A stretch of DNA of 64,000 nt, taken from a virus. The stretch is from the IMG/VR virus record IMGVR_UViG_3300025949_000023, positions 1-64,000 of that record. One strand, 5' to 3'. Below are positions 1-64,000 of this stretch, piece by piece. A program made the translations under genes and the position numbers. Under the pieces are notes generated by a model that was given only the letters and a program-made list of their open reading frames with translations, was not told the DNA's origin and did not search any database. How positions within the stretch are numbered: position 1 is the first letter of the stretch; each line of letters begins with the position of its first letter.

Positions 1-7
1 CCGCTTT

Positions 8-604
8 CTACTGGTCTGCAGCATAACCGGATATTGTTTTACATTCCAGCAGGCCCTCCGCGCTGGTGTCGGTTTTGTTTATTATCCTGTCCGCACTCAC
101 AAATATCCAAGGGTATTTCTTGTTCTGCGCATAAGCGTTTAACCTGCGGCATTTGCGTACAATAGTGCCAGCAGTGTAGTTGGCAATCATTCCCTCCTGG
201 TTGCCATCCCAGTACTGCCATTTGTCGGCAATCTGCGCTTCATGCTCTCTGCCCCAAAACATAGCCGCGTTGTCAATATTCGGCTTCTCCCATGCACCAA
301 CTTTGGTGTAGTAAAGTTCTGTAGCGCTCAGGTAGTCATTTTGCATCAGCAGGGCAAACATTTCGCTACTGCCTACGCAGGGGAAATCGAAGTTTATCCA
401 GCCATTAGACTGAAAGAATTGTACAAGTATGTCGTATTTATACTTACTCGGTGTTAAGCTTAAATCATCCTGTAAGTCAAATCCAGTTCCATAAAGAGAA
501 TCAGCAATCTTCTTCTTCACATGAAACAGCGGCTTTCTCCATTCCAGCCATTCGTCACGGCTCATTTCCTTGGTGGACGTTAATATTAAGTTTTGCTGGT
601 TCAT
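8..604 (-). CDS. YqaJ-like viral recombinase/exonuclease, apparently truncated at a TAG next to the window edge
   Basis: MSRDEWLEWRK, GSSE, FWGREHE, SADR and LECKT motifs of the YqaJ/lambda-exonuclease family; the usual C-terminal YxxQxQ motif is missing. Confidence 0.75.
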   Translation of the reverse strand: MNQQNLILTSTKEMSRDEWLEWRKPLFHVKKKIADSLYGTGFDLQDDLSLTPSKYKYDILVQFFQSNGWINFDFPCVGSSEMFALLMQNDYLSATELYYTKVGAWEKPNIDNAAMFWGREHEAQIADKWQYWDGNQEGMIANYTAGTIVRKCRRLNAYAQNKKYPWIFVSADRIINKTDTSAEGLLECKTISGYAADQ

Positions 605-607
605 GCT

Positions 608-988
608 TTAGTAATTTGAAAGAAGCCTTTTTATTTTATCGCTTTCGTTTTCTTGTTGCTGTTTTATTTGCTGCTGCCTTTCCAATTCAGCACATTCAAT
701 ATCCCATTGTAAACCTGCTGCCAATTTTTGAAAATCTTCTATCCACTTACCTTTGTGAAGCCATCCGTATGTTTCTGTCCACCCAGGTTGCCCACCAGTA
801 ATACCATATATTTCAACTGCGTCTTTGTTTGTACAAAGGTTATTTGAGCCGTTTGGTATGGCCTGTTCTCCATCTGGCAACAATTGAATATGAAATGTAT
901 TGCCCCTTGCGTGATGGCCTGATACAATGTAAAATCTTCCATATTGCCCTGTTTTAAATAAGTGGGCGTATTTCTCAGTGCCTTTCAT
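608..988 (-). CDS. hypothetical protein (126 aa)
   Basis: ORF tightly packed with the exonuclease gene. Confidence 0.6.
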   Translation of the reverse strand: MKGTEKYAHLFKTGQYGRFYIVSGHHARGNTFHIQLLPDGEQAIPNGSNNLCTNKDAVEIYGITGGQPGWTETYGWLHKGKWIEDFQKLAAGLQWDIECAELERQQQIKQQQENESDKIKRLLSNY

Positions 989-1016
989 TTTGAATGTGTT
1001 TAAAGTTTAACAGTGA

Positions 1017-1131
1017 AAGGCTTGGCGGGGGCAGGATTTTACCTGCTTGGAAGGGCAAAGGATATACTGGAACGCTACCCTCCATCCCCAGTACTTGTTT
1101 CACCTTGTGGATTTTTCCCCCGCTTCTGCCT
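1017..1131 (-). ncRNA. candidate tRNA-like structured RNA
   Basis: GCGGGG/CCCCGC acceptor-like stem, GCAGG-TAAAAT-CCTGC T-arm-like hairpin and TACTGG/CCAGTA hairpin in intergenic DNA. Confidence 0.4.
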
Positions 1132-1252
1132 CTCTTTATTGTGACGGGTTAGTAAACATTTAAAAAGGCAGCTCGGACACTTTCGGCTCACCTGTGGTTA
1201 AGTTACTCCGTCCGATATTAAAGCACACTGCCAGTTGTGTGTTCAACACAAA

Positions 1253-2065
1253 CTATTTCCTTATCGCAGCGGCTGCAGCATCAGTAGCCTGCTTTGCCTT
1301 ATCAGCCGCCGTAGGTTTCTTTAATTCATTCCTGCGGGCATCAAACACCAGCTTAATCTTTGGGTTAGCCGCTATCTGCTCTTTATTGGCCTCCTCCATG
1401 GCATCCAGTTCTTCCACTGTTTTTTTGTCTGCCAGCAGCTCACGCCACATAGTTATCTCGCTGGGTTCTACACCCTGCAGGTCGCCCACTTCACCGTCTG
1501 CCATTTCTATGCCCGTAATAAGCTCATATAAGCGCTTCCTTGCCTTTCTTTCTGCCTTGCCTATCGCAGCATCAGCGGTACCATAAGAGCCGAATTTCAC
1601 GGCTATATCCCACTCCCTCGTTTGCTGGGCGCCGTCCCCTATACTCCATGTGGCTTTCATCACCACCGCAGCGCTGGTTTTATCCGCACTTATACGCGGC
1701 AGGCCAGGTGTTATTTCCCATGTAAGCCCTGCGTAGTTATCCAGCAGGTATTTAAACCCTTCTTTGGTTATGTACGTATTGCCGGAGATAATGTTGAATT
1801 GATTGCCAGTTGGCTGGACGCCGCTTAAAACAGCTTCAATCAGGCAATTCTTCACCGTTTCTTCGTCATACGGCTTATCCACCTTAAAACCTAAGCGGTT
1901 ATTCTGCAATGCCATAATAGGCGCCATATACTTATGGTCAAGCTTTTCTTTTAAATCGGCAAACGCCTGGGCGACTAAATTAGCGCGTTCAAACCCTTGC
2001 AGCGATTGGGCGCTTACCACCATCTGTATGCTGGCATCCACCTGCTTTGTTATTTCGTTTGACAT
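1253..2065 (-). CDS. probable single-strand annealing (RecT-like) recombination protein
   Basis: Core resembling phage SSAPs (GVQPTGNQFNII, YITKEG, AIGKAERKA); upstream of the YqaJ exonuclease. Confidence 0.5.
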   Translation of the reverse strand: MSNEITKQVDASIQMVVSAQSLQGFERANLVAQAFADLKEKLDHKYMAPIMALQNNRLGFKVDKPYDEETVKNCLIEAVLSGVQPTGNQFNIISGNTYITKEGFKYLLDNYAGLTWEITPGLPRISADKTSAAVVMKATWSIGDGAQQTREWDIAVKFGSYGTADAAIGKAERKARKRLYELITGIEMADGEVGDLQGVEPSEITMWRELLADKKTVEELDAMEEANKEQIAANPKIKLVFDARRNELKKPTAADKAKQATDAAAAAIRK

Positions 2066-2452
2066 TTATTTGTTGTTTTGTTGTTTCTCGTAAAACTTAT
2101 TAGTCAGGTCAACGTAGTGCCACTGCAAATCCCTGTACCGATAAAAACGCTTTTCCCACTTAGCCTGCATTGATTCATCGTCCGTAGACAAATATTCAAT
2201 ATTAGCGTCTTTCATCTTTTGTGCGAAGTAATTGGCGCTGTCTGCGTACAGGTGGTTCATTTGGAAATAGTACAAACTACTATCTAATTTAGCCCACATA
2301 CTATCATGTTGCTTTATTGACAAATCGGCTCGTTTTATTGCCGAGTCGACCTGTTCCATTACAGAATCAGAATGATTTTTAAGAAAAACATTTTGTTTCG
2401 CATTATTACACGATAATAAAGCTACTAAAAGCAAACATGGCACCTTTGACAT
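2066..2452 (-). CDS. putative lipoprotein
   Basis: Hydrophobic N-terminus ending in a lipobox-like LLS-C. Confidence 0.55.
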   Translation of the reverse strand: MSKVPCLLLVALLSCNNAKQNVFLKNHSDSVMEQVDSAIKRADLSIKQHDSMWAKLDSSLYYFQMNHLYADSANYFAQKMKDANIEYLSTDDESMQAKWEKRFYRYRDLQWHYVDLTNKFYEKQQNNK

Positions 2453-2474
2453 TTGAAGTTTTTATTGGTTAAAG

Positions 2475-2918
2475 TTACTTGTTTACAAACTCGCTTAAAA
2501 GCCTAATGATTTGCTCCCAATTATTTTTAAGCAGCACATAGTTTCTTCTGCTCGGATGTGGAAGTGAAAGGATGGTTATATCCTCACCAAATCTACTTGG
2601 AGTAATGCTATAGAAATCACCTCTTGCCCACTCTTTAACAGACTTCCTGCCAAAGCAAATAACCTTCTTGTATACAGAGGCCTTATTATACAGAGAAGGG
2701 AAGTGCTCCTCAATGTCTTTGGACTTTGGTATACTATGCCCTCCACTTTTACTCTTACCTAAAAACTTATCACTAAGGGCATCAAAGATGAATACTTCCT
2801 GAGCAGAATTTTTATCAATACCTATTTCAGAAAGCATATCATAGAGCAGCGTGCTATCGTAAGGCAATTTTTGCTCCTTTGCCGGTAAGGCTTGTCCAAT
2901 AATCAATATCTTACTCAT
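2475..2918 (-). CDS. uracil-DNA glycosylase superfamily protein (minimal)
   Basis: ILIIGQA motif A, VICFGR strand and LPHPSRRN motif B. Confidence 0.65.
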   Translation of the reverse strand: MSKILIIGQALPAKEQKLPYDSTLLYDMLSEIGIDKNSAQEVFIFDALSDKFLGKSKSGGHSIPKSKDIEEHFPSLYNKASVYKKVICFGRKSVKEWARGDFYSITPSRFGEDITILSLPHPSRRNYVLLKNNWEQIIRLLSEFVNK

Positions 2919-3453
2919 GATAGGTAGTTTTTGCTGCTTCTCTCAATCCTGCCGGGTGCCCTAATTGCTTTGTCGTATTTGAGTGTGATGTGTCCCAAAG
3001 CTTATTTGCCACATAGTTTGATATGTTTTTGACCTCTGTATTAGCTATATGCAATATTCCGTTTACGCCTACTTTAAAATAGCTTTTTATCGGTAGTTTT
3101 ACACACATCATTAACATAGGTATTGGTGCCTGCCGAGTTTTTACCGGCGCATCTGGCCCGAAGTATTGCACCCACGAAACACCTTCTTTGTTGTTGTATC
3201 TTAGCCCTGTTAGGCCGTCGCCAACCGTTTCTAAATAGAACCCATTTTTAAGCGCCCAATTTTTTACAGTACCAATACTTCCCTGCGGAAATAGAATAGA
3301 CAGCATTAAGCAATCTTCAGGGATAGATAAAGATACAGGGTTAACCTGAAATTGCCACCCAACCGATTCCGGCATTCTTGCAAAGTAAGAAGCAAATGTG
3401 CATCCAATCTTGCCTGATTTAATCCAGTCAAGGTTTTGCTGTATTGAGTTCAT
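2911..3453 (-). CDS. hypothetical protein (180 aa)
   Basis: ORF overlapping the UDG-like gene; AAACACATG start. Confidence 0.6.
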   Translation of the reverse strand: MNSIQQNLDWIKSGKIGCTFASYFARMPESVGWQFQVNPVSLSIPEDCLMLSILFPQGSIGTVKNWALKNGFYLETVGDGLTGLRYNNKEGVSWVQYFGPDAPVKTRQAPIPMLMMCVKLPIKSYFKVGVNGILHIANTEVKNISNYVANKLWDTSHSNTTKQLGHPAGLREAAKTTYHE

Positions 3454-3467
3454 GTGTTTAAAATTAA

Positions 3468-3698
3468 CTAAGCCTTTTCTTTCGCTGGGATAAAAAACGT
3501 ATCAGCGCTTATGCCCAGCCATGCACACAGGTTCCCAAAAGTATTAACATCAGGCTCGCTACCACCCTCGCACCGAGAAAAAGTGGCTTTGCTTATATGA
3601 GCCTCATTTGCAGCATCCTGCATGGTTAATCTTAAATCTATGAATCGCTTTTGCTTTATTGCTTTTGAGAAGGAAACTTTATCAAATTCAAGTTTCAT
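3468..3698 (-). CDS. XRE/Cro-family helix-turn-helix regulator
   Basis: LTMQDAANEAHISKATFSRCEGG..PDVNTF..LCAWLG pattern. Confidence 0.85.
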   Translation of the reverse strand: MKLEFDKVSFSKAIKQKRFIDLRLTMQDAANEAHISKATFSRCEGGSEPDVNTFGNLCAWLGISADTFFIPAKEKA

Positions 3699-3716
3699 GT
3701 GTTTGTTTCTGTTTCA

Positions 3717-3748
3717 CAAATGTAAATATGTTTCATTGATACCACAAA
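3717..3748 (-). promoter_or_regulatory. Bacteroidota sigma70-type promoter for the XRE operon
   Basis: TTTG (3748-3745), 20-nt spacer, TACATTTG (3724-3717). Confidence 0.7.
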
Positions 3749-3770
3749 ATTTATTTTTATTTTTTTTCAA

Positions 3771-3804
3771 AATAAAAAGCGGAGAAGAATAATCAACTCC
3801 GCTT
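3771..3804 (-). terminator. intrinsic terminator after the lysis/membrane genes
   Basis: AAGCGGAG/CTCCGCTT stem followed by a T-rich tract on the minus strand. Confidence 0.6.
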
Positions 3805-3863
3805 AAACACATGAATACAGGCTGGAATGAGCCGTATTTATAACAAATTGCTGTAAAAGTATA

Positions 3864-4172
3864 TTAAAAATCTTTAGTCTTTGCGGTTATCACCTTTTTG
3901 AAGGTTGTCCATATCAACAGCAGCACAGCATCACCATAGCGGCCTACAATCACTGCCATGCCGTTTTTAAGCCAATCCTGGGCATCGTAATGGTTGAGGA
4001 TATTCCATACTATCCATGCGCAGGCAAAGGCCGTTAAAGAGTGCGCTATGGCCTCCCATATCGTCAATTCTCTTTCTTTCTTAATCATCGCAAGTTTAGT
4101 TGCAAGACCTATGCCGACACTCGCAGCATATATTAAAAATTTAACAACTATGCTCTGTTGTTCATTTTCCAT
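3864..4172 (-). CDS. holin-like membrane protein
   Basis: About three hydrophobic segments, basic C-terminus, downstream of tail genes. Confidence 0.55.
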   Translation of the reverse strand: MENEQQSIVVKFLIYAASVGIGLATKLAMIKKERELTIWEAIAHSLTAFACAWIVWNILNHYDAQDWLKNGMAVIVGRYGDAVLLLIWTTFKKVITAKTKDF

Positions 4173-4525
4173 TGTCTTTTTAGCTTTGCTATTGTGTAGA
4201 TAAATGCCAGTGCTGTAAACGCAACCTCATTCCAGCCGAATTTTGTCGGGTCAAAGAATAACAAATCCACCAAATCATTTATTCCAAAGATAATCCACAA
4301 AAACGTTAGCACTTTAGCCCAATATATTTCTTTAAGCAGTTTTTTACCCGCATTTAATAATAAACTCTCCACGCGAACTATTAAAGAATATATCAAAGCT
4401 CCTGCCAGCAAATATTGTATCGTCTCGGCTTTATAAAAGAAGTTGTGCTTAATATACTGCCACAGATTAAACTGGGCTATATTAAGCACAATCATACTTC
4501 CTAATACAATGTTTTGCTTCCTCAC
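4148..4525 (-). CDS. multi-pass membrane protein
   Basis: About four hydrophobic segments; GTG start overlaps the upstream stop. Confidence 0.6.
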   Translation of the reverse strand: MRKQNIVLGSMIVLNIAQFNLWQYIKHNFFYKAETIQYLLAGALIYSLIVRVESLLLNAGKKLLKEIYWAKVLTFLWIIFGINDLVDLLFFDPTKFGWNEVAFTALAFIYTIAKLKRQWKMNNRA

Positions 4526-4644
4526 TTACCTGGCCCTCCCGGCCCTTGTGTTGGTGGCTGGCTACCTGGTCCGTCTGCATCTGCAGCATGCGGAAAATCA
4601 GGCGTAGGCTGAGGTTTTGGTGCTGGCTTCTTGTCCTTTGACAT
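4522..4644 (-). CDS. 40-aa Pro/Gly-rich peptide (not in ORF track)
   Basis: MSKDKKPAPKPQPTPDFPHAADADGPGSQPPTQGPGGPGK exactly fills the gap; its TGA overlaps the next GTG. Confidence 0.55.
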   Translation of the reverse strand: MSKDKKPAPKPQPTPDFPHAADADGPGSQPPTQGPGGPGK

Positions 4645-4647
4645 ATA

Positions 4648-4971
4648 CTAAGGCTTTGGTTCCGTAGTGATGGTTTGCTTTACGGTTATGTCGGTATTGG
4701 ATTGCGACTGCGGCAATTCCACTATTGTAGGCGCTTTACTCTCGCTTTGGGCAAAATTACCCGCGCTGTTGCTAAATAGGTTTTTAATTATATAACCTAC
4801 AGTAAACACCAAGGCCGATACCAGTATTGGCTTAAAATCAGCCCATGTGGTTGGCAGTTTGCCTGAACTAAGTAAATCATACACGCTATACATTAAAGAG
4901 CCAAAAAAGGCCACCAAAACGCCGTGTATGGCATCTTTCCAGTTAAGGCTCAAAAACTTTGCCTTTTGCAT
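4648..4971 (-). CDS. holin-like membrane protein
   Basis: FLSLNWKD..HG start, two TM segments, YIIKNLF motif. Confidence 0.6.
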   Translation of the reverse strand: MQKAKFLSLNWKDAIHGVLVAFFGSLMYSVYDLLSSGKLPTTWADFKPILVSALVFTVGYIIKNLFSNSAGNFAQSESKAPTIVELPQSQSNTDITVKQTITTEPKP

Positions 4972-5003
4972 AACTTTTGGTTTTGTTTAAATAAAGATAA
5001 AAG

Positions 5004-5276
5004 TTATTTACGAAACCATGCCTCAATCTTCTCCTGCATATCCCTGAGCTCCCTGATAAGGCCAGCCTCCTTGTTTATTTCTTCCTGGTACAGCCCAAAC
5101 ACTTTATCCATTACATCCTTGATTATGGCGTCCTTGGCCTCGCATTGTTTCATCCAAAAGGATTCCCTTTTGCTCAAGTATTTCCCTCCAAACCATACAA
5201 CTGCCACGAGTGCCAGCACCAGTATAATCACAATGGCAGGCAACCCCAAAAACCATGATGTTAGCTTATCCTGCAT
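5004..5276 (-). CDS. N-terminal TM plus coiled-coil protein
   Basis: Hydrophobic N-terminus, charged helical C-terminus. Confidence 0.55.
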   Translation of the reverse strand: MQDKLTSWFLGLPAIVIILVLALVAVVWFGGKYLSKRESFWMKQCEAKDAIIKDVMDKVFGLYQEEINKEAGLIRELRDMQEKIEAWFRK

Positions 5277-5955
5277 TAGTTTGTATATTTTTTAATGCTG
5301 TTTTAACATACCCTTTTTTGAACAATGACGGGGTAGTAAGCGCTTTTTCAATATCCCACCCATAGCTAAAAATCCTGTGATGAAGGCACCTTCTATTAAT
5401 TCCAAATTGTTCAGCCCAGTGGATTAAAAGCTTAGTTTCCCCATTGTAGGTAATAAAATTACTTCTCCTTGTATTTCTGTTTTGCTCAGTTCTGGTACCC
5501 CAATAACAGTTGTCTTTGTCATAATTACCGCCATTATTACGTCTTTCTATCGTAGCCCCGATAAATGGACGATGCCCCATGTCTGCCAAAAAGGCCTCAA
5601 AAGAGTTTTTCCACCTTTCACATACCGTAATACCTCTGCCTCCATAATCCTTATACTGTTTATTTTTTATGTAATAACACCGTTGCTTCATTGCCGCCCA
5701 GCTATTGTATTCAAGGCTATGAGCTTTGCCATGAGAGGTGTTTCTGGCAATTAACACATTTGTTTTTGTTTTTTTAGCACAGCTTTTACATTGAGTAATA
5801 GCACCAGACCTGACCCAGTTTATTTTATTTTCAAATACAGCACCACAATGACATTTAAATTCTGCCATCCTTGCTGTGCCCTCGTTTGGCAAGTCTTTTA
5901 TAAAAAGGCATTCCCCTATTATGTCCCCGTTAAAATAAACTATTCTTTTGCCCAT
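5266..5955 (-). CDS. HNH-type homing endonuclease
   Basis: C-x-CG, YNSWAAMKQRC, YGGRGITVCERW, NFITYNGETK motifs; likely start MGKRIV at 5955. Confidence 0.85.
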   Translation of the reverse strand: MGKRIVYFNGDIIGECLFIKDLPNEGTARMAEFKCHCGAVFENKINWVRSGAITQCKSCAKKTKTNVLIARNTSHGKAHSLEYNSWAAMKQRCYYIKNKQYKDYGGRGITVCERWKNSFEAFLADMGHRPFIGATIERRNNGGNYDKDNCYWGTRTEQNRNTRRSNFITYNGETKLLIHWAEQFGINRRCLHHRIFSYGWDIEKALTTPSLFKKGYVKTALKNIQTNAG

Positions 5956-5987
5956 GTTTGGTGGTTTACCATAAAGGTACACAAAAA

Positions 5988-6416
5988 CTAATATCCGGTA
6001 ACGGTAACATGGCAATACGTATTTGAAAACGACTGGAGTGACTGCAAACCTACTACTTGAACACCTAAAACAGAAACAAGAGAAGTGTTACTCTGAACAA
6101 AATTAACCGTAACACTTGATGTGCTCCACGACTTTATACTGGCGATAGGCATAGATGCAACTGTACTGGTGTTAAGTGCCGGTTGCACCTGTATGCTTAG
6201 CACCTTTGTAAATCCTGCACTGCTTATATCAATCGCTTGAGAAGCTGATGTAACAGGAACAGTATCACACCAAATCTTCATGGGCTGGTTAATGGCTCCG
6301 TTTTTATTATAGTACCCGTACAGGTTATTTGCACCTGGCTGATACGCGCTCGTCGCAATAAGGTAAACAACGGCGGCAATCAAAATGGTGGCCATCCATA
6401 GATAATCTTTTTTCAT
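5988..6416 (-). CDS. small beta-rich tail-fibre-associated protein with N-terminal signal/TM segment
   Basis: Follows the tail spike; Ser/Thr/Val-rich, ends in HVTVTGY. Confidence 0.5.
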   Translation of the reverse strand: MKKDYLWMATILIAAVVYLIATSAYQPGANNLYGYYNKNGAINQPMKIWCDTVPVTSASQAIDISSAGFTKVLSIQVQPALNTSTVASMPIASIKSWSTSSVTVNFVQSNTSLVSVLGVQVVGLQSLQSFSNTYCHVTVTGY

Positions 6417-6434
6417 TGATTTGTTTTTTAAAAG

Positions 6435-9400
6435 TTATTCTACATAAAATAACGACCCTAATAATACAAAGTCTCTTGAATTACCCGCAGCTATAGTAAG
6501 CGTATTTACGGCAGATGTATCATAAATATCATTACCGCCAGCATTTGAGTTTACAGTAAGGTTTCCACTTCCGGCATTTTTGACGGTTATTTTAAACCAC
6601 CTGCCTCTTTTGTTTGTATCTACGGCGGGTAGTGTATATGTACCCGTAGTGCCAGTAAATGCATAATCCCCTGCATAAGAAAGAGATATATTGGTTGAAG
6701 ATGTAGAAGCCACTGGCGGGTCTAATACTTCGTATCTGCCTGTACTAAAATTTATGACAGTTGGATAAAACCCAGTTACAGCACCGCTATATGCAAAGGT
6801 TGTAGCAGTTGTTATGCTGCCGCTTTGTGGGAGCGATAAGTTACCTATGATAGTTGCATTTCCACTATCAAGTATCCCGTTTCCTATTAAGGTATCATGG
6901 GCATATATACTGTGCAAACTTGCTATGTTTACATTGCTGCGCGGTGCGCCTGCATAACCAAAGCTGCCCGTGCCAGTTATAGCTAAACTGGTAGAAAAGG
7001 CCGGGGCGGCTGTACTGGCTGTATTATTCCCAAATACCGTATTAGCCGCTACCGTTGCTGCGCCTGTCCCACCGTTAGCTATGGGTAATATCCCGCTTAC
7101 GTGAGTAGTTAAGCCCACTTTCCCGTATAATGGTGCTACGCCCACACCACCGCTTATTAGCACATTGCCCGTTGCTATGTCTGCCAGTTGGTTAAATGTA
7201 CTTGTGCCATTTGCAACCAATATATCACCTGTGGCATTATTTGCGTTAGTGTATTGTGCTTGTCGCATCCAGTTTGTACCGTTGTAATATTTTATTACAT
7301 TGCTTTCCGCTGTTACCATACCTGTTATCAAATTAGAAGAGGCCACCGTGCCATTGGGGATTACAAACGAAGGTATTGTCGATGTGCCTGCTGTAAACAA
7401 TTGCGCACCTGTTAACCCTACCGCATATATGCCGCCTGTCCCGCTCATAGTTATACCGCTGCCTGCTATTGCAGGGCTAAACCTATTATTTATTAAGTTT
7501 GTTACTGTTAAAGTTTGAGGGCTTACACCTCCTGTGGTAAATGTAACCGAATTTGACATATTTGCCGTTACAGTAGTAATGGTCCCTGTGGCTGTTGTAG
7601 TATCTGTTATTGTCATTGTATTTTGGCGGTATATATTCCCATTTGTTCCTAAAGCGCCTATTACTGTACCGCCTATATTTAATCTTGCCGCAGGTGTGGT
7701 TGCGCCTAACCCAACAAAGTTTTGAACACTATCATAATTAAAGTTTGTTGTACCAGTAATGTCATTTACCCCCCTGAATACTATTGCTTTTGCGGGTATG
7801 GATGTTGTGGCTGCTGGAACTGAACCCTTAATAAAATTTCCACTTGCATCTAAGTATAGTCCATTGGCGGCTGTCCCTGTGCTTAAATTATTTGCATTAA
7901 TACCAGCAACGGCGGTTAAGTTGCCCGCTATTCGCCTTGTGCTTACATCATAAGCTCCTTGAAATGTAGAACCAGTAAAACTAAATGCCCTTTCGTCCGG
8001 GAAAGCGTTTATTGCGCTTGTGTCATAGTTAAAAACAGTTTGTACATTATTAACAGTGTCAAACACCATTGGGTTTGTACCTGTATAAGCATTTGTCCCT
8101 GATTTTGTAATAGTGTTACTCATTACAGATAGCACGTTAGATTTGCGCGCCCATACAAATCTTTGGGCATTATTAAATGTTGCGGCAACCCTATTGTAGT
8201 TTAAGGAACTTGTTACGGAGTTAAATTCAAAATTGTTATTGTGTATGCTGGTAACGTAGTTTGAACTATCTACCGTTATATTATCATCCGAATTGCGCCA
8301 AAAATTATTGCTGTAAACCTCTGTGTTTTGTGCCGTACCTCTTACTATTATACATTTGCCGTTCGTAAGGAAATTATTTACCCCTATTTTGGTAAATGTA
8401 CCTTGCACCTCTACCACGCAGCTATCAGCATACCTTGTTTCAAATTCGTTATATTGAATTATATCGCCGGGGCTGCTGGTACACCTGCTTATTACTGCTT
8501 TTTTTGAAAGGTTGTAAAAGTCATTATTAAGTATATAGTGTTGCCCCGTTCCGCCACTTATAGCTACCGAACTGTTAGTAAAATGGCACTCGTTAAAACT
8601 CCAGCTATCAGTAGTTCCGTATCCCGTAAAGCTGGTATCGCCGCCATTAAAATAAACGTTGTATATCTTCCCTAACCCAACCGTTTTTAACCCTGCTGTG
8701 CTGTTTGTGGTTTGCCTCATAAGCATAAGCCTTACGCCTGTACCGGGTCGCTGGTTGCCTAATATAGCAATGTTTTTTATATTTATCCCCTGTGAACGGT
8801 AATTAGTTACCTCACTTGCACTGGTAACAAATCCATTGGTGTTATTATAAAATATAACCCCCGTCATTATCTTGTAAATAATGCTATCAGTTGCGTTCAC
8901 AAATTGCGTGGGAAATAATGGGTTTTGCCCTTCAATCACTGTTCCGTTACCCAATATAAGACTATCGCCAACACCCCATATACCTGTATTTCGCTTAGTA
9001 AAAATTACTTTTGTATTACGCGCTGGATAAGCGTTTATGGCAAGCTGTATAGCCGCCTTATTATCTGTACCAGTACCCGTAAGCAAATCCCAATCATCTA
9101 CTGCACCAAACCATGCTACATTAAGCCCGTTAGCTTGGCTGTATTGCCTTACCCACCATTTATTAGCACCTAACCCTGTTGCTGCAAACCTTGTACCTCC
9201 ATCTGCTGTAAGAGTGCTTGAATTAACCAGCAAAAAGTTACCACCCCTTAATGTATCTGTTACATAAACACTTGTACTTGCCCCTGTATAGGCTTGCATG
9301 GCTGCGATAGATGCAAAGTTTGTTGCACCGCTAAATGCTGTTGCGGCTACTGCTTTTACTACGCTATCGGTAGTGCCTTTTACTAAAATACTATCGCTGC

Positions 9401-10610
9401 TGCTGCCTTGTGGGGTATTGGCTATTTTTACTTTACCGTAACGGTCTACGTTAACAAACAAGCTATCATTCTGCTTAATAGTAAGCAAGCTACCAGTATT
9501 GGGAGATATTACTGTTGGGTTTATGGTAACTATATTATAAGTAGCACCCGCACCGCCTGTTACACCCATGCTTACTTTTGGTGTAAACGCCCATACGGTT
9601 TGGTTGTCTGTACCTGTACTGTCAAGCAACGTATAATCCACTTCTGATATATTCCCCTCTAATAAAGTACCACCTATGTATTGATGCAATGGCAATAATT
9701 TATTGGTACGGAATATTACATCAGAAGCCCCTAAACTTGTTCCATTATTCTGCCTGCTTATACCCCAATCGAGCGTACTTTGTTTACCATTATTAAAATG
9801 CCCCCAATAAAGCCCTGCCTGTATGGTGTCAGTTCCTTTGGTAGTAATTTCAAAATTTCGGTATTCTATTGGGTCAGCTACCTGTCCTTCATATATAAAC
9901 CTTCTGCCACTTGCATAAGGCATATCAAAGTCTCCGTAGTTTCTTGTTATTGGGGTTATTAATGAAATGCTGTCGGCATTTACATAAATATCGCTGCTGG
10001 ATATATTATTATTTGCGTAAATGTGTGTAGCCCCATTAGGCTCTGCGACAAGCCCGGTGCTTGCAGATGTAGATATTTTTTGAGCTGCTACAAAAGCCCC
10101 ATTACTATTAACGCCAACTCGATTAAGCGTATCTCCCGTTGCTCCATGACTTGTTACAAGACCATTTCCTTCACCATTAGTCAGCAAACCGTATAGGTCT
10201 ACCGTAAATCCTTTAGAGCTGTCAAAATTTATTATATGCCCGTGCTGGTTCACATAATAATCAGCTAACAAGTCGGGGTTTTCAGCCATTGTGCTATTCC
10301 ATGATGGGGGTGTAGTTATTCCGCCTGTTGTAACCGGCACCCAGGCGTTCCCGCCTATACTCCATATATACATGGTGTCCCCATGGAATCGAATGCCATT
10401 AAGGCCATCTACCGGTTTATAGTCGCCGATACGCGGTGTAAACTGTACGCCGAAACTGTCCAGGCGTACTATACCTATTTCGTAATAAGCGCTTGTAGCG
10501 CGCGGGCTGGGCAGCGTAGAAGGCTTTGCTGTCTGCGAGTAAGCTATTATGCTTACAAATAAAAATAAAGCCGTAAATAAGGCTTTAAATGCTTTTGGGA
10601 ATAGTTTCAT
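6435..10610 (-). CDS. tail spike/fibre with pectate-lyase-like beta-helix (depolymerase) and N-terminal signal peptide
   Basis: NVAWFGAVDD..TDNKAAIQLAIN beta-helix entry motif, Asn-ladder repeats, GILPIANGGTGA fibre motif. Confidence 0.75.
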   Translation of the reverse strand: MKLFPKAFKALFTALFLFVSIIAYSQTAKPSTLPSPRATSAYYEIGIVRLDSFGVQFTPRIGDYKPVDGLNGIRFHGDTMYIWSIGGNAWVPVTTGGITTPPSWNSTMAENPDLLADYYVNQHGHIINFDSSKGFTVDLYGLLTNGEGNGLVTSHGATGDTLNRVGVNSNGAFVAAQKISTSASTGLVAEPNGATHIYANNNISSSDIYVNADSISLITPITRNYGDFDMPYASGRRFIYEGQVADPIEYRNFEITTKGTDTIQAGLYWGHFNNGKQSTLDWGISRQNNGTSLGASDVIFRTNKLLPLHQYIGGTLLEGNISEVDYTLLDSTGTDNQTVWAFTPKVSMGVTGGAGATYNIVTINPTVISPNTGSLLTIKQNDSLFVNVDRYGKVKIANTPQGSSSDSILVKGTTDSVVKAVAATAFSGATNFASIAAMQAYTGASTSVYVTDTLRGGNFLLVNSSTLTADGGTRFAATGLGANKWWVRQYSQANGLNVAWFGAVDDWDLLTGTGTDNKAAIQLAINAYPARNTKVIFTKRNTGIWGVGDSLILGNGTVIEGQNPLFPTQFVNATDSIIYKIMTGVIFYNNTNGFVTSASEVTNYRSQGINIKNIAILGNQRPGTGVRLMLMRQTTNSTAGLKTVGLGKIYNVYFNGGDTSFTGYGTTDSWSFNECHFTNSSVAISGGTGQHYILNNDFYNLSKKAVISRCTSSPGDIIQYNEFETRYADSCVVEVQGTFTKIGVNNFLTNGKCIIVRGTAQNTEVYSNNFWRNSDDNITVDSSNYVTSIHNNNFEFNSVTSSLNYNRVAATFNNAQRFVWARKSNVLSVMSNTITKSGTNAYTGTNPMVFDTVNNVQTVFNYDTSAINAFPDERAFSFTGSTFQGAYDVSTRRIAGNLTAVAGINANNLSTGTAANGLYLDASGNFIKGSVPAATTSIPAKAIVFRGVNDITGTTNFNYDSVQNFVGLGATTPAARLNIGGTVIGALGTNGNIYRQNTMTITDTTTATGTITTVTANMSNSVTFTTGGVSPQTLTVTNLINNRFSPAIAGSGITMSGTGGIYAVGLTGAQLFTAGTSTIPSFVIPNGTVASSNLITGMVTAESNVIKYYNGTNWMRQAQYTNANNATGDILVANGTSTFNQLADIATGNVLISGGVGVAPLYGKVGLTTHVSGILPIANGGTGAATVAANTVFGNNTASTAAPAFSTSLAITGTGSFGYAGAPRSNVNIASLHSIYAHDTLIGNGILDSGNATIIGNLSLPQSGSITTATTFAYSGAVTGFYPTVINFSTGRYEVLDPPVASTSSTNISLSYAGDYAFTGTTGTYTLPAVDTNKRGRWFKITVKNAGSGNLTVNSNAGGNDIYDTSAVNTLTIAAGNSRDFVLLGSLFYVE

Positions 10611-10635
10611 ATTGGGAAAGTGTTTCCCAAATGTA
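10595..10635 (-). promoter_or_regulatory. promoter -7 box with TTGGGAA(A) operator-like sites
   Basis: TACATTTG at 10635-10628; TTGGGAA at 10595 and 10612, inverted copy at 10623-10630. Confidence 0.55.
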
Positions 10636-10710
10636 GAATATTTGGCTGATTGATAGCCACGGCATTATCTTAGCATCACTTTCATTTAATAATCATAAAC
10701 TAAAAAACAC

Positions 10711-10974
10711 ATGAAAAAAGCAATCATTGCTACCATCGCACTCATTGGCCTTTTCTCTTTTCAATCGCCAAACACGCAACGTTTTTACCAGTTTGCAGTA
10801 CCGGAAAACTACGCCAGGCAGGCTGTATTGTTAGTGCAGGGCCACTCCGAACAGGTAAGCGCCGCCGATAGCCGGTTAATAGAAGATTATATCGTAAACC
10901 AATACCTGCAGCAATCACGTAACTTTTACGTGCAGGACAGCACTAAGGCTGCACAATCAAAAGGAAAGCATTAA
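10711..10974 (+). CDS. small exported protein
   Basis: MKKAIIATIALIGLFSF signal peptide; AAACACATG start; convergent with the tail genes. Confidence 0.65.
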   Translation: MKKAIIATIALIGLFSFQSPNTQRFYQFAVPENYARQAVLLVQGHSEQVSAADSRLIEDYIVNQYLQQSRNFYVQDSTKAAQSKGKH

Positions 10975-11555
10975 ACCAGCGGGATAAAGTATAGGCCGGT
11001 AACAATATAAGTTTCGCCGTCCGATACGCCTTGATTGAACGTTACAACAGCATTATCATCACTATACGCCACACTTACCGATACCTGTAATGGGTCATTC
11101 TCTGGTAAGTTGGCGTTTGGTGTTTCTACAGATATGCTTTGGTTTAAAATATCCGATACATTTATAGTTAATTCTGTATCTCCGGCATTCATAGGTGAGC
11201 CGGGTTGACCTACAGTAAACTGTATTCTTAAAAACGATATTGAGGTTTTCACGCCTGTAGATGGGTTTACAATTACACCACCGGCATTGTCCAGTATTTG
11301 ATTGGCCTGCGCAATATACTTTCCACACAAAGAATACATATAAGTAGCCACGGCCTGAAAATTAGTGCTACTACTGTCCCACGTAAAAGCCCAGCCAACA
11401 ATATCCGCAAAAAACCCTAAAAGGAAAGGTAGTTTGTTATTCCCCTTAGTTGTGCCCCACTGCATCACCCCCTGCCGTGAATTATCATCCGCAGCAAGAA
11501 ACTGGCTTATTTCAGCCGTATCAATCCATGTCGTTATAGTTGCCGGGTTTATCAT
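10971..11555 (-). CDS. putative tail/hub structural protein
   Basis: Position between cargo and spike genes; beta-rich C-terminus. Confidence 0.5.
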   Translation of the reverse strand: MINPATITTWIDTAEISQFLAADDNSRQGVMQWGTTKGNNKLPFLLGFFADIVGWAFTWDSSSTNFQAVATYMYSLCGKYIAQANQILDNAGGVIVNPSTGVKTSISFLRIQFTVGQPGSPMNAGDTELTINVSDILNQSISVETPNANLPENDPLQVSVSVAYSDDNAVVTFNQGVSDGETYIVTGLYFIPLV

Positions 11556-12085
11556 TGGAAAAATATTGTAGAGTTGTTTGCAATGGCATTAAACCTGTTT
11601 ATCGCGGCTTGGGCGCTTGATTGGTCTTGACGGTAACCAGCTATTGTAGCCATTTTATAGTTGCTGTATACGGCCATGAAATTCTGCCAGTAGTTTGGAA
11701 TATTTAGCACCGAAGGGTCGGCCTGTATCTGCTGGCTAATGCCATACAAAAACTGTAGCATATTTGCCGTCAAGGTATAAATGGCACTTGACGTGTATGT
11801 ATTTGCGGAATCCGGTGAAACAGGTGTCAATATCAAATCAATCCTTAAAGCATAATCAGCCGTCTGGCCATCTATGGTTAGTATATCGCTGGGGTAATTG
11901 GTGTATGAAAAAGGTGTAGGCGTATATGTTTGTAGCGTTCCGTCTGAATAGTAAATATTCAATACCCTGCTTGAAATGGCAGATTTACCCCCTACCAGGT
12001 CGTCATAGTTGCTGGTGTCCTGCACCGAATATGATGCACCTGTGGATGCTTGTACTACCTGTATTGCGGCAACGAAAGCTGGCAT
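11552..12085 (-). CDS. putative tail/hub structural protein
   Basis: Position in the module and 4-nt overlap with the next gene. Confidence 0.5.
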   Translation of the reverse strand: MPAFVAAIQVVQASTGASYSVQDTSNYDDLVGGKSAISSRVLNIYYSDGTLQTYTPTPFSYTNYPSDILTIDGQTADYALRIDLILTPVSPDSANTYTSSAIYTLTANMLQFLYGISQQIQADPSVLNIPNYWQNFMAVYSNYKMATIAGYRQDQSSAQAAINRFNAIANNSTIFFQ

Positions 12086-12143
12086 AACTTTAAGATTGTG
12101 GTGTAAATATATTATTTTTCGATTGGCTTTTCTTTATTTACCA

Positions 12144-15100
12144 CTAATCAGGATTTTTGGGCTTGTTTACGTGTACGCCTGTTCCAAGCATATTCATAAT
12201 CATCATTGTCCAATCGTTTTCACCCTGCGCCCCTGTAAGTAAATTCTGAATAGGTATAGGTGTCATGCCACGAGCCTGAGAGCCAATGAATGAAGGCATA
12301 GTTGCCCAAAAGTTCCCCTGCTGCCCGCCATAGTTCCACTTAGAGAATTGACCGGTAAGTTTACCGCCTTTTTGTTCCCCAGGTATATGGTATATTCCTT
12401 TTTTATTATGGCCGGCTTTTTTATAAACGCCCTTATCATCCATACCTAACAGTTCATCTAATGTTGTCCAGCTTTTACCTTGCCAGTCTTTCCCCGTTCC
12501 CATTTCAACTGCCGCTTTGGTTAAAAATGCTGTTTTAGCTGATAAAAATTTAACTGGGTCCTCTACTGCTTTTATTGGGTCTGAGTATGCTCCAAATATA
12601 CTGAAATATGCCTTTTTACCTTTGTCTCCACCCGCCCAATGGTATAAAGGAGAAATATCTACCATAAGCCATCTTAAATCTCCATACTCCCACGCTTCCT
12701 TATACCTGCGAGTAAAGGCCTGTTCCCAGTCCTCTCCATCTTGTTCATCCATAAATGATAGTGCTGCATTGGTAAAAGCAGTTATCATAGCACCCCTCAA
12801 AATAACACGCGCCCATGCTTTTCTGTACAATGTACCTTCTTCTCCTAAATCGAAAGCCTTTTTAGCAAATCGAAGGTTAGAAAAAGTCCAGTCAGTAGCC
12901 AAAAAAATCAATGATGAAATATGCCTAACTGTTGGGTCGCGCATAATATTCGGTATGCTTTTATTGGTAAACGGTATTTTGGTTTCCCTTATCCTATCCC
13001 AATTAATACCTCCATACTGGTCATTAATTAATGATGCCACACGCTGCGCAACTTCATTTGGATTTGCTTCTGGGTTTTTTCTTAACTCATGCTTGTATAA
13101 ATTAACAGCCTCAAAGGCCTTTAAACCTGCTCCGTAAGTCTCAAACAGCCTTTTGTGCATAGCTTCGTTCAAAGCCTTCATTTTATCTTTCGATACCTTG
13201 GTAAATGCGGTTTTATCCATCTGCTTGTCCAGCCAACTTTGATGGCTGCTAATGCCTTCTTCAAAATCTGCCCTACGCCCAATAGTAAGCCCACCGCGTA
13301 TTAGTTTTATTAACTCCGGAGATTGTTCTTCAATAAGTTTTATACCTCCGTCGCGGGCAGTCAATGGATTTATATGAGGGCCGCCTTTTTCTCCTTTTCC
13401 AACCAAAAGATGGGCTAAAGAGAAGGCTCTGTTGTGATAAAATGAAAAAGATAAAATGGAGTGCTTTACATCCCTGTTAAATTTTGTCAGATTTTTAAGC
13501 CGTTCTTTAAGTATAGATGGTTGCGTAATTTGGTTTAAACTTCTGGCTATCTTTTTAGGGGCATATACACTTCTCTTTTCCATAACAGTGCCATTTGGGG
13601 AAATCAAAACATTTTTGTCACGTCCCAGCACTTGTATTTCATCGGGAGTATAGTCCTCTAACTTTTTATTATAAACCCATTTTTTAAATCCGTAAGATTT
13701 TATTTCTTCATATTCCGGCAGCTTACTGGTACTAAATAGCGGCTCCATTATTGGTTTCCCATCGAAGTCAGTTTCTCCGGTTTCATATTTAATACTTAGC
13801 CCATGGTTTAATAACTTTCTGGCCTCAATAACATTTCCTATTTCCTGCATTAAAATACCCAAGTTATTGGTAGCGCCCTGAATAGCCAGTTTATAACCTT
13901 TAGAGTACCCCTCAATTATTGTATCAAGAGTACGTTCAATAGTGTGCCTGGTATTTGTTTTAAACCGGCTCCATTGCTCCGTGGCCGGTTTGTCACCAAA
14001 GTCCCATGCGCGTGCCACGTAATTATCAATAACATCCCTTATTATCTCGCTGTTTTTAGCCAGCAAGCCTATCTGCTGGTATTGCGCTTTAATATCCTCA
14101 GCAATCTGTTTTTGCTCCGGTGTAAGGTTTTGGGACAAATCCACCAACTTCTGCTGGTCAGGCGTAAGCTTATCATAGTACCGCTGAAGGTGTTCTGGGT
14201 TTCTCTGTAAATCAAGATACAAGTGTATCGCCCGGTCTACGTTATTGGCTTTTTCCGTTCTGCCTTTCCCTTCGGGAACAGTAGCCCTTATTTGATTTTG
14301 CAAGTTTCTTACTGTTTGCTGGGAACGAAACCTCAGCACTTCCTTATTCCCCAAATATTCATCTTCTGTCTTGTAATATTCTTTCTCGGCTTTTTCAAGA
14401 CTATCAAATCTTTGTTTTTTAGTAAATGGATTGGCCTGCGCATCTCCAAGTATAGCCCTCGCTACACCCTCACTCATGTTTTGTGCCTTTAGGTAAGACA
14501 TGGCTTGTGCATCTGTTGCCCCATCCATAACGTATTGTGCAGCTTTTTCCCTGGCCTTATCATTAAGTCCAGTATTTTCACGCACTACCATTTCAGCCAA
14601 GTCCTGTTCATCTTGGTCTAATCCCTGTTTTTTAAGGTCAGCTACTGCCATCCTAATGGCATTAGTAATGTCAACTCCGGCCATTACAGAAGCGTGTATT
14701 ACATCAATAAACCCGTTCCATATTTGTGGGGGGAAGGGAAGGGAGTAAAGGCTATCTTCTTTTATTTTTAATTTAAGGATGGCATCAGAAATTCTTTGAC
14801 GTGTATTAGCATGCGTTTTCTCGTCTATTTGTGTTTGAGCAAACTCTTTATCTGTTTCGTTTATATCAGGAAACATTTCAACATTTGCCTGCTGGAGTTC
14901 CATTGAGGCGCCTTGTTCTGGCAGGCTGTCCCTGTACTCCCCCATAGCTTTCTTAACAAGTTCCTCTGTACGCCCCGCAGAAGCGATTTTAAGGTCTTTT
15001 TCCGGCACTTCACTCAGCATTGAGTAATCAGTACCCAAACGTTTGTTGACGCTGTTTAAAGCCTCATTAGGGTGCGAATAGCCCATATTCATAGCCCTGT

Positions 15101-15227
15101 CGAAATCAATCTTTGTCTGCTCAGGTGTTATGCGTACATCATTTTTTAGTGCATGGTCTAAAAAAGAAGAAACACCCTTTAGGGGGGTGCCATCAATAGT
15201 AAACGTACAATCTTTAAACTGTATCAT
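12144..15227 (-). CDS. large internal virion (ejected cargo) protein
   Basis: 1027 aa, helical, with C-terminal features typical of podovirus internal proteins (EMGTGKDWQG, PIPIQN). Confidence 0.55.
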   Translation of the reverse strand: MIQFKDCTFTIDGTPLKGVSSFLDHALKNDVRITPEQTKIDFDRAMNMGYSHPNEALNSVNKRLGTDYSMLSEVPEKDLKIASAGRTEELVKKAMGEYRDSLPEQGASMELQQANVEMFPDINETDKEFAQTQIDEKTHANTRQRISDAILKLKIKEDSLYSLPFPPQIWNGFIDVIHASVMAGVDITNAIRMAVADLKKQGLDQDEQDLAEMVVRENTGLNDKAREKAAQYVMDGATDAQAMSYLKAQNMSEGVARAILGDAQANPFTKKQRFDSLEKAEKEYYKTEDEYLGNKEVLRFRSQQTVRNLQNQIRATVPEGKGRTEKANNVDRAIHLYLDLQRNPEHLQRYYDKLTPDQQKLVDLSQNLTPEQKQIAEDIKAQYQQIGLLAKNSEIIRDVIDNYVARAWDFGDKPATEQWSRFKTNTRHTIERTLDTIIEGYSKGYKLAIQGATNNLGILMQEIGNVIEARKLLNHGLSIKYETGETDFDGKPIMEPLFSTSKLPEYEEIKSYGFKKWVYNKKLEDYTPDEIQVLGRDKNVLISPNGTVMEKRSVYAPKKIARSLNQITQPSILKERLKNLTKFNRDVKHSILSFSFYHNRAFSLAHLLVGKGEKGGPHINPLTARDGGIKLIEEQSPELIKLIRGGLTIGRRADFEEGISSHQSWLDKQMDKTAFTKVSKDKMKALNEAMHKRLFETYGAGLKAFEAVNLYKHELRKNPEANPNEVAQRVASLINDQYGGINWDRIRETKIPFTNKSIPNIMRDPTVRHISSLIFLATDWTFSNLRFAKKAFDLGEEGTLYRKAWARVILRGAMITAFTNAALSFMDEQDGEDWEQAFTRRYKEAWEYGDLRWLMVDISPLYHWAGGDKGKKAYFSIFGAYSDPIKAVEDPVKFLSAKTAFLTKAAVEMGTGKDWQGKSWTTLDELLGMDDKGVYKKAGHNKKGIYHIPGEQKGGKLTGQFSKWNYGGQQGNFWATMPSFIGSQARGMTPIPIQNLLTGAQGENDWTMMIMNMLGTGVHVNKPKNPD

Positions 15228-16493
15228 TTAGAAAGTGTTTATGCCAAGCTCTTTAAGGCGCTTAACTTTTTTGAAAATATTGTCTAAAGTACCACAATTA
15301 CAAACAACGCAGTCTCCCTTGATGGTTTCTGCTATTTTGTTGGCATCGTCCATGGCATCCTGCATTGTGTCGCCTAAACCTATACATGAGCCAATTTCTG
15401 CCATCTCAATGCCGCATGGTATAAAGTGCGGCACCCCGTCCTTGTACATCAAGTTTTTAATCTTTACCCTGTCTTTGTACTTAGTGGGGAAGTATATGGC
15501 CTGGCTTTCAGTGAGTGCCCACTCCGATTTTATTATTACCTGGGCGCCAAACTTAGCAGTGGGCTTTAAATCAGGCACCATGCCGTTTGCCATTTCCCAT
15601 ACCGCCTGTGGAAAGTTGCTGTATATTTCAAGTTGCAGGTCACCCGGTGGTTGCGGCATACGTGTGGTGGGGTCAATAAAATACCCTTTCTTCCCGTTCC
15701 ACCTTACTTCATTTGAGAAAAAGCACTTGTAACCTGCGCCGGCAAAAATGCCTGAAAGTTTTTTGTTTATATCTTTTAATACCTCGGGCAGCTCGTCATA
15801 CCGTACAATCTTTCCCAAATAACCGGCATCCTTATCTTCAATACCGGTCATTGCAATATCCGGGTAAAGGCCGTTAATGGAAAATCCATCGTAGCCAATT
15901 TCCTCAGCTGGGTCAACAGGGTCAACGGCAACAAACGTGGCCTGTTCGTCAAAAGCACCCAGCGTATGCTTCATTTCTGTTAGCCGGGATGCAGACAAAA
16001 GTTTATCATGATAGAGAAACGTTTCGCCGTTCCCGCGTATAACACTGGTTTTTATCCATTTTTCCTTCTCATTTTTGAGAAACTCGTTTAGTTTGCTAAA
16101 ACCATTCAATACTTTATAACCAGGTACAGGCAATCTTAAATCATCCAGCATTTCCATAAACTCGTCCCTATTTATCTCCATGGTTTCGCCCATGCGTGGG
16201 GCGAATACTGCTTTACCAAACTTGGTAACAAATAAGTCTGCCAGTGGCCCTTGGTAAATATCTACTATACAAACAAGGTCAACCTCCTCAATTACCTGCG
16301 CCCAATGGTCTACCCGCTCAATATCTGGCACATCCATCCCTATGGCAAAACTATTCCAACGCGGAAACGCGGCTTGCCAAAGCGTATTGTAATAAACTTT
16401 TTTGCAGTCGCGTGCCATACGCTGTGCAAAGGATACTTCATTTCCGTACCCAATTACAATACAGGTTACTTCTTTTATAGGTTTGAGTGCCAT
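15228..16493 (-). CDS. ATP-grasp ligase, PurD/GARS-like fold
   Basis: MEINR, WIKTS, EEIGYDGF, FFSNEVR...YFIDPTTRMPQP catalytic-type region; GARS-C-like tail (IGLGDTMQDA). Confidence 0.7.
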   Translation of the reverse strand: MALKPIKEVTCIVIGYGNEVSFAQRMARDCKKVYYNTLWQAAFPRWNSFAIGMDVPDIERVDHWAQVIEEVDLVCIVDIYQGPLADLFVTKFGKAVFAPRMGETMEINRDEFMEMLDDLRLPVPGYKVLNGFSKLNEFLKNEKEKWIKTSVIRGNGETFLYHDKLLSASRLTEMKHTLGAFDEQATFVAVDPVDPAEEIGYDGFSINGLYPDIAMTGIEDKDAGYLGKIVRYDELPEVLKDINKKLSGIFAGAGYKCFFSNEVRWNGKKGYFIDPTTRMPQPPGDLQLEIYSNFPQAVWEMANGMVPDLKPTAKFGAQVIIKSEWALTESQAIYFPTKYKDRVKIKNLMYKDGVPHFIPCGIEMAEIGSCIGLGDTMQDAMDDANKIAETIKGDCVVCNCGTLDNIFKKVKRLKELGINTF

Positions 16494-16503
16494 TATAAGT
16501 TAT

Positions 16504-16890
16504 TTAGAGTTCCATTACAGTTCTATCGTACTCCGGCCAGGATATACCAGCGTAAGCGCACATCATCATTTCGATGGAAGTTGCGAAAGTATGCTCGGCT
16601 TTATAGGGGGCACCTTCACTAAACCCCGGCTCACTGTCTGCTGGTACAAGTCCCTGCTGCCTGCGCTTTTCGTAGTATAAGTCATAGTCAAGTATTTGCT
16701 GTTCAGTTATTCCCTTCCATTTGGTAAGGCGCTCCTCAATCAGTTCGTGGATGGCCACAAGTGTTTCGTACTTTTCATCACCCATTTCGCTTACGCGTAT
16801 CTGCAGCACCCCCAAATCATCATAAAAATAATCGCCGCATGTTTCATAACGTTGACTATTGTGAGGTATGGTTTTAATGTGTATTTCCAT
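16504..16890 (-). CDS. small putative metal-binding protein (HExxE)
   Basis: IPHNSQRYETCGDY, VAIHELIE and EHTFA motifs. Confidence 0.55.
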   Translation of the reverse strand: MEIHIKTIPHNSQRYETCGDYFYDDLGVLQIRVSEMGDEKYETLVAIHELIEERLTKWKGITEQQILDYDLYYEKRRQQGLVPADSEPGFSEGAPYKAEHTFATSIEMMMCAYAGISWPEYDRTVMEL

Positions 16891-16891
16891 T

Positions 16892-17368
16892 TTACTTCAT
16901 TGCAGATACGTAATTACCGGCCGCATCCGGTTTGTCAATGTTTGTACCGGCCTTTATAGATTGTACACGCTGGCTCACACTACCACCCTGTTTGGTAAAA
17001 TAATCCTGCACAACATTAGGTGAAGCGTTTTTATAGATATAATTCACGATTTCACCCTTATCATTCTTTATTACCACATCCATTTGGTTGTTTGACTTCC
17101 CCACCACCGCTATGTGGCCTCTCGCATTTTGACCTGGTATTATCACATTATTAAACAGTGCGTAGTTTGACCGGTAAGTAATTTCCCCTTTATAATCCGT
17201 TTCGTGGTACCAGCCTTCTTTCCTTGCTGTTTCGGCCTGGTCCCCCCATGGTGTAAAGTCCTGCTCTTTTGGCGCCGGTGGTTTATTCATCATTTTGGAT
17301 GCCTGTAAAAGAGCAACCATTTTTCCCGTTTTGGGACTATTATTGTTGTTGGCACTACCTGCGGGCAT
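16892..17368 (-). CDS. hypothetical protein in the cargo module
   Basis: Abuts both neighbours with 1-nt gaps. Confidence 0.55.
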   Translation of the reverse strand: MPAGSANNNNSPKTGKMVALLQASKMMNKPPAPKEQDFTPWGDQAETARKEGWYHETDYKGEITYRSNYALFNNVIIPGQNARGHIAVVGKSNNQMDVVIKNDKGEIVNYIYKNASPNVVQDYFTKQGGSVSQRVQSIKAGTNIDKPDAAGNYVSAMK

Positions 17369-17369
17369 A

Positions 17370-20300
17370 TTAATTACGTTTGAAAAGGTTACGTAAAGAA
17401 AACCTTTTTTTCGCAGTTGGGGGACAATCTACTTTAAGCCTGTCCTCTTTTTTAAGGTCGTCAATCAATTCGTCCACGTCCTTGCCATACCTCTCCACCA
17501 GTTGCTTGCGCTGCTCGTGGTATGGTTTTTCCTCCTCCGGTGCGGAGGCAATGTCCTTTTCTATCTGGCTGAGCTTGGCTTCTTTTTCGGCGGCTCGTGC
17601 ATCTTGCTCAGTTTTAGTATTATCCTCTTTTTGTCCAAATCCGTTAGTCTCTGCGTGCTGTTTCCAGTACTCGTCGGTGAGTTGTTGTTCTGTTTCATAA
17701 TCTTGTTCAGCAATAGATTGCTGCTCCGGTGTTAGTTGTGAAAATTCTTTATCAAGTTCTTCGGGCGTATGTTCGCCAAACCAATCTTTAAAAGGTACAT
17801 CATAGGACTGCGCTTGGTTACCGCGCCCACGGTTTACACTTACATGCTCGTTTTCCCACATACGGTCTATGTGCGCTTGTAAACGCTGCGCACGTTTGGT
17901 GTTTGTTTTACCGGCCCTTATGTCGGCAACAGCGCCTTCCCGCTCTTTCTGGCTCATGTCGTCCAGTGTGAGCCGGTAGTCAAAACTACTATCCTTGGAA
18001 TCCTCCGCAAAGTGCAGGAATTGTTCGGTAAAATCTTTTTTGGAAATTTTGGATGTGCGCTCTTTAGAGGTGTCGCGTTTTGCTACCCCCCCCTCGATTT
18101 CGTGGGGTTGTTCTGGCTTAATTTCTTCAATAGGCCGTAATACCGTCTCTTCCAAATGCTGCTGAATTGGTGTAGTTTCCTTCTCAACCATTTTCGCAGC
18201 TTTCTCAGGGCTGGCCACCACTTCTTTTAATTGCTTGTGCAGTTCTTCAATTTTCGCTTGTATAGGCTCGTGGAATACTTTATCCGTTTCGTGCTTAATT
18301 TTCTCCTGCTGTGCAATTTCATCCCATATACTTAATGCAGCGGTCTTTTGCTCGGGTGTGATGCCCTTTGGTAGTTTGCTCTCCTTTGCCCATGAATTAG
18401 CGATAAACTCATGCGCTTTGTTCAAAGCATCTAATGTTTTGTAATCACCTCCAGCCAGCGCGTTTTTTCTGGCCTCCTCCAGTATGCTGGCATACAGTGC
18501 AGGGTTTTCATTAAAGTTGCGCAGTATTTCCATCCTCGCCCCTTTGGCCTCCGGCATTAACTTAGCCGCGGCGCTAATCATTCCACCCACCACCGTATTC
18601 ATCATTACATCATGGGCAATGTTATTCGGGTCAAGTTGGTTGGTAGCCAGATGCGTGCCGAATAGTTTATTGCTACCGGCGTTAATTACAAAGCTGCTTG
18701 CTTCTTGGGCCAGGTTTTGAGCATTTAACAGTGCCACGCCTTTCACCCCCTGCTCGGTGGGCATCAGTTTCATAAAGTAATCAGTCAGTGATTTTTTCGT
18801 AAACCCGGTGGCCAGTAAATCTTCGGTAGTTATTCGGCCTACGGTTGCCTTGGCTAAATCCGAAGGCATCTGCATGGTGTGCATAAACAGCCCTATTAAG
18901 CCGCCTTTTATCCCGCCAATGGTTTGTGCCTGCAATTCACTCGCACCGGCTAATTTCGCATGCTGGTAGCCTTGGTTGTACGTTCCCAGCATAAAGTAGC
19001 CCAGCTCCGGCGCTTTGGCAAATTGCCCCATCAAAATTGCTGGTGCCATGTTACCCAGCATTTCACCGGCCTGCGCGTAGAAAGGTTTATATCCGGCTTC
19101 ATTGAGTGCCGTTTGTGCAAAAGGTGTATCTGCAAAGCTGCCGCCATTGGAGAGGAATTTAGCGGTATAGTAGCGAGAATGTGAGCCAAACATACCGCCC
19201 ACGCCCAATGCAACATCATCTACGCCACCTACCATACCCGTGTAAATACTTTTACCGAAGTCTTTTACTCCCCTGCCCAGTTCCTTGGCCTGCCCAACAG
19301 CACCCTCTACACCACCTTTCTTTGCCTGCTGCTCATTGGCATACTTGCTTTCCTGTTCTGAAATCTGCGCTTGCTTGGCTTTCATCACATCAGGGAATAG
19401 CCCCGGCACCGCACCCAACAACTGCTCTCCTTTTTTCTGTGCCAGGTACAAATTCAATCCGTCCTGCCCTTCGCGGGTACCCAGCGGTTTTAAATCGTCA
19501 CTTACCTGCTTTGAGGCAGAAATAAACGATTGCTGGTTAAACTGGTAGGCATTCCATAAATCGGGTAGTTCTTTGCTACCCGACTGTGTAACTGCGTTGG
19601 TAACATCCATTTTTATCTTGGCATACCGGCGAATGTCATCCTCCGTCATGCTGGCAGGGTCGTTCAACTTCTTTACCTCCAAAGAAAGCATTTCATCCAT
19701 TTCGGGTATTACCCCTTTCATGGCATTCTCGCCTACCATTTTCATCTTGGCGCTTATCGCCTGCTGTTCACTCTGGTATTTTGTTTTGAAAGCATTATAG
19801 TAGTTATACGATTGAACGGCCTGTAAAACATCCGTGGGTACAGTTTTTTCATTACCATAAGTATCAGCTATCGCTTGTTGAAGTATTTGTGATTTTCCAG
19901 TTTGAGAAGCAAGCATATTGCTTGGCATCTGTTCTGCAGATTTTTTTACAGCCTCCATTATATCGGGGTGCTGCATTAAAAACTTTGCCAGCGGCAGGTT
20001 ATCTTTTAACAGCGCCTGTGTTTGCCATGGGTCGTTTTCTGTCTGCTTTACAAATTCATTTGCCTGCTCGTCTGTAATACTACTTGGCTGCTTTGATAAA
20101 GCACTTACCGTTACATCCGGCAGGTTGCCCACGTTAGCACCTTGGGCTGTTTTAAACGTCATGGAAGGGTTATACGCCTTGGGAACCATGTGTCCTTTAT
20201 CATTCATGTCGAGGTAAACATATTCACCTGTCCACGTAGGATTGTCCATTTGCAGCCTTTTTTTCCATGCAAGGCTTTCAGTATTGAAAAGCTTATCTGT

Positions 20301-20846
20301 TTTTACAATAGTGCCAATGTACTGCTTGGTGTTCACTATATCGCTCCATGACTTTACACCTTGTATTTCCTTGTTGCGGGCTTCAATGTCTTTTACCTGG
20401 GCCTCGGATGGGTTTACCTTAATATTGTCCCCTGCAGGTAAGAGCGCCTCTATACCACCCTCTTTGGTGGGAATATCTACTTCTTCTTTTGGTAAATCAA
20501 TTTTAGCCGGCAGGTCTGCCTTCATAATATCCGGTGGTGGTATATTCTCCGGTATCAGTGGCTTACGGGCTTGTGTAGTATGCATCGCCGTGGGTGCACT
20601 TATATTAAATGCTTCGCTTGCGGCATGCTGTTCTACTGGTAATGATACAGAATTAACAAAGGCATCCGTTACACTTTTAGCTGCTTCAATGGTAAACTTA
20701 CCGGCAGGAGTAGCGCTCTTTGGGTCTAAAAACTCCTTTTGAAAATCAGCCTTTGGACTTTTGAAAGTGCTGGCTTCCTGAATAGCTTTATAGTCAGCAT
20801 ATTGTTCGGGAATGACAGTGGTAGTATCAGGTGTATTGTCTGGCAT
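17370..20846 (-). CDS. large internal virion (ejected cargo) protein
   Basis: 1158 aa, Gly/Ala-rich hydrophobic middle, acidic coiled C-terminus. Confidence 0.55.
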   Translation of the reverse strand: MPDNTPDTTTVIPEQYADYKAIQEASTFKSPKADFQKEFLDPKSATPAGKFTIEAAKSVTDAFVNSVSLPVEQHAASEAFNISAPTAMHTTQARKPLIPENIPPPDIMKADLPAKIDLPKEEVDIPTKEGGIEALLPAGDNIKVNPSEAQVKDIEARNKEIQGVKSWSDIVNTKQYIGTIVKTDKLFNTESLAWKKRLQMDNPTWTGEYVYLDMNDKGHMVPKAYNPSMTFKTAQGANVGNLPDVTVSALSKQPSSITDEQANEFVKQTENDPWQTQALLKDNLPLAKFLMQHPDIMEAVKKSAEQMPSNMLASQTGKSQILQQAIADTYGNEKTVPTDVLQAVQSYNYYNAFKTKYQSEQQAISAKMKMVGENAMKGVIPEMDEMLSLEVKKLNDPASMTEDDIRRYAKIKMDVTNAVTQSGSKELPDLWNAYQFNQQSFISASKQVSDDLKPLGTREGQDGLNLYLAQKKGEQLLGAVPGLFPDVMKAKQAQISEQESKYANEQQAKKGGVEGAVGQAKELGRGVKDFGKSIYTGMVGGVDDVALGVGGMFGSHSRYYTAKFLSNGGSFADTPFAQTALNEAGYKPFYAQAGEMLGNMAPAILMGQFAKAPELGYFMLGTYNQGYQHAKLAGASELQAQTIGGIKGGLIGLFMHTMQMPSDLAKATVGRITTEDLLATGFTKKSLTDYFMKLMPTEQGVKGVALLNAQNLAQEASSFVINAGSNKLFGTHLATNQLDPNNIAHDVMMNTVVGGMISAAAKLMPEAKGARMEILRNFNENPALYASILEEARKNALAGGDYKTLDALNKAHEFIANSWAKESKLPKGITPEQKTAALSIWDEIAQQEKIKHETDKVFHEPIQAKIEELHKQLKEVVASPEKAAKMVEKETTPIQQHLEETVLRPIEEIKPEQPHEIEGGVAKRDTSKERTSKISKKDFTEQFLHFAEDSKDSSFDYRLTLDDMSQKEREGAVADIRAGKTNTKRAQRLQAHIDRMWENEHVSVNRGRGNQAQSYDVPFKDWFGEHTPEELDKEFSQLTPEQQSIAEQDYETEQQLTDEYWKQHAETNGFGQKEDNTKTEQDARAAEKEAKLSQIEKDIASAPEEEKPYHEQRKQLVERYGKDVDELIDDLKKEDRLKVDCPPTAKKRFSLRNLFKRN

Positions 20847-20854
20847 GATGCAAT

Positions 20855-22408
20855 TTAAGCACTCTGCGGGCTATTTACAAGCATTGCTAAGCCAGCAAGC
20901 GCGTTTCTCGGTGCAACCACATCATTAAATGATATTTCTCCATCATCTGAAAGGTCTGCTTCGTAATCTTCATTTGCGGCCTTGCCGGTTAAAAATCCCT
21001 TGCTTAAATCTATTTTAAACAACTCCTGTTTAACGGGCTTGGTTTTATCCATGTCAACAGCAGCCTTACCAGTATTAGGGTCTTTTGCGACCTCCATCTT
21101 CTTGGTCTTACTATTAAATTCGTATTTATAGAAAACTGGCAATATGTCTCCATTTTGCTTTACACGAACTTCATCTGGATAAACTTTTTTATTTGTGGTA
21201 GGGTCAACAATTGCCATGGCGTTTCTAACCCTATTATCAATTTTCATGTTGTACTGAATTTCCGTTACGCCATCATGTGTATAAGGCCTTGGGTCGTTCA
21301 TCGCATCAAGTTTTAAAACCTCAAAAAGTTTATTGCCCATTTCAAAGGCAACTGTTTTTTTCTTATCAGCCTTAGCATCATTAACTTTTATCTGTAATGA
21401 AGCGCCATAATCCTTTAGCCTCATGCCATATTCAAACCCAAGCTTTTTAAGTGCTTTTTCATTTTCAAATCGTTGCCCTTGTAAATATTCAGGGTTTGGC
21501 TTAAACTCTTTCTGCCCTAAGTTATAAGGTTTACTACCCTCAATTATCATTTTGGCTGTATAAAGGCCGGTATAATCCATTGGTAGTTTCTGCCCATGGT
21601 TATTGGGGTCACTATCAATTATCTTTTGCGCTTCCTGAATGGTGCTTAATTTATCCTCGTCTTTTGTCTGCATCCACTCGTTCTGCGCGTTTTTGTTGTA
21701 ATTACGGTTGCCCAAAGATTGGGCAGCTTTCATCGCTATTTCACTTGTCGGGCGCATGTAAACAGCATTTTGGTTTACATCCCACCCCACTAATTGCTTC
21801 TTGTCATTATATACGGGTTTTTCACTTGGCACCACTTGCCTGTCACCCAGCACATCCTTTATTGCATCGCCCGTTCCTTTATATGTTTCAGGTGCATGCA
21901 GGTATGGCGCCAGCGTATTGAATCCTGTTGTACGTATCTGGTCAATTGTCAGCCCATCCTCTATTTTTGATGCCTGTGCCAGCTCAGGGAAGTCTTTAAA
22001 AGCGCCGGGATTGGTTGCGGCCATGTTCCACATCTTCGCTTTTTCTTCACTTTGCTTTGTGCTGGAATTTGCCAGGTTAAGGTTGCTATAATACGCATCA
22101 TCCAATTTGCCTTGCCAGAAGGCCCTTTGTACGGGGTCTTTTAAAACTTTTGGGCTTTGCAGCATCAATCCAGCCATCCTGAAACTCTTTACCCCTTCCA
22201 TGAATTTAGGAATATCCGCAGCACGCATTGTTTTCTGGGAATCCCCCAGCTGTAACTGCATTTTATTAAACTGGTCTTGAATATACTGCTTGTTGGTTAA
22301 GTCCCTGTGCTGTATTTGGGCAAGCGTGGTGTTAAATTGTTCCCAATGTAGTACGCCGGCCTCGCCCGTACCTGTCCCGCTTGATATGTTTGCGCCTGTT
22401 TGTGCCAT
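20855..22408 (-). CDS. internal virion/ejection protein
   Basis: Helical, Q/K-rich, follows the small ejection protein. Confidence 0.5.
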   Translation of the reverse strand: MAQTGANISSGTGTGEAGVLHWEQFNTTLAQIQHRDLTNKQYIQDQFNKMQLQLGDSQKTMRAADIPKFMEGVKSFRMAGLMLQSPKVLKDPVQRAFWQGKLDDAYYSNLNLANSSTKQSEEKAKMWNMAATNPGAFKDFPELAQASKIEDGLTIDQIRTTGFNTLAPYLHAPETYKGTGDAIKDVLGDRQVVPSEKPVYNDKKQLVGWDVNQNAVYMRPTSEIAMKAAQSLGNRNYNKNAQNEWMQTKDEDKLSTIQEAQKIIDSDPNNHGQKLPMDYTGLYTAKMIIEGSKPYNLGQKEFKPNPEYLQGQRFENEKALKKLGFEYGMRLKDYGASLQIKVNDAKADKKKTVAFEMGNKLFEVLKLDAMNDPRPYTHDGVTEIQYNMKIDNRVRNAMAIVDPTTNKKVYPDEVRVKQNGDILPVFYKYEFNSKTKKMEVAKDPNTGKAAVDMDKTKPVKQELFKIDLSKGFLTGKAANEDYEADLSDDGEISFNDVVAPRNALAGLAMLVNSPQSA

Positions 22409-23085
22409 TACTGTATTGGTTGGAAGCCTGAAAAACGACGTAACCGTTGTGTATTTTGAAGATATGTAGCGTAGCTATCAGGAATTGTGTTCCCGTAAAG
22501 GTCAGGGTTTTCAACTGTAGGGTCATTTTTAGGAGTAAAGAACCCTTCACTTGCCCCTTTAGCACCTGCGGAAGCAATCATATTAAGCCCTGTATTAAAG
22601 TTCTCGGTAGACGCACCTTTTAAAGCCTGTATAGCTGCGGCGTTTTCTTCGTACTTGGCTTTGCTGTTCCAATCCCACACCCTGTTTTGCCAGTCTCCTA
22701 AATTATTTTTCTGGTTGATTAGCTGGCCTTCTTTGGTAACCATCAGCTGCGCATCCTGCGCGGTTAAATTTCCGGTTGCGTCCTGCTGCTGCTGTTGTAT
22801 AGCGCCTATTGTTTCCATGCCCGCCCTGCGCTCCGTAGCGCTGCCCAAAGCTACTGCACCGGCACGCTGTATCTCTTTTTGTGCCTCTAACTTTACGGCA
22901 GCGGGTAAGCCGTATGTAGCCTGCTGCTCTGCAAGTGCTGTGGCATCTTTAATACCCTGCGGCACGCTTTCAATAGGCCGCTGGTTTGATTTTTCCAATG
23001 CCTTTGCCTTCTTCTTATCGGAAGCGCTTTTTATCAAGCTTATGGCACCTAAAACTCCTGCGGTTACGAGGCCCCCGGCTGGCAT
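22408..23085 (-). CDS. small ejection (pilot-like) protein
   Basis: Gly/Ala hydrophobic N-terminus followed by a Q/A-rich coil, as in T7 gp14/P22 gp7-type proteins. Confidence 0.6.
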   Translation of the reverse strand: MPAGGLVTAGVLGAISLIKSASDKKKAKALEKSNQRPIESVPQGIKDATALAEQQATYGLPAAVKLEAQKEIQRAGAVALGSATERRAGMETIGAIQQQQQDATGNLTAQDAQLMVTKEGQLINQKNNLGDWQNRVWDWNSKAKYEENAAAIQALKGASTENFNTGLNMIASAGAKGASEGFFTPKNDPTVENPDLYGNTIPDSYATYLQNTQRLRRFSGFQPIQ

Positions 23086-23088
23086 AGA

Positions 23089-23520
23089 CTAAGATTTAGT
23101 TGTTAAAACTGTTATATTTTCAATCGTGGTAACCATCCCACACTTCTTCAACCAATTAATCGCCCTGGTATTGTAACTGTATAAAAGGCAGTCAAATTTA
23201 TCTCCCAGCGATTGTTTGATTGACTTCCAAAATTCATCTAAATATAGCGAATTTCTAAAATTTTTATTTAAACCGAAACTTATCAGCAATTCGGGCATAT
23301 AAACATAGTAGCCTACCGGGTTGTAATTATCGTAAAAACCAATGCACTTTGCGTCAGGGTAATTGTGTTTTATCTTGGCCATTACATTGTCGCATGCCTG
23401 CTGTGTACTGGTAACGTTCTCTCCTTTATCGTAGTAATTAAGCAGGTCGGTATCAAGTAAAAATGCAGCCTCTACGAAGGGCTGCATTTCTGAAATATCG
23501 TGTGTGCATGTAGTTATCAT
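23089..23520 (-). CDS. GNAT-like protein of the tail/ejection module
   Basis: NTRAINWLKKCG motif; positional analogue of T7 gp13. Confidence 0.55.
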   Translation of the reverse strand: MITTCTHDISEMQPFVEAAFLLDTDLLNYYDKGENVTSTQQACDNVMAKIKHNYPDAKCIGFYDNYNPVGYYVYMPELLISFGLNKNFRNSLYLDEFWKSIKQSLGDKFDCLLYSYNTRAINWLKKCGMVTTIENITVLTTKS

Positions 23521-26500
23521 CCGTTGCGTGGGCTAAATGCGTAATTTAAATACAACCCGAAGATATAAATTAATTCGGGGTCTGCACGCTGCAAAATCAA
23601 CTCCATCCATGTCCCTTTCAGGAAGTCTCCGTTAATAAGGCCTCCTTCGCTGTTTACATCCCGCCAGAAAGCGGCACTGTAAATACCTTCCCTGAAATCA
23701 AGATCTTCGTCCAGCAATGTACTTTGGTTGCCCAGCTCAGTTTGTATCTGCGTAGGCATTGGCGCTGTCCATATTTTCCCATATTGGGAATTGTAGTTTA
23801 TTGCCCGGTATTCTTTTTTGGCGTTTGCCTGCGGGTTAAATACTATATCTAATGAGGCTGGATAAAGTACACCATACGGTGTTATCTGGCCGTATTGTTC
23901 AATTACACCATACTGCGCTATCTCACCAGGTACGTAAATTTGACCGTAGTTTGAAAAGAAGGTGTTATACTGGTTTTGATTCGTAAAGCTGTACAATACG
24001 CCTTTCTGCCACGCATACAGCACGTTTTCACCGCACTCAATCATATCTGGTTGCCAATCCCTCCAGTTAGTAAATGCGTTCTCTGCTTCGTCCCATACAA
24101 TAGTGTCTCCCTGTATATCATCGCCGCTTTGGAAAACAAATATGCACTCCTTCTTTTTGTCCCTTTGGAAATAACAGCATCCCAGTATTTTGGCATAGCC
24201 GCCGTAATATCCTTGATGGTTATTTAAATACTGTGTAGCCAGTGGCCCTACAAATGTTTGTACTTTCCCTTCTTCGCTTATTGGTGTGTAACCATCCTGA
24301 GAAAGTCGTAACAAATACCCTTTTACCGGGTCTGGGTGATAATCAACATACCCATCTGAAAACAGCCCGTCAGCCTGGTTGCCTATGCCAAAACTTCCGT
24401 CATAGTACTGGATGTTGTTTTGTGTAATTATCGTGTCGGAAACTATCAGGTTTTTAGTCCCGTCATTGTTTACAATGAATTTTGCATACACCCCTATAAC
24501 ACCTGTACCGCGCTCATGGAAGATTCTGGCGTTTCGCTGCCGGGCAACCATCCGCATAACCTTACCCTTGCTGCGGTCAAATTCATCGTAGTCAAAAGGA
24601 TAAAATATGCTTATACCGTTTACATTCGTTCCTTGCTGGTCAGGATGGCTAAACCTAAACCTTGTGGGATATTCCTGTTGTTTTACATCCGGCGCCACAA
24701 CTGCAGGTTTCCCGTTGCTGCTGGTAACAATAGCGTACACATCGCTGAATGACGGCTCAATTACCGGTATCTGTATGTTTTCTATTATCTCCATTTTAAG
24801 CACATGCTGCCCGTATTGCACTGTAGTTGTGCCATCTATACCTGCGTCAACTTCAATATAAAACACTATACATCCCGCGGGCACTACTGCATCAACAATC
24901 AACTCGGTAAAATCCGCCTGGTCGCCGGAAGAAGCAAGAAACCTGTTTTTAGCCAGATAGTAGCTTGTATAGTTATTACTTGGGTTAATAACAACCACAA
25001 ATATGCTCAGGTTTACGGCTTTGTCGGTTGTTGCGCCAGCCGTGTCAACTGTAAACCGCAAAGAAATGTCGCTCGCTGTTTTATTCTTAAATATGTAATC
25101 GGTGCTGCTGTAATCAACAAGGCCTGTTAATCCGGGGTCGGTGTTGTAATTCTGTGTTCCTACTTCGTACCGTGTATTGCTTACATTCCCACCCTGCGGC
25201 GTTGCGCTGGGGGTGGCGTATGTTTCGGCAATCTTATAATTACCAATATCGTAGTAATAAATAAACCCTACCGGCACCGTTCTCCACCGGAAGAAGTTAT
25301 CGCCATCGCTTATTGTGACGATAGCCGCCTGCGAAAGATTAGCTGTTTGTGTTTGGGTATTGCCCATGTGGTAGGCTTGTGCTGTACCTGAATTACCAAT
25401 CCCAAACCATTTACCAAATTCAAAATAAGTATTGTTGTTTGTTTCGCCTTCTACAATATTTGACTGGTGGGCTTTTAAATTGTAAAGCAACACTTGGTAG
25501 TGCTGGTAATCTATAGTCCCGTCAAAAACAAAGACTCCAGGTGTAATATCGGCTGTAGGGTAGTTTATTTTTACGAAGTTGCCAGTCATTTGCTGTGTAT
25601 TGATAACAGGGTTTACCTCCAAAGAAAGCACCTCGTAATCAAGATTAAGCGTAGAAATGTCGTGTCCTACGCCGCTGGCATCCCATCTGGCATTAAACCT
25701 CACCCTGTCGCCGGGGGAGAAGTTGTACTGTACGACGCCCTCACTGGCCTGTATAGTTTTATTATATTCTACAATATTGCTTACATCTATGTACGCATAC
25801 TGTTTTTCAAGGTACACCTGGCTATACGCCTGCCGGGAAACCCAGTTAAGTATTTTATTGTATGAAAGCTGAGGCGTCCTTAAAACCTGGTAGCCGGTAG
25901 CCCATATTGGTGGCCGGTGTGAAATTAAGAGTGCAAGCTGGGCCACCCCCGCTGCATACGCGCCAAAGAACTGGGATGGCGTTTTGATAAAACACTGCGC
26001 TGTGGTTACTACTGTATTAGTGCGTCCTTTATCATCCCGGTAATTAATGGCTATCCCATAGTTGCAGTTTGGTAAATAAGCAAAGAAAGATGTGTTTAAA
26101 ATGCTATAATCTGCCGGTACGTAAGGCGCTGCATCCAAAGTGGTGTTTGCCCGGTACAAAACCAAACTGTTTGTGCCAAGACTTATGAATGTCCACCCCT
26201 GCGCAATACTGGCTACCTGCAGTTGTGTAAGCGCCGTAACCACGGAAGCGTCACTGGCCGTAATACTAAACCCTACCTCCGCCTGGGCTGCGTTCTGTGC
26301 TTTTACGGTAAGTACGCTACCTGCCAGCACATCTAATAAGGATGGATTATCGTTGCCGTCATTTGTACCGGTACCGGTTAAATATATCGTAACATACCCG
26401 GTGTACGGGTTTTGATACGCAAAAAACAGCAACCCATTTACTGTTGCATACTGGTTGTCTACCGGCGTAACCGTTGTAGTCATTAAAGGCATTGCCACCT

Positions 26501-27533
26501 GGTCATAGCCTTCCACGGTGTCTGCCACGGCCACCACATTCCCGTTTAAAACAGTGCTGCAATTATTCTGCTGGGGAATATATGTCTGGTCAATTACTGT
26601 CAGTGTAGGGTCAGCGGAAGGATATGTACTGTCATTGTAAAAAACATACCGCCAAAAGCTGTTATCGGGGATACTCAGCTCAGATTTTACCAATGTGTCA
26701 ACAAGCAGCCAATCGGAAGTTATGCCGTCTTTTGTTTGCTGCATCCATATCTCCAGCTTTTTTACATCCACATCCCCTGTTGGGATGTATAACGCTATCC
26801 TGCCGTTTTTATTCGGGTTTTGGTTTATCACCATATCGCCGGGATTGTACGGCAGCGGGCACTCGCTTATTGTTGAATACACGCATTTATCCAAAACATC
26901 AAAAACCTGCCGCGTCCTGAACTGAAACAGGGCATTACGCAGGTTGTTTGTGGCCAGGCCGGTAGCGTTCTCATACACGCATTTTATTGGTATAGGCGGT
27001 GGTTGTTTCGCAAGGTCTATGTAATTGCGCCTTATAGGGTTATACGTGTTGGCTAAATACAGGTTTATGGGTATACGGGTAATTCTTTTTAAACTGTCGG
27101 TGTAAACAAGAATATCGCCGTCAACAGGGTCGCCGTAGATTATATCAATGGAATTTATGGTAACAGTAAAAAGAAAGCCCAGCACATCACCGTCTGTGTT
27201 GATACCGTTCTGAATCAGGGTATCAATAGTTCCCAGCTTAGTGTTTAGAATATATATACCATCATTGCCGTTGGAGTTTTTATTCATCCAGAACATCCTG
27301 TATTTAACGGCATCATAGTGCCTGCCGATACAAAGATTGTCTCCTGCCGGAAGGCTAAAACCATACGCTGTAAATAAATTGATTGTTCCGGTGAGGTTCT
27401 GCGGGCGTTTGTTTCCAGCTGGCCCAAACCAGCTTAAATTCCTTGTACTTCGGCGTAGCATACCATTGCCTACGTTCTCCGGCGTATCGTCCAGGTTAAC
27501 CATACCGGTAAATGGTACTTGTTCTATTGGCAT
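23517..27533 (-). CDS. tail muzzle/stabilisation protein
   Basis: About 1340 aa, beta-rich, GMVNLDD start and GDFLKGTW C-terminus; follows three ring proteins; likely start MPIEQ at 27533. Confidence 0.7.
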   Translation of the reverse strand: MPIEQVPFTGMVNLDDTPENVGNGMLRRSTRNLSWFGPAGNKRPQNLTGTINLFTAYGFSLPAGDNLCIGRHYDAVKYRMFWMNKNSNGNDGIYILNTKLGTIDTLIQNGINTDGDVLGFLFTVTINSIDIIYGDPVDGDILVYTDSLKRITRIPINLYLANTYNPIRRNYIDLAKQPPPIPIKCVYENATGLATNNLRNALFQFRTRQVFDVLDKCVYSTISECPLPYNPGDMVINQNPNKNGRIALYIPTGDVDVKKLEIWMQQTKDGITSDWLLVDTLVKSELSIPDNSFWRYVFYNDSTYPSADPTLTVIDQTYIPQQNNCSTVLNGNVVAVADTVEGYDQVAMPLMTTTVTPVDNQYATVNGLLFFAYQNPYTGYVTIYLTGTGTNDGNDNPSLLDVLAGSVLTVKAQNAAQAEVGFSITASDASVVTALTQLQVASIAQGWTFISLGTNSLVLYRANTTLDAAPYVPADYSILNTSFFAYLPNCNYGIAINYRDDKGRTNTVVTTAQCFIKTPSQFFGAYAAGVAQLALLISHRPPIWATGYQVLRTPQLSYNKILNWVSRQAYSQVYLEKQYAYIDVSNIVEYNKTIQASEGVVQYNFSPGDRVRFNARWDASGVGHDISTLNLDYEVLSLEVNPVINTQQMTGNFVKINYPTADITPGVFVFDGTIDYQHYQVLLYNLKAHQSNIVEGETNNNTYFEFGKWFGIGNSGTAQAYHMGNTQTQTANLSQAAIVTISDGDNFFRWRTVPVGFIYYYDIGNYKIAETYATPSATPQGGNVSNTRYEVGTQNYNTDPGLTGLVDYSSTDYIFKNKTASDISLRFTVDTAGATTDKAVNLSIFVVVINPSNNYTSYYLAKNRFLASSGDQADFTELIVDAVVPAGCIVFYIEVDAGIDGTTTVQYGQHVLKMEIIENIQIPVIEPSFSDVYAIVTSSNGKPAVVAPDVKQQEYPTRFRFSHPDQQGTNVNGISIFYPFDYDEFDRSKGKVMRMVARQRNARIFHERGTGVIGVYAKFIVNNDGTKNLIVSDTIITQNNIQYYDGSFGIGNQADGLFSDGYVDYHPDPVKGYLLRLSQDGYTPISEEGKVQTFVGPLATQYLNNHQGYYGGYAKILGCCYFQRDKKKECIFVFQSGDDIQGDTIVWDEAENAFTNWRDWQPDMIECGENVLYAWQKGVLYSFTNQNQYNTFFSNYGQIYVPGEIAQYGVIEQYGQITPYGVLYPASLDIVFNPQANAKKEYRAINYNSQYGKIWTAPMPTQIQTELGNQSTLLDEDLDFREGIYSAAFWRDVNSEGGLINGDFLKGTWMELILQRADPELIYIFGLYLNYAFSPRNG

Positions 27534-27535
27534 GT

Positions 27536-27751
27536 TTAGTTGATTTGACTGAGCTCTGTTACTACCAGTTGCCCAAGCCAAATGTACCCCTTTCCTGTGT
27601 AATTACCCCCTGTGTTGTCGGTAGCGGTCAAATTGTACATCACCCTGCTTTGACCGTTTTCTGTAAAAGAAGTGCCTAAATAATAATGCAGGCCTTTGCT
27701 CCCATTGGCAAGTACCTGCACATTTGAAGTATATAACTGGCCTTCTGGCAT
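27536..27751 (-). CDS. hypothetical protein (71 aa)
   Basis: Fills the gap between ring and muzzle genes. Confidence 0.55.
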   Translation of the reverse strand: MPEGQLYTSNVQVLANGSKGLHYYLGTSFTENGQSRVMYNLTATDNTGGNYTGKGYIWLGQLVVTELSQIN

Positions 27752-27754
27752 GGC

Positions 27755-28549
27755 TTATGGTTTTAATCCTAAACTTTGCGCTTCTACCGCTTGCTGGTAA
27801 GCATCCTGCAGCCTGAATGGCTTATACATCCTTTTTGCAAGGCTTAATTGTGATTTAAACATATTCGCACGCATCTGAATGTTTGCGTTACCTACGTGGC
27901 CGGTAGCTGGCATATACGCTATATCCTGGTACCCCAGCCATGCTATCATCGCCTCCTGAAACTGTAAGGGTATCGCGTAATCATCATTCTGCTCGGGGCT
28001 GCTTAAATACTCAATAATGATGTTCGGGTATTGAAAGTTGGGGTTAAGGACAATAACCCTATTGGCCATATCCACCCTGCACTCGCCCGGCTGCACCAGG
28101 TGTGAGCCTGCACCAAACCGCTGCGCATAACCCGAAAGGCCGCTCCATCCAAAACCTTGTACGCCGGTAAACTGGTTTATATCAAACCAGCAATCACTGG
28201 TAAGTATCTGCTGCACTTCCGGCGTAATATCCGTAAGCCTGTTGGCTGAATTATCTTTATACGTTGTCAGGTCATTGTTCACACGCAAAGTAGCAAGCTC
28301 GCCACCATAGTTAAAATACCCTATTTTAATCCACTGTATGAGGTCTACGGGCAGCAAAGCGGTTTTATTGGCGCCTACCACCAATTGCGTTGTAATAGGC
28401 TCCCAAAACGCATTCAAGCCCATTTGGATAAAAGCCCTGAAAGCTATACGCCAAAAGCGCAAAAACTCACCTTCGTTCTGCTTTGAAGCTTCCGAATACA
28501 TGAAGATTATATCTTTCAGTTTTATCTTATCGTTTATTGGTGCTGGCAT
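27755..28549 (-). CDS. tail ring/adaptor protein
   Basis: LPVDLIQWIKIG, IIIEYLS, IPLQFQEAMIAW pattern. Confidence 0.65.
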   Translation of the reverse strand: MPAPINDKIKLKDIIFMYSEASKQNEGEFLRFWRIAFRAFIQMGLNAFWEPITTQLVVGANKTALLPVDLIQWIKIGYFNYGGELATLRVNNDLTTYKDNSANRLTDITPEVQQILTSDCWFDINQFTGVQGFGWSGLSGYAQRFGAGSHLVQPGECRVDMANRVIVLNPNFQYPNIIIEYLSSPEQNDDYAIPLQFQEAMIAWLGYQDIAYMPATGHVGNANIQMRANMFKSQLSLAKRMYKPFRLQDAYQQAVEAQSLGLKP

Positions 28550-28552
28550 ACG

Positions 28553-29227
28553 TTATGGTTGTTCTGTAATATGAGGTGAGCCGTCGTTTACATTATCCCT
28601 TGGCTTGCTTTCTTTAGCCGTTAATTTCTGTACCACCATGTCGAATATCATACTTAGCGCATCATCAGGTACATTCATTATATCATCGGCGCTGCCGGTA
28701 GCCGTCCTTGTTGAAAGCATCGGCACCCGTATAGAAAGGTCGGCGCCAATCAAGTCAAAAGCCTGCGTATTTAAAAATAGTGTGCTTCCTTCCACCCATC
28801 CGTACACACCAAAGTTTGGTGTGGCTATTCTATCATAAAATCCTTTTTGGTACGGGTTTACCCAAATTACAGGGAAACTTACCTGGCCCTGCTTAGCAAA
28901 TGTTATTGACTGCAGGCTTATACCCAGCGGCAAACCAACCGGTGGCGAAGGCAGTGTTAATGAATAATAACCAGTGTCTTTATCCTGAGACATATCCGCA
29001 CCGGTAAACTTATAAGTTGTAATAAAACCCTCCGGCACCGAGCGTATTCCCACTTCTTGGAAAGCCCTCTCAGACATTTGAGCAATGACGGCACCTATAC
29101 ATTCGTATGTATACATCCCAATATCATTATCTGTAAGGTCGAATTTTACATCGCTCCAGTTGTTTTGCAGGAATTTCTTAACCCTGTCAAAAAACTGCCC
29201 AAATGTGGATGTGCCTATTATTGCCAT
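28553..29227 (-). CDS. tail ring/adaptor protein
   Basis: Size, position and C-terminal VPDD..IFDMVV pattern. Confidence 0.6.
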   Translation of the reverse strand: MAIIGTSTFGQFFDRVKKFLQNNWSDVKFDLTDNDIGMYTYECIGAVIAQMSERAFQEVGIRSVPEGFITTYKFTGADMSQDKDTGYYSLTLPSPPVGLPLGISLQSITFAKQGQVSFPVIWVNPYQKGFYDRIATPNFGVYGWVEGSTLFLNTQAFDLIGADLSIRVPMLSTRTATGSADDIMNVPDDALSMIFDMVVQKLTAKESKPRDNVNDGSPHITEQP

Positions 29228-29230
29228 GGT

Positions 29231-29905
29231 TTATTCTCCCTGTTTAATGGTGTGCTCCCCGTATTGTACCAGTTGCTCCTCAGTAAAGCTTATACCTACC
29301 AGCCTGCACGTCCTGGCCATTATCTCGTCATTGCTCATATCATCCCATAATGGCTGTACGCTGCCTGCGGGGTCGTACACCGGCCTGCCGTTTACTGTTG
29401 TGTAATTCCACACTACATCTGGTGGGTAAACATAATAACTGGCTTTTATCGTAGATATATATCCTTCGGGGTAAACATGCCAGCCAGTATCTTCTTCCAC
29501 ATAAAATGGTTTACTGGTAGGCGTCATAGGGTCAATGCGTGAATTAATACGCCCCGGCAATTTTGTGTCGTCAATTCTTTCTATTCCCCTGCCGGTAGAA
29601 TCAGTCATTAAAGCAAGGAATTTAAAACCTGTTGGGTAAGGGGCGATATTAGCTGTTACGGCAATTACTTCATTACTTACCTTGAAAGGCGTTAGGTCGG
29701 CGGCAATCTTACTGTCCATGCCCAGCGCAACACGCGGTACAGGTTTTCCATATTGAAACTGCTGCACCTTTCCCAATAAAAAGTCGTAATAATACCGCTG
29801 CGAAGTGTTGTAGGCAAGCATATACTCCTGTGGCGTTACCTGCCCAATCTGGTTCTTTCGAGCCATGAATTGTAAAAAAAGGTAGTTACTATTAACGTTC
29901 GCCAT
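29231..29905 (-). CDS. tail ring/adaptor protein
   Basis: KNQIGQVTPQEY, YYVYPPDVVWNY motifs typical of Bacteroidota podovirus ring proteins. Confidence 0.65.
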   Translation of the reverse strand: MANVNSNYLFLQFMARKNQIGQVTPQEYMLAYNTSQRYYYDFLLGKVQQFQYGKPVPRVALGMDSKIAADLTPFKVSNEVIAVTANIAPYPTGFKFLALMTDSTGRGIERIDDTKLPGRINSRIDPMTPTSKPFYVEEDTGWHVYPEGYISTIKASYYVYPPDVVWNYTTVNGRPVYDPAGSVQPLWDDMSNDEIMARTCRLVGISFTEEQLVQYGEHTIKQGE

Positions 29906-29931
29906 AAAAAAAGGGAGCTGTTATGCTCCCT
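29906..29931 (-). terminator. terminator-like hairpin after groEL
   Basis: AGGGAGC-ATAACA-GCTCCCT followed by a T-run. Confidence 0.6.
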
Positions 29932-29963
29932 GTAAAAATATGAATAAATTATAAACTTAAAAT

Positions 29964-31577
<1,614 letters not shown>

Positions 31578-31586
31578 TTATTGAAG

Positions 31587-32510
31587 CTATTTATCCGTAA
31601 CCAGCAAAATCTCCCTTTCAAACAGCACAAGGTATTCTTCGCCGTCCACCACTACTTTAGCGCCTGCATTTTTACCGAAATGCGCGGTATCGCCGACTTT
31701 TGCCTCCATTGGTATTAATTCGCCTGTGCCGGTAGCGCGTTCGCCTGGACCTACCGCAATCACCTTGCCCTGCAGTACTTTAATATCCGCATTGCCTGGC
31801 ACTACAAATCCGCCTGCTGATTGCGCAGGTGCTGTATCTGGTTTTACTAAAACCTTGTCTCTAAGTACTTTTTTCTTTGAACTCATATACATGCGTGTTA
31901 ATCCGAATAACGGATGGTTTGTTAATCTTCTGCCTGCTTTTATATATGTACCAACCACGTCCTCGTTTGTAACAACCACCTGCCTGCGCACTTCATTATT
32001 CCACTGGTAAACAACTTCGTAGTCTGCATATTTGTAAACTATAATCGTGTCGTTCCGGCAAATATCTTCAAAATCGCTGGCCACCACCTTCATTAAGTTG
32101 TCCTCGGTTTTCCGGCTGGCATCCGTTACGCCTTCAACCATTGGCACTTCTATTCGTTCGCAAATAAGATTTTTATTCAGCGGGCGCAGGTCGCCATCTT
32201 CGTCAACGAAAGAAAGAATCCACCTATCATAAGGCAAAACACTGGTACGTATGCCGTTTTCTGTTTTTACCAAAAACTCCTGGTCGAAGATAAGGTTGTG
32301 GTGTACTACTACGTATTTGCCTATTAAATGCTCAGGAACGCCAGTGCCTACCTGTTTAACCAATCCTACTACTGGCTGCGTCTCCCTGTTATTTGTGTCA
32401 TACAAGTGCCTGTTGGGCACAATATGAAACGTTACGCCATTTTCAAACGTATAAGATTGTTTTTGCTCAAGTGAGCTTTCAATAAGTATCGTGCCGCGTA
32501 GTGGTGTCAT
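31587..32510 (-). CDS. groES: co-chaperonin with two divergent GroES-like domains plus one canonical GroES domain
   Basis: C-terminal LRDKVLVKP..SAGG..GKVIAVGPG..KVGD; N-terminal PLRGTILIE and RPLNKNLICE repeats of the GroES first strand. Confidence 0.85.
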   Translation of the reverse strand: MTPLRGTILIESSLEQKQSYTFENGVTFHIVPNRHLYDTNNRETQPVVGLVKQVGTGVPEHLIGKYVVVHHNLIFDQEFLVKTENGIRTSVLPYDRWILSFVDEDGDLRPLNKNLICERIEVPMVEGVTDASRKTEDNLMKVVASDFEDICRNDTIIVYKYADYEVVYQWNNEVRRQVVVTNEDVVGTYIKAGRRLTNHPLFGLTRMYMSSKKKVLRDKVLVKPDTAPAQSAGGFVVPGNADIKVLQGKVIAVGPGERATGTGELIPMEAKVGDTAHFGKNAGAKVVVDGEEYLVLFEREILLVTDK

Positions 32511-32681
32511 TTATTTCTTTTTTGCTTTCTTCTCTGCTGCCCTCCTTTCCTTCCTGTTGGGGAATGAGCCGGTTACTGTTGTTGTGCCTGGCAAAAACTC
32601 TTTTGTGCTGCCAAAAAATGGAACATTCTTTTGAGGCAGTTCTTCGTTTTGTACAAGTTCTGCCGTATGTTTCTTTTCCAT
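32511..32681 (-). CDS. 56-aa basic protein (frame differs from the ORF track)
   Basis: MEKKHTAELVQ...PNRKERRAAEKKAKKK exactly fills the gap. Confidence 0.55.
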   Translation of the reverse strand: MEKKHTAELVQNEELPQKNVPFFGSTKEFLPGTTTVTGSFPNRKERRAAEKKAKKK

Positions 32682-32683
32682 GG

Positions 32684-33460
32684 TTAAAATTTATCAAACT
32701 CAGGATTTCGCTCGTCTACCCATTTCTGCATCACGGCTGGATGTTTGAAATCAATCGGCACCACATCTGCTGGTGTAAAACCGGCATTCCATGGGTCAAA
32801 CTTTTCAACCCCATCAACTCTTGTGTCATGTGGTATTTGGAATATTTCGTCTTGAATGTGTTTAATCTTAACGATATGCTTTGCCCTCGAACGAACAAAG
32901 CCATAATGCACGATTTTTATTTCATCCACAAAATGGTCTCTCGCGTCAGAAAGTTGGCTTTCACCATCCCCTATACTGGGATAAAAAGTGCGTGAAAGAC
33001 GAATGATATGGGTACCCACCGGGCTTCTGTTTTCAGGCACATTAAGACGGTGGTAACAGTCCCCCCACAGGTTCACCCGGGTAACATAAAACCCCTCCTC
33101 ATTTGTCTTTATAGCGCGTTTAATGGCATCGTAGCTGCTGGGCAAGCATATTTCATCAGATTGAAGGAGAAAGTACCAGTCATACCCATCTGCATTTGCC
33201 TTCCGTTGAAGTTGATTTTGAAAATATGATAACTTTTCACGGCCCTGCTGGGAATCCCATTCATCTTTTGTTATAAGATATAACTTAACCCTGTCATTAC
33301 TTTTAAATTCAAGGTGCAATATATCTGCCGTTCCATCTTCACCACCAGCGCCTACATAAACCATATCGCAAAATTCAAGAAGGCTGTTTACAGTCTCTAT
33401 GAAATTGTAGTCCTGCGAAATGCCACGATAGCAAAAAGTAACGCCTGCTAACTTTTTCAT
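32684..33460 (-). CDS. glycosyltransferase family 2-like protein
   Basis: EDGTADIL, WYFLLQSDE (DxD-like), IVHYGFV; ATGA overlap supports the start at 33460. Confidence 0.75.
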   Translation of the reverse strand: MKKLAGVTFCYRGISQDYNFIETVNSLLEFCDMVYVGAGGEDGTADILHLEFKSNDRVKLYLITKDEWDSQQGREKLSYFQNQLQRKANADGYDWYFLLQSDEICLPSSYDAIKRAIKTNEEGFYVTRVNLWGDCYHRLNVPENRSPVGTHIIRLSRTFYPSIGDGESQLSDARDHFVDEIKIVHYGFVRSRAKHIVKIKHIQDEIFQIPHDTRVDGVEKFDPWNAGFTPADVVPIDFKHPAVMQKWVDERNPEFDKF

Positions 33461-34050
33461 TCTATTACCTCCATTTCTTTTGCCCAAGGTTTTGTTTCAA
33501 GTTCTGCCTGCACGCGGTCAAATTCTTCCTGCAGGTTATAGCAGCGCATGCCAAACCAGGCCCCGATACCTAAAGTCGGGTGGTAAACAGGAAATACAAT
33601 ATGCATCCATTCGTCAGAAAGGTCTCGTGGTGTCCAAAGGCTATGATGCGCCTCCGGGTCAATATTATCTTCCGGCGCTTTCATCCACCAATCAAGTGGC
33701 GTAAAAATAATCTGCTTGTTGCTTCTTTTTTTCATCAGGTTAAGCAACCTGAAACCATCCATCTTTTTAAGATGTTCTATTCCGTCCAGGCAAAAAGAAA
33801 CGTCGTAATACTTACCTGTTTTTTGAAGATATTCCAGTACATCGGCCTGCACAAAATGCTCTTGCTCCTCTCCAATATCCCGTTTTAATATATCAACATA
33901 CCAACGGTGTTTAAATCCAAGCTTACGGGTATGGGGACAAAGATTGCTACACAAATCCACCATGTCAAATCTTTCTTTGCCAACCATTGCATTAAGGCAA
34001 TCTGTATAAACCTCGTCGTTGCCGTTTACTGTTGGGAATGTTATTGTCAT
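33457..34050 (-). CDS. class I SAM-dependent methyltransferase-like protein
   Basis: MVDLCS motif I variant, YDVSFCLDGIEHL, IIFTP, HHSLWT. Confidence 0.7.
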   Translation of the reverse strand: MTITFPTVNGNDEVYTDCLNAMVGKERFDMVDLCSNLCPHTRKLGFKHRWYVDILKRDIGEEQEHFVQADVLEYLQKTGKYYDVSFCLDGIEHLKKMDGFRLLNLMKKRSNKQIIFTPLDWWMKAPEDNIDPEAHHSLWTPRDLSDEWMHIVFPVYHPTLGIGAWFGMRCYNLQEEFDRVQAELETKPWAKEMEVIE

Positions 34051-34577
34051 AGTTCGCTAAATTCTTGTTTTGTAATTGTTTTCATACAACCAGGACCTCG
34101 GCCAACATCTTCGGTTGACTTTATGGGGTATATCTGCACACCTTGTGTGGTTTCAACATAAAAAACATCAATCCCTTTATATGTTTTATAACCTTGCTGG
34201 GTCGTTTGACTAACCTGTCTTTCAAATTCAATAGTTATGCTTTCTTTTTTCAAAGGACACCAATCAGGGGTAATTGGGTTGTAGTTTTTATCGCCTTCAA
34301 TTTTTGGCTCAAATACATAAACATTGCCAATAGTGCAGCCGTCCACTACCTGTACCCTGTCGTCAAACACACTCCCGCTGCCATTAAAATAACCGGCTCT
34401 ATATTTATTATATTCCTCCTGCGTCAATTCCGGTTTGATAAAATTATCTCTCCCCACAATCCCTACATATTGCTTTATATCAACCGGTCTGTCAGGGTGA
34501 TGGCAGTAAAGTTCATATTCATCACCCGTGCCATCATATAAAGGGCAATTAACGCAACCCGTTATTGTTTTTGTCAT
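34047..34577 (-). CDS. hypothetical Cys-containing protein
   Basis: GCVNCP, YCHHP and PDWCPL motifs. Confidence 0.6.
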   Translation of the reverse strand: MTKTITGCVNCPLYDGTGDEYELYCHHPDRPVDIKQYVGIVGRDNFIKPELTQEEYNKYRAGYFNGSGSVFDDRVQVVDGCTIGNVYVFEPKIEGDKNYNPITPDWCPLKKESITIEFERQVSQTTQQGYKTYKGIDVFYVETTQGVQIYPIKSTEDVGRGPGCMKTITKQEFSEL

Positions 34578-35980
34578 AAAATACTTTTAATTACTTCTAC
34601 TATATCATAAGCCGTATGTTGAGTACAACGCGGTATTTCGTCGCCCATAAGGCACTGTACGCCGCGGGTTCCCACTTCGGAATGGTAGCAGCCCTGTTTT
34701 ACACAAAAGCCTTGTATGACGCTTAAATTATCAAAATCGCTGTACCTCAGTTCGGGTGTTACGCTCCCAAAAAAACCTATACACTTAACGCCTAAAGCTA
34801 TGGCCACCTGCAAAGGGAAACTGTCTGTACCTATAAAAATATCAGCCCCGCCAATCATGTAATTCAGCATTTCGTAGTTATGGGTGTTGATATGCGTTCC
34901 GAATTGTTTTCCTGCACCTTTTCCCACCTGCAACACCATATATCCCTTTCCGGTCAAAAACGCAAACACCTGCAGCCAGTCCCGTTGGCTCACTGCAATG
35001 TTTCGCCAGGGCATGTCCGTATCGTCAATATGTACCACCGCGTACTTGCCAAATAGTTTTGCATGCGGCGGGCAGTAGCTTGTTAGCTGGCTGTTTTTCA
35101 TTTCGCCATCTTCGATACCCGCTGCCTCGTAATAGGATTTTAAAACGGGTTGCTGCGGCTTGCTTTCGTAGGCCATATCCAAGCCTATAAACTTAACACC
35201 AGGTGCCGTAAGCAGCTCTATGCGCGTCTGCGTAATATGTTTCACGGGAAACCTATGGTGTTTAAATGGCTCCCAAAACTGTATAGGTGTATCAAGCACC
35301 GGCTGGTACCCGTCATTCCAAAGTCTTTCAAGCAGCGGCTCTGTCATTATCACATCACCGGCAGCAGCCTGCCGTGTTACTATTGCATGCGGCCTGTAAG
35401 GTTGGTGGTAGTATTGGTGAAATCCAAAAGTAGGATGCAGTGGCTCAATAAGCTCGTAAGAAAACTTCTGTGCGACTTCTACCGGAGCGAACTTATACCC
35501 CACTGTTTCAAGGTATTTACCATACAGCCGGCAAGTAATTTCATCTTCTGGATGCGTTATAGCGATATGCTGGTCAATCCTTAACCAATACATTAGCTCT
35601 TTGCTCCGCAGGCTGAAACCACCATTGCCTACTGAATTATTATCGTTGTATGGCCACGGGGCGCCAATATAATCATACTGTAAAAATTCATCACTCCATT
35701 GCTTTCCGTCAAGCACGTAGCCGTCATGCTGAATAATAAGCACATGCTCGGTAAACACCCACTTACAAAGTTCTTTTACAACAAAGCGTGAATAATCCTC
35801 TTTGCTTTTTAACGCATCAATCTTCCCTATATATACACCAGGAATTGGCAATTCAATATCTGTAAAAAAAATAGTCTTGGCAGGCTGTATTTGCTCCAAA
35901 GAGCGCCTTATTGCCTTCATAGCACCTGCATGGTGTTTAGTGTCTATACACACCATTGTTACTGTTGGGAGATTAATCAT
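34574..35980 (-). CDS. two-domain glycosyltransferase: DUF5672-like GT-A domain plus GT9-like domain
   Basis: QHDG, YDYIGAPW, VGNGGFSLRS, PED, FGFH; then AAGDVIM and FIGTDSFP..VA; likely start MINLP at 35980. Confidence 0.8.
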   Translation of the reverse strand: MINLPTVTMVCIDTKHHAGAMKAIRRSLEQIQPAKTIFFTDIELPIPGVYIGKIDALKSKEDYSRFVVKELCKWVFTEHVLIIQHDGYVLDGKQWSDEFLQYDYIGAPWPYNDNNSVGNGGFSLRSKELMYWLRIDQHIAITHPEDEITCRLYGKYLETVGYKFAPVEVAQKFSYELIEPLHPTFGFHQYYHQPYRPHAIVTRQAAAGDVIMTEPLLERLWNDGYQPVLDTPIQFWEPFKHHRFPVKHITQTRIELLTAPGVKFIGLDMAYESKPQQPVLKSYYEAAGIEDGEMKNSQLTSYCPPHAKLFGKYAVVHIDDTDMPWRNIAVSQRDWLQVFAFLTGKGYMVLQVGKGAGKQFGTHINTHNYEMLNYMIGGADIFIGTDSFPLQVAIALGVKCIGFFGSVTPELRYSDFDNLSVIQGFCVKQGCYHSEVGTRGVQCLMGDEIPRCTQHTAYDIVEVIKSIL

Positions 35981-36188
35981 TGGATTCCTCCAGTATTGTT
36001 GAAGGTTCTTTATCCATGCTTTTAGCGATAGCCTCAACCGCTTTCCAGGTAGTAAGAGAAACAGATGAACGCATGATGGCAGACTTAACGCCACCTTCTC
36101 CTACGCCCATAAATGGTGCTATCTGTTTCTGCAAATCAGGATTTTTATGCAGATAGTTTAAAGCCTCAATTGTTAAATGTGTTGCCAT
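35973..36188 (-). CDS. small HTH-like DNA-binding protein
   Basis: IAPFMGVGEGGVKSAI helix-turn-helix pattern. Confidence 0.55.
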   Translation of the reverse strand: MATHLTIEALNYLHKNPDLQKQIAPFMGVGEGGVKSAIMRSSVSLTTWKAVEAIAKSMDKEPSTILEESND

Positions 36189-36381
36189 GTACTTTAATTA
36201 AAGCCAGCACTTACGCGGCTGGCTTACGGTGTAGTATATTCTTCTCTGTCATTCATTGGCTCATACAACACTTCTATTGCCTTTGACGGAGCATGCGGTC
36301 TGCATAGTCTTGCATGCGTTGGTTTTTCGGCTCTTTGCAGCCTAACCGGCCCTGATTTGTCCGGCACCCTGTATAAGATTG

Positions 36382-36456
36382 CAGAACGTACGGGTGTCGA
36401 ACCCGTTTGAATGCTCCCGTGACAGGGGAGTGGCCTAACCGTTAGCCCAACGTTCC
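36382..36456 (-). tRNA. tRNA-Asp (GTC), CCA not encoded
   Basis: GGAACGT/ACGTTCT acceptor, GGCT/GGCC D stem, CTCCC-CTGTCAC-GGGAG anticodon arm, ACGGG-TTCGACA-CCCGT T arm, G discriminator. Confidence 0.9.
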
Positions 36457-36523
36457 AAAAAAGAGCGACGGAAAAAATTTAAAAACCGCCGCCCTTCATT
36501 TATACCTAAACTGCTTGCGGAAA

Positions 36524-36565
36524 CAAACGTAAAATGAAATTCACTAATAAAAAAATTTATCTTTG
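36524..36565. promoter_or_regulatory. divergent promoter -7 boxes
   Basis: TACGTTTG on minus (36531-36524) and TATCTTTG on plus (36558-36565). Confidence 0.55.
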
Positions 36566-36592
36566 CATTTTATTGCAATATCTTTATCGGGT

Positions 36593-37036
36593 ATGAAGAA
36601 AAAAGACAAACCACCAGTTGAGAATACAGAAGTTCAAGATGCTGTATTTGAGCAACCGACCGACCCTAAGACGTATGACGAATGCACTACAGATGCACAG
36701 CGACTAAGTTTCTTAAATGCTGTTGTGGGCGCTCAAATGGCTGAGATTTCAGAGCTAAAGCAGATTAAGCAGGACTACGAGAATGATGCCATCTACAGCA
36801 TGTACTTCGCCACCAACCGAAAAGCAAACCACTGGGCCAGGATGATTAACGGACTGGATATTTCTATACCCGCGCAGGCAAAACAGTATATGGATATGCT
36901 TAAAAACCAGGATGTGATTGCCGCCTCACTGAATAAAATGCGTAGGGAGTACTTGAAGCTGGATGAATCTGAATTGGCAAAGGCCGAGGAGAAAGGTGTT
37001 CCGCTTATTGAGCAACAGGGTAAGAAACAAAAATGA
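36593..37036 (+). CDS. hypothetical helical protein
   Basis: ATG at 36593 downstream of a -7 box; coiled-coil character. Confidence 0.6.
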   Translation: MKKKDKPPVENTEVQDAVFEQPTDPKTYDECTTDAQRLSFLNAVVGAQMAEISELKQIKQDYENDAIYSMYFATNRKANHWARMINGLDISIPAQAKQYMDMLKNQDVIAASLNKMRREYLKLDESELAKAEEKGVPLIEQQGKKQK

Positions 37037-37866
37037 TAAAGATGGCATACGTTTATAGACATATTCGATTAGATACAGGGAAACCGTTTTATATTGGCGT
37101 TGGTAAGGATGAAAATGGTAAATACTCTCGTGCGCATAGCCATCAAAACAGAAACAATCACTGGTATGGTGTTGTAAAAAAACACGGCTACGAAGTTGAA
37201 GTTTTAATTGATGGGCTAACTTATGAGCAAGCTATTGAGAAAGAATTTGAATTTATTGCTTTGTACAAAAGGGTGTTGGATGGGGGTACTTTAGTAAACC
37301 TGTCTCTTGGAGGCGGTGGCACTCTTGGGGTATATCCTTCTGACGAGACAAGACTTAAGCAAAGTTTAGCTAAAAAAGGAAGGCCATCGCCATTGAAAGG
37401 TATTCCTGCTACTCCTGAAAAAGTTCAGCATTTAAAACAGTTCTGTTTTAAGAAAGGTCAAGAAAGTTGGGTAAAAGGTAAAAAAATGCCACCAGGAATG
37501 GCTGAAAAGTGCAGTAAAATAAAAAAAGCTTTTTACGCAGATAAACCGGGCCCGCGTACAGGCAAAAAAAATTCAGAAGAATCCTTAAGAAAGATGAGGG
37601 AGACTAAAGCTAAAAACCCCCAAAAGGCTTGGAATAAAGGTAAACGACCTTCTAATGAAACCATAGCTAAAATAATGGCTACAAGGAATTTTAAAGTTGT
37701 TTACCAGCTTGATTTAAATAGGAAGCTTATTAAAGAGTGGCCTTCAGTATCAGAAGCAGCAAGAGATATGCACATTCGAAAAGGGCATATCTCTAACTGT
37801 TGCCTTGGTAGATTAAATACCTACAAAGGATTTATTTGGAGCTATTCTAAGCCTGAAACAGGTTAG
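37033..37866 (+). CDS. GIY-YIG homing endonuclease with NUMOD3/NUMOD1 domains
   Basis: YVYRH..FYIGVG, ETRLKQSLAKKG, AWNKGK, VYQLDL..IKEWPS..EAAR..ISNCC..YKGFIW. Confidence 0.85.
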   Translation: MIKMAYVYRHIRLDTGKPFYIGVGKDENGKYSRAHSHQNRNNHWYGVVKKHGYEVEVLIDGLTYEQAIEKEFEFIALYKRVLDGGTLVNLSLGGGGTLGVYPSDETRLKQSLAKKGRPSPLKGIPATPEKVQHLKQFCFKKGQESWVKGKKMPPGMAEKCSKIKKAFYADKPGPRTGKKNSEESLRKMRETKAKNPQKAWNKGKRPSNETIAKIMATRNFKVVYQLDLNRKLIKEWPSVSEAARDMHIRKGHISNCCLGRLNTYKGFIWSYSKPETG

Positions 37867-38087
37867 GCATTAGCCAGTGTTCGTATTGCGCTCACTGTCT
37901 CAGAACAACCATAAATAAACCCGTTTGCCAGTGTTATTTGGCTATACAGGTGGTAAATATTATTGCCGAGGTAAGGGCCAACATTATTAATTTCAGCAGG
38001 TGAAATAAGCAGATATTTAGGCGTTTGTGGTACGTTGCCGGGGTTGCCATTTATTTCATATACTGACACCTGGAATAACTGAGCCAT
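37863..38087 (-). CDS. small conserved phage protein
   Basis: ORF with its own TATATTTG box at 38114-38107; ends ETVSAIRTLANA. Confidence 0.6.
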   Translation of the reverse strand: MAQLFQVSVYEINGNPGNVPQTPKYLLISPAEINNVGPYLGNNIYHLYSQITLANGFIYGCSETVSAIRTLANA

Positions 38088-38121
38088 AGTTTTAAATTTT
38101 AATTCTCAAATATAAAATAAA

Positions 38122-38961
38122 ATGGAACAAACGGACGAAAAAATAATTACAGCGCATCATAGTATGGCATGCGGAGATTTAATTGCGTGTATGGCCGGTA
38201 TGAAAGCAGTCTACGAAAGGACGGGGCAAAAATGGTTAATCTACCAAACGATTGGGTTGCCTGCCATGTATTATGAAGGCTGCATTTACGGCACACATAG
38301 TGAAACCGGTGTACCGGTAACCATGAATGAAACCCTGTTTAGGATGCTTCGCCCGCTGATTACAGCGCAGGAATACATCCACGATTTCAGAATCTACCAG
38401 CTTGAAAAGGTGGATGTGGATTTTGACAAGATGTTTACCCTGGGCAAGTGTAATAAACCTTTTGGTATAATACAGCGCTGGCCGTTCTATGCGTTTCACG
38501 AATTGGCTATTGACTGCGATTTAAGCAAGCCATGGATAAGCGTGCCTGAATTAGAAGACGGTATTCTTAAAAGTAATTTAAATGAGTGTATTCTTTTAAA
38601 CAAAACAGAACGCTATTCTCATGGACTTAGATACACTTTTTTAGGTGACTCTCCGTACAGAGGAAGTGTAATTTTCTTGGGAACTAAAACCGAATTGCAA
38701 AGGGTTATTAGCGAACATGCCATTACTCCCGGATACTTAGAATTAGAGAATTTCCTACAGGCTGCTCAATATCTTTCCTGCTGTAAGGTATTTGTTGGCT
38801 CACAAAGCTTTCTTTACAATCTCAGTGAGGCTATGAAGATACCGCGCGTGGTAGAAGTGTTTCCCCCGGCGCCTAATTGTATACCCATTGGAAAAGATGG
38901 GTATGACGCTATGTGGCAGGAAGGGCTGGAATGTTATGTAAAACATTTGTTTGAGAAATAA
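38122..38961 (+). CDS. GT9-like (GT-B) glycosyltransferase
   Basis: GDLIACM, FLGTKTE, CKVFVGSQSFLYNLSEAMKIPRVVE. Confidence 0.7.
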   Translation: MEQTDEKIITAHHSMACGDLIACMAGMKAVYERTGQKWLIYQTIGLPAMYYEGCIYGTHSETGVPVTMNETLFRMLRPLITAQEYIHDFRIYQLEKVDVDFDKMFTLGKCNKPFGIIQRWPFYAFHELAIDCDLSKPWISVPELEDGILKSNLNECILLNKTERYSHGLRYTFLGDSPYRGSVIFLGTKTELQRVISEHAITPGYLELENFLQAAQYLSCCKVFVGSQSFLYNLSEAMKIPRVVEVFPPAPNCIPIGKDGYDAMWQEGLECYVKHLFEK

Positions 38962-38982
38962 TATATATTTGCCTCAACAAAA

Positions 38983-39081
38983 GGTGAAAGTTGATATTGG
39001 AGCTATTAACTTGCACTCCGGGTTAAAATAAAAAAATGGTTTGCAAGTACGCGGCTCCAACGCGGAAAGCAAGCCTTTTTT
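38983..39081 (+). promoter_or_regulatory. kissing-loop/terminator leader of the replication initiator
   Basis: Two hairpins with complementary loops TTGGAGC and GCTCCAA; the second ends in a T-run; TATATTTG box at 38964-38971. Confidence 0.65.
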
Positions 39082-39086
39082 GTTAT

Positions 39087-39758
39087 ATGGCAAAACCAAA
39101 ACAGCACCACTTTGATATTAATACAGCTATTGATATTGGATTGCATGAGGCCATAATACTTAATAATTTTGAGTACTGGATTGACTTAAACAGGTCAAAC
39201 AAGAAGCATTTTTATGACGGCAGGTACTGGACTTTTAATAGCGTCCGGGCTCTTTCTGAACTTTTCCCTTACTTGTCTTACAAGCAAATTAGGACGGCCA
39301 TAGACAAACTTTTATCACTGGGTATTTTGGTAAAAGGAAACTTTAATAAAGTCGGGTACGATAGAACAACATGGTATTCAATAACCGACGTTCCCATTTG
39401 CCCCACAGGGCAAATGGATTTGTCCTATAAGGCAAATGGATTTGCCCAAGAGGGCGAACCTATACCAGATAATAACTCAGATAATTTTACAGATAATGAA
39501 AAAGAAAATAGTTATCTTATTAAAAATAATTCATATTTAATATTTAAAGAATGGATTAGAGTAAATACACCAAGAGTATTATCATTAGAAGAACAGGTAA
39601 CAGAAAAAGAGTATAAAACCTTGATTAAAAATTATTCTTCTAATGATATTAAAGTCGCACTTGCTTATATGCACAATCAGAAGGATTTAAATAAAAAATA
39701 CAACTCTGTATATACAAGCCTTAACTTTTTACTTAAAAACAAAAAACAAACAACATGA
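39087..39758 (+). CDS. phage replication initiator (N-terminal winged helix)
   Basis: HHFDINTA..GLHEAIIL, DGRYWTFNS..LFPYLS, GNFNK..DRTTWY. Confidence 0.8.
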   Translation: MAKPKQHHFDINTAIDIGLHEAIILNNFEYWIDLNRSNKKHFYDGRYWTFNSVRALSELFPYLSYKQIRTAIDKLLSLGILVKGNFNKVGYDRTTWYSITDVPICPTGQMDLSYKANGFAQEGEPIPDNNSDNFTDNEKENSYLIKNNSYLIFKEWIRVNTPRVLSLEEQVTEKEYKTLIKNYSSNDIKVALAYMHNQKDLNKKYNSVYTSLNFLLKNKKQTT

Positions 39759-40363
39759 AGAAAACGCCGACTTTGGAGTGCTTTTTTGACGGTGCCTGTT
39801 ACCCGAAAAATCCCTACGGAACGATGGGGATGGGTGCGTGCATCAATGAAATGGGGATTGAGTTATGGAAATGCAGCCATACAATCCCGGCAGGTAAGGC
39901 CAACAGTAACAATGTAGCTGAGTACCTGGCGCTGGAATACATCCTTGATGAACTGATGAAGCAGGCTGTAAAAATGGAAACTATCGTTATTAAAGGCGAC
40001 AGTAAACTTGTAATTGAGCAAATGAGTGGCAAATACAAGATTAAAAGTGGTATGTATGTCCCCGTAGCGATTAGGTGTAAAAAGAAAGTTATGCACTTAA
40101 GTTCACTTAATGATATAAAATTTCAATGGATTCCGCGTGAGCAAAATAGCTATTGCGATAGCCTAAGTGGCGGTGATAATTTTAATAAACCAAACAACAA
40201 GGTATTAAGGGGTAGTTTTGAGGTCGTAGATGGAAAACTATCGTTTAATTGCACAACTACAAACATACCATTTAATGAAGTTCTTTTTGGATTGACCAAA
40301 CTTAGAGACGAACTTAACAGGCAGATTGACAATCAACAAAATTGTCCTTACCATGGAAAGTAA
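39755..40363 (+). CDS. ribonuclease HI family protein
   Basis: FFDGA, SNNVAEYLAL, GDSKLVIEQM, WIPREQN..D. Confidence 0.9.
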   Translation: MKKTPTLECFFDGACYPKNPYGTMGMGACINEMGIELWKCSHTIPAGKANSNNVAEYLALEYILDELMKQAVKMETIVIKGDSKLVIEQMSGKYKIKSGMYVPVAIRCKKKVMHLSSLNDIKFQWIPREQNSYCDSLSGGDNFNKPNNKVLRGSFEVVDGKLSFNCTTTNIPFNEVLFGLTKLRDELNRQIDNQQNCPYHGK

Positions 40364-40874
40364 AGCCCTGCAAAAAGCCAAAGAAGCAATCGCCCGGCGC
40401 AATGCTCTAAAGGCAAAGCCTGTTAAAAAGGAGAGAAGCTATAAAAGAAGCGTTTTAAAGCCCTCAGAAACGGTTTTGTATGCTCGTAAAGAAGATAAGA
40501 TTAAAAGCCTTACAAGCCAGCTTACAAAGGCAAATAACACCATCCAGCATATATCATCGCTGTTTGATGATAGAAAAAATGTAGTACCGGTGTTTATGGC
40601 CCTGCGCACGGTGGATGATTTTCTTTGCGCTAAATACAATATAAAAGTTTCGGATATTTACGTCCTCAGCCAGGCTGATTTGGAAGATATACCTTTTACA
40701 ACGGACGATTATGATGTATATGCTCTTAACAGGCTGATTAAAGCAGGGTTTGTAAAATCACGGATAACCAAAGGAAACAAAACTTATTTCACTATGCCGG
40801 CAGCAAAACTGTTCTTAAATGAACTTACCAAAGAGGTAAAGAAGGTGATGATGCCGCTGCTTAAAATACAGTAA
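40353..40874 (+). CDS. hypothetical protein, possible C-terminal winged helix
   Basis: Basic N-terminus; LNRLIKAGFV..KTYFT. Confidence 0.5.
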   Translation: MESKALQKAKEAIARRNALKAKPVKKERSYKRSVLKPSETVLYARKEDKIKSLTSQLTKANNTIQHISSLFDDRKNVVPVFMALRTVDDFLCAKYNIKVSDIYVLSQADLEDIPFTTDDYDVYALNRLIKAGFVKSRITKGNKTYFTMPAAKLFLNELTKEVKKVMMPLLKIQ

Positions 40875-41723
40875 ATGAACTTACCAAAATTAATTATATC
40901 ATTTAGTGGCGGTGAAACATCCGCATTTATGACCCAGTGGCTTTTAAAAAACAAATCAAATGAGTATGATTTTACAGTTGTCTTTGCTAACACTGGTTGC
41001 GAAAATGAGGAAACTTTAGAGTTTGTAAATGAATGTGATAAATATTTCGGGTTGAATGTTGTTTGGGTTGAAGCTATTACTACCCCTATAAAAGGCATAG
41101 GTGTAGTTTCAAAAATTGTTTCTTTTGAAACAGCAAGTAGGGATGGAGAACCATTTGAGTTAATGATACAAAAATTAGGAATACCAAATCGGACTGCTCC
41201 GCGTTGTAGTGAAGAATTAAAAAAATTCCCTATTAGGCATTATGCTCGAACGGTTGGATTGAAAAAATACTACACTGCTATTGGTATAAGAATAGACGAG
41301 GTTGACAGAGTAAGCGAAAACTATAAATCTGAAAAAATTATATACCCGTTGATTAGCATGGTTCCAATAAATAAAGATGGTATTAATTCTTTTTGGAGCA
41401 GTATGCCTTTTAGGCTTAGATTAAAACCATATCAAGGAAATTGTAAATGGTGTTGGAAAAAATCTTTTAAAAAACTAATAACCATAGCTAAAGAAACTCC
41501 ATCTGCCTTTGACTTCCCTGTTAGAATGGAAGAAACTTATGGGAATATCATTCCAACGCAGCGAAAAGATAGTAAAAACATTAAGTTGCCTCTTACTTTT
41601 TTTAGAGGCAACCTTAGTGCGAAAGATATTCTTTCAATGGCAAATAGACCGGAACTACAGGGAGTTCTTGATTTTAACCAAGAAACCCCAAATGGGTGTT
41701 CGGAAAGCTGTGAGGCTTTTTAA
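40875..41723 (+). CDS. PAPS-reductase-family (PP-loop) protein
   Basis: ISFSGGETS, FANTGCE, CSEELK, GIRIDE, GNCKWCWKK, CSESCE. Confidence 0.85.
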   Translation: MNLPKLIISFSGGETSAFMTQWLLKNKSNEYDFTVVFANTGCENEETLEFVNECDKYFGLNVVWVEAITTPIKGIGVVSKIVSFETASRDGEPFELMIQKLGIPNRTAPRCSEELKKFPIRHYARTVGLKKYYTAIGIRIDEVDRVSENYKSEKIIYPLISMVPINKDGINSFWSSMPFRLRLKPYQGNCKWCWKKSFKKLITIAKETPSAFDFPVRMEETYGNIIPTQRKDSKNIKLPLTFFRGNLSAKDILSMANRPELQGVLDFNQETPNGCSESCEAF

Positions 41724-41729
41724 TTTATT

Positions 41730-43943
41730 TTATGCCTGCCGCTGTATGTAATCATAATCTTCCACCCGCCGTGCCCTGCCGGTAGCCTTGTTAATCGTGT
41801 ATTCCTCCACCACCTGCATGCGCTTTACTTCTTTCTTTTTGTGTTTGAACTCGCCCATATAGTTTAACAGCCACATCATAAATCCTATACTCACGTCACT
41901 TTTTGTACGGTCGGCGGGGTCAAACGTCTCTAAATCTTCCAGTATCTGTAAGAACTTAATCTTCCACCAGTGCTTCTGGATGTAGATAGCCGCCAATTCA
42001 ATCTGCCTGGCAAATACAAACGGGTCGGACGAGCTGGCGCCATACTCCACGGCCTTGTCGCTTTCCCGCAGTTTACGCATAGCATCAATCGCCGCATCCG
42101 GCTTTTTACCCAACATTGGTAAACAGTTCACATCCATGAAATTGGGCATGGTATTATTGAAGTACTTGATATACTCCTGCGTAGCATCCCTTTCCACGGT
42201 TACCGTGCAGCCATACCACATACTGGCCATTAAAATCTCTTTCCAAAACAATTCCGTTAACCTAGGCCTTCCTATGTACAACGCCACTGGGTCGCCGCCT
42301 TCTTCATGCGCCTCCATGCTGGGGTCAAGTTTGCTGCCTATTACAATTACACCTTTTGAGCCTAATTCCTTCGTTTTATCAAACCTAAAGGTATCAGCAC
42401 CCCCTGCATAGATAGCCGTTCCCATTGGCCACGGCCTGCCTCTTTCATCTATCCGGTAGTTATTCGGTGTTTTGGGAAAGTCTTTTATCAGCCAGTTACC
42501 GTTTATATCGTCGCAGAACTCAATTACAACCTGTTTCTTGCCTTCATTATTGAAGTGTGATACCATAAGCCTCCCACGCCTTAAATACAGCTCTTTATCC
42601 CGCAGCATGCGTTTTACAACTTCAATCTGAGACTTTATATTTTCAAGGTTAAAGGGGCTCATGCTGTCGCCAAAGTCAAACATATCCTGTTCCCTTACAG
42701 GGTACTTGCGCCTTTCCTCTGCCTTATCATCTTCGTCTGTTAGCAGGGCCAATTTATGTTCAAGGTATTTTTTAGCTCCCAGCCTAAGGTATTCGTCCGG
42801 TACCCGTTCTTCATGGTTGGTTACTTCCTGGTTTTTCTGTATCAGGTAGGCCAGTGTTTCTTCGTCCGGTGGGTCAATTACACTCTCACCGTACTTGCCT
42901 ATAAAACCAAACAGCCCGTCATACGCCGGCTTGAAAAACTTAACCGCCTGTTGAGGTAGCCTGTTTAGCGGGTATTCGTATTGATTGGCGGCATCCCATA
43001 TCCTTTTAAATGCGTTACCACCCTTAGTGGGTGGGTTTACCGTTGACGGTATATAAGCAAACCCTTTCCTTACCGCACCTACTACCAGGGTGTCTTTTAC
43101 GATACGCCAGTACTTTGCAAACGATACTTTTAACCATTTACCTGCTTCATCTATGAGTATAAAGCTCCATCTGCCGGAGTCAAATGCGTTTAGCGTGGTG
43201 TCCCTTTTTACTATAATAGAGTTAAGGCCTTCACGGGCGGTGTTCACCTGGCCCTGTGATTGTTTTTTCTTTCCTTCTTTACGCAGGCTGATTTCATTCT
43301 TAGGGTCGGTACCACCTGCAGTACGTGGCCGCAGGTAGATAGGCAGTGATTTAAACGCATACACCAGCATGTTCTCAAACATATCGTCCACGTCGTCACC
43401 GGTCTTTGATATGTTACCGCAGCGTTTATTACCGCCCCAGCCAGCGGCATTGGTGGCTATCCACATCTCTATACACGTACCATGGCTGGTAGCTCCTTCA
43501 CGTCGCGCCTTGCCCCTGATGATAGCCGCTATATACGGGTTACTATAACACGAAATAAAGAAGATAAAGAAAAGCCTGTCACATTCCCTATACTCAGGTT
43601 TGCTGCCATCCTCCAGCGTCCAGTAGGTTAACCAGTAGTAGTAAACTCCGGGGATATACGTTGGAACGCCTTTAATCATCACCCAAACCCCATGCTGGCA
43701 CTTATGCAGCTCCTCCAGTACAAATTTCTTTTGCTCAGGCGTGTATACAGGGTCACCGTCAAAGTCAAACCTAATGTTGTCCATGAAGTCGGGTATCTCC
43801 TGCCTGCGGTAGTATTGTTCTTTTACTGGCCGCTTATTGCCTTCAATCTTTGTTATCGCTGGTTGGTCGGGAATGGAGCAGGGGATGCCCTGTATTATTT
43901 GTTCGGTAGGCATGTTCAATATTTTTATTTGTTCATGTAACAT
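41730..43943 (-). CDS. terL: terminase large subunit
   Basis: KARREGAT Walker A variant, ILIDEAGKW Walker B, PSTVN, GGADTF nuclease domain. Confidence 0.9.
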   Translation of the reverse strand: MLHEQIKILNMPTEQIIQGIPCSIPDQPAITKIEGNKRPVKEQYYRRQEIPDFMDNIRFDFDGDPVYTPEQKKFVLEELHKCQHGVWVMIKGVPTYIPGVYYYWLTYWTLEDGSKPEYRECDRLFFIFFISCYSNPYIAAIIRGKARREGATSHGTCIEMWIATNAAGWGGNKRCGNISKTGDDVDDMFENMLVYAFKSLPIYLRPRTAGGTDPKNEISLRKEGKKKQSQGQVNTAREGLNSIIVKRDTTLNAFDSGRWSFILIDEAGKWLKVSFAKYWRIVKDTLVVGAVRKGFAYIPSTVNPPTKGGNAFKRIWDAANQYEYPLNRLPQQAVKFFKPAYDGLFGFIGKYGESVIDPPDEETLAYLIQKNQEVTNHEERVPDEYLRLGAKKYLEHKLALLTDEDDKAEERRKYPVREQDMFDFGDSMSPFNLENIKSQIEVVKRMLRDKELYLRRGRLMVSHFNNEGKKQVVIEFCDDINGNWLIKDFPKTPNNYRIDERGRPWPMGTAIYAGGADTFRFDKTKELGSKGVIVIGSKLDPSMEAHEEGGDPVALYIGRPRLTELFWKEILMASMWYGCTVTVERDATQEYIKYFNNTMPNFMDVNCLPMLGKKPDAAIDAMRKLRESDKAVEYGASSSDPFVFARQIELAAIYIQKHWWKIKFLQILEDLETFDPADRTKSDVSIGFMMWLLNYMGEFKHKKKEVKRMQVVEEYTINKATGRARRVEDYDYIQRQA

Positions 43944-43998
43944 GAACCATAGAAAAAAGCCCCACCATTTGGCAGGGCTTAATCCTTAAACAATATAG

Positions 43999-45168
43999 TT
44001 AGAAACTTACGAGGTTAAGCGCCTTTAACTGGCTGGCGAACTCTGCGCCTTCTGCCGTTAAAGTAAACTCAGCCAAATACTCAATCGGGTTTTTATCACC
44101 AGGTAGCATGGTAATAAACCTTGCTGTACGCATCCAGTGCGCCTGTCCCGGCTTAATCAACCCCAACCCTAATTCACTCCTTTCAATGGCCGTGGTAATC
44201 ATGTGCATGATTTTAACCTTCGGGTCATTAAACGAGCTTTCAAACAGCTCAGGTTGTTGATAAGCGTAGTCTTTGTAGTCCTCCCTTATTGCGTCAATAT
44301 CCCTGCGCTGGCTGGTTTCTGGCACTACAAAAGAAATATTAAGGTATTTAGCATGCGGTATCATTTCTGCATCGCGGCAATCACTTGCCAGGCGGTAGCA
44401 TTTTTCACGCAGCTTGCCACGGGTTACCTTGCTATCTTCTATCTGGCCAAAGTCAAGCAACTGGAATAAAGGCTTTGTGTCGCCATGCCTGCGCACTTTA
44501 GGGTGCTGGTTTTTGCACTGGTTAGTACACCATAAAAAATCACGCAGGGTCGTCATAGTTCCTTTTACCTGCAGTTCAAACTTTACAAACAGCAGAGCAT
44601 CCCTGTTGCGGTCATTGTCAATAATCGGGTTACGGCCGTTTACCATCAAATACCTTTCAGGGTTTGTTCTTTCCTGCTCGTCTACAAAGATTGACTTTTC
44701 GGTGAAAATAAACCGTATATCACGCGGTTGCCAGATAATAGTTCCTTCTTCTTCGCCAGCTTTTAAATCCGTTCTTTCGTCGCGAATATCCACCGGAACA
44801 TAGCTATAAACGCCATCCTTGTCAACTACATGGAAGGGCCAATTTATTGTATCGTTTTGTTTCAGGTAAGTACGGCCGGCTTTGTTGCCCCAAAGTTTTT
44901 TATCTGGTGGCTTTACAAAACGGAAAATGTATTTATCCGGCGCATCCTGTAGCCTTTTCCTTTTTACGGGAGCTGGTGCTGTTTGTGTGGCTGCAAATGC
45001 TGCTTGTGGAATAGCGGGCTGTGGCGGTACCTGTGAAGTTGGTTGCTGTTGTTGTACTTGCTGCTTGCGAAGGTTGCCAATGTTCGGATTGCCTCTTTGT
45101 TTTTTTGGCGCTGCAGGGTTTGCAGGCGCACCCAATAAGCCTGTTTCGGCTGGTGTAGTTTCTGACAT
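43999..45168 (-). CDS. conserved protein downstream of the major capsid gene
   Basis: EKSIFVDEQ motif and position typical of Bacteroidota podoviruses. Confidence 0.55.
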   Translation of the reverse strand: MSETTPAETGLLGAPANPAAPKKQRGNPNIGNLRKQQVQQQQPTSQVPPQPAIPQAAFAATQTAPAPVKRKRLQDAPDKYIFRFVKPPDKKLWGNKAGRTYLKQNDTINWPFHVVDKDGVYSYVPVDIRDERTDLKAGEEEGTIIWQPRDIRFIFTEKSIFVDEQERTNPERYLMVNGRNPIIDNDRNRDALLFVKFELQVKGTMTTLRDFLWCTNQCKNQHPKVRRHGDTKPLFQLLDFGQIEDSKVTRGKLREKCYRLASDCRDAEMIPHAKYLNISFVVPETSQRRDIDAIREDYKDYAYQQPELFESSFNDPKVKIMHMITTAIERSELGLGLIKPGQAHWMRTARFITMLPGDKNPIEYLAEFTLTAEGAEFASQLKALNLVSF

Positions 45169-45244
45169 TGTATTTGTTTTGTGGAGGGCTTACGCTGCTC
45201 CGGTTATTTCAACAGGGCCTGTCATAGTACTGTTGAAGAATATT

Positions 45245-45273
45245 TAAAAGAAGGGCGGCTAACTGCCGCCCCT
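45245..45273 (-). terminator. intrinsic terminator after the capsid gene
   Basis: GGGCGGC-AGTTA-GCCGCCC followed by TTCTTTT. Confidence 0.75.
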
Positions 45274-45286
45274 ATAAAAACTAAAA

Positions 45287-46705
45287 TTACTGCCCGATAA
45301 AGAGAGCGTACTGATTAGCGGCGATAACACGCACACCAAAGTAAGAACTCATAGATACGGTAGCATTCAATGTCCCGGTTTTATTCTGGCTTGCTGCACC
45401 ACCGTACTCCCAAGTGTATATCCTCTGGCCGCTCATTGTAGGGTCTGTCTGCCATACAATCTGGAATGAAGGATAAGTTACACTCTGCATTTTAGGGTCT
45501 TGGTTTATACGCTGAGGTATAAGCAGGCTGTAGTTGCGGTAGCTGTCGCCAGTGCTTGCCTGCGGGCTACGTTTGTACACCATTTCAACGTTATACAGCG
45601 GGTTTTCCTTAAAGTGGTAGGTAATGTTATCCATCCTGTAAGAATCAAAGCCATAAGCAGCAGAGGCTTCTTTACCGCCACCATCAAAACTTTCGTAAGT
45701 ACAAGCTAAGAAAGTGTTTTTGTAAGTGGTAAACAGCAGGTCTGAAATGCTTTGTTTGCTGTAAATATCCATCAGGTGGTGGTACTCACCAGGTGCCCCG
45801 TAGAAGTTCAACGCACGGCCGAGGGTGTGGAAGTCGTTGATTGTTGGGTTACCGGCCTGAAACTGTACAATAGAGCCACCTGCCTGTACACGCGGTTGTA
45901 CGCCGATAGTACCAAACGTGCCGTTTGCTGAACGGTTGCTTGCACCGTTAGCTTCCAGCACTTTAAAGAACATATCGTTCATGTACCTGCGGTTCATGTC
46001 GTCCATGCCAAGGTATTTATAATACTGACGGCCGTCTGCCAGAACAACTTCCTGCTTTTCAATTAAAGCAAAGTCGGTCATTGTAAAGTCGTCGCGGTGC
46101 TCCGTAGTGGTATTGTAAATCTTGTCATAAACAGGTGCAAGGCCTTGGCTTGTGGTTGAAGCCTCACCAATATCCATTATACCGCGGAATAGGATAGCGT
46201 CACCGGCAAGTATCTGGCCAGCGCCAGATGCACCTGCAGAAGTTATTATGTCGGTTGTGTTTTCCGGTGTAATAGTTACTGTCCACGCATTAGCCGTGGT
46301 GGATGGTACCGCTGAAATGTAAAGAGGCACATCCTGGTTAGATGCCAGTACGCATGTTTCGTTCACGCGGGCAGCGCATGCACCATTCACATAGTAGCTG
46401 TCTGCAGCCACAGTGAAAGTATAAGAGGCGCCTGGTGTGCCGGTGCTAACTGTATTGGCCACTGTAAGGCTGGAGTGCAGCTCCCTTTTTTCGTAGTGAT
46501 AAAACTGCTTGTTATCAGTCATTTCATAGGTAGCTGTTTTACCCATTAGTAACTGCCATAAGCCGTAGTTTTCAGCCCCATATTTGCGTATCAGTTCTTT
46601 AAGGAATGAACGGTCATTAGAGTTAAGGTCGTTCAGTAATATGGGGTAACTGAACTGACTGGTTGCAAAACCGGACGGAGTGAACGCAGGAGATTGATTT
46701 GCCAT
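45287..46705 (-). CDS. major capsid protein
   Basis: 472 aa between scaffold and a strong terminator; YGFDSY..TYHFK and GVRVIAAN motifs resembling crAss-like MCPs. Confidence 0.8.
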   Translation of the reverse strand: MANQSPAFTPSGFATSQFSYPILLNDLNSNDRSFLKELIRKYGAENYGLWQLLMGKTATYEMTDNKQFYHYEKRELHSSLTVANTVSTGTPGASYTFTVAADSYYVNGACAARVNETCVLASNQDVPLYISAVPSTTANAWTVTITPENTTDIITSAGASGAGQILAGDAILFRGIMDIGEASTTSQGLAPVYDKIYNTTTEHRDDFTMTDFALIEKQEVVLADGRQYYKYLGMDDMNRRYMNDMFFKVLEANGASNRSANGTFGTIGVQPRVQAGGSIVQFQAGNPTINDFHTLGRALNFYGAPGEYHHLMDIYSKQSISDLLFTTYKNTFLACTYESFDGGGKEASAAYGFDSYRMDNITYHFKENPLYNVEMVYKRSPQASTGDSYRNYSLLIPQRINQDPKMQSVTYPSFQIVWQTDPTMSGQRIYTWEYGGAASQNKTGTLNATVSMSSYFGVRVIAANQYALFIGQ

Positions 46706-46856
46706 AAAATTATTGTTTTGCCCTCGTTTGAGGCGCGGTTGGTAATGTTGTTAAAATTCCGGTGGAACATCGAAGCACACTACCAAAACGGATTTGTCGC
46801 TATTATTTCCCTGTAAAAGCATTGGCTTGCTGAAACAGTTTATTTCAAACTGCACC

Positions 46857-48071
46857 CTACTTTTTGGATGGTACGCCAGCGAAAGCTAACAGCTTGTCCC
46901 TGTCCTCGTCGGTAGCCGTAGGCATTATGTCCCTCGCACTGCCGCGATTGCTTGGTGGCTGGTAGTTTCTGTCCCTCATAAGCTTTGCTTCTAAAGTTTG
47001 TACCGAGGACGCCTGTGCAGTTGTGTTGGCGATAAAACCAGGATTGTCTAACACCCAGACATCCCTTGCTATGGCATTTACATCGTATTCTCCATTGGCT
47101 TGGAGCCAGCGATTAAAAAAGCCTGAAAGGAACGCCTCTGGATTAGGCTGGATTTTACTTGCTATCGCCCCTACCTGCTCAGCAGGCAGTGCGATTTCGC
47201 CCTGCACTTTGGTTGTCTTGTCTTGGCTTTCGTACCCGAACGGTATTTTACTAACCTTATCAGCGGTAAACTGTGAGCCAAAAGAAACTATTTGCTTAGA
47301 TTCTTCGGTTAGCACAGGCGCTGCCGGTTGAGCTGCAGGTTGCGCGGCCTGCGGCTTAGGTAAGTCCAATACGGGCTTGATATTTAAAAACTCTGCTTTT
47401 GCTTTGTTGGCATCCCTTGTAAGGCGGTCTTTGGCCTTCTTTTGTTCTCGGGCATAATCAGCCTGGTTAAGCTGCAGCTCGTCGGGAACATACACGCGGT
47501 TGTATTCTTCCTGTACATCCGCTTCGTCAAAGGATGGGTATTCTTTACGGATAGAAGCCTTTACTATTTGCTCATGGCTCATAGTATCAAGCTGTGCACG
47601 GAAAACATGCTGCTCGATAAACGGCGCCAGCACATCATACTTGCCTTCGTATATCGCGTTATAAACTTGTTCTGATTCTGGTGTAGGAAATTTAAAAGGT
47701 TCTACCACTTTCTCCACCACCTTTTCAACCACCGGTGGCTTGGCAAGGTCGGCCTGTATTTTCTCCCAGCTATCGTATTTACCGTCGCTTACCTGTTTAA
47801 GCCAATCTTCCGGCTTAACCGGTTGCTCGGTGGAGGGGGCGGGTGCTGCTGCGGCAGGTGCTGGTGCAGGTTGTCCTTCGTTTCCGCTGCCAGGCGCTCC
47901 GTCATTTGGCGGTGTGCCCATGTGGCTACTATTGCCCTGTGGCGGGCTGTCTTGGAGTGCTGCCGGGTTTGATACCGGGGCTGGTGGTTGAGTTGCGGGG
48001 ACGCCGGATGCTGCCTGTTTTAAGGCTGCTTCCATGTTGCTGTCTGCCGTAACTTCTTTTAATTCATCCAT
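46857..48071 (-). CDS. capsid scaffolding protein
   Basis: Acidic, Pro/Ala-rich, helical; between portal and MCP. Confidence 0.65.
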   Translation of the reverse strand: MDELKEVTADSNMEAALKQAASGVPATQPPAPVSNPAALQDSPPQGNSSHMGTPPNDGAPGSGNEGQPAPAPAAAAPAPSTEQPVKPEDWLKQVSDGKYDSWEKIQADLAKPPVVEKVVEKVVEPFKFPTPESEQVYNAIYEGKYDVLAPFIEQHVFRAQLDTMSHEQIVKASIRKEYPSFDEADVQEEYNRVYVPDELQLNQADYAREQKKAKDRLTRDANKAKAEFLNIKPVLDLPKPQAAQPAAQPAAPVLTEESKQIVSFGSQFTADKVSKIPFGYESQDKTTKVQGEIALPAEQVGAIASKIQPNPEAFLSGFFNRWLQANGEYDVNAIARDVWVLDNPGFIANTTAQASSVQTLEAKLMRDRNYQPPSNRGSARDIMPTATDEDRDKLLAFAGVPSKK

Positions 48072-48105
48072 AATTGGTAGGTCAATTAATTTAAAACTGA
48101 CATAC

Positions 48106-48166
48106 CAAATGTAGTATCAAATTGGGAAAAACAAAACTTTTTGGGAAAAGTGCAATTTTGGGAAAA
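48106..48166 (-). promoter_or_regulatory. promoter with three TTGGGAAAA direct repeats
   Basis: TACATTTG at 48113-48106, TTTG at 48135-48132; repeats at 48122, 48141, 48158. Confidence 0.6.
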
Positions 48167-48234
48167 TAAAAAAGGCCACCAAAAATGGTAGCCCGATATA
48201 AAACTAACCCCAGCCCACGCGGGTAACACATGGA

Positions 48235-48801
48235 CTATTTTTTTCCGGTTTTACCGGTATTTTTGGCGCTCTTTTCCTGTACATCTTCTACTGCGGCTTC
48301 TTGGCTTGGCGCTGTAATAGTTTTGCCGTCGCCGGTTATGCCTTCAACAACTGGCCCGTTGTCTTTCTTTTGTGCTTCTGCCTGGTCAACTGGTTTTGTT
48401 CCTTCTGTAAACATTGGGAAATCAGCCTTATTGTCCTGCGTTTGCACCTCAGTTGGCTTATCTACCCCTTCGCCGCTGTGAGGAAGTATAGTGTCTTTTG
48501 GCGCATCCCATGCCATATTCTGTGGCACTGTTTGCTTTTCTGCAGGTGTATCGGCGCTGCCATCAACAGCCTTGGTTGCGGCCAATACAGGCTGCTCAGG
48601 TGCAATGATATACGGTTTACCGGCATTACCGGGTATAAACACATGCTCAGGTACAGGTTGACCCACCATTTCCTGTCCGGGGTCGGCATCCTTTAAGCCC
48701 CAGCCATAAAGAATGGCATCGTAAATAATTTTTTGCTCCCTTAGTTCGCCACGGCTTTTCTGCTTAGCGTATGCTGTGGCTAAATCGTGAATGTTTTGCA
48801 T
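48235..48801 (-). CDS. hypothetical low-complexity protein
   Basis: 188-aa ORF in the portal operon. Confidence 0.55.
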   Translation of the reverse strand: MQNIHDLATAYAKQKSRGELREQKIIYDAILYGWGLKDADPGQEMVGQPVPEHVFIPGNAGKPYIIAPEQPVLAATKAVDGSADTPAEKQTVPQNMAWDAPKDTILPHSGEGVDKPTEVQTQDNKADFPMFTEGTKPVDQAEAQKKDNGPVVEGITGDGKTITAPSQEAAVEDVQEKSAKNTGKTGKK

Positions 48802-48812
48802 TGTTGTTGTTT

Positions 48813-49016
48813 TTATATTAAAAGTTTGTTCAAAGTTTCCCTATGTGAATTTTTTATCCTTTCAAGCTGCATTTTATTATTATGCAACTCTTTCTTCATT
48901 CTGTTATATTCGGACAACAATTCGTGGTGCTTCTGGTAAAACTCAAACAGCTCCTTCTCCCGTATAGAGATAATGTTTTCAACTGCTATTTGAGCTTTAC
49001 TCTTTTCCATTGTCAT
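48813..49016 (-). CDS. small coiled-coil protein
   Basis: Overlaps the portal stop codon. Confidence 0.5.
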   Translation of the reverse strand: MTMEKSKAQIAVENIISIREKELFEFYQKHHELLSEYNRMKKELHNNKMQLERIKNSHRETLNKLLI

Positions 49017-51559
49017 TCCTGTTGTTGTGGCTGCGCCCCCTGTTGCTCCTGCTGCCCAGCCTGTGCCATCTGCTGCTTCTCCTGCACTACCGTTCCAAAT
49101 ATCATATCCCTCATTGCCTTTAACTCCGGTGTAAGCGGCGTGCCGGTTTCTTCCGACTTTTTGGTAATCTCCTTAATCATTGATACAAGTTCCTTATACT
49201 CGTTACTATTTCCTTTAGCCATTTCAATCGCCACCTTCGCCATGGCCTGGGCCTGTATTTCCCTTATTTTACCTTCGGTACTTATCTCTACGCTGGCCTG
49301 CTGAATCTTCTGATTCATTACCATTTGATTTTTCTGCATGGCCTTCGCCTCTTTCTTCGCCCTCTTTTCCATTTTTTCCAAATACAGTATCGCTGTTTTT
49401 GGATTAGGTATGTATTCCAGCCGGGCAGCGGTGGCCATGCTAATCAACTTACTTTCCAGTGCATTTTCAATGAGCATCATTAAGCGCTCTTTCATTTCGC
49501 GCTTATTCACCATATCAATATTCACATCAAAAGAACTATCAATTATTGAGCCATCGCCGGCAGCGGGGTCTCCGTACTCACCGGTCATTTTCTTATACTC
49601 CTCAGCACTCAATACCATATCGTCCCAAAGAGAATAACAACACTTGGTTGCGTTTTGCTCCATGAGCATTATAAAGAAATCATATATATACTCAAAAGAT
49701 AATCCACCGGCAACCACCGCCTGGTTGGTTGCTGTAGCGCTTTTCTTTGCCGCGGTAGGCTGCGCCATTATCTCCGGCGTAACTCCCCACTCTTGGTTAG
49801 CTATTGCGATAAAAAAGTTGTAGCAGCTTATCAACACATTTATCTGCGCAGCATTGCCTCCGTACGTATCGTTTTTATACGGGTCCTGTTTTGGGGCGCC
49901 GCTTATGCCGCTGTCGTCCTCGCTGCTCCAATATCGCACGCCTGTTTGCCTTTTAAGGCGCACTAAATCCATTGGGAGCAATACACCACCAGTACCTATA
50001 TCAAGGCCGTGCTGCAGCCCTGAAATGTCAAATGAGGTATTGTCCGGCTCCATCAGCGCAATCATCTGCTGTATTTTCAACAGGCAACCTATTGCCTGCC
50101 TGGTAGGTGGTATAGCCCTTTCCAAAAGGGAAGGCACGTACCATCCGTTGGCATTAGGGTAAACGATAGAATAGTTTGAAAACACATCCACGCCGTTCTG
50201 AAAGGCGCGGAGCTGGTTGGGCTCTACACCCCACTGCAGCAACACATCGGTACCCACTACCCAAACACCTGAGTAAATATTGTATCGGCCCACGCTTATT
50301 ACTTCTTTATCCTCGCCTACGTTTTTAGGCACTCCTTTCTTTGCATCTATGCTTGCTGGGCCTTTGACGTACCATTCCTGGTCGTAAACCTTCACCTCGC
50401 AGTCAAATACCATAAATGAATAGTCGTCATACGGCCTGTTGAAATCGTACATATACGTGTCAATCCAGTCAAGTGGCTTGGCTTGCACTAATCCTTTCTG
50501 AGTTACCTGACTTATTTGCCACCACTGTTTTTCTGTAACATTAGAAAACGCCCGGCGCCCTTCCGATACTTTCATCGGGTAAGCTTCGCCTATAATAGTT
50601 ACATCCGACCCATCCGCGTTCCTGAAAATATTGTAAACGGTATTCTCAGGAATACATCGGCGCACCCGAGTACGGTTGGCCAGCGTAGAACTCTCGCCGC
50701 CAAAGACTGTACCCGGTGCTTTTTCCTTTTTAGTCACCATACAGTTCTTTACAATGCAATCAAACAGCAACTGGCGCTTTAAATTGTCATACCCGCTATT
50801 CTGAAAGATTTTCCATATTTCATCCTCCATAAAGCTTTCCTCCGGTATGCGGTACTCAATTTTGTAGTACACATCCAGCTCGTCCTCGTCCTCCGGCGTA
50901 AACCCTGGCTCTAAATTCTGCAGGCCGGAAGCCGCCTGCATAGCCATAATCTTTTTGTTGTTCTCCATCCGGTAGCGGGCAATAATCTTCTCCCTTTCTT
51001 TAAACCTTACACTACCAATGTCCGTGGCCTTAACATCGGGTTTTTCCTCCCTGTCGCATAGTATCTGTAGTATTTTATTAACGTAGGTAGGTATAATCTG
51101 CGCAATGCGGTAGTCTAAATTTAACCAGGTCTTGTTTCCCTGTACGCCCATAAGGTTGTAGAAATCCTCACCCCCTTTGTTTCCCAGCGCCCATTGTTCG
51201 TTCTCCCACCATCGGTCGGTACGCACTCCGTAGAAGCCGCTGTTGCCTACATTTATGTAGCTCCACATTTCCTTCATCACCTGTAACCCGTAGGCGGGTT
51301 GCCGCTTTTTTGAAACCTGGTCGAACTGCAGGCGCAGCACCGCGTCAAGGTTTGAAGTTTTAATCTCACTGGTAAGTGCCGTTTCCTGGATGGAAAAATC
51401 CCCCACTAAATCAGTAGTGCCGGCACCAGTGCCTGCTACTTGCGGCAGGTTGGTAGAAACATCCTCTTTTTTTATGCCGATACCTTTTTCAATCATCTGC
51501 AAAGCAGTTTCCATTTCTTTTGGGGGGGGAGTGTTTTGGCCCATACCTTGTTGATACAT
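49013..51559 (-). CDS. portal protein
   Basis: WLNLDY..IIPTYV, YSGVWVVGT, QTGVRYW motifs; Q-rich tail; upstream of scaffold and MCP. Confidence 0.85.
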   Translation of the reverse strand: MYQQGMGQNTPPPKEMETALQMIEKGIGIKKEDVSTNLPQVAGTGAGTTDLVGDFSIQETALTSEIKTSNLDAVLRLQFDQVSKKRQPAYGLQVMKEMWSYINVGNSGFYGVRTDRWWENEQWALGNKGGEDFYNLMGVQGNKTWLNLDYRIAQIIPTYVNKILQILCDREEKPDVKATDIGSVRFKEREKIIARYRMENNKKIMAMQAASGLQNLEPGFTPEDEDELDVYYKIEYRIPEESFMEDEIWKIFQNSGYDNLKRQLLFDCIVKNCMVTKKEKAPGTVFGGESSTLANRTRVRRCIPENTVYNIFRNADGSDVTIIGEAYPMKVSEGRRAFSNVTEKQWWQISQVTQKGLVQAKPLDWIDTYMYDFNRPYDDYSFMVFDCEVKVYDQEWYVKGPASIDAKKGVPKNVGEDKEVISVGRYNIYSGVWVVGTDVLLQWGVEPNQLRAFQNGVDVFSNYSIVYPNANGWYVPSLLERAIPPTRQAIGCLLKIQQMIALMEPDNTSFDISGLQHGLDIGTGGVLLPMDLVRLKRQTGVRYWSSEDDSGISGAPKQDPYKNDTYGGNAAQINVLISCYNFFIAIANQEWGVTPEIMAQPTAAKKSATATNQAVVAGGLSFEYIYDFFIMLMEQNATKCCYSLWDDMVLSAEEYKKMTGEYGDPAAGDGSIIDSSFDVNIDMVNKREMKERLMMLIENALESKLISMATAARLEYIPNPKTAILYLEKMEKRAKKEAKAMQKNQMVMNQKIQQASVEISTEGKIREIQAQAMAKVAIEMAKGNSNEYKELVSMIKEITKKSEETGTPLTPELKAMRDMIFGTVVQEKQQMAQAGQQEQQGAQPQQQE

Positions 51560-51686
51560 ATTGGTAGATTATGGAATAAAGATAAAATTTGTTTGTAATA
51601 CACTCCCTCTAAATAAAAAAGCCCCGCAGTACACACTTCGCAGGGCTTGCCGTTATTCATCAGTTAAAAAACCAAAAACCGTTTTA

Positions 51687-52262
51687 TTACAGGGTGGTTA
51701 GGTACTTTTCGTAAAGCTGCACGGTAGAAAGATTTTCTTTCGGATTGACTGTAACCCACAACCCATTATTCAGGCTTGGGCACCAGCCATTAATATTTAG
51801 CCATTCCGCAAACCCTATTGCTATCTCCCTTACTTTATTGGGGGATGAAAATTGAGCGGCGTACTCTTCCATACACTTTTTTAGATACTTGGTTACCATT
51901 TCATTATCAAAAATCATAAACGCCTTAGAAAAATAATCATTCATGCCAGCTAACACCTCTTTGGGTATATACTTCAATATAACTTCTTCTGCGCTTTTCA
52001 CCTCTGCATTGCCCTTTGGCTCTGCATTGATTGTAGGTGTTACATTTAGCATTACTTTCTCTACAACAAACGTTTGCATGGTTTTATCACCAAGAACATT
52101 AAGCAGGTATCCAGTATGCTTTTTGTCGCTTTTAACAAATACCTCTGCATTAGCAGGGGCGGGTATAGGTGCATCCTTTATGATATTTACGCATTGTTCT
52201 ATTCTGCTAAGGCATATTCCCGAAACGGAATGCCCGCAGGTACATTTTGTAGCTATACTCAT
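51687..52262 (-). CDS. hypothetical mosaic protein
   Basis: CMEEYAAQF and AIGFAEWL motifs common in Bacteroidota phage small genes. Confidence 0.55.
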   Translation of the reverse strand: MSIATKCTCGHSVSGICLSRIEQCVNIIKDAPIPAPANAEVFVKSDKKHTGYLLNVLGDKTMQTFVVEKVMLNVTPTINAEPKGNAEVKSAEEVILKYIPKEVLAGMNDYFSKAFMIFDNEMVTKYLKKCMEEYAAQFSSPNKVREIAIGFAEWLNINGWCPSLNNGLWVTVNPKENLSTVQLYEKYLTTL

Positions 52263-52534
52263 TTTACTAATGTTATTTTATTGGTTAAAACTTCTTTCTT
52301 TACAATTTTTGTTTCAGATTGAACGGTCTGGGTTGTCTTTTGAATTGGCAAAAACAAATCAGTCGGGGCGCAATGGAGAGGGTTCCACCCATAAACATGA
52401 TATGTAAGCAGTTGTTTTGCAGCATCTATTAATTGTCGTTCACTATTTTGTTGAACATCATGCATAATATGTCTGCCATGTTTTTCTATTTGTTCTGTGC
52501 GCTCCTGCGCAATTAATTCAATACCTGTTTTCAT
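52259..52534 (-). CDS. conserved phage protein, possibly truncated
   Basis: MKTGIELIAQER.EQIEKHG family-like N-terminus. Confidence 0.55.
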   Translation of the reverse strand: MKTGIELIAQERTEQIEKHGRHIMHDVQQNSERQLIDAAKQLLTYHVYGWNPLHCAPTDLFLPIQKTTQTVQSETKIVKKEVLTNKITLVK

Positions 52535-52578
52535 AAAACTTTATTTTTTTTGATTAAATATTATTTTGTTAGCGCCCC

Positions 52579-52815
52579 CTATTGGGCATCTGTGGTTGTG
52601 CGATTTTGTTTAATTTCAATAACTGCCACGCCAAATAAAATAAAATACGCCAAGCAAACTGACAGTACTATATAGGCTTGCTTGTCTTTATGGTTTTGAA
52701 AAACGTATACTATTGTTTCGTACGTAACGTATAATGTATAAATAGTAACAGCGGCTATTGCAGAAAAAATTATGAGAACAAAAAGGGCATAAAAAAGAAA
52801 ATTTAAATACTTCAT
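52579..52815 (-). CDS. two-TM membrane protein
   Basis: Two hydrophobic segments. Confidence 0.55.
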   Translation of the reverse strand: MKYLNFLFYALFVLIIFSAIAAVTIYTLYVTYETIVYVFQNHKDKQAYIVLSVCLAYFILFGVAVIEIKQNRTTTDAQ

Positions 52816-52933
52816 TGATTTTTATTTAGTGGGTGTAGTGTGTATGTTGCCCATTACTCATTGCCCGGCTCCCTGAATATCATAACCAACACGGCTACTA
52901 ATATCAACCAGGCAATGAGCGTAGTCGTGGCCA

Positions 52934-53245
52934 TTACTTTTTCTCCTCCTTCTTAGCCAGCAGCAAGCCCGAATGACTCAGGTTATACGCCGTCTTTGTG
53001 TTACCATACTCACCGGCTAAGAAATACTTACACCGGGCCACTATCGCATCAACCTGCCTGTAAGTCATTACAACGCTGTTTTTAGCCTTCTCAATCAGTG
53101 CTGGCACCTTCGGGTAACCCTTATCCCCGCCAAGGCTTACAAGCGCCTCAAACTCCCCCAGCATAGCGCTAAACTCCTTATTACACAACTCACCTTGCCA
53201 CCTGGGCACCTTCGCAGTCTCTCCCGCTGTCTTTTGCTTTTCCAT
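52934..53245 (-). CDS. hypothetical protein
   Basis: ORF with an ATACACATG start variant. Confidence 0.55.
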   Translation of the reverse strand: MEKQKTAGETAKVPRWQGELCNKEFSAMLGEFEALVSLGGDKGYPKVPALIEKAKNSVVMTYRQVDAIVARCKYFLAGEYGNTKTAYNLSHSGLLLAKKEEKK

Positions 53246-53256
53246 GTGTATTTTTT

Positions 53257-53658
53257 TTAATTAGTTTTCTTCCCCTTTAAAGTCTTAAGCAACAATGTTC
53301 GCTGCCACGACTCTAAGTTATCAGCATTGGCTATCTCAATATGCAACTGCTCCTTCTCATAATCAAACTTAACCTTATCAATAGCATCCATAAACTCATT
53401 GTGGCTTTTCGCTGGTACCTTTTGAACTATTGACGAATAGCCATCATTACCGTCATTGTCCACTGAAGCTAAAAACTCCTGTGGTACCGGTATAGTCCTA
53501 TTAACCATAAACTCACTGCCAGCCACCCCAGGTTTATTATTCTTATAAAAAGCGGCAAGAAAATTCAAAGCCTTCTGCGCAGTGTCCGCCCCCAACTCCT
53601 TCAACTCCTCTAACAACTCCAACTCAAATCTTACCCCTATCGGATTCGTCTTTGCCAT
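53257..53658 (-). CDS. ribbon-helix-helix-like DNA-binding protein
   Basis: N-terminal PIGVRFELELLEELK beta-ribbon/helix pattern. Confidence 0.55.
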   Translation of the reverse strand: MAKTNPIGVRFELELLEELKELGADTAQKALNFLAAFYKNNKPGVAGSEFMVNRTIPVPQEFLASVDNDGNDGYSSIVQKVPAKSHNEFMDAIDKVKFDYEKEQLHIEIANADNLESWQRTLLLKTLKGKKTN

Positions 53659-53671
53659 ATATTTTTATTTA

Positions 53672-53787
53672 GTAGCTACAAATATATAGCGTAGCTACAT
53701 TGTGTCCAAATAATTGTCGCTACATTTTTAGACAAGTAGCTACTTTTTTTATTTACAATACAAACTTTATAGTATTCATGTAGCTAC
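53672..53787. repeat. five copies of the palindrome GTAGCTAC over a promoter
   Basis: 53672, 53691, 53716 (GTCGCTAC), 53736, 53780; TATATTTG at 53686-53679. Confidence 0.8.
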
Positions 53788-54383
53788 GGTTATCGAAACA
53801 GCAAGTAGGGTATATGAGGGTACTCTCCAACAGTAAGCACCTGTTTAGGCCGGCGCCTGGGTGGGGGTCAAAGTCGAAAGCTGGGCTACCGGGTGGGTCG
53901 CGATTTTTTATTCGCTTATAACCCTGCGCGTGTGTGCGTTCTCTTTGCTGCCGTTGCGGATGACTGTCTTGCTGCTGCCTTTGGATTGATTGTGGAGGCC
54001 ATCTTATAATATTTATTATGTTAACTGGCAACTTTGTCATGCTGTTTTTCAATGAGTTATGCAGCCTGTTTGCTTGCTTGTTATTTCGTTCAGCCTATCC
54101 CCTACCCTCTTGGTTTTACGCCTGATGTGCTGTTTTGAGCCGGTGTTGTGTTGTGCTAATCATCCTGCATGCAATCGCCTGGCCTATACCCTTGCAAAAA
54201 TATTTTAACGCAGTGTCAACGCCCTTGTTTGCCAAAATATGCCTGAAAACCAGTAAATTAGCACGGTGTATGAAATAAATAACAGGTGCTTAACCGTGTC
54301 AAACCCTTGTAAAAAGCCTAAAAAATGTTAGTTTGTTTGTTAATATCTAAATTTGTTGTCATAGCTTTTAAAACGGTTAAGAT

Positions 54384-54758
54384 ATGCGATTGATAAATGA
54401 CACAAACCGTCTAAGGTTGTTGGTTTTTAGGTTTTTAGAGCAGCAAGGAGAGGATTATTGCAGGCTTTACAGGTTTTCGCCTGAACGTATTACGGGCGAT
54501 TTGCGGGACTACTTCACCCATGTGGGTGTTTACACTCTTTATTCAAATGAGGTGCTTTACAGCTATATTGAGGCGCGTTTGAGGTATGTTTTTGATTTAG
54601 CCGCAGAATACAAGCAAACAAAGCGACGTTTGGGCCTTACAGAAGAAGATTTATCTAAGTTTTTTGGTTACGCGGACCGACCTTCGTTTGCCATCAGTAA
54701 CAAGAAAAACCAGCACATAACAGCTTTTTTAAGTATTGCGCGGGCTATTATGCCATAG
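54384..54758 (+). CDS. hypothetical protein with C-terminal HTH-like segment
   Basis: KRRLGLTEEDLSKFFGY. Confidence 0.5.
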   Translation: MRLINDTNRLRLLVFRFLEQQGEDYCRLYRFSPERITGDLRDYFTHVGVYTLYSNEVLYSYIEARLRYVFDLAAEYKQTKRRLGLTEEDLSKFFGYADRPSFAISNKKNQHITAFLSIARAIMP

Positions 54759-54907
54759 CTGCAATGTTGCAGTAACACACATGGATGTGTGATAATTGTA
54801 CGCTTTTAGCCAGTATTTTACCGATTATCCTTGATTTTGACCGCTTGTGTATCTTATTTGGTGGCGATAAGCTCATTAATGTATGTTTGTGTCCTAAATC
54901 AAAACAC

Positions 54908-55000
54908 ATGCACTACATAATCTTTTTAGCCGTTATCGCCATACCAATGTTTTTATTTGTTAACGCTCTTTATAATGAGGGTAAAAAAAATAATATATAG
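54908..55000 (+). CDS. 30-aa single-TM peptide
   Basis: AAACACATG start; MHYIIFLAVIAIPMFLFVNALY. Confidence 0.45.
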   Translation: MHYIIFLAVIAIPMFLFVNALYNEGKKNNI

Positions 55001-55056
55001 TTATGGTACCAGCAATAGCCACCATTATTACAATGGTTTTATTTTACCTGCAAACA

Positions 55057-55084
55057 AAACCCGCTAAAAGATAGCGGGTTTTTT
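55057..55084. terminator. bidirectional terminator
   Basis: AAAACCCGCTA-AAAGA-TAGCGGGTTTT between convergent genes. Confidence 0.75.
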
Positions 55085-55090
55085 GATGTT

Positions 55091-55411
55091 CTAAATTTTG
55101 TGGGTGTGCTGTAATATGCCATCATAAAACACGTTAATGGCTGTTAGTTGCCCGTTTTCCGTCCTCACTTCAAAGGAAACAAATTCACCCGGCAGCTTCT
55201 TTTTTTCAGGAAAATACACGTCATAAAGCAGCATTTCCGCTTTATCATGTTCATGTGCATGTACGTATATCCTTATGTCCGTCCCTTCCGGTTCGTCCAG
55301 CCGGATGCCGTGTGTAAATGCCTGTATACCATTTTCTTCCAGCGTTGTGATAACCTTGTTAATTGTTTGGCGGTCGCCATTTTCTTTGTAAACCTGCATT
55401 AATGTTGTCAT
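55091..55411 (-). CDS. hypothetical protein
   Basis: Likely start MTTLMQ; LEENGIQAF..IYVH pattern. Confidence 0.55.
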   Translation of the reverse strand: MTTLMQVYKENGDRQTINKVITTLEENGIQAFTHGIRLDEPEGTDIRIYVHAHEHDKAEMLLYDVYFPEKKKLPGEFVSFEVRTENGQLTAINVFYDGILQHTHKI

Positions 55412-55574
55412 ATGTTTGATTTTAGGCAAAGTAAATGATGTGGTTTGTCATTTCCTTACGGTTTCCCGTAAGCCAGGTAAATTACCGTCCATACCCGTTT
55501 TTTTACCGCTTGTACCATAAAGTTGGTAGTTGCTTTTGTGTGCATGTACATTTGACCTATCAAACACACATGAT

Positions 55575-55820
55575 ATGAAAAAGATAACAGTTATGGAGCA
55601 GGTTACCGCTATTGTTAAGCATTGCCAACGTAACGGTGTTAAAATACAATGCTTTAGCGAATTTAACGGCATTGTGTCCGCTGTACCGGTTGGCGAGCCA
55701 AATAGCCGCTATACTTTGTTTTCTATTATGAGCATCACAGAGCACGGCGATTGCCACGCCGATTATCTGCGCAATGCTTGGGGACGCAGTTCTTCGTACT
55801 CTCACTCTTATTCTAATTAA
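55575..55820 (+). CDS. hypothetical early protein
   Basis: TACATTTG box just upstream; start MKKITV. Confidence 0.55.
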   Translation: MKKITVMEQVTAIVKHCQRNGVKIQCFSEFNGIVSAVPVGEPNSRYTLFSIMSITEHGDCHADYLRNAWGRSSSYSHSYSN

Positions 55821-55841
55821 CCACCACAAACACACAAACAC

Positions 55842-56036
55842 ATGCAAACAACCTATATCTTAACCAACGCAGCCGGCAATCTTTATTTAGCTGATGAATT
55901 AAATATGCTTTGGTGGCATGAAACAGACTATGCCTGTAAGCATTTCGATAATGAGGCGCAGATTGATACATTCCTTATGCGTGAGGATGTTAAAGCCTTT
56001 TTAGACGGCGAATTTGTACGCATGAAGCAATTTTAA
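55842..56036 (+). CDS. hypothetical early protein
   Basis: AAACACATG start. Confidence 0.6.
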   Translation: MQTTYILTNAAGNLYLADELNMLWWHETDYACKHFDNEAQIDTFLMREDVKAFLDGEFVRMKQF

Positions 56037-56068
56037 ACCACATTCCTAACTATTTAATAATTAAACAC

Positions 56069-56275
56069 ATGGCTTACACAAATCCTGTTACCGGTCAACG
56101 CGCTTCAACTGGTACGCTAAACGCATGGTTACGCACTGAAAAAGAATTTTTGGCTGATTATATAGCCATCGAAATGCACAAACAAGGCCTATTGAGCGAA
56201 GAAGCAAGCAACCGCCTTTCTTCGCTTGCCGGGCCCATTGCACAAATTATTAACGACTGGACACACGAAGGTTAA
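56069..56275 (+). CDS. hypothetical early protein
   Basis: AAACACATG start; stop codon lies in hammerhead stem I. Confidence 0.6.
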   Translation: MAYTNPVTGQRASTGTLNAWLRTEKEFLADYIAIEMHKQGLLSEEASNRLSSLAGPIAQIINDWTHEG

Positions 56276-56322
56276 CTGACGAGCTTTAAATAAGCGAAAC
56301 GGGCGCCTTGCCCGTCTTAACC
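56270..56322 (+). ncRNA. hammerhead ribozyme, type I
   Basis: GGTTAA-CTGACGA-GCTT-TAAAT-AAGC-GAAA-CGGGC-GCCTT-GCCCG-TC-TTAACC: intact core, three perfect stems, GUC cleavage triplet. Confidence 0.92.
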
Positions 56323-56337
56323 AACAAACTATAACAC

Positions 56338-56574
56338 ATGAACTGGAAAGAATTAAAAGAGAAGTTTGACAACTTACGCCGCAATACGGGCCTTTTTCAT
56401 GGTTTAGACCTGCATGCCGGTGATGCACGCCTTGGGCGTGTTGCCTCAACCGTTATGTATGGGGAGCGCGGCACAATGGCTGTAATTAGCGGATATTATT
56501 CTTACAAAGAGCTATCCGCATACTTTGACGGATACCAAGCGGCCATGCAGTCAATTTTAACCGAAAAAGTATAA
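56338..56574 (+). CDS. hypothetical early protein
   Basis: TAACACATG start 21 nt after the ribozyme cleavage site. Confidence 0.6.
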   Translation: MNWKELKEKFDNLRRNTGLFHGLDLHAGDARLGRVASTVMYGERGTMAVISGYYSYKELSAYFDGYQAAMQSILTEKV

Positions 56575-56584
56575 TACTAAAGCC

Positions 56585-56908
56585 ATGGTACAACCTTATT
56601 CAGTCGAAGTACAAGCCACTAACACAATAAACACGCTAAAAGCGCTGTTTACAGGCGATAGGCTCGCCTTAGATTTATTGGCAGGCCAGTATATAGCAGG
56701 CGACGATAAACGCGCATTAAGGCAGGAAATATGCCGCCAGATAACTGGCGAACGCCGCCCACAGGGTAAATGCACGGTACTGGCTGTTTCAGACGTTTTA
56801 CACGCCTCTTTCCACCAGTACAGCCTATTTGCACAACCGGCACCTGTTGAGCGCGTTACGCAGCCTGTAATTAACTCCCGCGCATGGTTTGAGTTTTTGG
56901 CGAAATAG
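56585..56908 (+). CDS. hypothetical early protein
   Basis: Co-oriented ORF in the early cluster. Confidence 0.55.
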   Translation: MVQPYSVEVQATNTINTLKALFTGDRLALDLLAGQYIAGDDKRALRQEICRQITGERRPQGKCTVLAVSDVLHASFHQYSLFAQPAPVERVTQPVINSRAWFEFLAK

Positions 56909-56916
56909 TTTCGCTA

Positions 56917-56960
56917 TGCGTTGCGGTATAACCGTTGCATTTGATTGCACCAACGCACTA
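56917..56960 (+). ncRNA. mini tRNA-like three-way junction
   Basis: TGCGTTG/CAACGCA 7-bp stem, CGGT/ACCG hairpin, TGCA-TTTGAT-TGCA hairpin, then CTA. Confidence 0.55.
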
Positions 56961-57013
56961 TATACCCCTAATGTTTGGGGGAATTATTAAACAACCACAT
57001 AAAAACTATAAAA

Positions 57014-57658
57014 ATGAACACTTACGCAAAGTACTGCCCAAATGTATTTGTTGCCAAATGTGCAGAAAAGCACGAAAAAGGCGAAATAATAACCCTTACT
57101 ACTCAATACGGCAAAGAACACGATTGCATTGTATTTAATTTGGTAGCCACTGGCAAAGACGGTTTTTATTATTATTCAATCGTTCGCGCTGATGGCTACA
57201 ATTTACAGGAACGCGCTAAAGCTAAGGCAGAACGTTACAACCAATGGGCTGCAAGTGCAGAAAACAAAAGCAACCAGTATTATGAAGCAAGCAAAGAAGG
57301 CGCTGATTTTTTAGCTTTAGGCGAACCCATTAAAGTAGGCCACCACAGCGAAGGCAGGCACAGGGCTTTAATACAAAGGAATTGGGACAGGATGGGCAAG
57401 AGTGTTGAAATGGCAGACAAAGCAGAACAACACGAAAGCAAAGCCGAATATTGGCAGCGCAGGGCAAACGATATTAATTTATCTATGCCTGAAAGTTTAG
57501 AGTATTACGAATATAAACTACAATTAGCACAGGAAAGACATACGGGGCTTAAAAATGGCACAATACACCGTGAACATAGTTTCTCCCTTACCTATGCTAA
57601 CAAAGAAGTAAAAGAGCTTACAGATAAGCTAAATACAGCTAAAAAACTTTGGGCTTAA
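57014..57658 (+). CDS. DUF3560-domain protein
   Basis: LGEPIKVGHHSEGRHR signature. Confidence 0.85.
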   Translation: MNTYAKYCPNVFVAKCAEKHEKGEIITLTTQYGKEHDCIVFNLVATGKDGFYYYSIVRADGYNLQERAKAKAERYNQWAASAENKSNQYYEASKEGADFLALGEPIKVGHHSEGRHRALIQRNWDRMGKSVEMADKAEQHESKAEYWQRRANDINLSMPESLEYYEYKLQLAQERHTGLKNGTIHREHSFSLTYANKEVKELTDKLNTAKKLWA

Positions 57659-57667
57659 CTCCCCCTT

Positions 57668-57716
57668 ACCCTGCAACGGTTTAGCCGTGGCCGTTCAATC
57701 GGGCGGCAGGGTGCTA
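57668..57716 (+). ncRNA. mini tRNA-like three-way junction
   Basis: ACCCTGC/GCAGGGT 7-bp stem, ACGG/CCGT hairpin, CCG-TTCAAT-CGG hairpin, then GCTA. Confidence 0.55.
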
Positions 57717-58024
57717 AAACATCATGGGCCAGGGGCAAGAATAAGCATTGGGCTTTGGTTGCGACGCTCCCGTGTACGCCTGGTAACAGTATGCAGCAGT
57801 TGCTTTTGAATAACAATTAAGCACCTGGTTAAATACTTTACAATAACATAAATACGGAATAAGTGCTTTTTGCAGTCTTTTCAATGGTTTCAGGCTTTTT
57901 TAGTACACCACCAATGTACTAACGGGGCAATATACAGCACCTGAAGGGCAAATAATTGGTACATTATAACCGTGTTATTAAAATGATTTACACTTTTATT
58001 GTATAACTTTAAAGCCTAAATTAT

Positions 58025-58501
58025 ATGGAAATGCCTAAAAGAGTTTACTTTGAAACAACCGAAACCATAACAAAACACAGCAAGGGGTATATTGAAATTG
58101 ACACGGATTTTACCCAGGTGTATGATTGCTTTAGCAAGGTTTCGCTGCGTTTTAAGTCTGTTACCAGCATGAAATTAATGTTTTGGCTGTTATCGCATGA
58201 GGCCAACCAGGCTAACGGGATTAACAGCGGGGCCGCTGTACATGAGCGCTTTTGTAAGTTTCTTAAAGAAGAAGGTTATGAAGAGGTGCCAATGAGAACA
58301 TTTAAAGCCGCTTTTGAAGAGCTGTATAAAACAGAAGTGTTAACCAGGGTAGGCCGTGGGCAATACTATTTCAATCCGCATGTGTTTTGGCGCAACGATA
58401 AAAACGAGCGCATAAACTTTATTATTGACGAGGCAAAGGAAAAGAAATTCCTTTCACACAATCCGCTTAATGAAACTAAATCTTTAAACAATAAACCATA
58501 A
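58025..58501 (+). CDS. RepL-like winged-helix protein
   Basis: FTQVY N-terminal motif; AFEELYKTEVL..GRGQYYFNPHVFWR. Confidence 0.65.
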   Translation: MEMPKRVYFETTETITKHSKGYIEIDTDFTQVYDCFSKVSLRFKSVTSMKLMFWLLSHEANQANGINSGAAVHERFCKFLKEEGYEEVPMRTFKAAFEELYKTEVLTRVGRGQYYFNPHVFWRNDKNERINFIIDEAKEKKFLSHNPLNETKSLNNKP

Positions 58502-58506
58502 AACAC

Positions 58507-59115
58507 ATGAAATTCATTATTTCAGAACACACGCTATATGATAGCGAACAGGAAATGTATTTTACTAAAATCGGCGAAGATTGCAAAGCCGGTGCGCTGC
58601 GTTTTACTGTTTGGGGGAAAACTGCAGAACAATCCCGCATATTTGCGGAAAACCTTGTTACTAAGTTTGAGGCGTATAATGCACTGGCAGCGGTGCCGGA
58701 AGTGTCTAACTTTGTGACGACCGCAAACGTAGCTACCCGCTCCGGCCAGGTTTACATCGAATTGCCAGACGTTGAAGCTGTTCCACCCTTTGTAATGGTA
58801 AACAATACCGTGTATGTGCCTAAACAGGACACAGTAGCCACAAATTTGGCAGATAATGCAGAAGTAAGCCAAACCACTGCAAGTAACAATGAGTCAAAAA
58901 ACAATGCATTACAGGCGCTGTTAGACAAGGCTATGTTTTTGCAGCAAAAGAATGACTTTCTTCAAAGAATGTGTGAACAACTGGCCGAAGGGCTTGAAAC
59001 TCTTGTTTCAGAAGCTGACAGGCCACCCAGCGAACAAAACAAAAGGCTTGATGCCCTTTTTGCAGCTTTCAGTAAAGCACATTCATTAGTTAAGGCTTAC
59101 AAACTATCAAAATAA
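58507..59115 (+). CDS. hypothetical protein
   Basis: AAACACATG start; C-terminal coiled coil. Confidence 0.6.
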   Translation: MKFIISEHTLYDSEQEMYFTKIGEDCKAGALRFTVWGKTAEQSRIFAENLVTKFEAYNALAAVPEVSNFVTTANVATRSGQVYIELPDVEAVPPFVMVNNTVYVPKQDTVATNLADNAEVSQTTASNNESKNNALQALLDKAMFLQQKNDFLQRMCEQLAEGLETLVSEADRPPSEQNKRLDALFAAFSKAHSLVKAYKLSK

Positions 59116-59132
59116 TCATTCAAACCAATACA

Positions 59133-59591
59133 ATGAAAAACAAACTACAAGTTTTAAAAAACTGCGTTGTAGACTTAATAGAAGATTGTTTAATAAATCT
59201 TGACACAGACAAATATACGCAGGATGAAAAAATTCTTATCCTTGCACATGGGGAGTTGTATCAACACGAGCTTGCAAAGCTTGCACACAAATACATCTCT
59301 GAATATTGCCCAGCCCCAAAGCCAGAGGCTTTAATGAAATTCCGCCTGTTGCAACATTTAACAAACAGGTTTTATACCCACCCTTATAAACGGCAAACAT
59401 TCACCGAGGCAAAGAAGTTTATTGAGGCCCACGGCAAACGTAAAGTAAACGGCAATGTGGTTGAAAGCAAATACACCATGTGGGTTAAAAAAGAAAGCTG
59501 CGTACACTTTCACATGAAAGATAGCACGGTTGCAGCTGTTACGGATAACAAACACTTTGCCGGGGTGTTAGCAAATTTCGTAAACTCTTAA
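59133..59591 (+). CDS. hypothetical protein
   Basis: Co-oriented ORF. Confidence 0.6.
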   Translation: MKNKLQVLKNCVVDLIEDCLINLDTDKYTQDEKILILAHGELYQHELAKLAHKYISEYCPAPKPEALMKFRLLQHLTNRFYTHPYKRQTFTEAKKFIEAHGKRKVNGNVVESKYTMWVKKESCVHFHMKDSTVAAVTDNKHFAGVLANFVNS

Positions 59592-59594
59592 TTT

Positions 59595-59897
59595 ATGGAG
59601 TACATAGAAATAGAAGCGAACCTTTTAATATTAGCCAGTACGGAGAATGTTTTTCACAACCGAAAGAGCCGGGTGGAGAGCATTACGGGTTTCCATACCA
59701 ACTATATGGATAGTTGGGAATTGGTAGGCGATTGTGGAGACGTATACAGGCTTATCGCAATGGCTAATTTTGAAAGTATTGCAGAATTAAAGCAAGTCAT
59801 TAAAAAGGCTGAAAAATATAACTGGATATTTTGGAACGACAGCTATTTGTTACAAGATGGCACAGAGATTTACAGTGAAGGAAAATGGCTTATTTAG
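59595..59897 (+). CDS. hypothetical protein
   Basis: Co-oriented ORF. Confidence 0.55.
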   Translation: MEYIEIEANLLILASTENVFHNRKSRVESITGFHTNYMDSWELVGDCGDVYRLIAMANFESIAELKQVIKKAEKYNWIFWNDSYLLQDGTEIYSEGKWLI

Positions 59898-59947
59898 CAA
59901 CATTTGTACAGTAAACGTATTTTTATCAATCTTTAAATAAAAAACAC

Positions 59948-60210
59948 ATGACAGAACTACTTTTTATGATTGGCAACATCATGCCGGAGGATGAAATTGT
60001 TAATAGCATAACATCCGCTGCTTTGGAATATCAAACAGGCAGCAAGGAAGAAGCAAGGAAGAAGCAAGGAAGAAGTTGTCAATGTACTGCATGCTTTTTC
60101 TAACCAAAGAAGCTAACAAAGGCAAATCACCAGAGGAATTATTCAAAGAGGCCACAAAACTTAACCGCGCACAAGATATTCTTAAGCGCATGGAAGGTGA
60201 AAAACAGTAA
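59948..60210 (+). pseudogene. 83-aa gene frameshifted by an extra 11-bp repeat unit
   Basis: AAACACATG start; (AGCAAGGAAGA)x3 at 60041-60073; removing one unit restores an ORF to TAA at 60210. Confidence 0.7.
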
Positions 60211-60395
60211 AAAACGCTTTAACCGAAACTTTAAGCCCGTCCTATGTGATGGGCTTTTTTATGCCTGCATCCTATGGCCGGGTGCCTCCGGCGCAATCGG
60301 TTTTTGAAATCCCGCTACGCCAAGCGGGAATAGAAAAACCCCACATGAATATGCGGGGTTTACTCCAAATGAAGAACTGCTATATGAGACAAAGT

Positions 60396-60653
60396 TTATT
60401 TTCCTCCAAACAAATCCGGTTGTTTTGTTTCTGCTGCAGGTGCTGGTGTTTCTTCCTGCCACCATTCAAATGTTATGGTGCGCGTTACGCCGCCCGTAGT
60501 TACTTCGTCCTCCCAAAACATTAGGGTGGCCCGGCGCCCATCTATAAGCGTTACCCCAAGGCTTTCATTGGGTGTATAAATAAACCCGAATAAAGTGTAA
60601 AGCCAAGGTTCTTTCCGGCAGGTGAAAACTGTTTTAATTATTGGCTGTGTCAT
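60396..60653 (-). CDS. hypothetical protein
   Basis: Coupled to the upstream ORF; ends QPDLF. Confidence 0.55.
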   Translation of the reverse strand: MTQPIIKTVFTCRKEPWLYTLFGFIYTPNESLGVTLIDGRRATLMFWEDEVTTGGVTRTITFEWWQEETPAPAAETKQPDLFGGK

Positions 60654-60895
60654 TATTCTTTAATTGGTGTTACGGCTGTTTCAATATTGTGTATAGTCAT
60701 TGCATTGGCCACAATTGCATAAAAAGCTTCTATTTTGTACTCTGCAAATGTATTAAAGTCAAGTACCATGGTGTCCGATGGCTCCCAAGCCTCGCCAGTT
60801 GCCTTAAACATAGTCTTTTTAACATCCATGAAAAATGCCTTTAACTCGTCCTGTGGTACATTTTTAATAGTTATGCTTATAGTTGCTGTTTCCAT
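60653..60895 (-). CDS. hypothetical protein
   Basis: TAATG stop-start coupling. Confidence 0.55.
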   Translation of the reverse strand: METATISITIKNVPQDELKAFFMDVKKTMFKATGEAWEPSDTMVLDFNTFAEYKIEAFYAIVANAMTIHNIETAVTPIKE

Positions 60896-61098
60896 TACTC
60901 ACCCCCTCCCAATGGCAGTTCTGTTTGTTGCTTTCTGTTATACCTGCGTTTACCCTGGGCGTCCTGCAATGCCTCTGTTTTGGCTTCTATATACCCATTT
61001 AGGGTATATAGCAAGGCCGTTTGCTCATTAGTCGAGAGGTCGTCGCTGTCTTTTAAAAGGGCTTTAAACTCAGCCCGAATTGTCTCCGCTGATTTCAT
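60895..61098 (-). CDS. hypothetical protein
   Basis: AAACACATG start. Confidence 0.55.
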   Translation of the reverse strand: MKSAETIRAEFKALLKDSDDLSTNEQTALLYTLNGYIEAKTEALQDAQGKRRYNRKQQTELPLGGGE

Positions 61099-61104
61099 GT
61101 GTTT

Positions 61105-61548
61105 TTATTTTAAGTTGATTGGTAATTCCTTACCCGTTAAACCAAAGTATAGGTTTTGTAATTCATGCAAATACTTTGGATGATATGCAAAATGCAAGAA
61201 TTTATAAACTCCATCATCAACAGGCGTTTTTAACTGAATGAGGCTGCACTTATCGTATTGGCCATCACAAAATGCCAAACTTGTATTCCCTGTGCCCAAT
61301 TCTCTAAAATAATATACCCGGCTGTCCGTATATCCTTTAGTATAATAACCTGCATCATGCGTTTCTGTAAAAACTTTCTTTTCAAACCCGCACTTCTCTA
61401 ATATTTCGGGCGTTAATGGTATTGGCTCAGGTACATACCCCTCAAACCTCATTAATACAGCATGGAACATTTTTAAGTCCATGTGGATGTATTGGTTATT
61501 TATTAGCACCCAGTTACCTATCCTTAGCTCGTTATTTGGTATTTGCAT
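61105..61548 (-). CDS. conserved Bacteroidota phage protein
   Basis: NELRIGN, PIPLTPEILEKCGF, YLHELQNLYFGLTGKEL. Confidence 0.75.
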   Translation of the reverse strand: MQIPNNELRIGNWVLINNQYIHMDLKMFHAVLMRFEGYVPEPIPLTPEILEKCGFEKKVFTETHDAGYYTKGYTDSRVYYFRELGTGNTSLAFCDGQYDKCSLIQLKTPVDDGVYKFLHFAYHPKYLHELQNLYFGLTGKELPINLK

Positions 61549-61571
61549 GTGTTTGAAAGTTTTATGATTGA

Positions 61572-62072
61572 TTAAAATGGTTCGTTCTGCAATATCCCTA
61601 CGCCCTGTTTGCCGTACCTAAACACTTCCGGTTGCTCAAAGGCCTCCATCAGCTCAAAGTGCAGTGCCATTAACTGGTATTTGTGAGTAACCCCTTTTTT
61701 ATCCTTCCGCTGTATCGGCGGTTTATAGTTAACAAAGCACTTAGCCTCCATTTCTTTTGTCATGGGCTCAATTTTAACCAGGTTAAACAGTCCCAGCGTA
61801 TACCCGTTAAGGTTTTTGGTTTTATCGTCCTTCAATACTTTTGGGATATTCATAAGGCACTCACCGCCTGAAATAGAAACTAATTCAAACCCGTCATAAG
61901 GTTTTTTAGTGCTGTATAGAACGTATTTACCCAGAGGGAACGAAGGTTTTTTGCCTACGCGGCACCAGCGGGTTTCTATCTTGCCATGCAGCATAAGGCT
62001 TGCAAATGGCTGGTATAAACCCAGTGTGCGTATTATTTCTTTTGTTGGCGCCAAATCGAACAATGTGCTCAT
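61572..62072 (-). CDS. ASCH-like domain protein
   Basis: LGLYQPFASLMLHGKIETR and C-terminal GKQG. Confidence 0.7.
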   Translation of the reverse strand: MSTLFDLAPTKEIIRTLGLYQPFASLMLHGKIETRWCRVGKKPSFPLGKYVLYSTKKPYDGFELVSISGGECLMNIPKVLKDDKTKNLNGYTLGLFNLVKIEPMTKEMEAKCFVNYKPPIQRKDKKGVTHKYQLMALHFELMEAFEQPEVFRYGKQGVGILQNEPF

Positions 62073-62076
62073 ATAG

Positions 62077-62244
62077 TTAATTTAAACAATGAAAGGTTGC
62101 CATTCTGGTATGCACCAGGTATTGCTCCAGCCCCTTTACTACAAACATGCGGTGTATCTTCTCCATGCCTTCGCTTACTATCTGAGCGTGGGCATACAAC
62201 TTCTCTCCGTCGACGATTGCCATATAGTAGTTGGGGATTATCAT
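62077..62244 (-). CDS. 55-aa hypothetical protein (not in ORF track)
   Basis: MIIPNYYMAIVDGEK...FHCLN fills the gap. Confidence 0.5.
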   Translation of the reverse strand: MIIPNYYMAIVDGEKLYAHAQIVSEGMEKIHRMFVVKGLEQYLVHTRMATFHCLN

Positions 62245-62469
62245 TTAATCAAATTCGTATAATTCAATAATCTTGTCAAACATATCGTCTATGTAGTCAT
62301 ATATTCCCGCGCCCCGGCTTTTAAAATCTTCAACCGTCTTAAATATGCCTTGTGTTTGAAATATACCATGGCTACCGCTTTTTATTACAATGCAGCAATT
62401 TTCCATATTCACCTTATTGGAAGAGATTTCCTCGTTTAGATGTTCCATAAATTCATCAATAGCGTGCAT
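62245..62469 (-). CDS. hypothetical protein
   Basis: Packed ORF. Confidence 0.5.
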   Translation of the reverse strand: MHAIDEFMEHLNEEISSNKVNMENCCIVIKSGSHGIFQTQGIFKTVEDFKSRGAGIYDYIDDMFDKIIELYEFD

Positions 62470-62472
62470 ATA

Positions 62473-62688
62473 TCATGTGTTTTGTTGACTGTTTAAATAC
62501 TCGGTTATTACCGGGTTAACCATGTGCTTTGTGCCGCCCCGGCCAAACCTTGGGACGTACATAGGCACGCCTAACTCAACGGCAGCATCAATTATTCTTT
62601 TTTGGTGCTCAGTTAAGGTAACGGCTTTTTGTGCGCCACCCACTCCCTGTACACGCCAATGCTTTTCTATAAACTCACTTGGTTTCAT
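62473..62688 (-). CDS. hypothetical protein
   Basis: Packed ORF with ATGA overlap. Confidence 0.5.
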   Translation of the reverse strand: MKPSEFIEKHWRVQGVGGAQKAVTLTEHQKRIIDAAVELGVPMYVPRFGRGGTKHMVNPVITEYLNSQQNT

Positions 62689-62954
62689 AACCGCTCTCTC
62701 ATTTTTGTTGTATCACTCGTGGCGCCTGGCTCACCGTTCATTTCTGGTGGTATTCCCATTGCATCCCATGCCTCCGGTGTGCCAAACGGTACATGCCTTA
62801 CATGTATCTTCCCGTCCTGCCTGCGCTCTGTCTTTACGATACTGGTGCCGTAAAAAGCCAAATCCTCAACCATAGCCCGCTTTGTTGGGTTTATACGGCT
62901 AACGGCCTTCCAAAACCGCTGTTCCATGTGATACTTTCTTTCACGCTTTGTCAT
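62685..62954 (-). CDS. hypothetical protein
   Basis: Packed ORF. Confidence 0.5.
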   Translation of the reverse strand: MTKRERKYHMEQRFWKAVSRINPTKRAMVEDLAFYGTSIVKTERRQDGKIHVRHVPFGTPEAWDAMGIPPEMNGEPGATSDTTKMRERL

Positions 62955-63276
62955 TATTGCCTGTTTTTAGTTCATCAAGTGTTAATCTGGCCTCAAAATA
63001 GTTTATTACTTGATGATGTGTTTTTTGAGGCATGCCATAGCCGTCTGACACCCGAACATCATCTACTCTTTCGCCCATGCTGTTGTAGAGCGTTGCCCGC
63101 ATAATATCACGGTCATTATTATCTGGCCGGTATTCAAAATAATACCCTTCTGTAGATAAACTGTAACGCTTACCCCACGCCTGCATTTCGTCACCAAATA
63201 ATGATGTCGCCCACGCCTCAAACGATTTTAAATCTTTTATCATTATCTTACTCATTGTCCTCAATTTTAGGTGCAT
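62941..63276 (-). CDS. hypothetical protein
   Basis: Packed ORF; start may be the internal MSKIM. Confidence 0.5.
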   Translation of the reverse strand: MHLKLRTMSKIMIKDLKSFEAWATSLFGDEMQAWGKRYSLSTEGYYFEYRPDNNDRDIMRATLYNSMGERVDDVRVSDGYGMPQKTHHQVINYFEARLTLDELKTGNNDKA

Positions 63277-63646
63277 CCATCTTTAACTTGTTAAAATGTG
63301 CTTCAACGTCCTTTCCTTGCTCTGCAATGAGCGCGGGTAGTTCTTTTATTGGTGTTTCTACTATCTCAAATTCGGCGTCCTCGGTAACGTTGTGATTAAA
63401 CCCTGTTTCATCCGTAACAAGACTACCGTAAAACTTTGCAGCCTCGGCAACTTCTTTATAAAAATCTTCTTTTGACTTTTGCGGCCTGTTACTATACTCG
63501 GCCACAACCTCCCCCAGCGTAACAGTGGTTGAGCCGTCATTCTTCCTATACACCTGCACAACGTTATGTGTGCCACCTGGACCTTTAACCCTTCCTAAGT
63601 CTCCTTGAATGTAAGCGTCGTGTCCCAATAAATATTTTTCTGCCAT
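63248..63646 (-). CDS. hypothetical protein
   Basis: Packed ORF. Confidence 0.5.
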   Translation of the reverse strand: MAEKYLLGHDAYIQGDLGRVKGPGGTHNVVQVYRKNDGSTTVTLGEVVAEYSNRPQKSKEDFYKEVAEAAKFYGSLVTDETGFNHNVTEDAEFEIVETPIKELPALIAEQGKDVEAHFNKLKMDAPKIEDNE

Positions 63647-63656
63647 AAAAGTGTGT

Positions 63657-64000
63657 TTATTGTTCAGTTAATGAGTCAAGTACAGTAAAAACAATGTCCT
63701 GCAGGTTTTCTAAATCTTTATGCATTAGCCTTATTAATGGCATGCCGTTCTTTGCCGCGTATTCATCTTTAATCCTGTCATGCTCTTTTACCACTTCAAA
63801 ATCCTTGCTGTAACTGGTAACACCAAAATGGTGGGCACCATCATATTCAATCAGTACGTTTTCTTTAACCAGGTAAAAATCATACCTCAGCATATTCCCC
63901 TTGCTATTTACGCAGCCACCAAATATTTTTTCAGTCTTATACTCAATTTTATGCAAGTTTAAGAAAGTCGTTATCATAGTTTCACCATAACTTTCTATCT
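63657..64000 (-). CDS. PD-(D/E)xK/Vsr-like endonuclease, 5' end outside the window
   Basis: ESYGE upstream in frame, LRYDFYL, LIEYDGAHHF, DRIKDEYA. Confidence 0.75.
   Translation of the reverse strand, partial: IESYGETMITTFLNLHKIEYKTEKIFGGCVNSKGNMLRYDFYLVKENVLIEYDGAHHFGVTSYSKDFEVVKEHDRIKDEYAAKNGMPLIRLMHKDLENLQDIVFTVLDSLTEQ

What the first reader, a model, noticed from the sequence alone, without database searches (positions are those of the whole stretch)
38964..39089. Kissing-loop attenuator-like leader in front of the replication initiator
Seen: after a TATATTTG box, hairpin 1 (AAGTTGATA/TATTAACTT) displays the loop TTGGAGC (38997-39003). Hairpin 2 (GGTTTGC..CGCG/CGCG..GCAAGCC) displays the exactly complementary loop GCTCCAA (39054-39060) and is followed by T6 and the ATG at 39087. 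Inference: a cis loop-loop switch controlling termination or translation of the initiator, RNase HI and PAPS-family operon, recalling plasmid copy-number and P4/P1 antisense controls.
Basis: partly seen in the sequence, partly recalled or inferred. Interest (0 to 1): 0.72.

Follow-up and report, generated by a model that had tools for sequence, protein, structure and literature searches.

The report
Kissing-loop leader RNA before phage replication genes
The two complementary hairpin loops in front of this phage's replication gene belong to a previously undescribed structured RNA found in many phages of Flavobacteria and their relatives, and it most likely sets how much transcription reads through a terminator into the replication genes.

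Summary
It is not chance. The same layout occurs in 54 distinct sequences from other phage contigs and cultured phages: a Bacteroidota-type TAnnTTTG promoter box, a 5' hairpin (H1), an A-rich linker, a two-part terminator-like hairpin (H2) with a T-rich tract, then the first gene of a replication module. Carriers include Flavobacterium phages elemoE/F and Olleya phage Harreka_1.

The H1 loop and the H2 apical loop use 22 different words, yet 54 of 55 candidates keep at least 6 nt of perfect Watson-Crick complementarity, and 50 of 55 keep at least 7 nt. Controls reach 7 nt in 0.2-0.4% of cases. In a scan that left both loops free, 17 of 17 hits were complementary. Within one lineage, 6 of 7 loop-loop pairs change on both sides and none on one side only.

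No Rfam family matches. I read it as a new leader-RNA family whose loop-loop contact is under selection. Its role as an attenuator of read-through is inferred, not shown. Whether it acts in cis only or also in trans, and the sign of the effect, are open. The window's copy is a divergent member (covariance-model E 0.12-0.21, top hit in the window).

The parts
38964..38971 (+). TATATTTG, a Bacteroidota-type -7 promoter box (TAnnTTTG); the putative promoter of the leader
   Evidence: In this window about 10 of the 68 TAnnTTTG hits lie in the 5.8% intergenic DNA, most of them 18-35 nt before a start codon. An exact TAnnTTTG stands at the same place in 49 of 54 family members. The -33 element is weak in the window (TTTG at 38946 and 38950, spacing too short). 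It is well placed in L155, L158 and L172 (sequence shown).
38988..39012 (+). Hairpin 1 (H1): 9-bp stem, 7-nt loop. An extension GGUG 38983-38986 / CACU 39014-39017 is possible
   Evidence: The equivalent H1 stems covary in two other lineages: all 6 pairs have double changes in A7, and 87.9% of cells are paired in A8.
38997..39003 (+). Loop 1 (L1) TTGGAGC, complementary to L2
   Evidence: One of 22 distinct L1 words in the family.
39018..39037 (+). A-rich linker between H1 and H2. It holds an in-frame ATG at 39036 that is probably not the start
   Evidence: A-rich linkers are visible in the other members (alignments).
39038..39075 (+). Hairpin 2 (H2), terminator-like and two-part: outer stem 39038-44 / 39069-75, 5' internal loop AAGTA 39045-49, inner stem 39050-53 / 39061-64, 3' internal loop GAAA 39065-68
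   Evidence: -15.5 kcal/mol. Models R2 and R3, built without the window, align this hairpin correctly. A GAAA-like 3' internal loop is present in 47 of 54 members.
39054..39060 (+). Loop 2 (L2) GCTCCAA, the apical loop of H2, exact complement of L1
39076..39081 (+). T6 tract at the 3' foot of H2 (U tract of an intrinsic-terminator-like site)
   Evidence: All 54 members have at least 5 T in an 8-nt window after H2, and 51 have at least 6.
39087..39758 (+). Replication initiator gene (223 aa from ATG 39087), first gene after the leader
   Evidence: phrog_11233 at E 2e-38, plus DnaD-like and O-like families. The start is set by the homologue alignment.
39755..41723 (+). Downstream genes on the same strand that would depend on read-through: RNase H-like (39755-40363), an unknown ORF (40326-40874), PAPS-reductase-like (40875-41723)
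   Evidence: No promoter-like box was found between T6 and the ATG; they are 5 nt apart.

Best explanation
The region 38964-39086 is the promoter and 5' leader of the phage's replication operon. It belongs to a conserved structured leader RNA of Bacteroidota phages that has not been described before.

Transcription is proposed to start just after the TAnnTTTG box. The RNA first forms a promoter-proximal hairpin, H1. After an A-rich linker it forms a two-part hairpin, H2, followed by a U tract; this is an intrinsic-terminator-like site a few nucleotides before the start codon.

The 7-nt loop of H1 pairs with the 7-nt apical loop of H2. The pairing is either a kissing complex between the two folded hairpins, or a long-range helix that forms transiently while H2 is being made. 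This contact is the feature under strongest selection.

I infer that it sets or modulates how many polymerases stop at H2, releasing a leader RNA of about 100 nt, and how many read through into the initiator and the genes behind it. In other words, it is an attenuator.

Shown: the structure, the loop-loop complementarity and its covariation, the strand, and the position before replication genes.

Inferred: the promoter start site, termination at H2, and any regulatory effect or its sign.

The confidence of 0.6 is for the whole statement, attenuator role included. That this is a real, conserved structured RNA with a selected loop-loop contact I hold at about 0.9.
For: (2) Independent lineages share the architecture but use different loop words. 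L155 and L158 were picked only because they have a TAnnTTTG box at -122/-123 from the ATG and either lack a Shine-Dalgarno-like word or have a T run just before the ATG. The window's box is at -123. Their loops are GTAGAGG/CCTCTAC and GTGGCGG/CCGCCAC.

(3) blastn with the L158 leader hit cultured Flavobacterium phages elemoE/F and Olleya phage Harreka_1. Their loops are GTGGAGG/CCTCCAC and GTGGTGG/CCACCAC.

(4) An IMG/VR pattern scan left 6 of the 7 L1 positions and all 7 L2 positions free. All 17 of 17 hits have perfectly complementary loops.

(5) A covariance model with no loop-loop term (R2) found further members. I compiled 75 sequences, of which 55 are distinct.
- 54 of 55 have at least 6 nt and 50 of 55 at least 7 nt of perfect complement between the H2 apical loop and the 5' part.
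- Cross-class pairs reach 7 nt in 5 of 2,714 cases.
- Shuffles reach 7 nt in 47 of 11,000 cases.
- There are 22 distinct words.

(6) Pair counts.
- Alignment A7: 98% of cells are paired, against 86% in shuffles (0 of 500 shuffles reach it). The loop-loop helix is 100% paired, with U-A, A-U and C-G at its centre.
- Alignment A8: 6 of 7 loop-loop pairs change on both sides and none changes on one side only.

(7) The stems hold many G-U pairs on the + strand, for example 17 of 20 scored rows (2 gapped) at one A8 pair. These would be A-C mismatches on the other strand, so selection acts on the transcript of the gene strand.

(8) All 54 members have a T-rich tract after H2, and 49 of 54 have an exact TAnnTTTG.

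(9) The genes behind the motif are replication initiators of several PHROG families plus primase/helicases.

(10) R2 and R3 were built without the window. Both rank 38961-39097(+) first in the 64-kb window on both strands (19.3 and 25.0 bits) and align H2 correctly. The window also shares promoter-proximal sequence with L285 and L284.
Against: - There is no RNA evidence at all. The only run holding this DNA is a DNA run, so the start site, termination and read-through are unverified.
- The window's match to the family models is not significant on its own (E 0.21 and 0.12; H1 is misaligned). No close relative of this phage exists to test its own loops: the initiator is a singleton cluster, and the terminase and the upstream gene found no relatives.
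- The -33 promoter element is poorly placed in the window.
- The window's second complementary segment (ACTTGCA/TGCAAGT) would give an attenuator a proper antiterminator. By eye I found no clear counterpart in L285 or the L184 lineage. This was not tested across the set, so a classical switch is not supported family-wide.
- Many related initiator genes have no leader. The six cultured Bacteroidota-phage regions fetched, five of Bacteroides phages and one of Flavobacterium phage elemoF, show no long gap directly before the initiator; elemoF carries its leader further upstream, before a small ORF. Only 4 of 186 distinct upstream regions showed the layout at first look.
- This phage also has plain terminator, T tract and ATG junctions without an H1 partner. 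A terminator directly before a gene is therefore ordinary here.
Confidence: 0.6

Rival explanations
1. The element is mainly a trans-acting small RNA, alone or in addition to its cis role. The leader RNA released at H2 carries both loops. It pairs through them with nascent leaders of the same loop class and changes their fate. This would give a dosage- or time-dependent brake, or a trigger, on replication-gene expression. The loop words would act as specificity classes, as in plasmid incompatibility groups or P1/P7 heteroimmunity.
For: - There are 22 loop words on otherwise similar scaffolds.
- Within the A8 lineage the loop-loop columns vary as much as the rest of the motif even though each change needs two substitutions (0.39 against 0.36 bits). 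No one-sided intermediates are seen.
- One contig (L332) carries two copies with different words, GTGGTGG and GTGGACG.
- Nearly identical initiators (91% identity, L217 and L240) sit behind different words.
- There is precedent. In the passages I read of PMC4825925, the IsrK short RNA acts in trans on its own read-through mRNA, and P4 CI RNA stops transcription before the replication genes by pairing with sequences of the same transcript.
Against: - The loop columns are not more variable than the rest, so diversifying selection is not shown.
- The two loops of a free leader RNA could simply pair with each other.
- Carriers include a phage without an integrase (Harreka: 0 integrases in the table of PMC8776804, passages seen), so a lysogenic-immunity role is unlikely there.
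- The two-copy case is a single contig.
Confidence: 0.2
2. The output is translational rather than transcriptional. H2 ends 5-30 nt before the start codon. In a phylum that does not rely on Shine-Dalgarno pairing, H2 would occlude the unstructured A/U-rich landing region, and the L1:L2 contact would tune how stable H2 is.
For: - In the window the ATG lies 5 nt after T6. In most of the 25 representative members the first ORF starts at most about 35 nt from the end of the model match.
- The window has no Shine-Dalgarno sequence before the ATG.
- That Bacteroidota start sites need unstructured A-rich leaders is recalled knowledge, not tested here.
Against: - The G+C-rich stem foot followed by a T tract is conserved in 54 of 54 members. 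This is the signature of a terminator and is not needed for occlusion.
- The distance to the start codon varies, and in some members the first gene is an inserted endonuclease.
Confidence: 0.1
3. The element works at the DNA level. The two 7-bp words are inverted binding sites for the initiator or a repressor, flanking an AT-rich unwinding region: an origin or operator next to the rep gene.
For: - Perfect Watson-Crick covariation with no G-U in the loop-loop helix is also what inverted protein sites would show.
- An A/T-rich spacer lies between the words.
- The element sits next to the initiator gene.
- TTGATATT occurs three times near the window's leader, and TTGATATTGGA twice.
Against: - The words always sit in the loops of hairpins whose stems covary with G-U pairs on one strand only. 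That is an RNA signature.
- Start-to-start spacing varies from 48 to 66 nt without helical phasing.
- The same scaffold precedes non-homologous initiators, and 91%-identical initiators sit behind different words.
- A promoter box upstream and a T tract downstream frame the element as a transcript.
Confidence: 0.06
4. H2 is just the terminator of the upstream 279-aa gene, H1 is an incidental hairpin, and the loop complementarity is chance.
For: - The phage has other terminator, T tract and ATG junctions (29931-29905, 43980-43941, about 60233-60263).
- The window's match to the family model is weak (E 0.12-0.21).
- A complement of 7 nt or more arises in 0.3% of shuffles.
Against: The same architecture, with 22 different complementary words, occurs in 54 distinct sequences against 0.2-0.4% in controls. 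The window locus is the top model hit in 128 kb of searched strands. The box stands at -123, as in L155 and L158.
Confidence: 0.03

Closest known systems
Satellite phage P4 immunity (CI RNA with seqA/seqC) and the P1/P7 c4 RNA; Rfam 'C4 antisense RNA'; IsrK of Gifsy-1
   Same: Short complementary sequences lie on the same strand of one leader transcript, upstream of replication or early genes. In P4 the outcome is premature transcription termination before the replication genes. A short terminated or processed RNA and a longer read-through RNA come from one promoter (passages of PMC4825925 read). That the complementary words differ between heteroimmune relatives P1 and P7 is recalled.
   Different: No Rfam family, C4 included, matches the window or five member loci. 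There are only two sites, not three: no further copy of either word lies within 600 nt, apart from 3 sporadic cases among 54. The target word sits in the apical loop of the terminator itself. The hosts are Bacteroidota and the carriers include a phage without an integrase. Processing by RNase P is unknown here.
Antisense-RNA (countertranscript) attenuation of rep genes in plasmids pT181 and pIP501/pAMbeta1 (recalled)
   Same: The leader of a replication-initiator gene has a 5' hairpin whose loop makes a kissing contact, and a terminator lies just before the rep start codon. The output is rep dosage.
   Different: No antisense promoter was found: there is no TAnnTTTG on the minus strand anywhere between 38114 and 40267. 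The partner loop is on the same RNA. No pre-emptor helix that sequesters the terminator arm is evident beyond the window copy; this was inspected by eye in a few members only and not tested set-wide.
ColE1 RNA I / RNA II and R1 CopA/CopT kissing complexes (recalled)
   Same: Fully complementary 7-nt hairpin loops act as the recognition step. Loop words define specificity classes.
   Different: Those complexes form between two RNAs transcribed from opposite strands, so the complementarity is automatic. Here both loops are on one strand, and the complementarity has to be maintained by compensatory change.
   Same: One phage RNA carries two loops that are complementary to each other, and they covary between related phages.
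   Different: pRNA loops pair between molecules to build a ring on the portal. pRNA is not a leader in front of genes and has no terminator hairpin carrying one of the loops. Multimer formation was not tested here.
Ordinary intrinsic terminators and leader attenuators or riboswitch expression platforms
   Same: A G+C-rich stem with a U tract lies between a promoter and the first gene.
   Different: No aptamer, no conserved leader peptide and no Rfam match were found. The conserved partner of the upstream element is the terminator's loop, not its arm.

Membership tests
New family proposed here: Bacteroidota-phage replication-leader RNA with H1-loop / H2-loop pairing | TAnnTTTG box directly upstream, on the gene strand | tested here: met
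   Window 38964-38971. Exact in 49 of 54 members and relaxed in the other 5.
New family proposed here: Bacteroidota-phage replication-leader RNA with H1-loop / H2-loop pairing | Promoter-proximal hairpin H1 and terminator-like hairpin H2 with a T-rich tract, separated by an A-rich linker | tested here: met
   A T-rich tract is present in 54 of 54 members. The stems covary in A7 and A8.
New family proposed here: Bacteroidota-phage replication-leader RNA with H1-loop / H2-loop pairing | At least 6-7 nt of perfect complementarity between the H1 loop and the H2 apical loop | tested here: met
   Window TTGGAGC/GCTCCAA. Family: 54 of 55 at 6 nt or more, 50 of 55 at 7 nt or more.
New family proposed here: Bacteroidota-phage replication-leader RNA with H1-loop / H2-loop pairing | Two-part H2 with a purine-rich internal loop (xAKUA on the 5' side, GAAA on the 3' side) | tested here: met
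   Window AAGTA / GAAA. GAAA-like in 47 of 54 members.
New family proposed here: Bacteroidota-phage replication-leader RNA with H1-loop / H2-loop pairing | Lies before the first gene of a replication module | tested here: met
   Window: initiator phrog_11233. Members: initiators and primase/helicases.
New family proposed here: Bacteroidota-phage replication-leader RNA with H1-loop / H2-loop pairing | Significant match to a covariance model built without the window | tested here: inconclusive
   R2 gives 19.3 bits, E 0.21. R3 gives 25.0 bits, E 0.12. Both are the top hit of the window and align H2 correctly but misalign H1. E-values from these models are rough.
Intrinsic (Rho-independent) terminator | G+C-rich hairpin immediately followed by a U tract | tested here: met
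   H2 -15.5 kcal/mol plus T6. The simple consensus scan missed it because of the internal loop.
Intrinsic (Rho-independent) terminator | RNA 3' ends at the U tract | not testable with these tools
   No RNA holder is listed for this DNA.
Classical attenuator (terminator / antiterminator switch) | Conserved alternative helix that sequesters a terminator arm | tested here: inconclusive
   Present in the window (38997-39015 with 39042-39060). Truncated-transcript folds of L155, L172 and L158 also pass through a long-range L1:L2 fold. By eye, only the L1:L2 segment recurs in L285 and the L184 lineage, not a segment covering the terminator arm. No set-wide test was run.
Countertranscript-driven attenuation (pT181 / pIP501 type) | Antisense promoter and antisense RNA across the leader | tested here: not met
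   No TAnnTTTG on the minus strand between 38114 and 40267. One sigma-70-like match on the minus strand at 38988-38960 is at the chance level.
C4 antisense RNA / P4 CI RNA family | Match to the Rfam model | tested here: not met
   No such hit at E up to 10 in window 38000-40000, nor at E up to 1 in five member loci.
C4 antisense RNA / P4 CI RNA family | Regulator sequence with two target sites on the same transcript | tested here: not met
   Exactly one L1 and one L2 within 600 nt either side in 51 of 54 members; 3 have a sporadic extra copy.
Riboswitch or other curated cis-regulatory RNA | Match to any Rfam 15 family | tested here: not met
   The only hits were a tRNA and chance-level matches.

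The most novel reading that the evidence does not exclude
The leader is a self-addressed sense RNA device. Terminated leader RNAs accumulate with genome copy number and time. Through the same two loops they kiss nascent leaders of their own loop class, compete with the intramolecular contact and so change terminator read-through into the replication genes. This would be a copy-number or timing controller that needs no antisense transcription. The 22 or more loop words would be orthogonal specificity classes that keep co-infecting phages, or two leaders in one genome, from cross-talking.
Probability: 0.2. Interest if true: 0.9.

Novelty: new variant of a known kind. Interest (0 to 1): 0.78.

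Why it matters
- It adds a structured RNA class with unusually clear covariation of a tertiary (loop-loop) contact, in a phylum whose RNA regulation is poorly known and in phages that matter in marine and soil carbon turnover.
- It marks the start of replication operons in uncultured Bacteroidota phage contigs, which helps annotation: the promoter, the leader, and the corrected initiator start at 39087.
- It can be tested directly, because cultured phage-host pairs carry it (Flavobacterium phages elemoE/F, hattifnatt, hemulen and filifjonk; Olleya phage Harreka_1).
- If the loops act in trans, the family would offer a natural set of orthogonal RNA-RNA pairs coupled to a terminator.

Tried and rejected
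- **Known RNA families:** Rfam found nothing relevant.
- **Close relatives of this phage:** none exist to test the window's own loops.
  - The initiator is a singleton at 90% identity; the best relative has 59% identity over 62% of the query.
  - The terminase and the upstream 279-aa protein found no IMG/VR relatives.
  - blastn of 38000-41800 against cultured phages hit only the PAPS-reductase gene.
- **Sequencing runs:** one DNA run, possibly the source, and no RNA holder listed.
- **Model R1** (built from the window sequence alone) did not align relatives usefully.
- **MAFFT alignments across lineages** (A2, A4) were not structurally consistent, so they were not used for pair counts.
- **First null for complementarity** was contaminated by A-tract/T-tract matches. 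It was replaced by the apical-loop test.
- **First T-tract count** (31 of 54) was an artefact of how the fold domain was chosen. It was replaced.
- **Bacterial genomes:** R2 on 151 genomes of the class of a Bacteroidales MAG gave 0 hits. Only 22 candidates per genome were scored, so this is weak.
- **Own record:** R3 on the whole 72-kb record through the genome search found nothing, not even the window locus, so it is uninformative.
- **Leader peptide:** the window has a 15-codon GTG ORF at 38984-39031. I saw no equivalent in elemo-type leaders by eye. An ATG between the box and H2 occurs in only 27 of 54 members. This was not tested further.
- **Diversifying selection on the loops:** not supported (0.39 against 0.36 bits).
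- **L303:** rejected as a member (only a 5-nt complement).
- **Rows dropped before the counts:**
  - reverse-strand model matches (for example L179-, L188-, L217-, L218-, L290-, L331-, L333-, L334-, and secondary matches in L323, L325 and L336);
  - 5'-truncated matches (L178, L188);
  - duplicates of the same record (L311, L317, L326, L335, L340, L341).
- **Literature:** six searches (listings only) found no description of this motif. In PMC8776804 the words 'terminator' and 'non-coding' do not occur in the main text. Supplements could not be seen.
Full report
**What is in the window.** The window is the first 64 kb of a 72-kb IMG/VR phage record that CheckV rates complete. The only sequencing run holding it is a rhizosphere metagenome DNA run.

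The finding lies in a block of + strand genes (about 36.5-41.7 kb) flanked by minus-strand structural and packaging genes: terminase at 41730-43943 and portal at 49013-51559.

- the stop of a 279-aa ORF at 38961;
- TATATTTG at 38964-38971;
- hairpin 1 (H1) at 38988-39012 with loop TTGGAGC;
- hairpin 2 (H2) at 39038-39075, with an outer stem, a 5' internal loop AAGTA, an inner CGCG stem, loop GCTCCAA and a 3' internal loop GAAA;
- T6 at 39076-39081 and the ATG at 39087.

The loops are exact complements, with a duplex energy of -9.7 kcal/mol.

The gene behind the leader is a replication initiator: phrog_11233 at E 2e-38, with DnaD-like and O-like families also matching. It is followed by an RNase H-like and a PAPS-reductase-like gene. 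Homologues begin right at the position of ATG 39087. The 240-aa database form that starts at 39036 is therefore probably called too long.

**Host signals.** TAnnTTTG is enriched in intergenic DNA and usually lies 18-35 nt before a start codon. The genes I inspected, including the initiator, lack Shine-Dalgarno sequences. This points to a Bacteroidota host and makes TATATTTG a credible promoter. Its leader of 116 nt is unusually long for this phage.

The phage's ordinary terminators are short perfect G+C stems. Three of them are followed directly by an ATG. H2 differs from these in being two-part.

**Folding.** The region is more structured than shuffles (z = -3.65). The loop complementarity is part of an interrupted 19-nt inverted repeat. 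As a result, a nested fold in which L1 pairs with L2 is about as stable as H1 plus H2.

In truncated transcripts the nested fold is the minimum-energy structure while the 3' arm of H2 is still missing. It is then replaced by H1 plus H2. The same holds for L155, L172 and L158.

**Relatives.** The phage has no close relatives, so I looked at distant initiator homologues. Most have no leader. In the six cultured Bacteroidota-phage regions I fetched, five of Bacteroides phages and one of Flavobacterium phage elemoF, an upstream ORF abuts or nearly abuts the initiator. elemoF does carry the leader, but further upstream, before a small ORF.

Two metagenome loci stood out. They were picked only for a TAnnTTTG box at -122/-123 from the ATG and for lacking a Shine-Dalgarno-like word or having a T run just before the ATG (the window's box is at -123). 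Both have the same architecture with different complementary loops: L155 has GTAGAGG/CCTCTAC and L158 has GTGGCGG/CCGCCAC. L172 is a relative of L155 with a compensatory U-A to C-G change in H2.

blastn with the L158 leader found the element in cultured Flavobacterium phages elemoE/F and in an unannotated gap of Olleya phage Harreka_1. Their loops are GTGGAGG/CCTCCAC and GTGGTGG/CCACCAC. The centre pair is therefore C-G, A-U or U-A.

**Unbiased tests of the loop pairing.**
- *Pattern scan.* A scan of IMG/VR fixed only scaffold bases and left both loops as N. It returned 17 loci, and 17 of 17 have perfectly complementary loops.
- *Pair counts, alignment A7* (18 sequences). H1 and the H2 outer stem covary, and the loop-loop helix is 100% paired.
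- *Model search.* Model R2, built from A7, has no term for loop-loop pairing. It found many more members in the loci already fetched: 39 of the 50 loci L200-L249, 11 of the 29 loci L171-L199, plus L002, L098, L155, L158, L285 and L284.
- *Complementarity across all candidates.* I compiled 75 sequences, 55 of them distinct.
  - 54 of 55 have at least 6 nt, and 50 of 55 at least 7 nt, of perfect complement between the H2 apical loop and the 5' part.
  - Cross-class pairs reach 7 nt in 5 of 2,714 cases.
  - Shuffles reach 7 nt in 47 of 11,000 cases.
  - There are 22 distinct words.
- *Pair counts, alignment A8* (22 sequences of a second lineage). Six of the 7 loop-loop pairs change on both sides and none on one side only. 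All unpaired cells come from two rows that MAFFT placed out of register; those rows have their own complementary pair.

**Strand and context.** The stems contain many G-U pairs on the gene strand, so the structure is selected in the transcript. All 54 members have a T-rich tract after H2, and 49 have an exact promoter box.

The genes downstream are replication initiators of several unrelated PHROG families plus primase/helicases. In some members an HNH/NUMOD4-like endonuclease gene comes first (the motif name is recalled). There is no third copy of either word nearby.

**Does the window belong to the family?** It meets every architectural feature. Models built without it (R2, and R3 from 41 sequences) rank 38961-39097(+) first in the window and align H2 correctly. 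However, the E-values are 0.21 and 0.12. Its promoter-proximal sequence resembles that of L285 and L284. I treat it as a divergent member.

**Mechanism.** Shown: a conserved RNA structure with a selected loop-loop contact, placed between a promoter box and replication genes and ending in a terminator-like site. Inferred: that H2 terminates a share of transcripts and that the L1:L2 contact sets or modulates that share.

Two geometries fit the data:
- a kissing complex of two intact hairpins (recalled: fully paired 7-nt loops do form such complexes in ColE1 RNA I/II);
- a transient long-range helix during transcription.

By eye, only the L1:L2 segment recurs in the other members I inspected (L285, the L184 lineage), not a helix that covers a terminator arm. 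A classical antiterminator is therefore not supported beyond the window's own copy, though this was not tested across the set. The sign of the effect is unknown.

The H2 internal loop (AGUA-like opposite GAAA) resembles the loop-E / sarcin-ricin consensus. This is recalled and was not tested. It could be a protein or tertiary contact site.

**Rivals.** The most interesting rival is a trans-acting role for the terminated leader RNA, analogous to P4 CI RNA and to IsrK acting on its own read-through mRNA (passages of PMC4825925).
- For it: the many loop words, one contig with two copies carrying different words, and 91%-identical initiators behind different words.
- Against it: the loop columns are not more variable than the rest of the motif.

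A reading as a DNA-level origin or operator is disfavoured by three things: the one-strand G-U pattern, the variable spacing of 48-66 nt, and the non-homologous initiators. Chance is excluded for the family.

**Novelty.** No Rfam 15 family matches. Six literature searches (listings only) found no description of the motif. The paper describing Harreka does not use the words 'terminator' or 'non-coding' in its main text. Supplements could not be read. R2 found nothing in 151 Bacteroidia genomes, but that is a weak test.

Noticed in passing
window 39036-39758: The database form of the initiator (240 aa, P0001) starts at ATG 39036 and would read through hairpin 2. Homologues start at the position of ATG 39087, giving 223 aa. 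The called start is probably 17 codons too early.
   Followed up: partly
window 29931-29905 (-), 43980-43941 (-), about 60233-60263 (+): Three further junctions where a short G+C hairpin and T tract are followed within a few bases by an ATG, with no room for a promoter. One of the ATGs is the terminase start. Read-through of terminators seems to be a general way of setting gene dosage in this phage.
   Followed up: no
window 38991-39001 and 39130-39140 (also 39112-39119): TTGATATTGGA occurs in H1/L1 and again 43 nt into the initiator gene. TTGATATT occurs three times. This could be chance (codons for D-I-G) or initiator-binding repeats.
   Followed up: no
window 37033-37866 (+): A homing endonuclease gene (phrog_314, with NUMOD1/NUMOD3 domains) lies in the replication block, two genes upstream of the leader.
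   Followed up: no
window 37863-38087 (-) and 38114-38107 (-): A 74-aa minus-strand ORF has its own TATATTTG box 20 nt upstream and sits inside the + strand block. The box overlaps the start of the 279-aa + strand gene.
   Followed up: no
window 38122-38961 (+): The 279-aa ORF just upstream of the leader has no Pfam or PHROG match and no IMG/VR relative.
   Followed up: partly
L323, L284, L285, L332 (second copy): In several members the first gene after the leader looks like an HNH or NUMOD4-type endonuclease, judged from the N-terminal sequence by eye (the motif name is recalled). It appears as if inserted between the leader and the replication genes.
   Followed up: no
L332 412-538 (-) and 7498-7609 (-): One 42-kb phage contig carries two copies of the motif with different loop words (GTGGTGG and GTGGACG), in front of different genes.
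   Followed up: partly
L171/L173 1116-1248; L321 (elemoF); L322 (Harreka_1): The leader is not always next to the initiator. One or two small ORFs (43-86 aa) can lie between them. In Harreka_1 the leader sits in a gap with no annotation.
   Followed up: partly
H2 internal loop: window 39045-39049 / 39065-39068, and the equivalent columns of A7 and A8: The internal loop is conserved in sequence across lineages: xAGUA or xAUUA opposite GAAA, and GGAU opposite UGAA in the A8 lineage. It resembles loop-E / tandem G-A motifs (recalled).
   Followed up: no
window 34574-36094 (-): A 506-aa protein with DUF5672 and a weak glycosyltransferase-9 match lies at the end of the minus-strand structural block.
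   Followed up: no

What the first reader, a model, noticed from the sequence alone, without database searches (positions are those of the whole stretch)
56270..56322. Complete hammerhead ribozyme overlapping a stop codon
Seen: stem I GGTTAA/TTAACC, CTGACGA, stem II GCTT/AAGC, GAAA, stem III CGGGC/GCCCG and a GTC triplet, predicting cleavage after C56316. The 5' strand of stem I contains the TAA of ORF 56069-56275. The 3' product would start 21 nt before the next ATG. Inference: a ribosome terminating at that stop would unfold stem I, so cleavage could be coupled to upstream translation.
Basis: partly seen in the sequence, partly recalled or inferred. Interest (0 to 1): 0.8.

Follow-up and report, generated by a model that had tools for sequence, protein, structure and literature searches.

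The report
Phage hammerhead ribozyme between two genes
A small self-cutting RNA (a hammerhead ribozyme) sits in the gap between two tiny genes of a 72-kb phage, and it belongs to a large phage family of such ribozymes that almost always sit directly on the stop codon of the gene in front, so it is real but of a known kind.

Summary
The motif is there exactly as described (56270-56322, +). It has a complete type I hammerhead core and three helices, with cleavage predicted after C56316. The TAA of ORF 56069-56275 lies in stem I, and the next ATG is 21 nt after the cut. It is not chance. My descriptor finds one hit in the 72-kb phage; 300 random genomes gave one loose hit and none as good. A covariance model built from 32 hammerheads of other viral contigs scores it 73.6 bits (E 3.6e-14). 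Those relatives share its stem I (GGUUAA/UUAACC), loop II pattern and flanking A's, while stems II and III covary strongly. Rfam's Hammerhead_1 gives only 16.2 bits (gathering score 34) and also misses all 25 relatives tested. In 139 of 165 type I phage hammerheads examined, the upstream ORF's stop lies within 3 nt of the ribozyme or inside it. So the stop-codon overlap is family architecture, not a peculiarity of this locus. Most likely it is a self-cleaving processing site inside an operon of a phage whose host probably belongs to Bacteroidota. Translation-coupled cleavage is geometrically sound but untested. Hammerheads flanking phage genes have been known since 2011, so this is a new member of a known kind.

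The parts
56270..56322 (+). complete type I hammerhead ribozyme motif (53 nt)
56270..56275 (+). stem I 5' strand GGUUAA; holds the stop codon TAA 56273-56275 of the upstream ORF
   Evidence: same stem I in 32 hammerheads from 18 other viral contigs
56276..56282 (+). core box C3-U4-G5-A6-C7-G8-A9 (CUGACGA)
   Evidence: invariant apart from N7 in alignment A1
56283..56295 (+). stem II, 4 bp (GCUU/AAGC, G10.1-C11.1 closing) with loop UAAAU, which fits the family pattern U-N-A-N-U
56296..56298 (+). core G12-A13-A14
56299..56315 (+). stem III hairpin: A15.1-U16.1 plus CGGGC/GCCCG (a further G-U pair is possible), loop GCCUU
56316..56317 (+). predicted scissile bond: after C17 (56316). The 3' product starts at U56317 with a 5'-OH
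   Evidence: inferred from hammerhead chemistry (established) and the motif register; not shown experimentally
56317..56322 (+). stem I 3' strand UUAACC
56269..56269 (+). conserved unpaired A just 5' of stem I (35 of 36 family members)
56323..56324 (+). conserved unpaired AA just 3' of stem I (35 and 31 of 36)
56317..56337 (+). 21-nt G-free leader left on the downstream mRNA after cleavage (UUAACCAACAAACUAUAACAC)
56069..56275 (+). upstream ORF, 68 aa, orphan, last codons GGT-TAA inside stem I
   Evidence: codon score +14.6
56338..56574 (+). downstream ORF, 78 aa, no known family
55842..60210 (+). run of about ten closely packed + strand genes (likely one operon); the hammerhead lies after the second
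   Evidence: codon-usage scoring of ORFs; operon status inferred

Best explanation
This is a genuine type I hammerhead ribozyme transcribed as part of a + strand phage operon (about 55842-60210). It belongs to a large, mostly phage-borne subfamily with a fixed stem I (GGUUAA/UUAACC), a 4-bp stem II capped by U-N-A-N-U, and unpaired A's flanking stem I. Once 56270-56322 is transcribed, the RNA folds into the three-way junction and cuts itself after C56316. The upstream mRNA keeps its stop codon and ends in the compact ribozyme body with a 2',3'-cyclic phosphate. The short A/U-rich stem I then melts and releases the downstream mRNA. That mRNA carries a 5'-OH and an unstructured, G-free 21-nt leader in front of ATG 56338. 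The effect is to uncouple the fate (stability, translation) of genes 1-2 from that of genes 3-10, as a natural insulator. The stop codon inside stem I reflects the family's standard packing (stop codon, ribozyme, about 20-nt leader, ATG). Terminating ribosomes would only transiently delay folding. Shown here: the motif, its statistical significance, family membership, covariation, and the conserved gene context. Inferred: transcription, cleavage in vivo, and the consequences for the two mRNAs.
For: All core nucleotides and the three helices are present. There is one site in 72 kb, and none as good in 300 random genomes. R1, built from 32 sequences of 18 other contigs, scores the window 73.6 bits, E 3.6e-14. 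Of 138 raw matches to a pattern that constrains only core letters, 126 form all three helices. On 75 distinct R1 hits, 99.1% of cells pair against 66.7% in shuffles and 29-38% with slid partners. 14 of 16 pairs change on both sides, in 349 compensatory cells (0 of 500 shuffles reach that). The window copy has every family-specific unpaired residue. Context: 112 of 165 have an ATG-ORF starting 10-40 nt after the cut, against 17% at random positions, and 139 of 165 have the upstream stop within 3 nt or inside, against 21%. Only 1 of 25 scored genes of this phage has an SD-like word upstream, and 6 of 9 prokaryote-genome matches to the subfamily pattern are labelled Bacteroidota. Published passages: hammerheads flank single genes in prophages, cleave in vitro and in E. 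coli, and were proposed to cut long phage transcripts into gene-length mRNAs (PMC3088659). PMC6765202 and PMC6155905 say the same.
Against: There is no direct evidence of transcription or cleavage. No orthologous locus was found, so conservation at this exact junction is untested. Rfam Hammerhead_1 scores it below the gathering score (16.2 against 34). Stem I is only 6 bp and open. The tertiary stem I/loop II contact needed for speed at cellular Mg2+ is suggested only by conserved unpaired residues, and no covariation was seen. The phage has a single copy, whereas many relatives carry 2-8, so why this junction needs processing is unexplained. Alignment A2 was fitted to the model, which inflates pairing counts somewhat.
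Confidence: 0.65

Rival explanations
1. Translation-gated ribozyme. The upstream stop codon sits in stem I, so every terminating ribosome melts stem I and the core. Cleavage, or release of the 3' product and prevention of re-ligation, therefore depends on how heavily ORF 56069-56275 is translated. That would tie downstream expression to upstream translation.
For: The geometry is correct. Docking of the stop on the ribozyme is family-wide: 139 of 165 against 21% at random positions. Among same-stem-I members whose upstream frame reaches stem I, the TAA frame is used in 12 of 19 (one-sided binomial p 0.007 against 1/3). These copies are related, so the p value is optimistic. The stops are not pushed 12 or more nt away, as would be expected if ribosome interference were harmful (inference).
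Against: Compaction alone predicts abutting or overlapping stops. In 69 of 133 other type I members the stop lies wholly upstream, and in 14 the ORF reads deep into the ribozyme, so no single register is required. Cleavage is irreversible once the product leaves, and termination is brief, so ribosomes can only delay it. GGUUAACUGA carries stops in two of three frames, so ORFs running into it would end there without any selection for coupling.
Confidence: 0.15
2. Translation-initiation device. The main role is to create a free, unstructured 5' end 21 nt before ATG 56338, so that ribosomes of a host that does not use Shine-Dalgarno pairing can load on the third gene. Uncleaved RNA would initiate poorly because the folded ribozyme ends 15 nt before the ATG.
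For: Only 1 of 25 genes has an SD-like word; starts have an AAACAC-ATG context. The leader has no G. Family 3' flanks are A-rich and an ATG follows at a median of 23.5 nt. Type I hammerheads just upstream of ORFs in fungal and plant RNA viruses were reported to serve translation (PMC13725137, abstract and passages). The halovirus HHphage lies 13 nt before a start codon (PMC3088659).
Against: Other genes in the same operon start without a ribozyme, at gaps of 3-32 nt. Some family members do have GGAG upstream of their ATG. The ATG region is not sequestered in the uncleaved fold.
Confidence: 0.12
3. Inactive relic or chance look-alike with no present function.
For: Rfam score below gathering; single copy; orphan flanking genes.
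Against: No core position deviates. E 3.6e-14 with an independent model. 0 of 300 random genomes give as good a hit. All family-specific unpaired residues are kept.
Confidence: 0.05
4. The GC-rich stem III hairpin is a transcription terminator: on the - strand (56317 to 56297, followed by a T-rich tail), or a pause or stability hairpin on the + strand. The hammerhead resemblance would then be incidental.
For: The pattern scan flags a terminator-like site on the - strand.
Against: By codon scoring, no - strand gene lies upstream of it within the + operon. On the + strand the hairpin is followed by UCUUAACC, not a U run. This reading does not explain the core boxes, stems I and II, or the R1 match.
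Confidence: 0.03

Closest known systems
Type I hammerhead ribozymes encoded in bacterial and bacteriophage DNA (Perreault et al. 2011, PMC3088659, passages read; de la Pena review PMC6155905, passages read)
   Same: Same catalytic core and three-helix junction. Intergenic position between small, non-conserved phage ORFs. Often several per genome flanking single genes. Proposed role is processing of polycistronic phage RNA.
   Different: This copy is single in its genome. It belongs to a subfamily with a fixed stem I GGUUAA/UUAACC and loop II U-N-A-N-U. I did not see that subfamily named in the passages I read; the supplementary alignments, which I could not open, may contain it. Docking of the stop codon on stem I is not mentioned in PMC3088659 ('stop codon' occurs 0 times).
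Rfam RF00163 Hammerhead_1
   Same: Best Rfam match. Full-length alignment (model positions 1-45) with core boxes and even the AAAUA of loop II matching.
   Different: 16.2 bits against a gathering score of 34. The model also reports none of the 25 descriptor-defined hammerheads in 8 related loci at gathering. Standard Rfam annotation therefore does not see this subfamily.
HHphage of haloviruses HF1/HF2 (PMC3088659)
   Same: A hammerhead in an early-gene region a few nucleotides (13) upstream of a start codon. A mapped 5' end near the cleavage site suggests activity in vivo.
   Different: HHphage has an atypical core insertion and needs high salt. It sits at the head of a transcript in an archaeal virus. 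The window's core is canonical.
Type I hammerheads in UTRs and intergenic regions of chrysovirids and fusarivirids (PMC13725137, abstract and passages)
   Same: Type I topology, long helix III, the ribozyme fills a short intergenic region, and the cut lies a few nt before the next ORF. A role in translation is claimed.
   Different: Those are RNA viruses of eukaryotes, where a cap-independent mechanism is at stake. [quoted passage not shown]
Synthetic ribozyme insulators such as RiboJ
   Same: A self-cleaving hammerhead placed upstream of a cistron to standardise its 5' end and decouple it from upstream sequence.
   Different: Engineered from a type III satellite-RNA hammerhead and leaves a hairpin on the downstream RNA. 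Here only 6 nt of stem I stay on the downstream mRNA.

Membership tests
Hammerhead ribozyme (class) | 5' core box C3-U4-G5-A6-N7-G8-A9 | tested here: met
   CTGACGA at 56276-56282. The numbering convention is recalled.
Hammerhead ribozyme (class) | G12-A13-A14 followed by the A15.1-U16.1 pair | tested here: met
   GAA 56296-98; A56299 pairs with U56315
Hammerhead ribozyme (class) | Cleavage-site nucleotide H17 (not G) after U16.1 | tested here: met
   G56314-U56315-C56316
Hammerhead ribozyme (class) | Three helices around the core, with G10.1-C11.1 closing helix II | tested here: met
   The MFE fold equals the junction. Descriptor: stem I 6 bp, II 4 bp, III 7 bp.
Hammerhead ribozyme (class) | Helices supported by covariation in relatives | tested here: met
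   Family level only: 14 of 16 pairs change on both sides, 99.1% paired, slid controls 29-38%. No orthologous locus was available.
Hammerhead ribozyme (class) | Tertiary contact between helix I and loop II (needed for fast cleavage at cellular Mg2+) | tested here: inconclusive
   Conserved unpaired residues: loop II U1 36/36, A3 32/36, U5 35/36; A(-1) 35/36; A(+1) 35/36; A(+2) 31/36. No convincing loop-flank covariation.
Hammerhead ribozyme (class) | Mg2+-dependent self-cleavage giving 2',3'-cyclic phosphate and 5'-OH ends | not testable with these tools
   No RNA data were available.
Type I topology | Helix I open-ended, helices II and III closed by loops | tested here: met
Rfam RF00163 Hammerhead_1 as curated | Score at or above the gathering score (34 bits) | tested here: not met
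   16.2 bits; no match at gathering. The same holds for 25 relatives in 8 loci. I therefore file it as a hammerhead by motif and by model R1, not as an Rfam RF00163 hit.
GGUUAA-stem-I phage subfamily (defined here, model R1) | Stem I GGUUAA/UUAACC, 4-bp stem II with U-N-A-N-U loop, A before and AA after stem I | tested here: met
   73.6 bits, E 3.6e-14 with the window left out of the model; residues checked
GGUUAA-stem-I phage subfamily (defined here, model R1) | Context: same-strand ORF ending at or in the ribozyme, and an ATG about 20-30 nt after the cut | tested here: met
   Window: stop in stem I, ATG at +21. Subfamily: 24 of 27 identifiable upstream ORFs (5 further members have none) have their stop codon overlapping stem I (15), in the core TGA (4), further inside the ribozyme (1) or ending within 3 nt before stem I (4). 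Median cut-to-ATG distance is 23.5 nt.

The most novel reading that the evidence does not exclude
Phage type I hammerheads are ribosome-docked ribozymes. The family is built so that the upstream gene's stop codon lies on or in stem I (139 of 165 here). Each terminating ribosome then melts the ribozyme. This would either hold back cleavage while the upstream gene is heavily translated, or strip off the 3' product and make cleavage irreversible. Operon processing would then read out upstream translation. In genomes with several copies, the identical stem I would in addition let any cut 5' end pair with any ribozyme body, for re-ligation or circularisation.
Probability: 0.15. Interest if true: 0.7.

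Novelty: new member of a known kind. Interest (0 to 1): 0.38.

Why it matters
What hammerheads do in phage and bacterial DNA is still described as an open question in the reviews I read (PMC6765202; PMC6155905). This locus adds a clean, canonical example in a complete 72-kb phage genome. The comparison it prompted has two practical results. First, a well-defined subfamily that occurs in viral contigs and in Bacteroidota-labelled genomes is invisible to Rfam at its gathering score, so routine annotation misses it. Second, these ribozymes have a stereotyped placement (stop codon, ribozyme, about 20-nt A-rich leader, ATG). That gives a concrete, testable handle on whether translation and self-cleavage interact.

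Tried and rejected
- **Orthologous loci.** None was found. Searches used: megablast and blastn of the region against GenBank phages; tblastn of both flanking proteins; the search for related loci with the two flanking proteins and the portal in viral contigs; the 78-aa protein in metagenome contigs; and a 3-sequence alignment of the 78-aa family in viral contigs. The 68-aa protein has no relative but itself. The 78-aa protein has 5 weak or partial relatives.
- **Named relatives.** Megablast of a four-copy relative (L097) against GenBank phages found nothing.
- **RNA evidence.** No RNA holder was listed by the look-up of sequencing runs.
- **Papers.** Jimenez et al. 2011 (PMC3048661) is not held.
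- **Pseudoknot test.** Mutual information between loop II and the flanks of stem I gave no convincing covarying pair.
- **Terminator reading.** The - strand terminator reading of stem III was rejected, because no - strand gene lies there.
- **Other ribozymes.** An Rfam E-value scan of the whole window showed no second ribozyme-like match at E up to 1.
- **Literature on the stop-codon docking.** Four searches (listings and abstract starts only, plus the passages named above) showed no paper on hammerhead and stop-codon docking in phages. This is not proof that none exists.

Full report
**1. Observation**

The window is the first 64 kb of a 72,043-bp IMG/VR virus record that CheckV rates complete. 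At 56270-56322 on the + strand the sequence reads:
- GGTTAA, then CTGACGA;
- GCTT-TAAAT-AAGC;
- GAA;
- A-CGGGC-GCCTT-GCCCG-T;
- C, then TTAACC.

In hammerhead numbering (recalled) this is helix I, C3-A9, helix II closed by G10.1-C11.1, G12-A14, helix III opening with A15.1-U16.1, C17, and the return strand of helix I. Helix I is open-ended, so the topology is type I. Cleavage would fall after C56316.

ORF 56069-56275 ends with TAA at 56273-56275, inside the 5' strand of helix I. The next ATG (56338, ORF 56338-56574) lies 21 nt after the predicted cut.

**2. More than chance**

- The minimum-free-energy fold of 56262-56330 is exactly the three-way junction (-17.3 kcal/mol, z -2.95, 0 of 200 shuffles as stable).
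- In a 251-nt context the MFE keeps all three helices. The centroid keeps helices II and III.
- A descriptor I wrote (core boxes plus perfect helices I >= 4, II >= 3, III >= 3 bp) finds one site in the 72-kb record, which is this one. In 300 first-order Markov random genomes it found one loose hit and none as good.
- Rfam is less kind. Nothing reaches gathering in the window. On a 301-nt slice Hammerhead_1 (RF00163) gives a full-length alignment but only 16.2 bits against a gathering score of 34, E 0.4.

**3. Relatives**

*No orthologous locus.* The two flanking proteins are orphans. The 68-aa protein finds only itself among 5.8 billion clusters. The 78-aa protein has five weak or partial relatives. 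Searches for the same locus in GenBank phages, IMG/VR and metagenomes found nothing.

*A family found by pattern.* I searched for the ribozyme itself. Of the 138 raw matches in those loci, 126 also form all three helices, although the pattern does not ask for them. The descriptor found further copies nearby, giving 165 distinct type I hammerheads with the window's included.

*A subfamily with the window's stem I.* Thirty-three of the 165, from 19 records (the window and 18 other contigs), have the window's stem I, GGTTAA/TTAACC. They often occur at 2-4 per contig, and their stems II and III differ and covary.

*Family-specific residues.* Thirty-six distinct members, counting six more from metagenomes, show:
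- loop II U-N-A-N-U (U 36/36, A 32/36, U 35/36);
- an unpaired A before stem I (35/36);
- AA after stem I (35/36 and 31/36).

The window copy has all of them. The six metagenome copies share stems I and II with the window but have unrelated flanks. The ribozyme is therefore a module found in many gene contexts.

**4. Membership test**

I built covariance model R1 from 32 subfamily sequences of other contigs, with the window left out.
- It scores 56267-56325 at 73.6 bits, E 3.6e-14. This is the only hit in the window and in the whole record.
- Over the window plus 99 loci it finds 79 hits at E <= 1e-3.
- On their alignment (75 distinct rows), 99.1% of cells form standard pairs, against 66.7% in shuffles and 29-38% when partners are slid by 1-3 columns.
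- Fourteen of 16 pairs change on both sides, in 349 compensatory cells. None of 500 shuffles reaches that.

One caveat applies. The alignment was fitted to the model, and the sequences were ascertained by a core pattern. The 126-of-138 figure is the less circular measure.

Rfam at gathering reports none of the 25 descriptor-defined hammerheads in 8 of these loci. The low Rfam score therefore reflects that model's coverage, not a defect of this copy.

**5. Genomic setting**

- Codon-usage scoring of ORFs gives a run of + strand genes from 55842 to about 60210. The hammerhead lies after the second gene.
- The gaps between neighbouring genes are 32 nt before the upstream ORF, 62 nt at the junction (filled by the 53-nt ribozyme), and 10 nt after the downstream ORF.
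- A strong, bidirectional-looking terminator hairpin at 55056-55082 and a - strand gene at 55091-55429 precede the run.
- The only TAnnTTTG words on the + strand between 55080 and 56340 lie at 55411 and 55547. I recall this as the Bacteroidota -7 consensus, so a promoter there is a guess.
- Only 1 of 25 scored genes has a 4-nt Shine-Dalgarno-like word upstream. Many starts read AAACAC-ATG.
- A scan of prokaryote genomes for the subfamily pattern gave 9 stretches. Six are labelled Bacteroidota: Paraflavitalea chromosome, Niabella, Agriterribacter, Pedobacter and two contigs of one Bacteroidetes MAG (Pedobacter's phylum is recalled). The other three are short MAG contigs with other labels.
- A Bacteroidota host is therefore likely, though not shown.

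**6. The stop-codon overlap in the family**

Subfamily members with exactly the 6-bp GGTTAA stem I (32, window included):

| Position of the upstream ORF's stop | Members |
|---|---|
| TAA of stem I | 12 (9 contigs) |
| TAG overlapping the first G of stem I | 3 |
| TGA of CUGA | 4 |
| Further inside the ribozyme | 3 |
| Wholly upstream (gaps 0, 2, 2, 3 and 134 nt) | 5 |
| No upstream ORF of 40 or more codons identified | 5 |

The other 133 type I copies:

| Position of the upstream ORF's stop | Members |
|---|---|
| Wholly upstream | 69 (54 with a gap of 0-3 nt) |
| In stem I | 26 |
| Core TGA | 22 |
| Further inside | 14 |
| None identified | 2 |

Comparison with 8,250 random same-strand positions in the same loci:

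| Feature | Hammerheads | Random positions |
|---|---|---|
| Upstream stop ending within 3 nt before the element or inside it | 139 of 165 | 21% |
| ATG-ORF starting 10-40 nt after the cut | 112 of 165 | 17% |
| Both | 93 of 165 | 3.8% |

The arrangement stop codon, ribozyme, short A-rich leader, ATG is therefore a family trait. The window is a textbook case of it.

**7. How it most likely works**

*Shown.* A canonical, family-typical hammerhead lies in sense orientation between two same-strand ORFs.

*Established chemistry.* Such RNAs cut after position 17 and leave a 2',3'-cyclic phosphate and a 5'-OH.

*Inferred.*
- The operon transcript cuts itself at 56316/56317.
- Because the topology is type I, the whole ribozyme body (41 nt after the stop codon) stays on the upstream mRNA. 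That mRNA keeps its stop and gains a structured 3' end.
- The downstream mRNA keeps only UUAACC of stem I. It begins with a 21-nt leader that contains no G.
- A 6-bp stem with four A-U pairs should release the product readily.
- The result is two mRNAs with independent stability and translation.

This is the role proposed for prophage hammerheads by Perreault et al. (PMC3088659, passages). They showed cleavage of tandem prophage hammerheads in vitro and in E. coli. Two reviews repeat the proposal as an open question (PMC6765202; PMC6155905). I give this reading 0.65.

**8. The coupling idea**

A ribosome with the TAA in its A site covers roughly a dozen nucleotides downstream (recalled, not tested). 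That span is stem I's 5' strand, the CUGACGA box and the start of stem II. The ribozyme cannot be folded at that moment.

The family-wide docking of stops shows that such collisions are normal and are not selected against. Among same-stem-I copies whose frame reaches stem I, the TAA frame is used in 12 of 19 (p 0.007 against one third). Related copies make this p value optimistic.

Three points weigh against a dedicated switch:
- Phage genes are packed tightly anyway.
- GGUUAACUGA carries stops in two of three frames, so any ORF running into the module ends there without selection for coupling.
- The register is not fixed across the family, and some ORFs read well into the ribozyme.

If translation matters, the expected sign is delay of cleavage, or ribosome-driven release of the 3' product, not triggering. 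I give it 0.15.

A third reading is that the cut mainly creates a free leader for initiation in a host without Shine-Dalgarno pairing. It is suggested by the G-free leader, and by the recent report on RNA viruses (PMC13725137). However, neighbouring genes initiate without a ribozyme. I give it 0.12.

**9. Comparison and novelty**

Type I hammerheads in bacterial and phage DNA, often flanking small non-conserved ORFs, are in print. This is a new member of a known kind.

Two things may be new. One is the delineation of the GGUUAA subfamily, which Rfam's gathering score misses. The other is the quantified docking on stop codons. Four literature searches (listings and abstract starts) and the passages read showed neither.

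**10. Verdict**

The ribozyme call is strongly supported by independent homologs and covariation. The translation-coupling interpretation is possible but unsupported beyond geometry and family-wide placement. Interest is moderate (0.38): a solid example of a known element, with a testable architectural regularity attached.

Noticed in passing
window 36381-36456 (-): tRNA-Asp (anticodon GTC). ARAGORN finds it and so does Rfam in E-value mode at 47.1 bits, above its gathering score of 29. The gathering-mode scan of the whole window reported nothing, so that mode's filters missed a valid tRNA.
   Followed up: partly
window 56186-56235 (+): Strong hairpin inside the upstream ORF, 35 nt before the ribozyme (-24.5 kcal/mol for 56180-56242, z -2.88, 1 of 200 shuffles as stable). 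Together with the ribozyme body it would make the 3' end of the cut upstream mRNA highly structured. Its function is unknown.
   Followed up: partly
L097, L052, L062, L088 (GGTTAA copies); L107 and L126 (8 copies each); L029, L075, L117 (5 each): In multi-copy contigs all copies share one stem I and loop II type, while stem III varies. They flank single small ORFs at spacings of about 270-440 nt in L097. Every excised RNA would begin with the strand that pairs with the ribozyme at its own 3' end, which is the geometry needed for re-ligation or circularisation. Perreault et al. looked for spliced or circular products and detected none.
   Followed up: no
L052, L097, L088, L062, L044, L124, L098, L011: Rfam at gathering reports none of the 25 hammerheads that the descriptor finds in these loci. 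The only hit is a DUF805b RNA at L062 250-282 (-).
   Followed up: partly
window 29964-31559 (-): Phage-encoded GroEL-like chaperonin (phrog_5725, E 8e-130). Homologs at 31-36% identity occur in seven hammerhead-bearing contigs (L088, L080, L090, L110, L044, L121, L011). This hints that these phages form a loose lineage. The best GenBank phage hits are about 40% identical.
   Followed up: partly
window 55056-55082: 11-bp hairpin with an A run before it and a T run after it, terminator-like in both directions. It lies between a + strand ORF ending at 55000 and a - strand gene at 55091-55429.
   Followed up: no
window 56338-56574 (+), protein P0002: The central part (residues 20-55) of the 78-aa protein downstream of the ribozyme matches about 30 repeated stretches in a 5,690-aa protein of the representative library (E 3.9e-50). 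The small phage protein looks like a single unit of a repeat found in giant proteins.
   Followed up: no
window 52000-64000, gene starts: Start codons are preceded by A-rich, G-poor sequence, often AAACAC-ATG. Only 1 of 25 genes has an SD-like word. This fits a host that does not use Shine-Dalgarno pairing.
   Followed up: partly
L143 (Paraflavitalea speifideaquila chromosome), L142 (Niabella MAG), L138 (Agriterribacter MAG): Copies of the same subfamily lie in large Bacteroidota contigs, presumably in prophages. Whether they sit in prophages was not checked.
   Followed up: no
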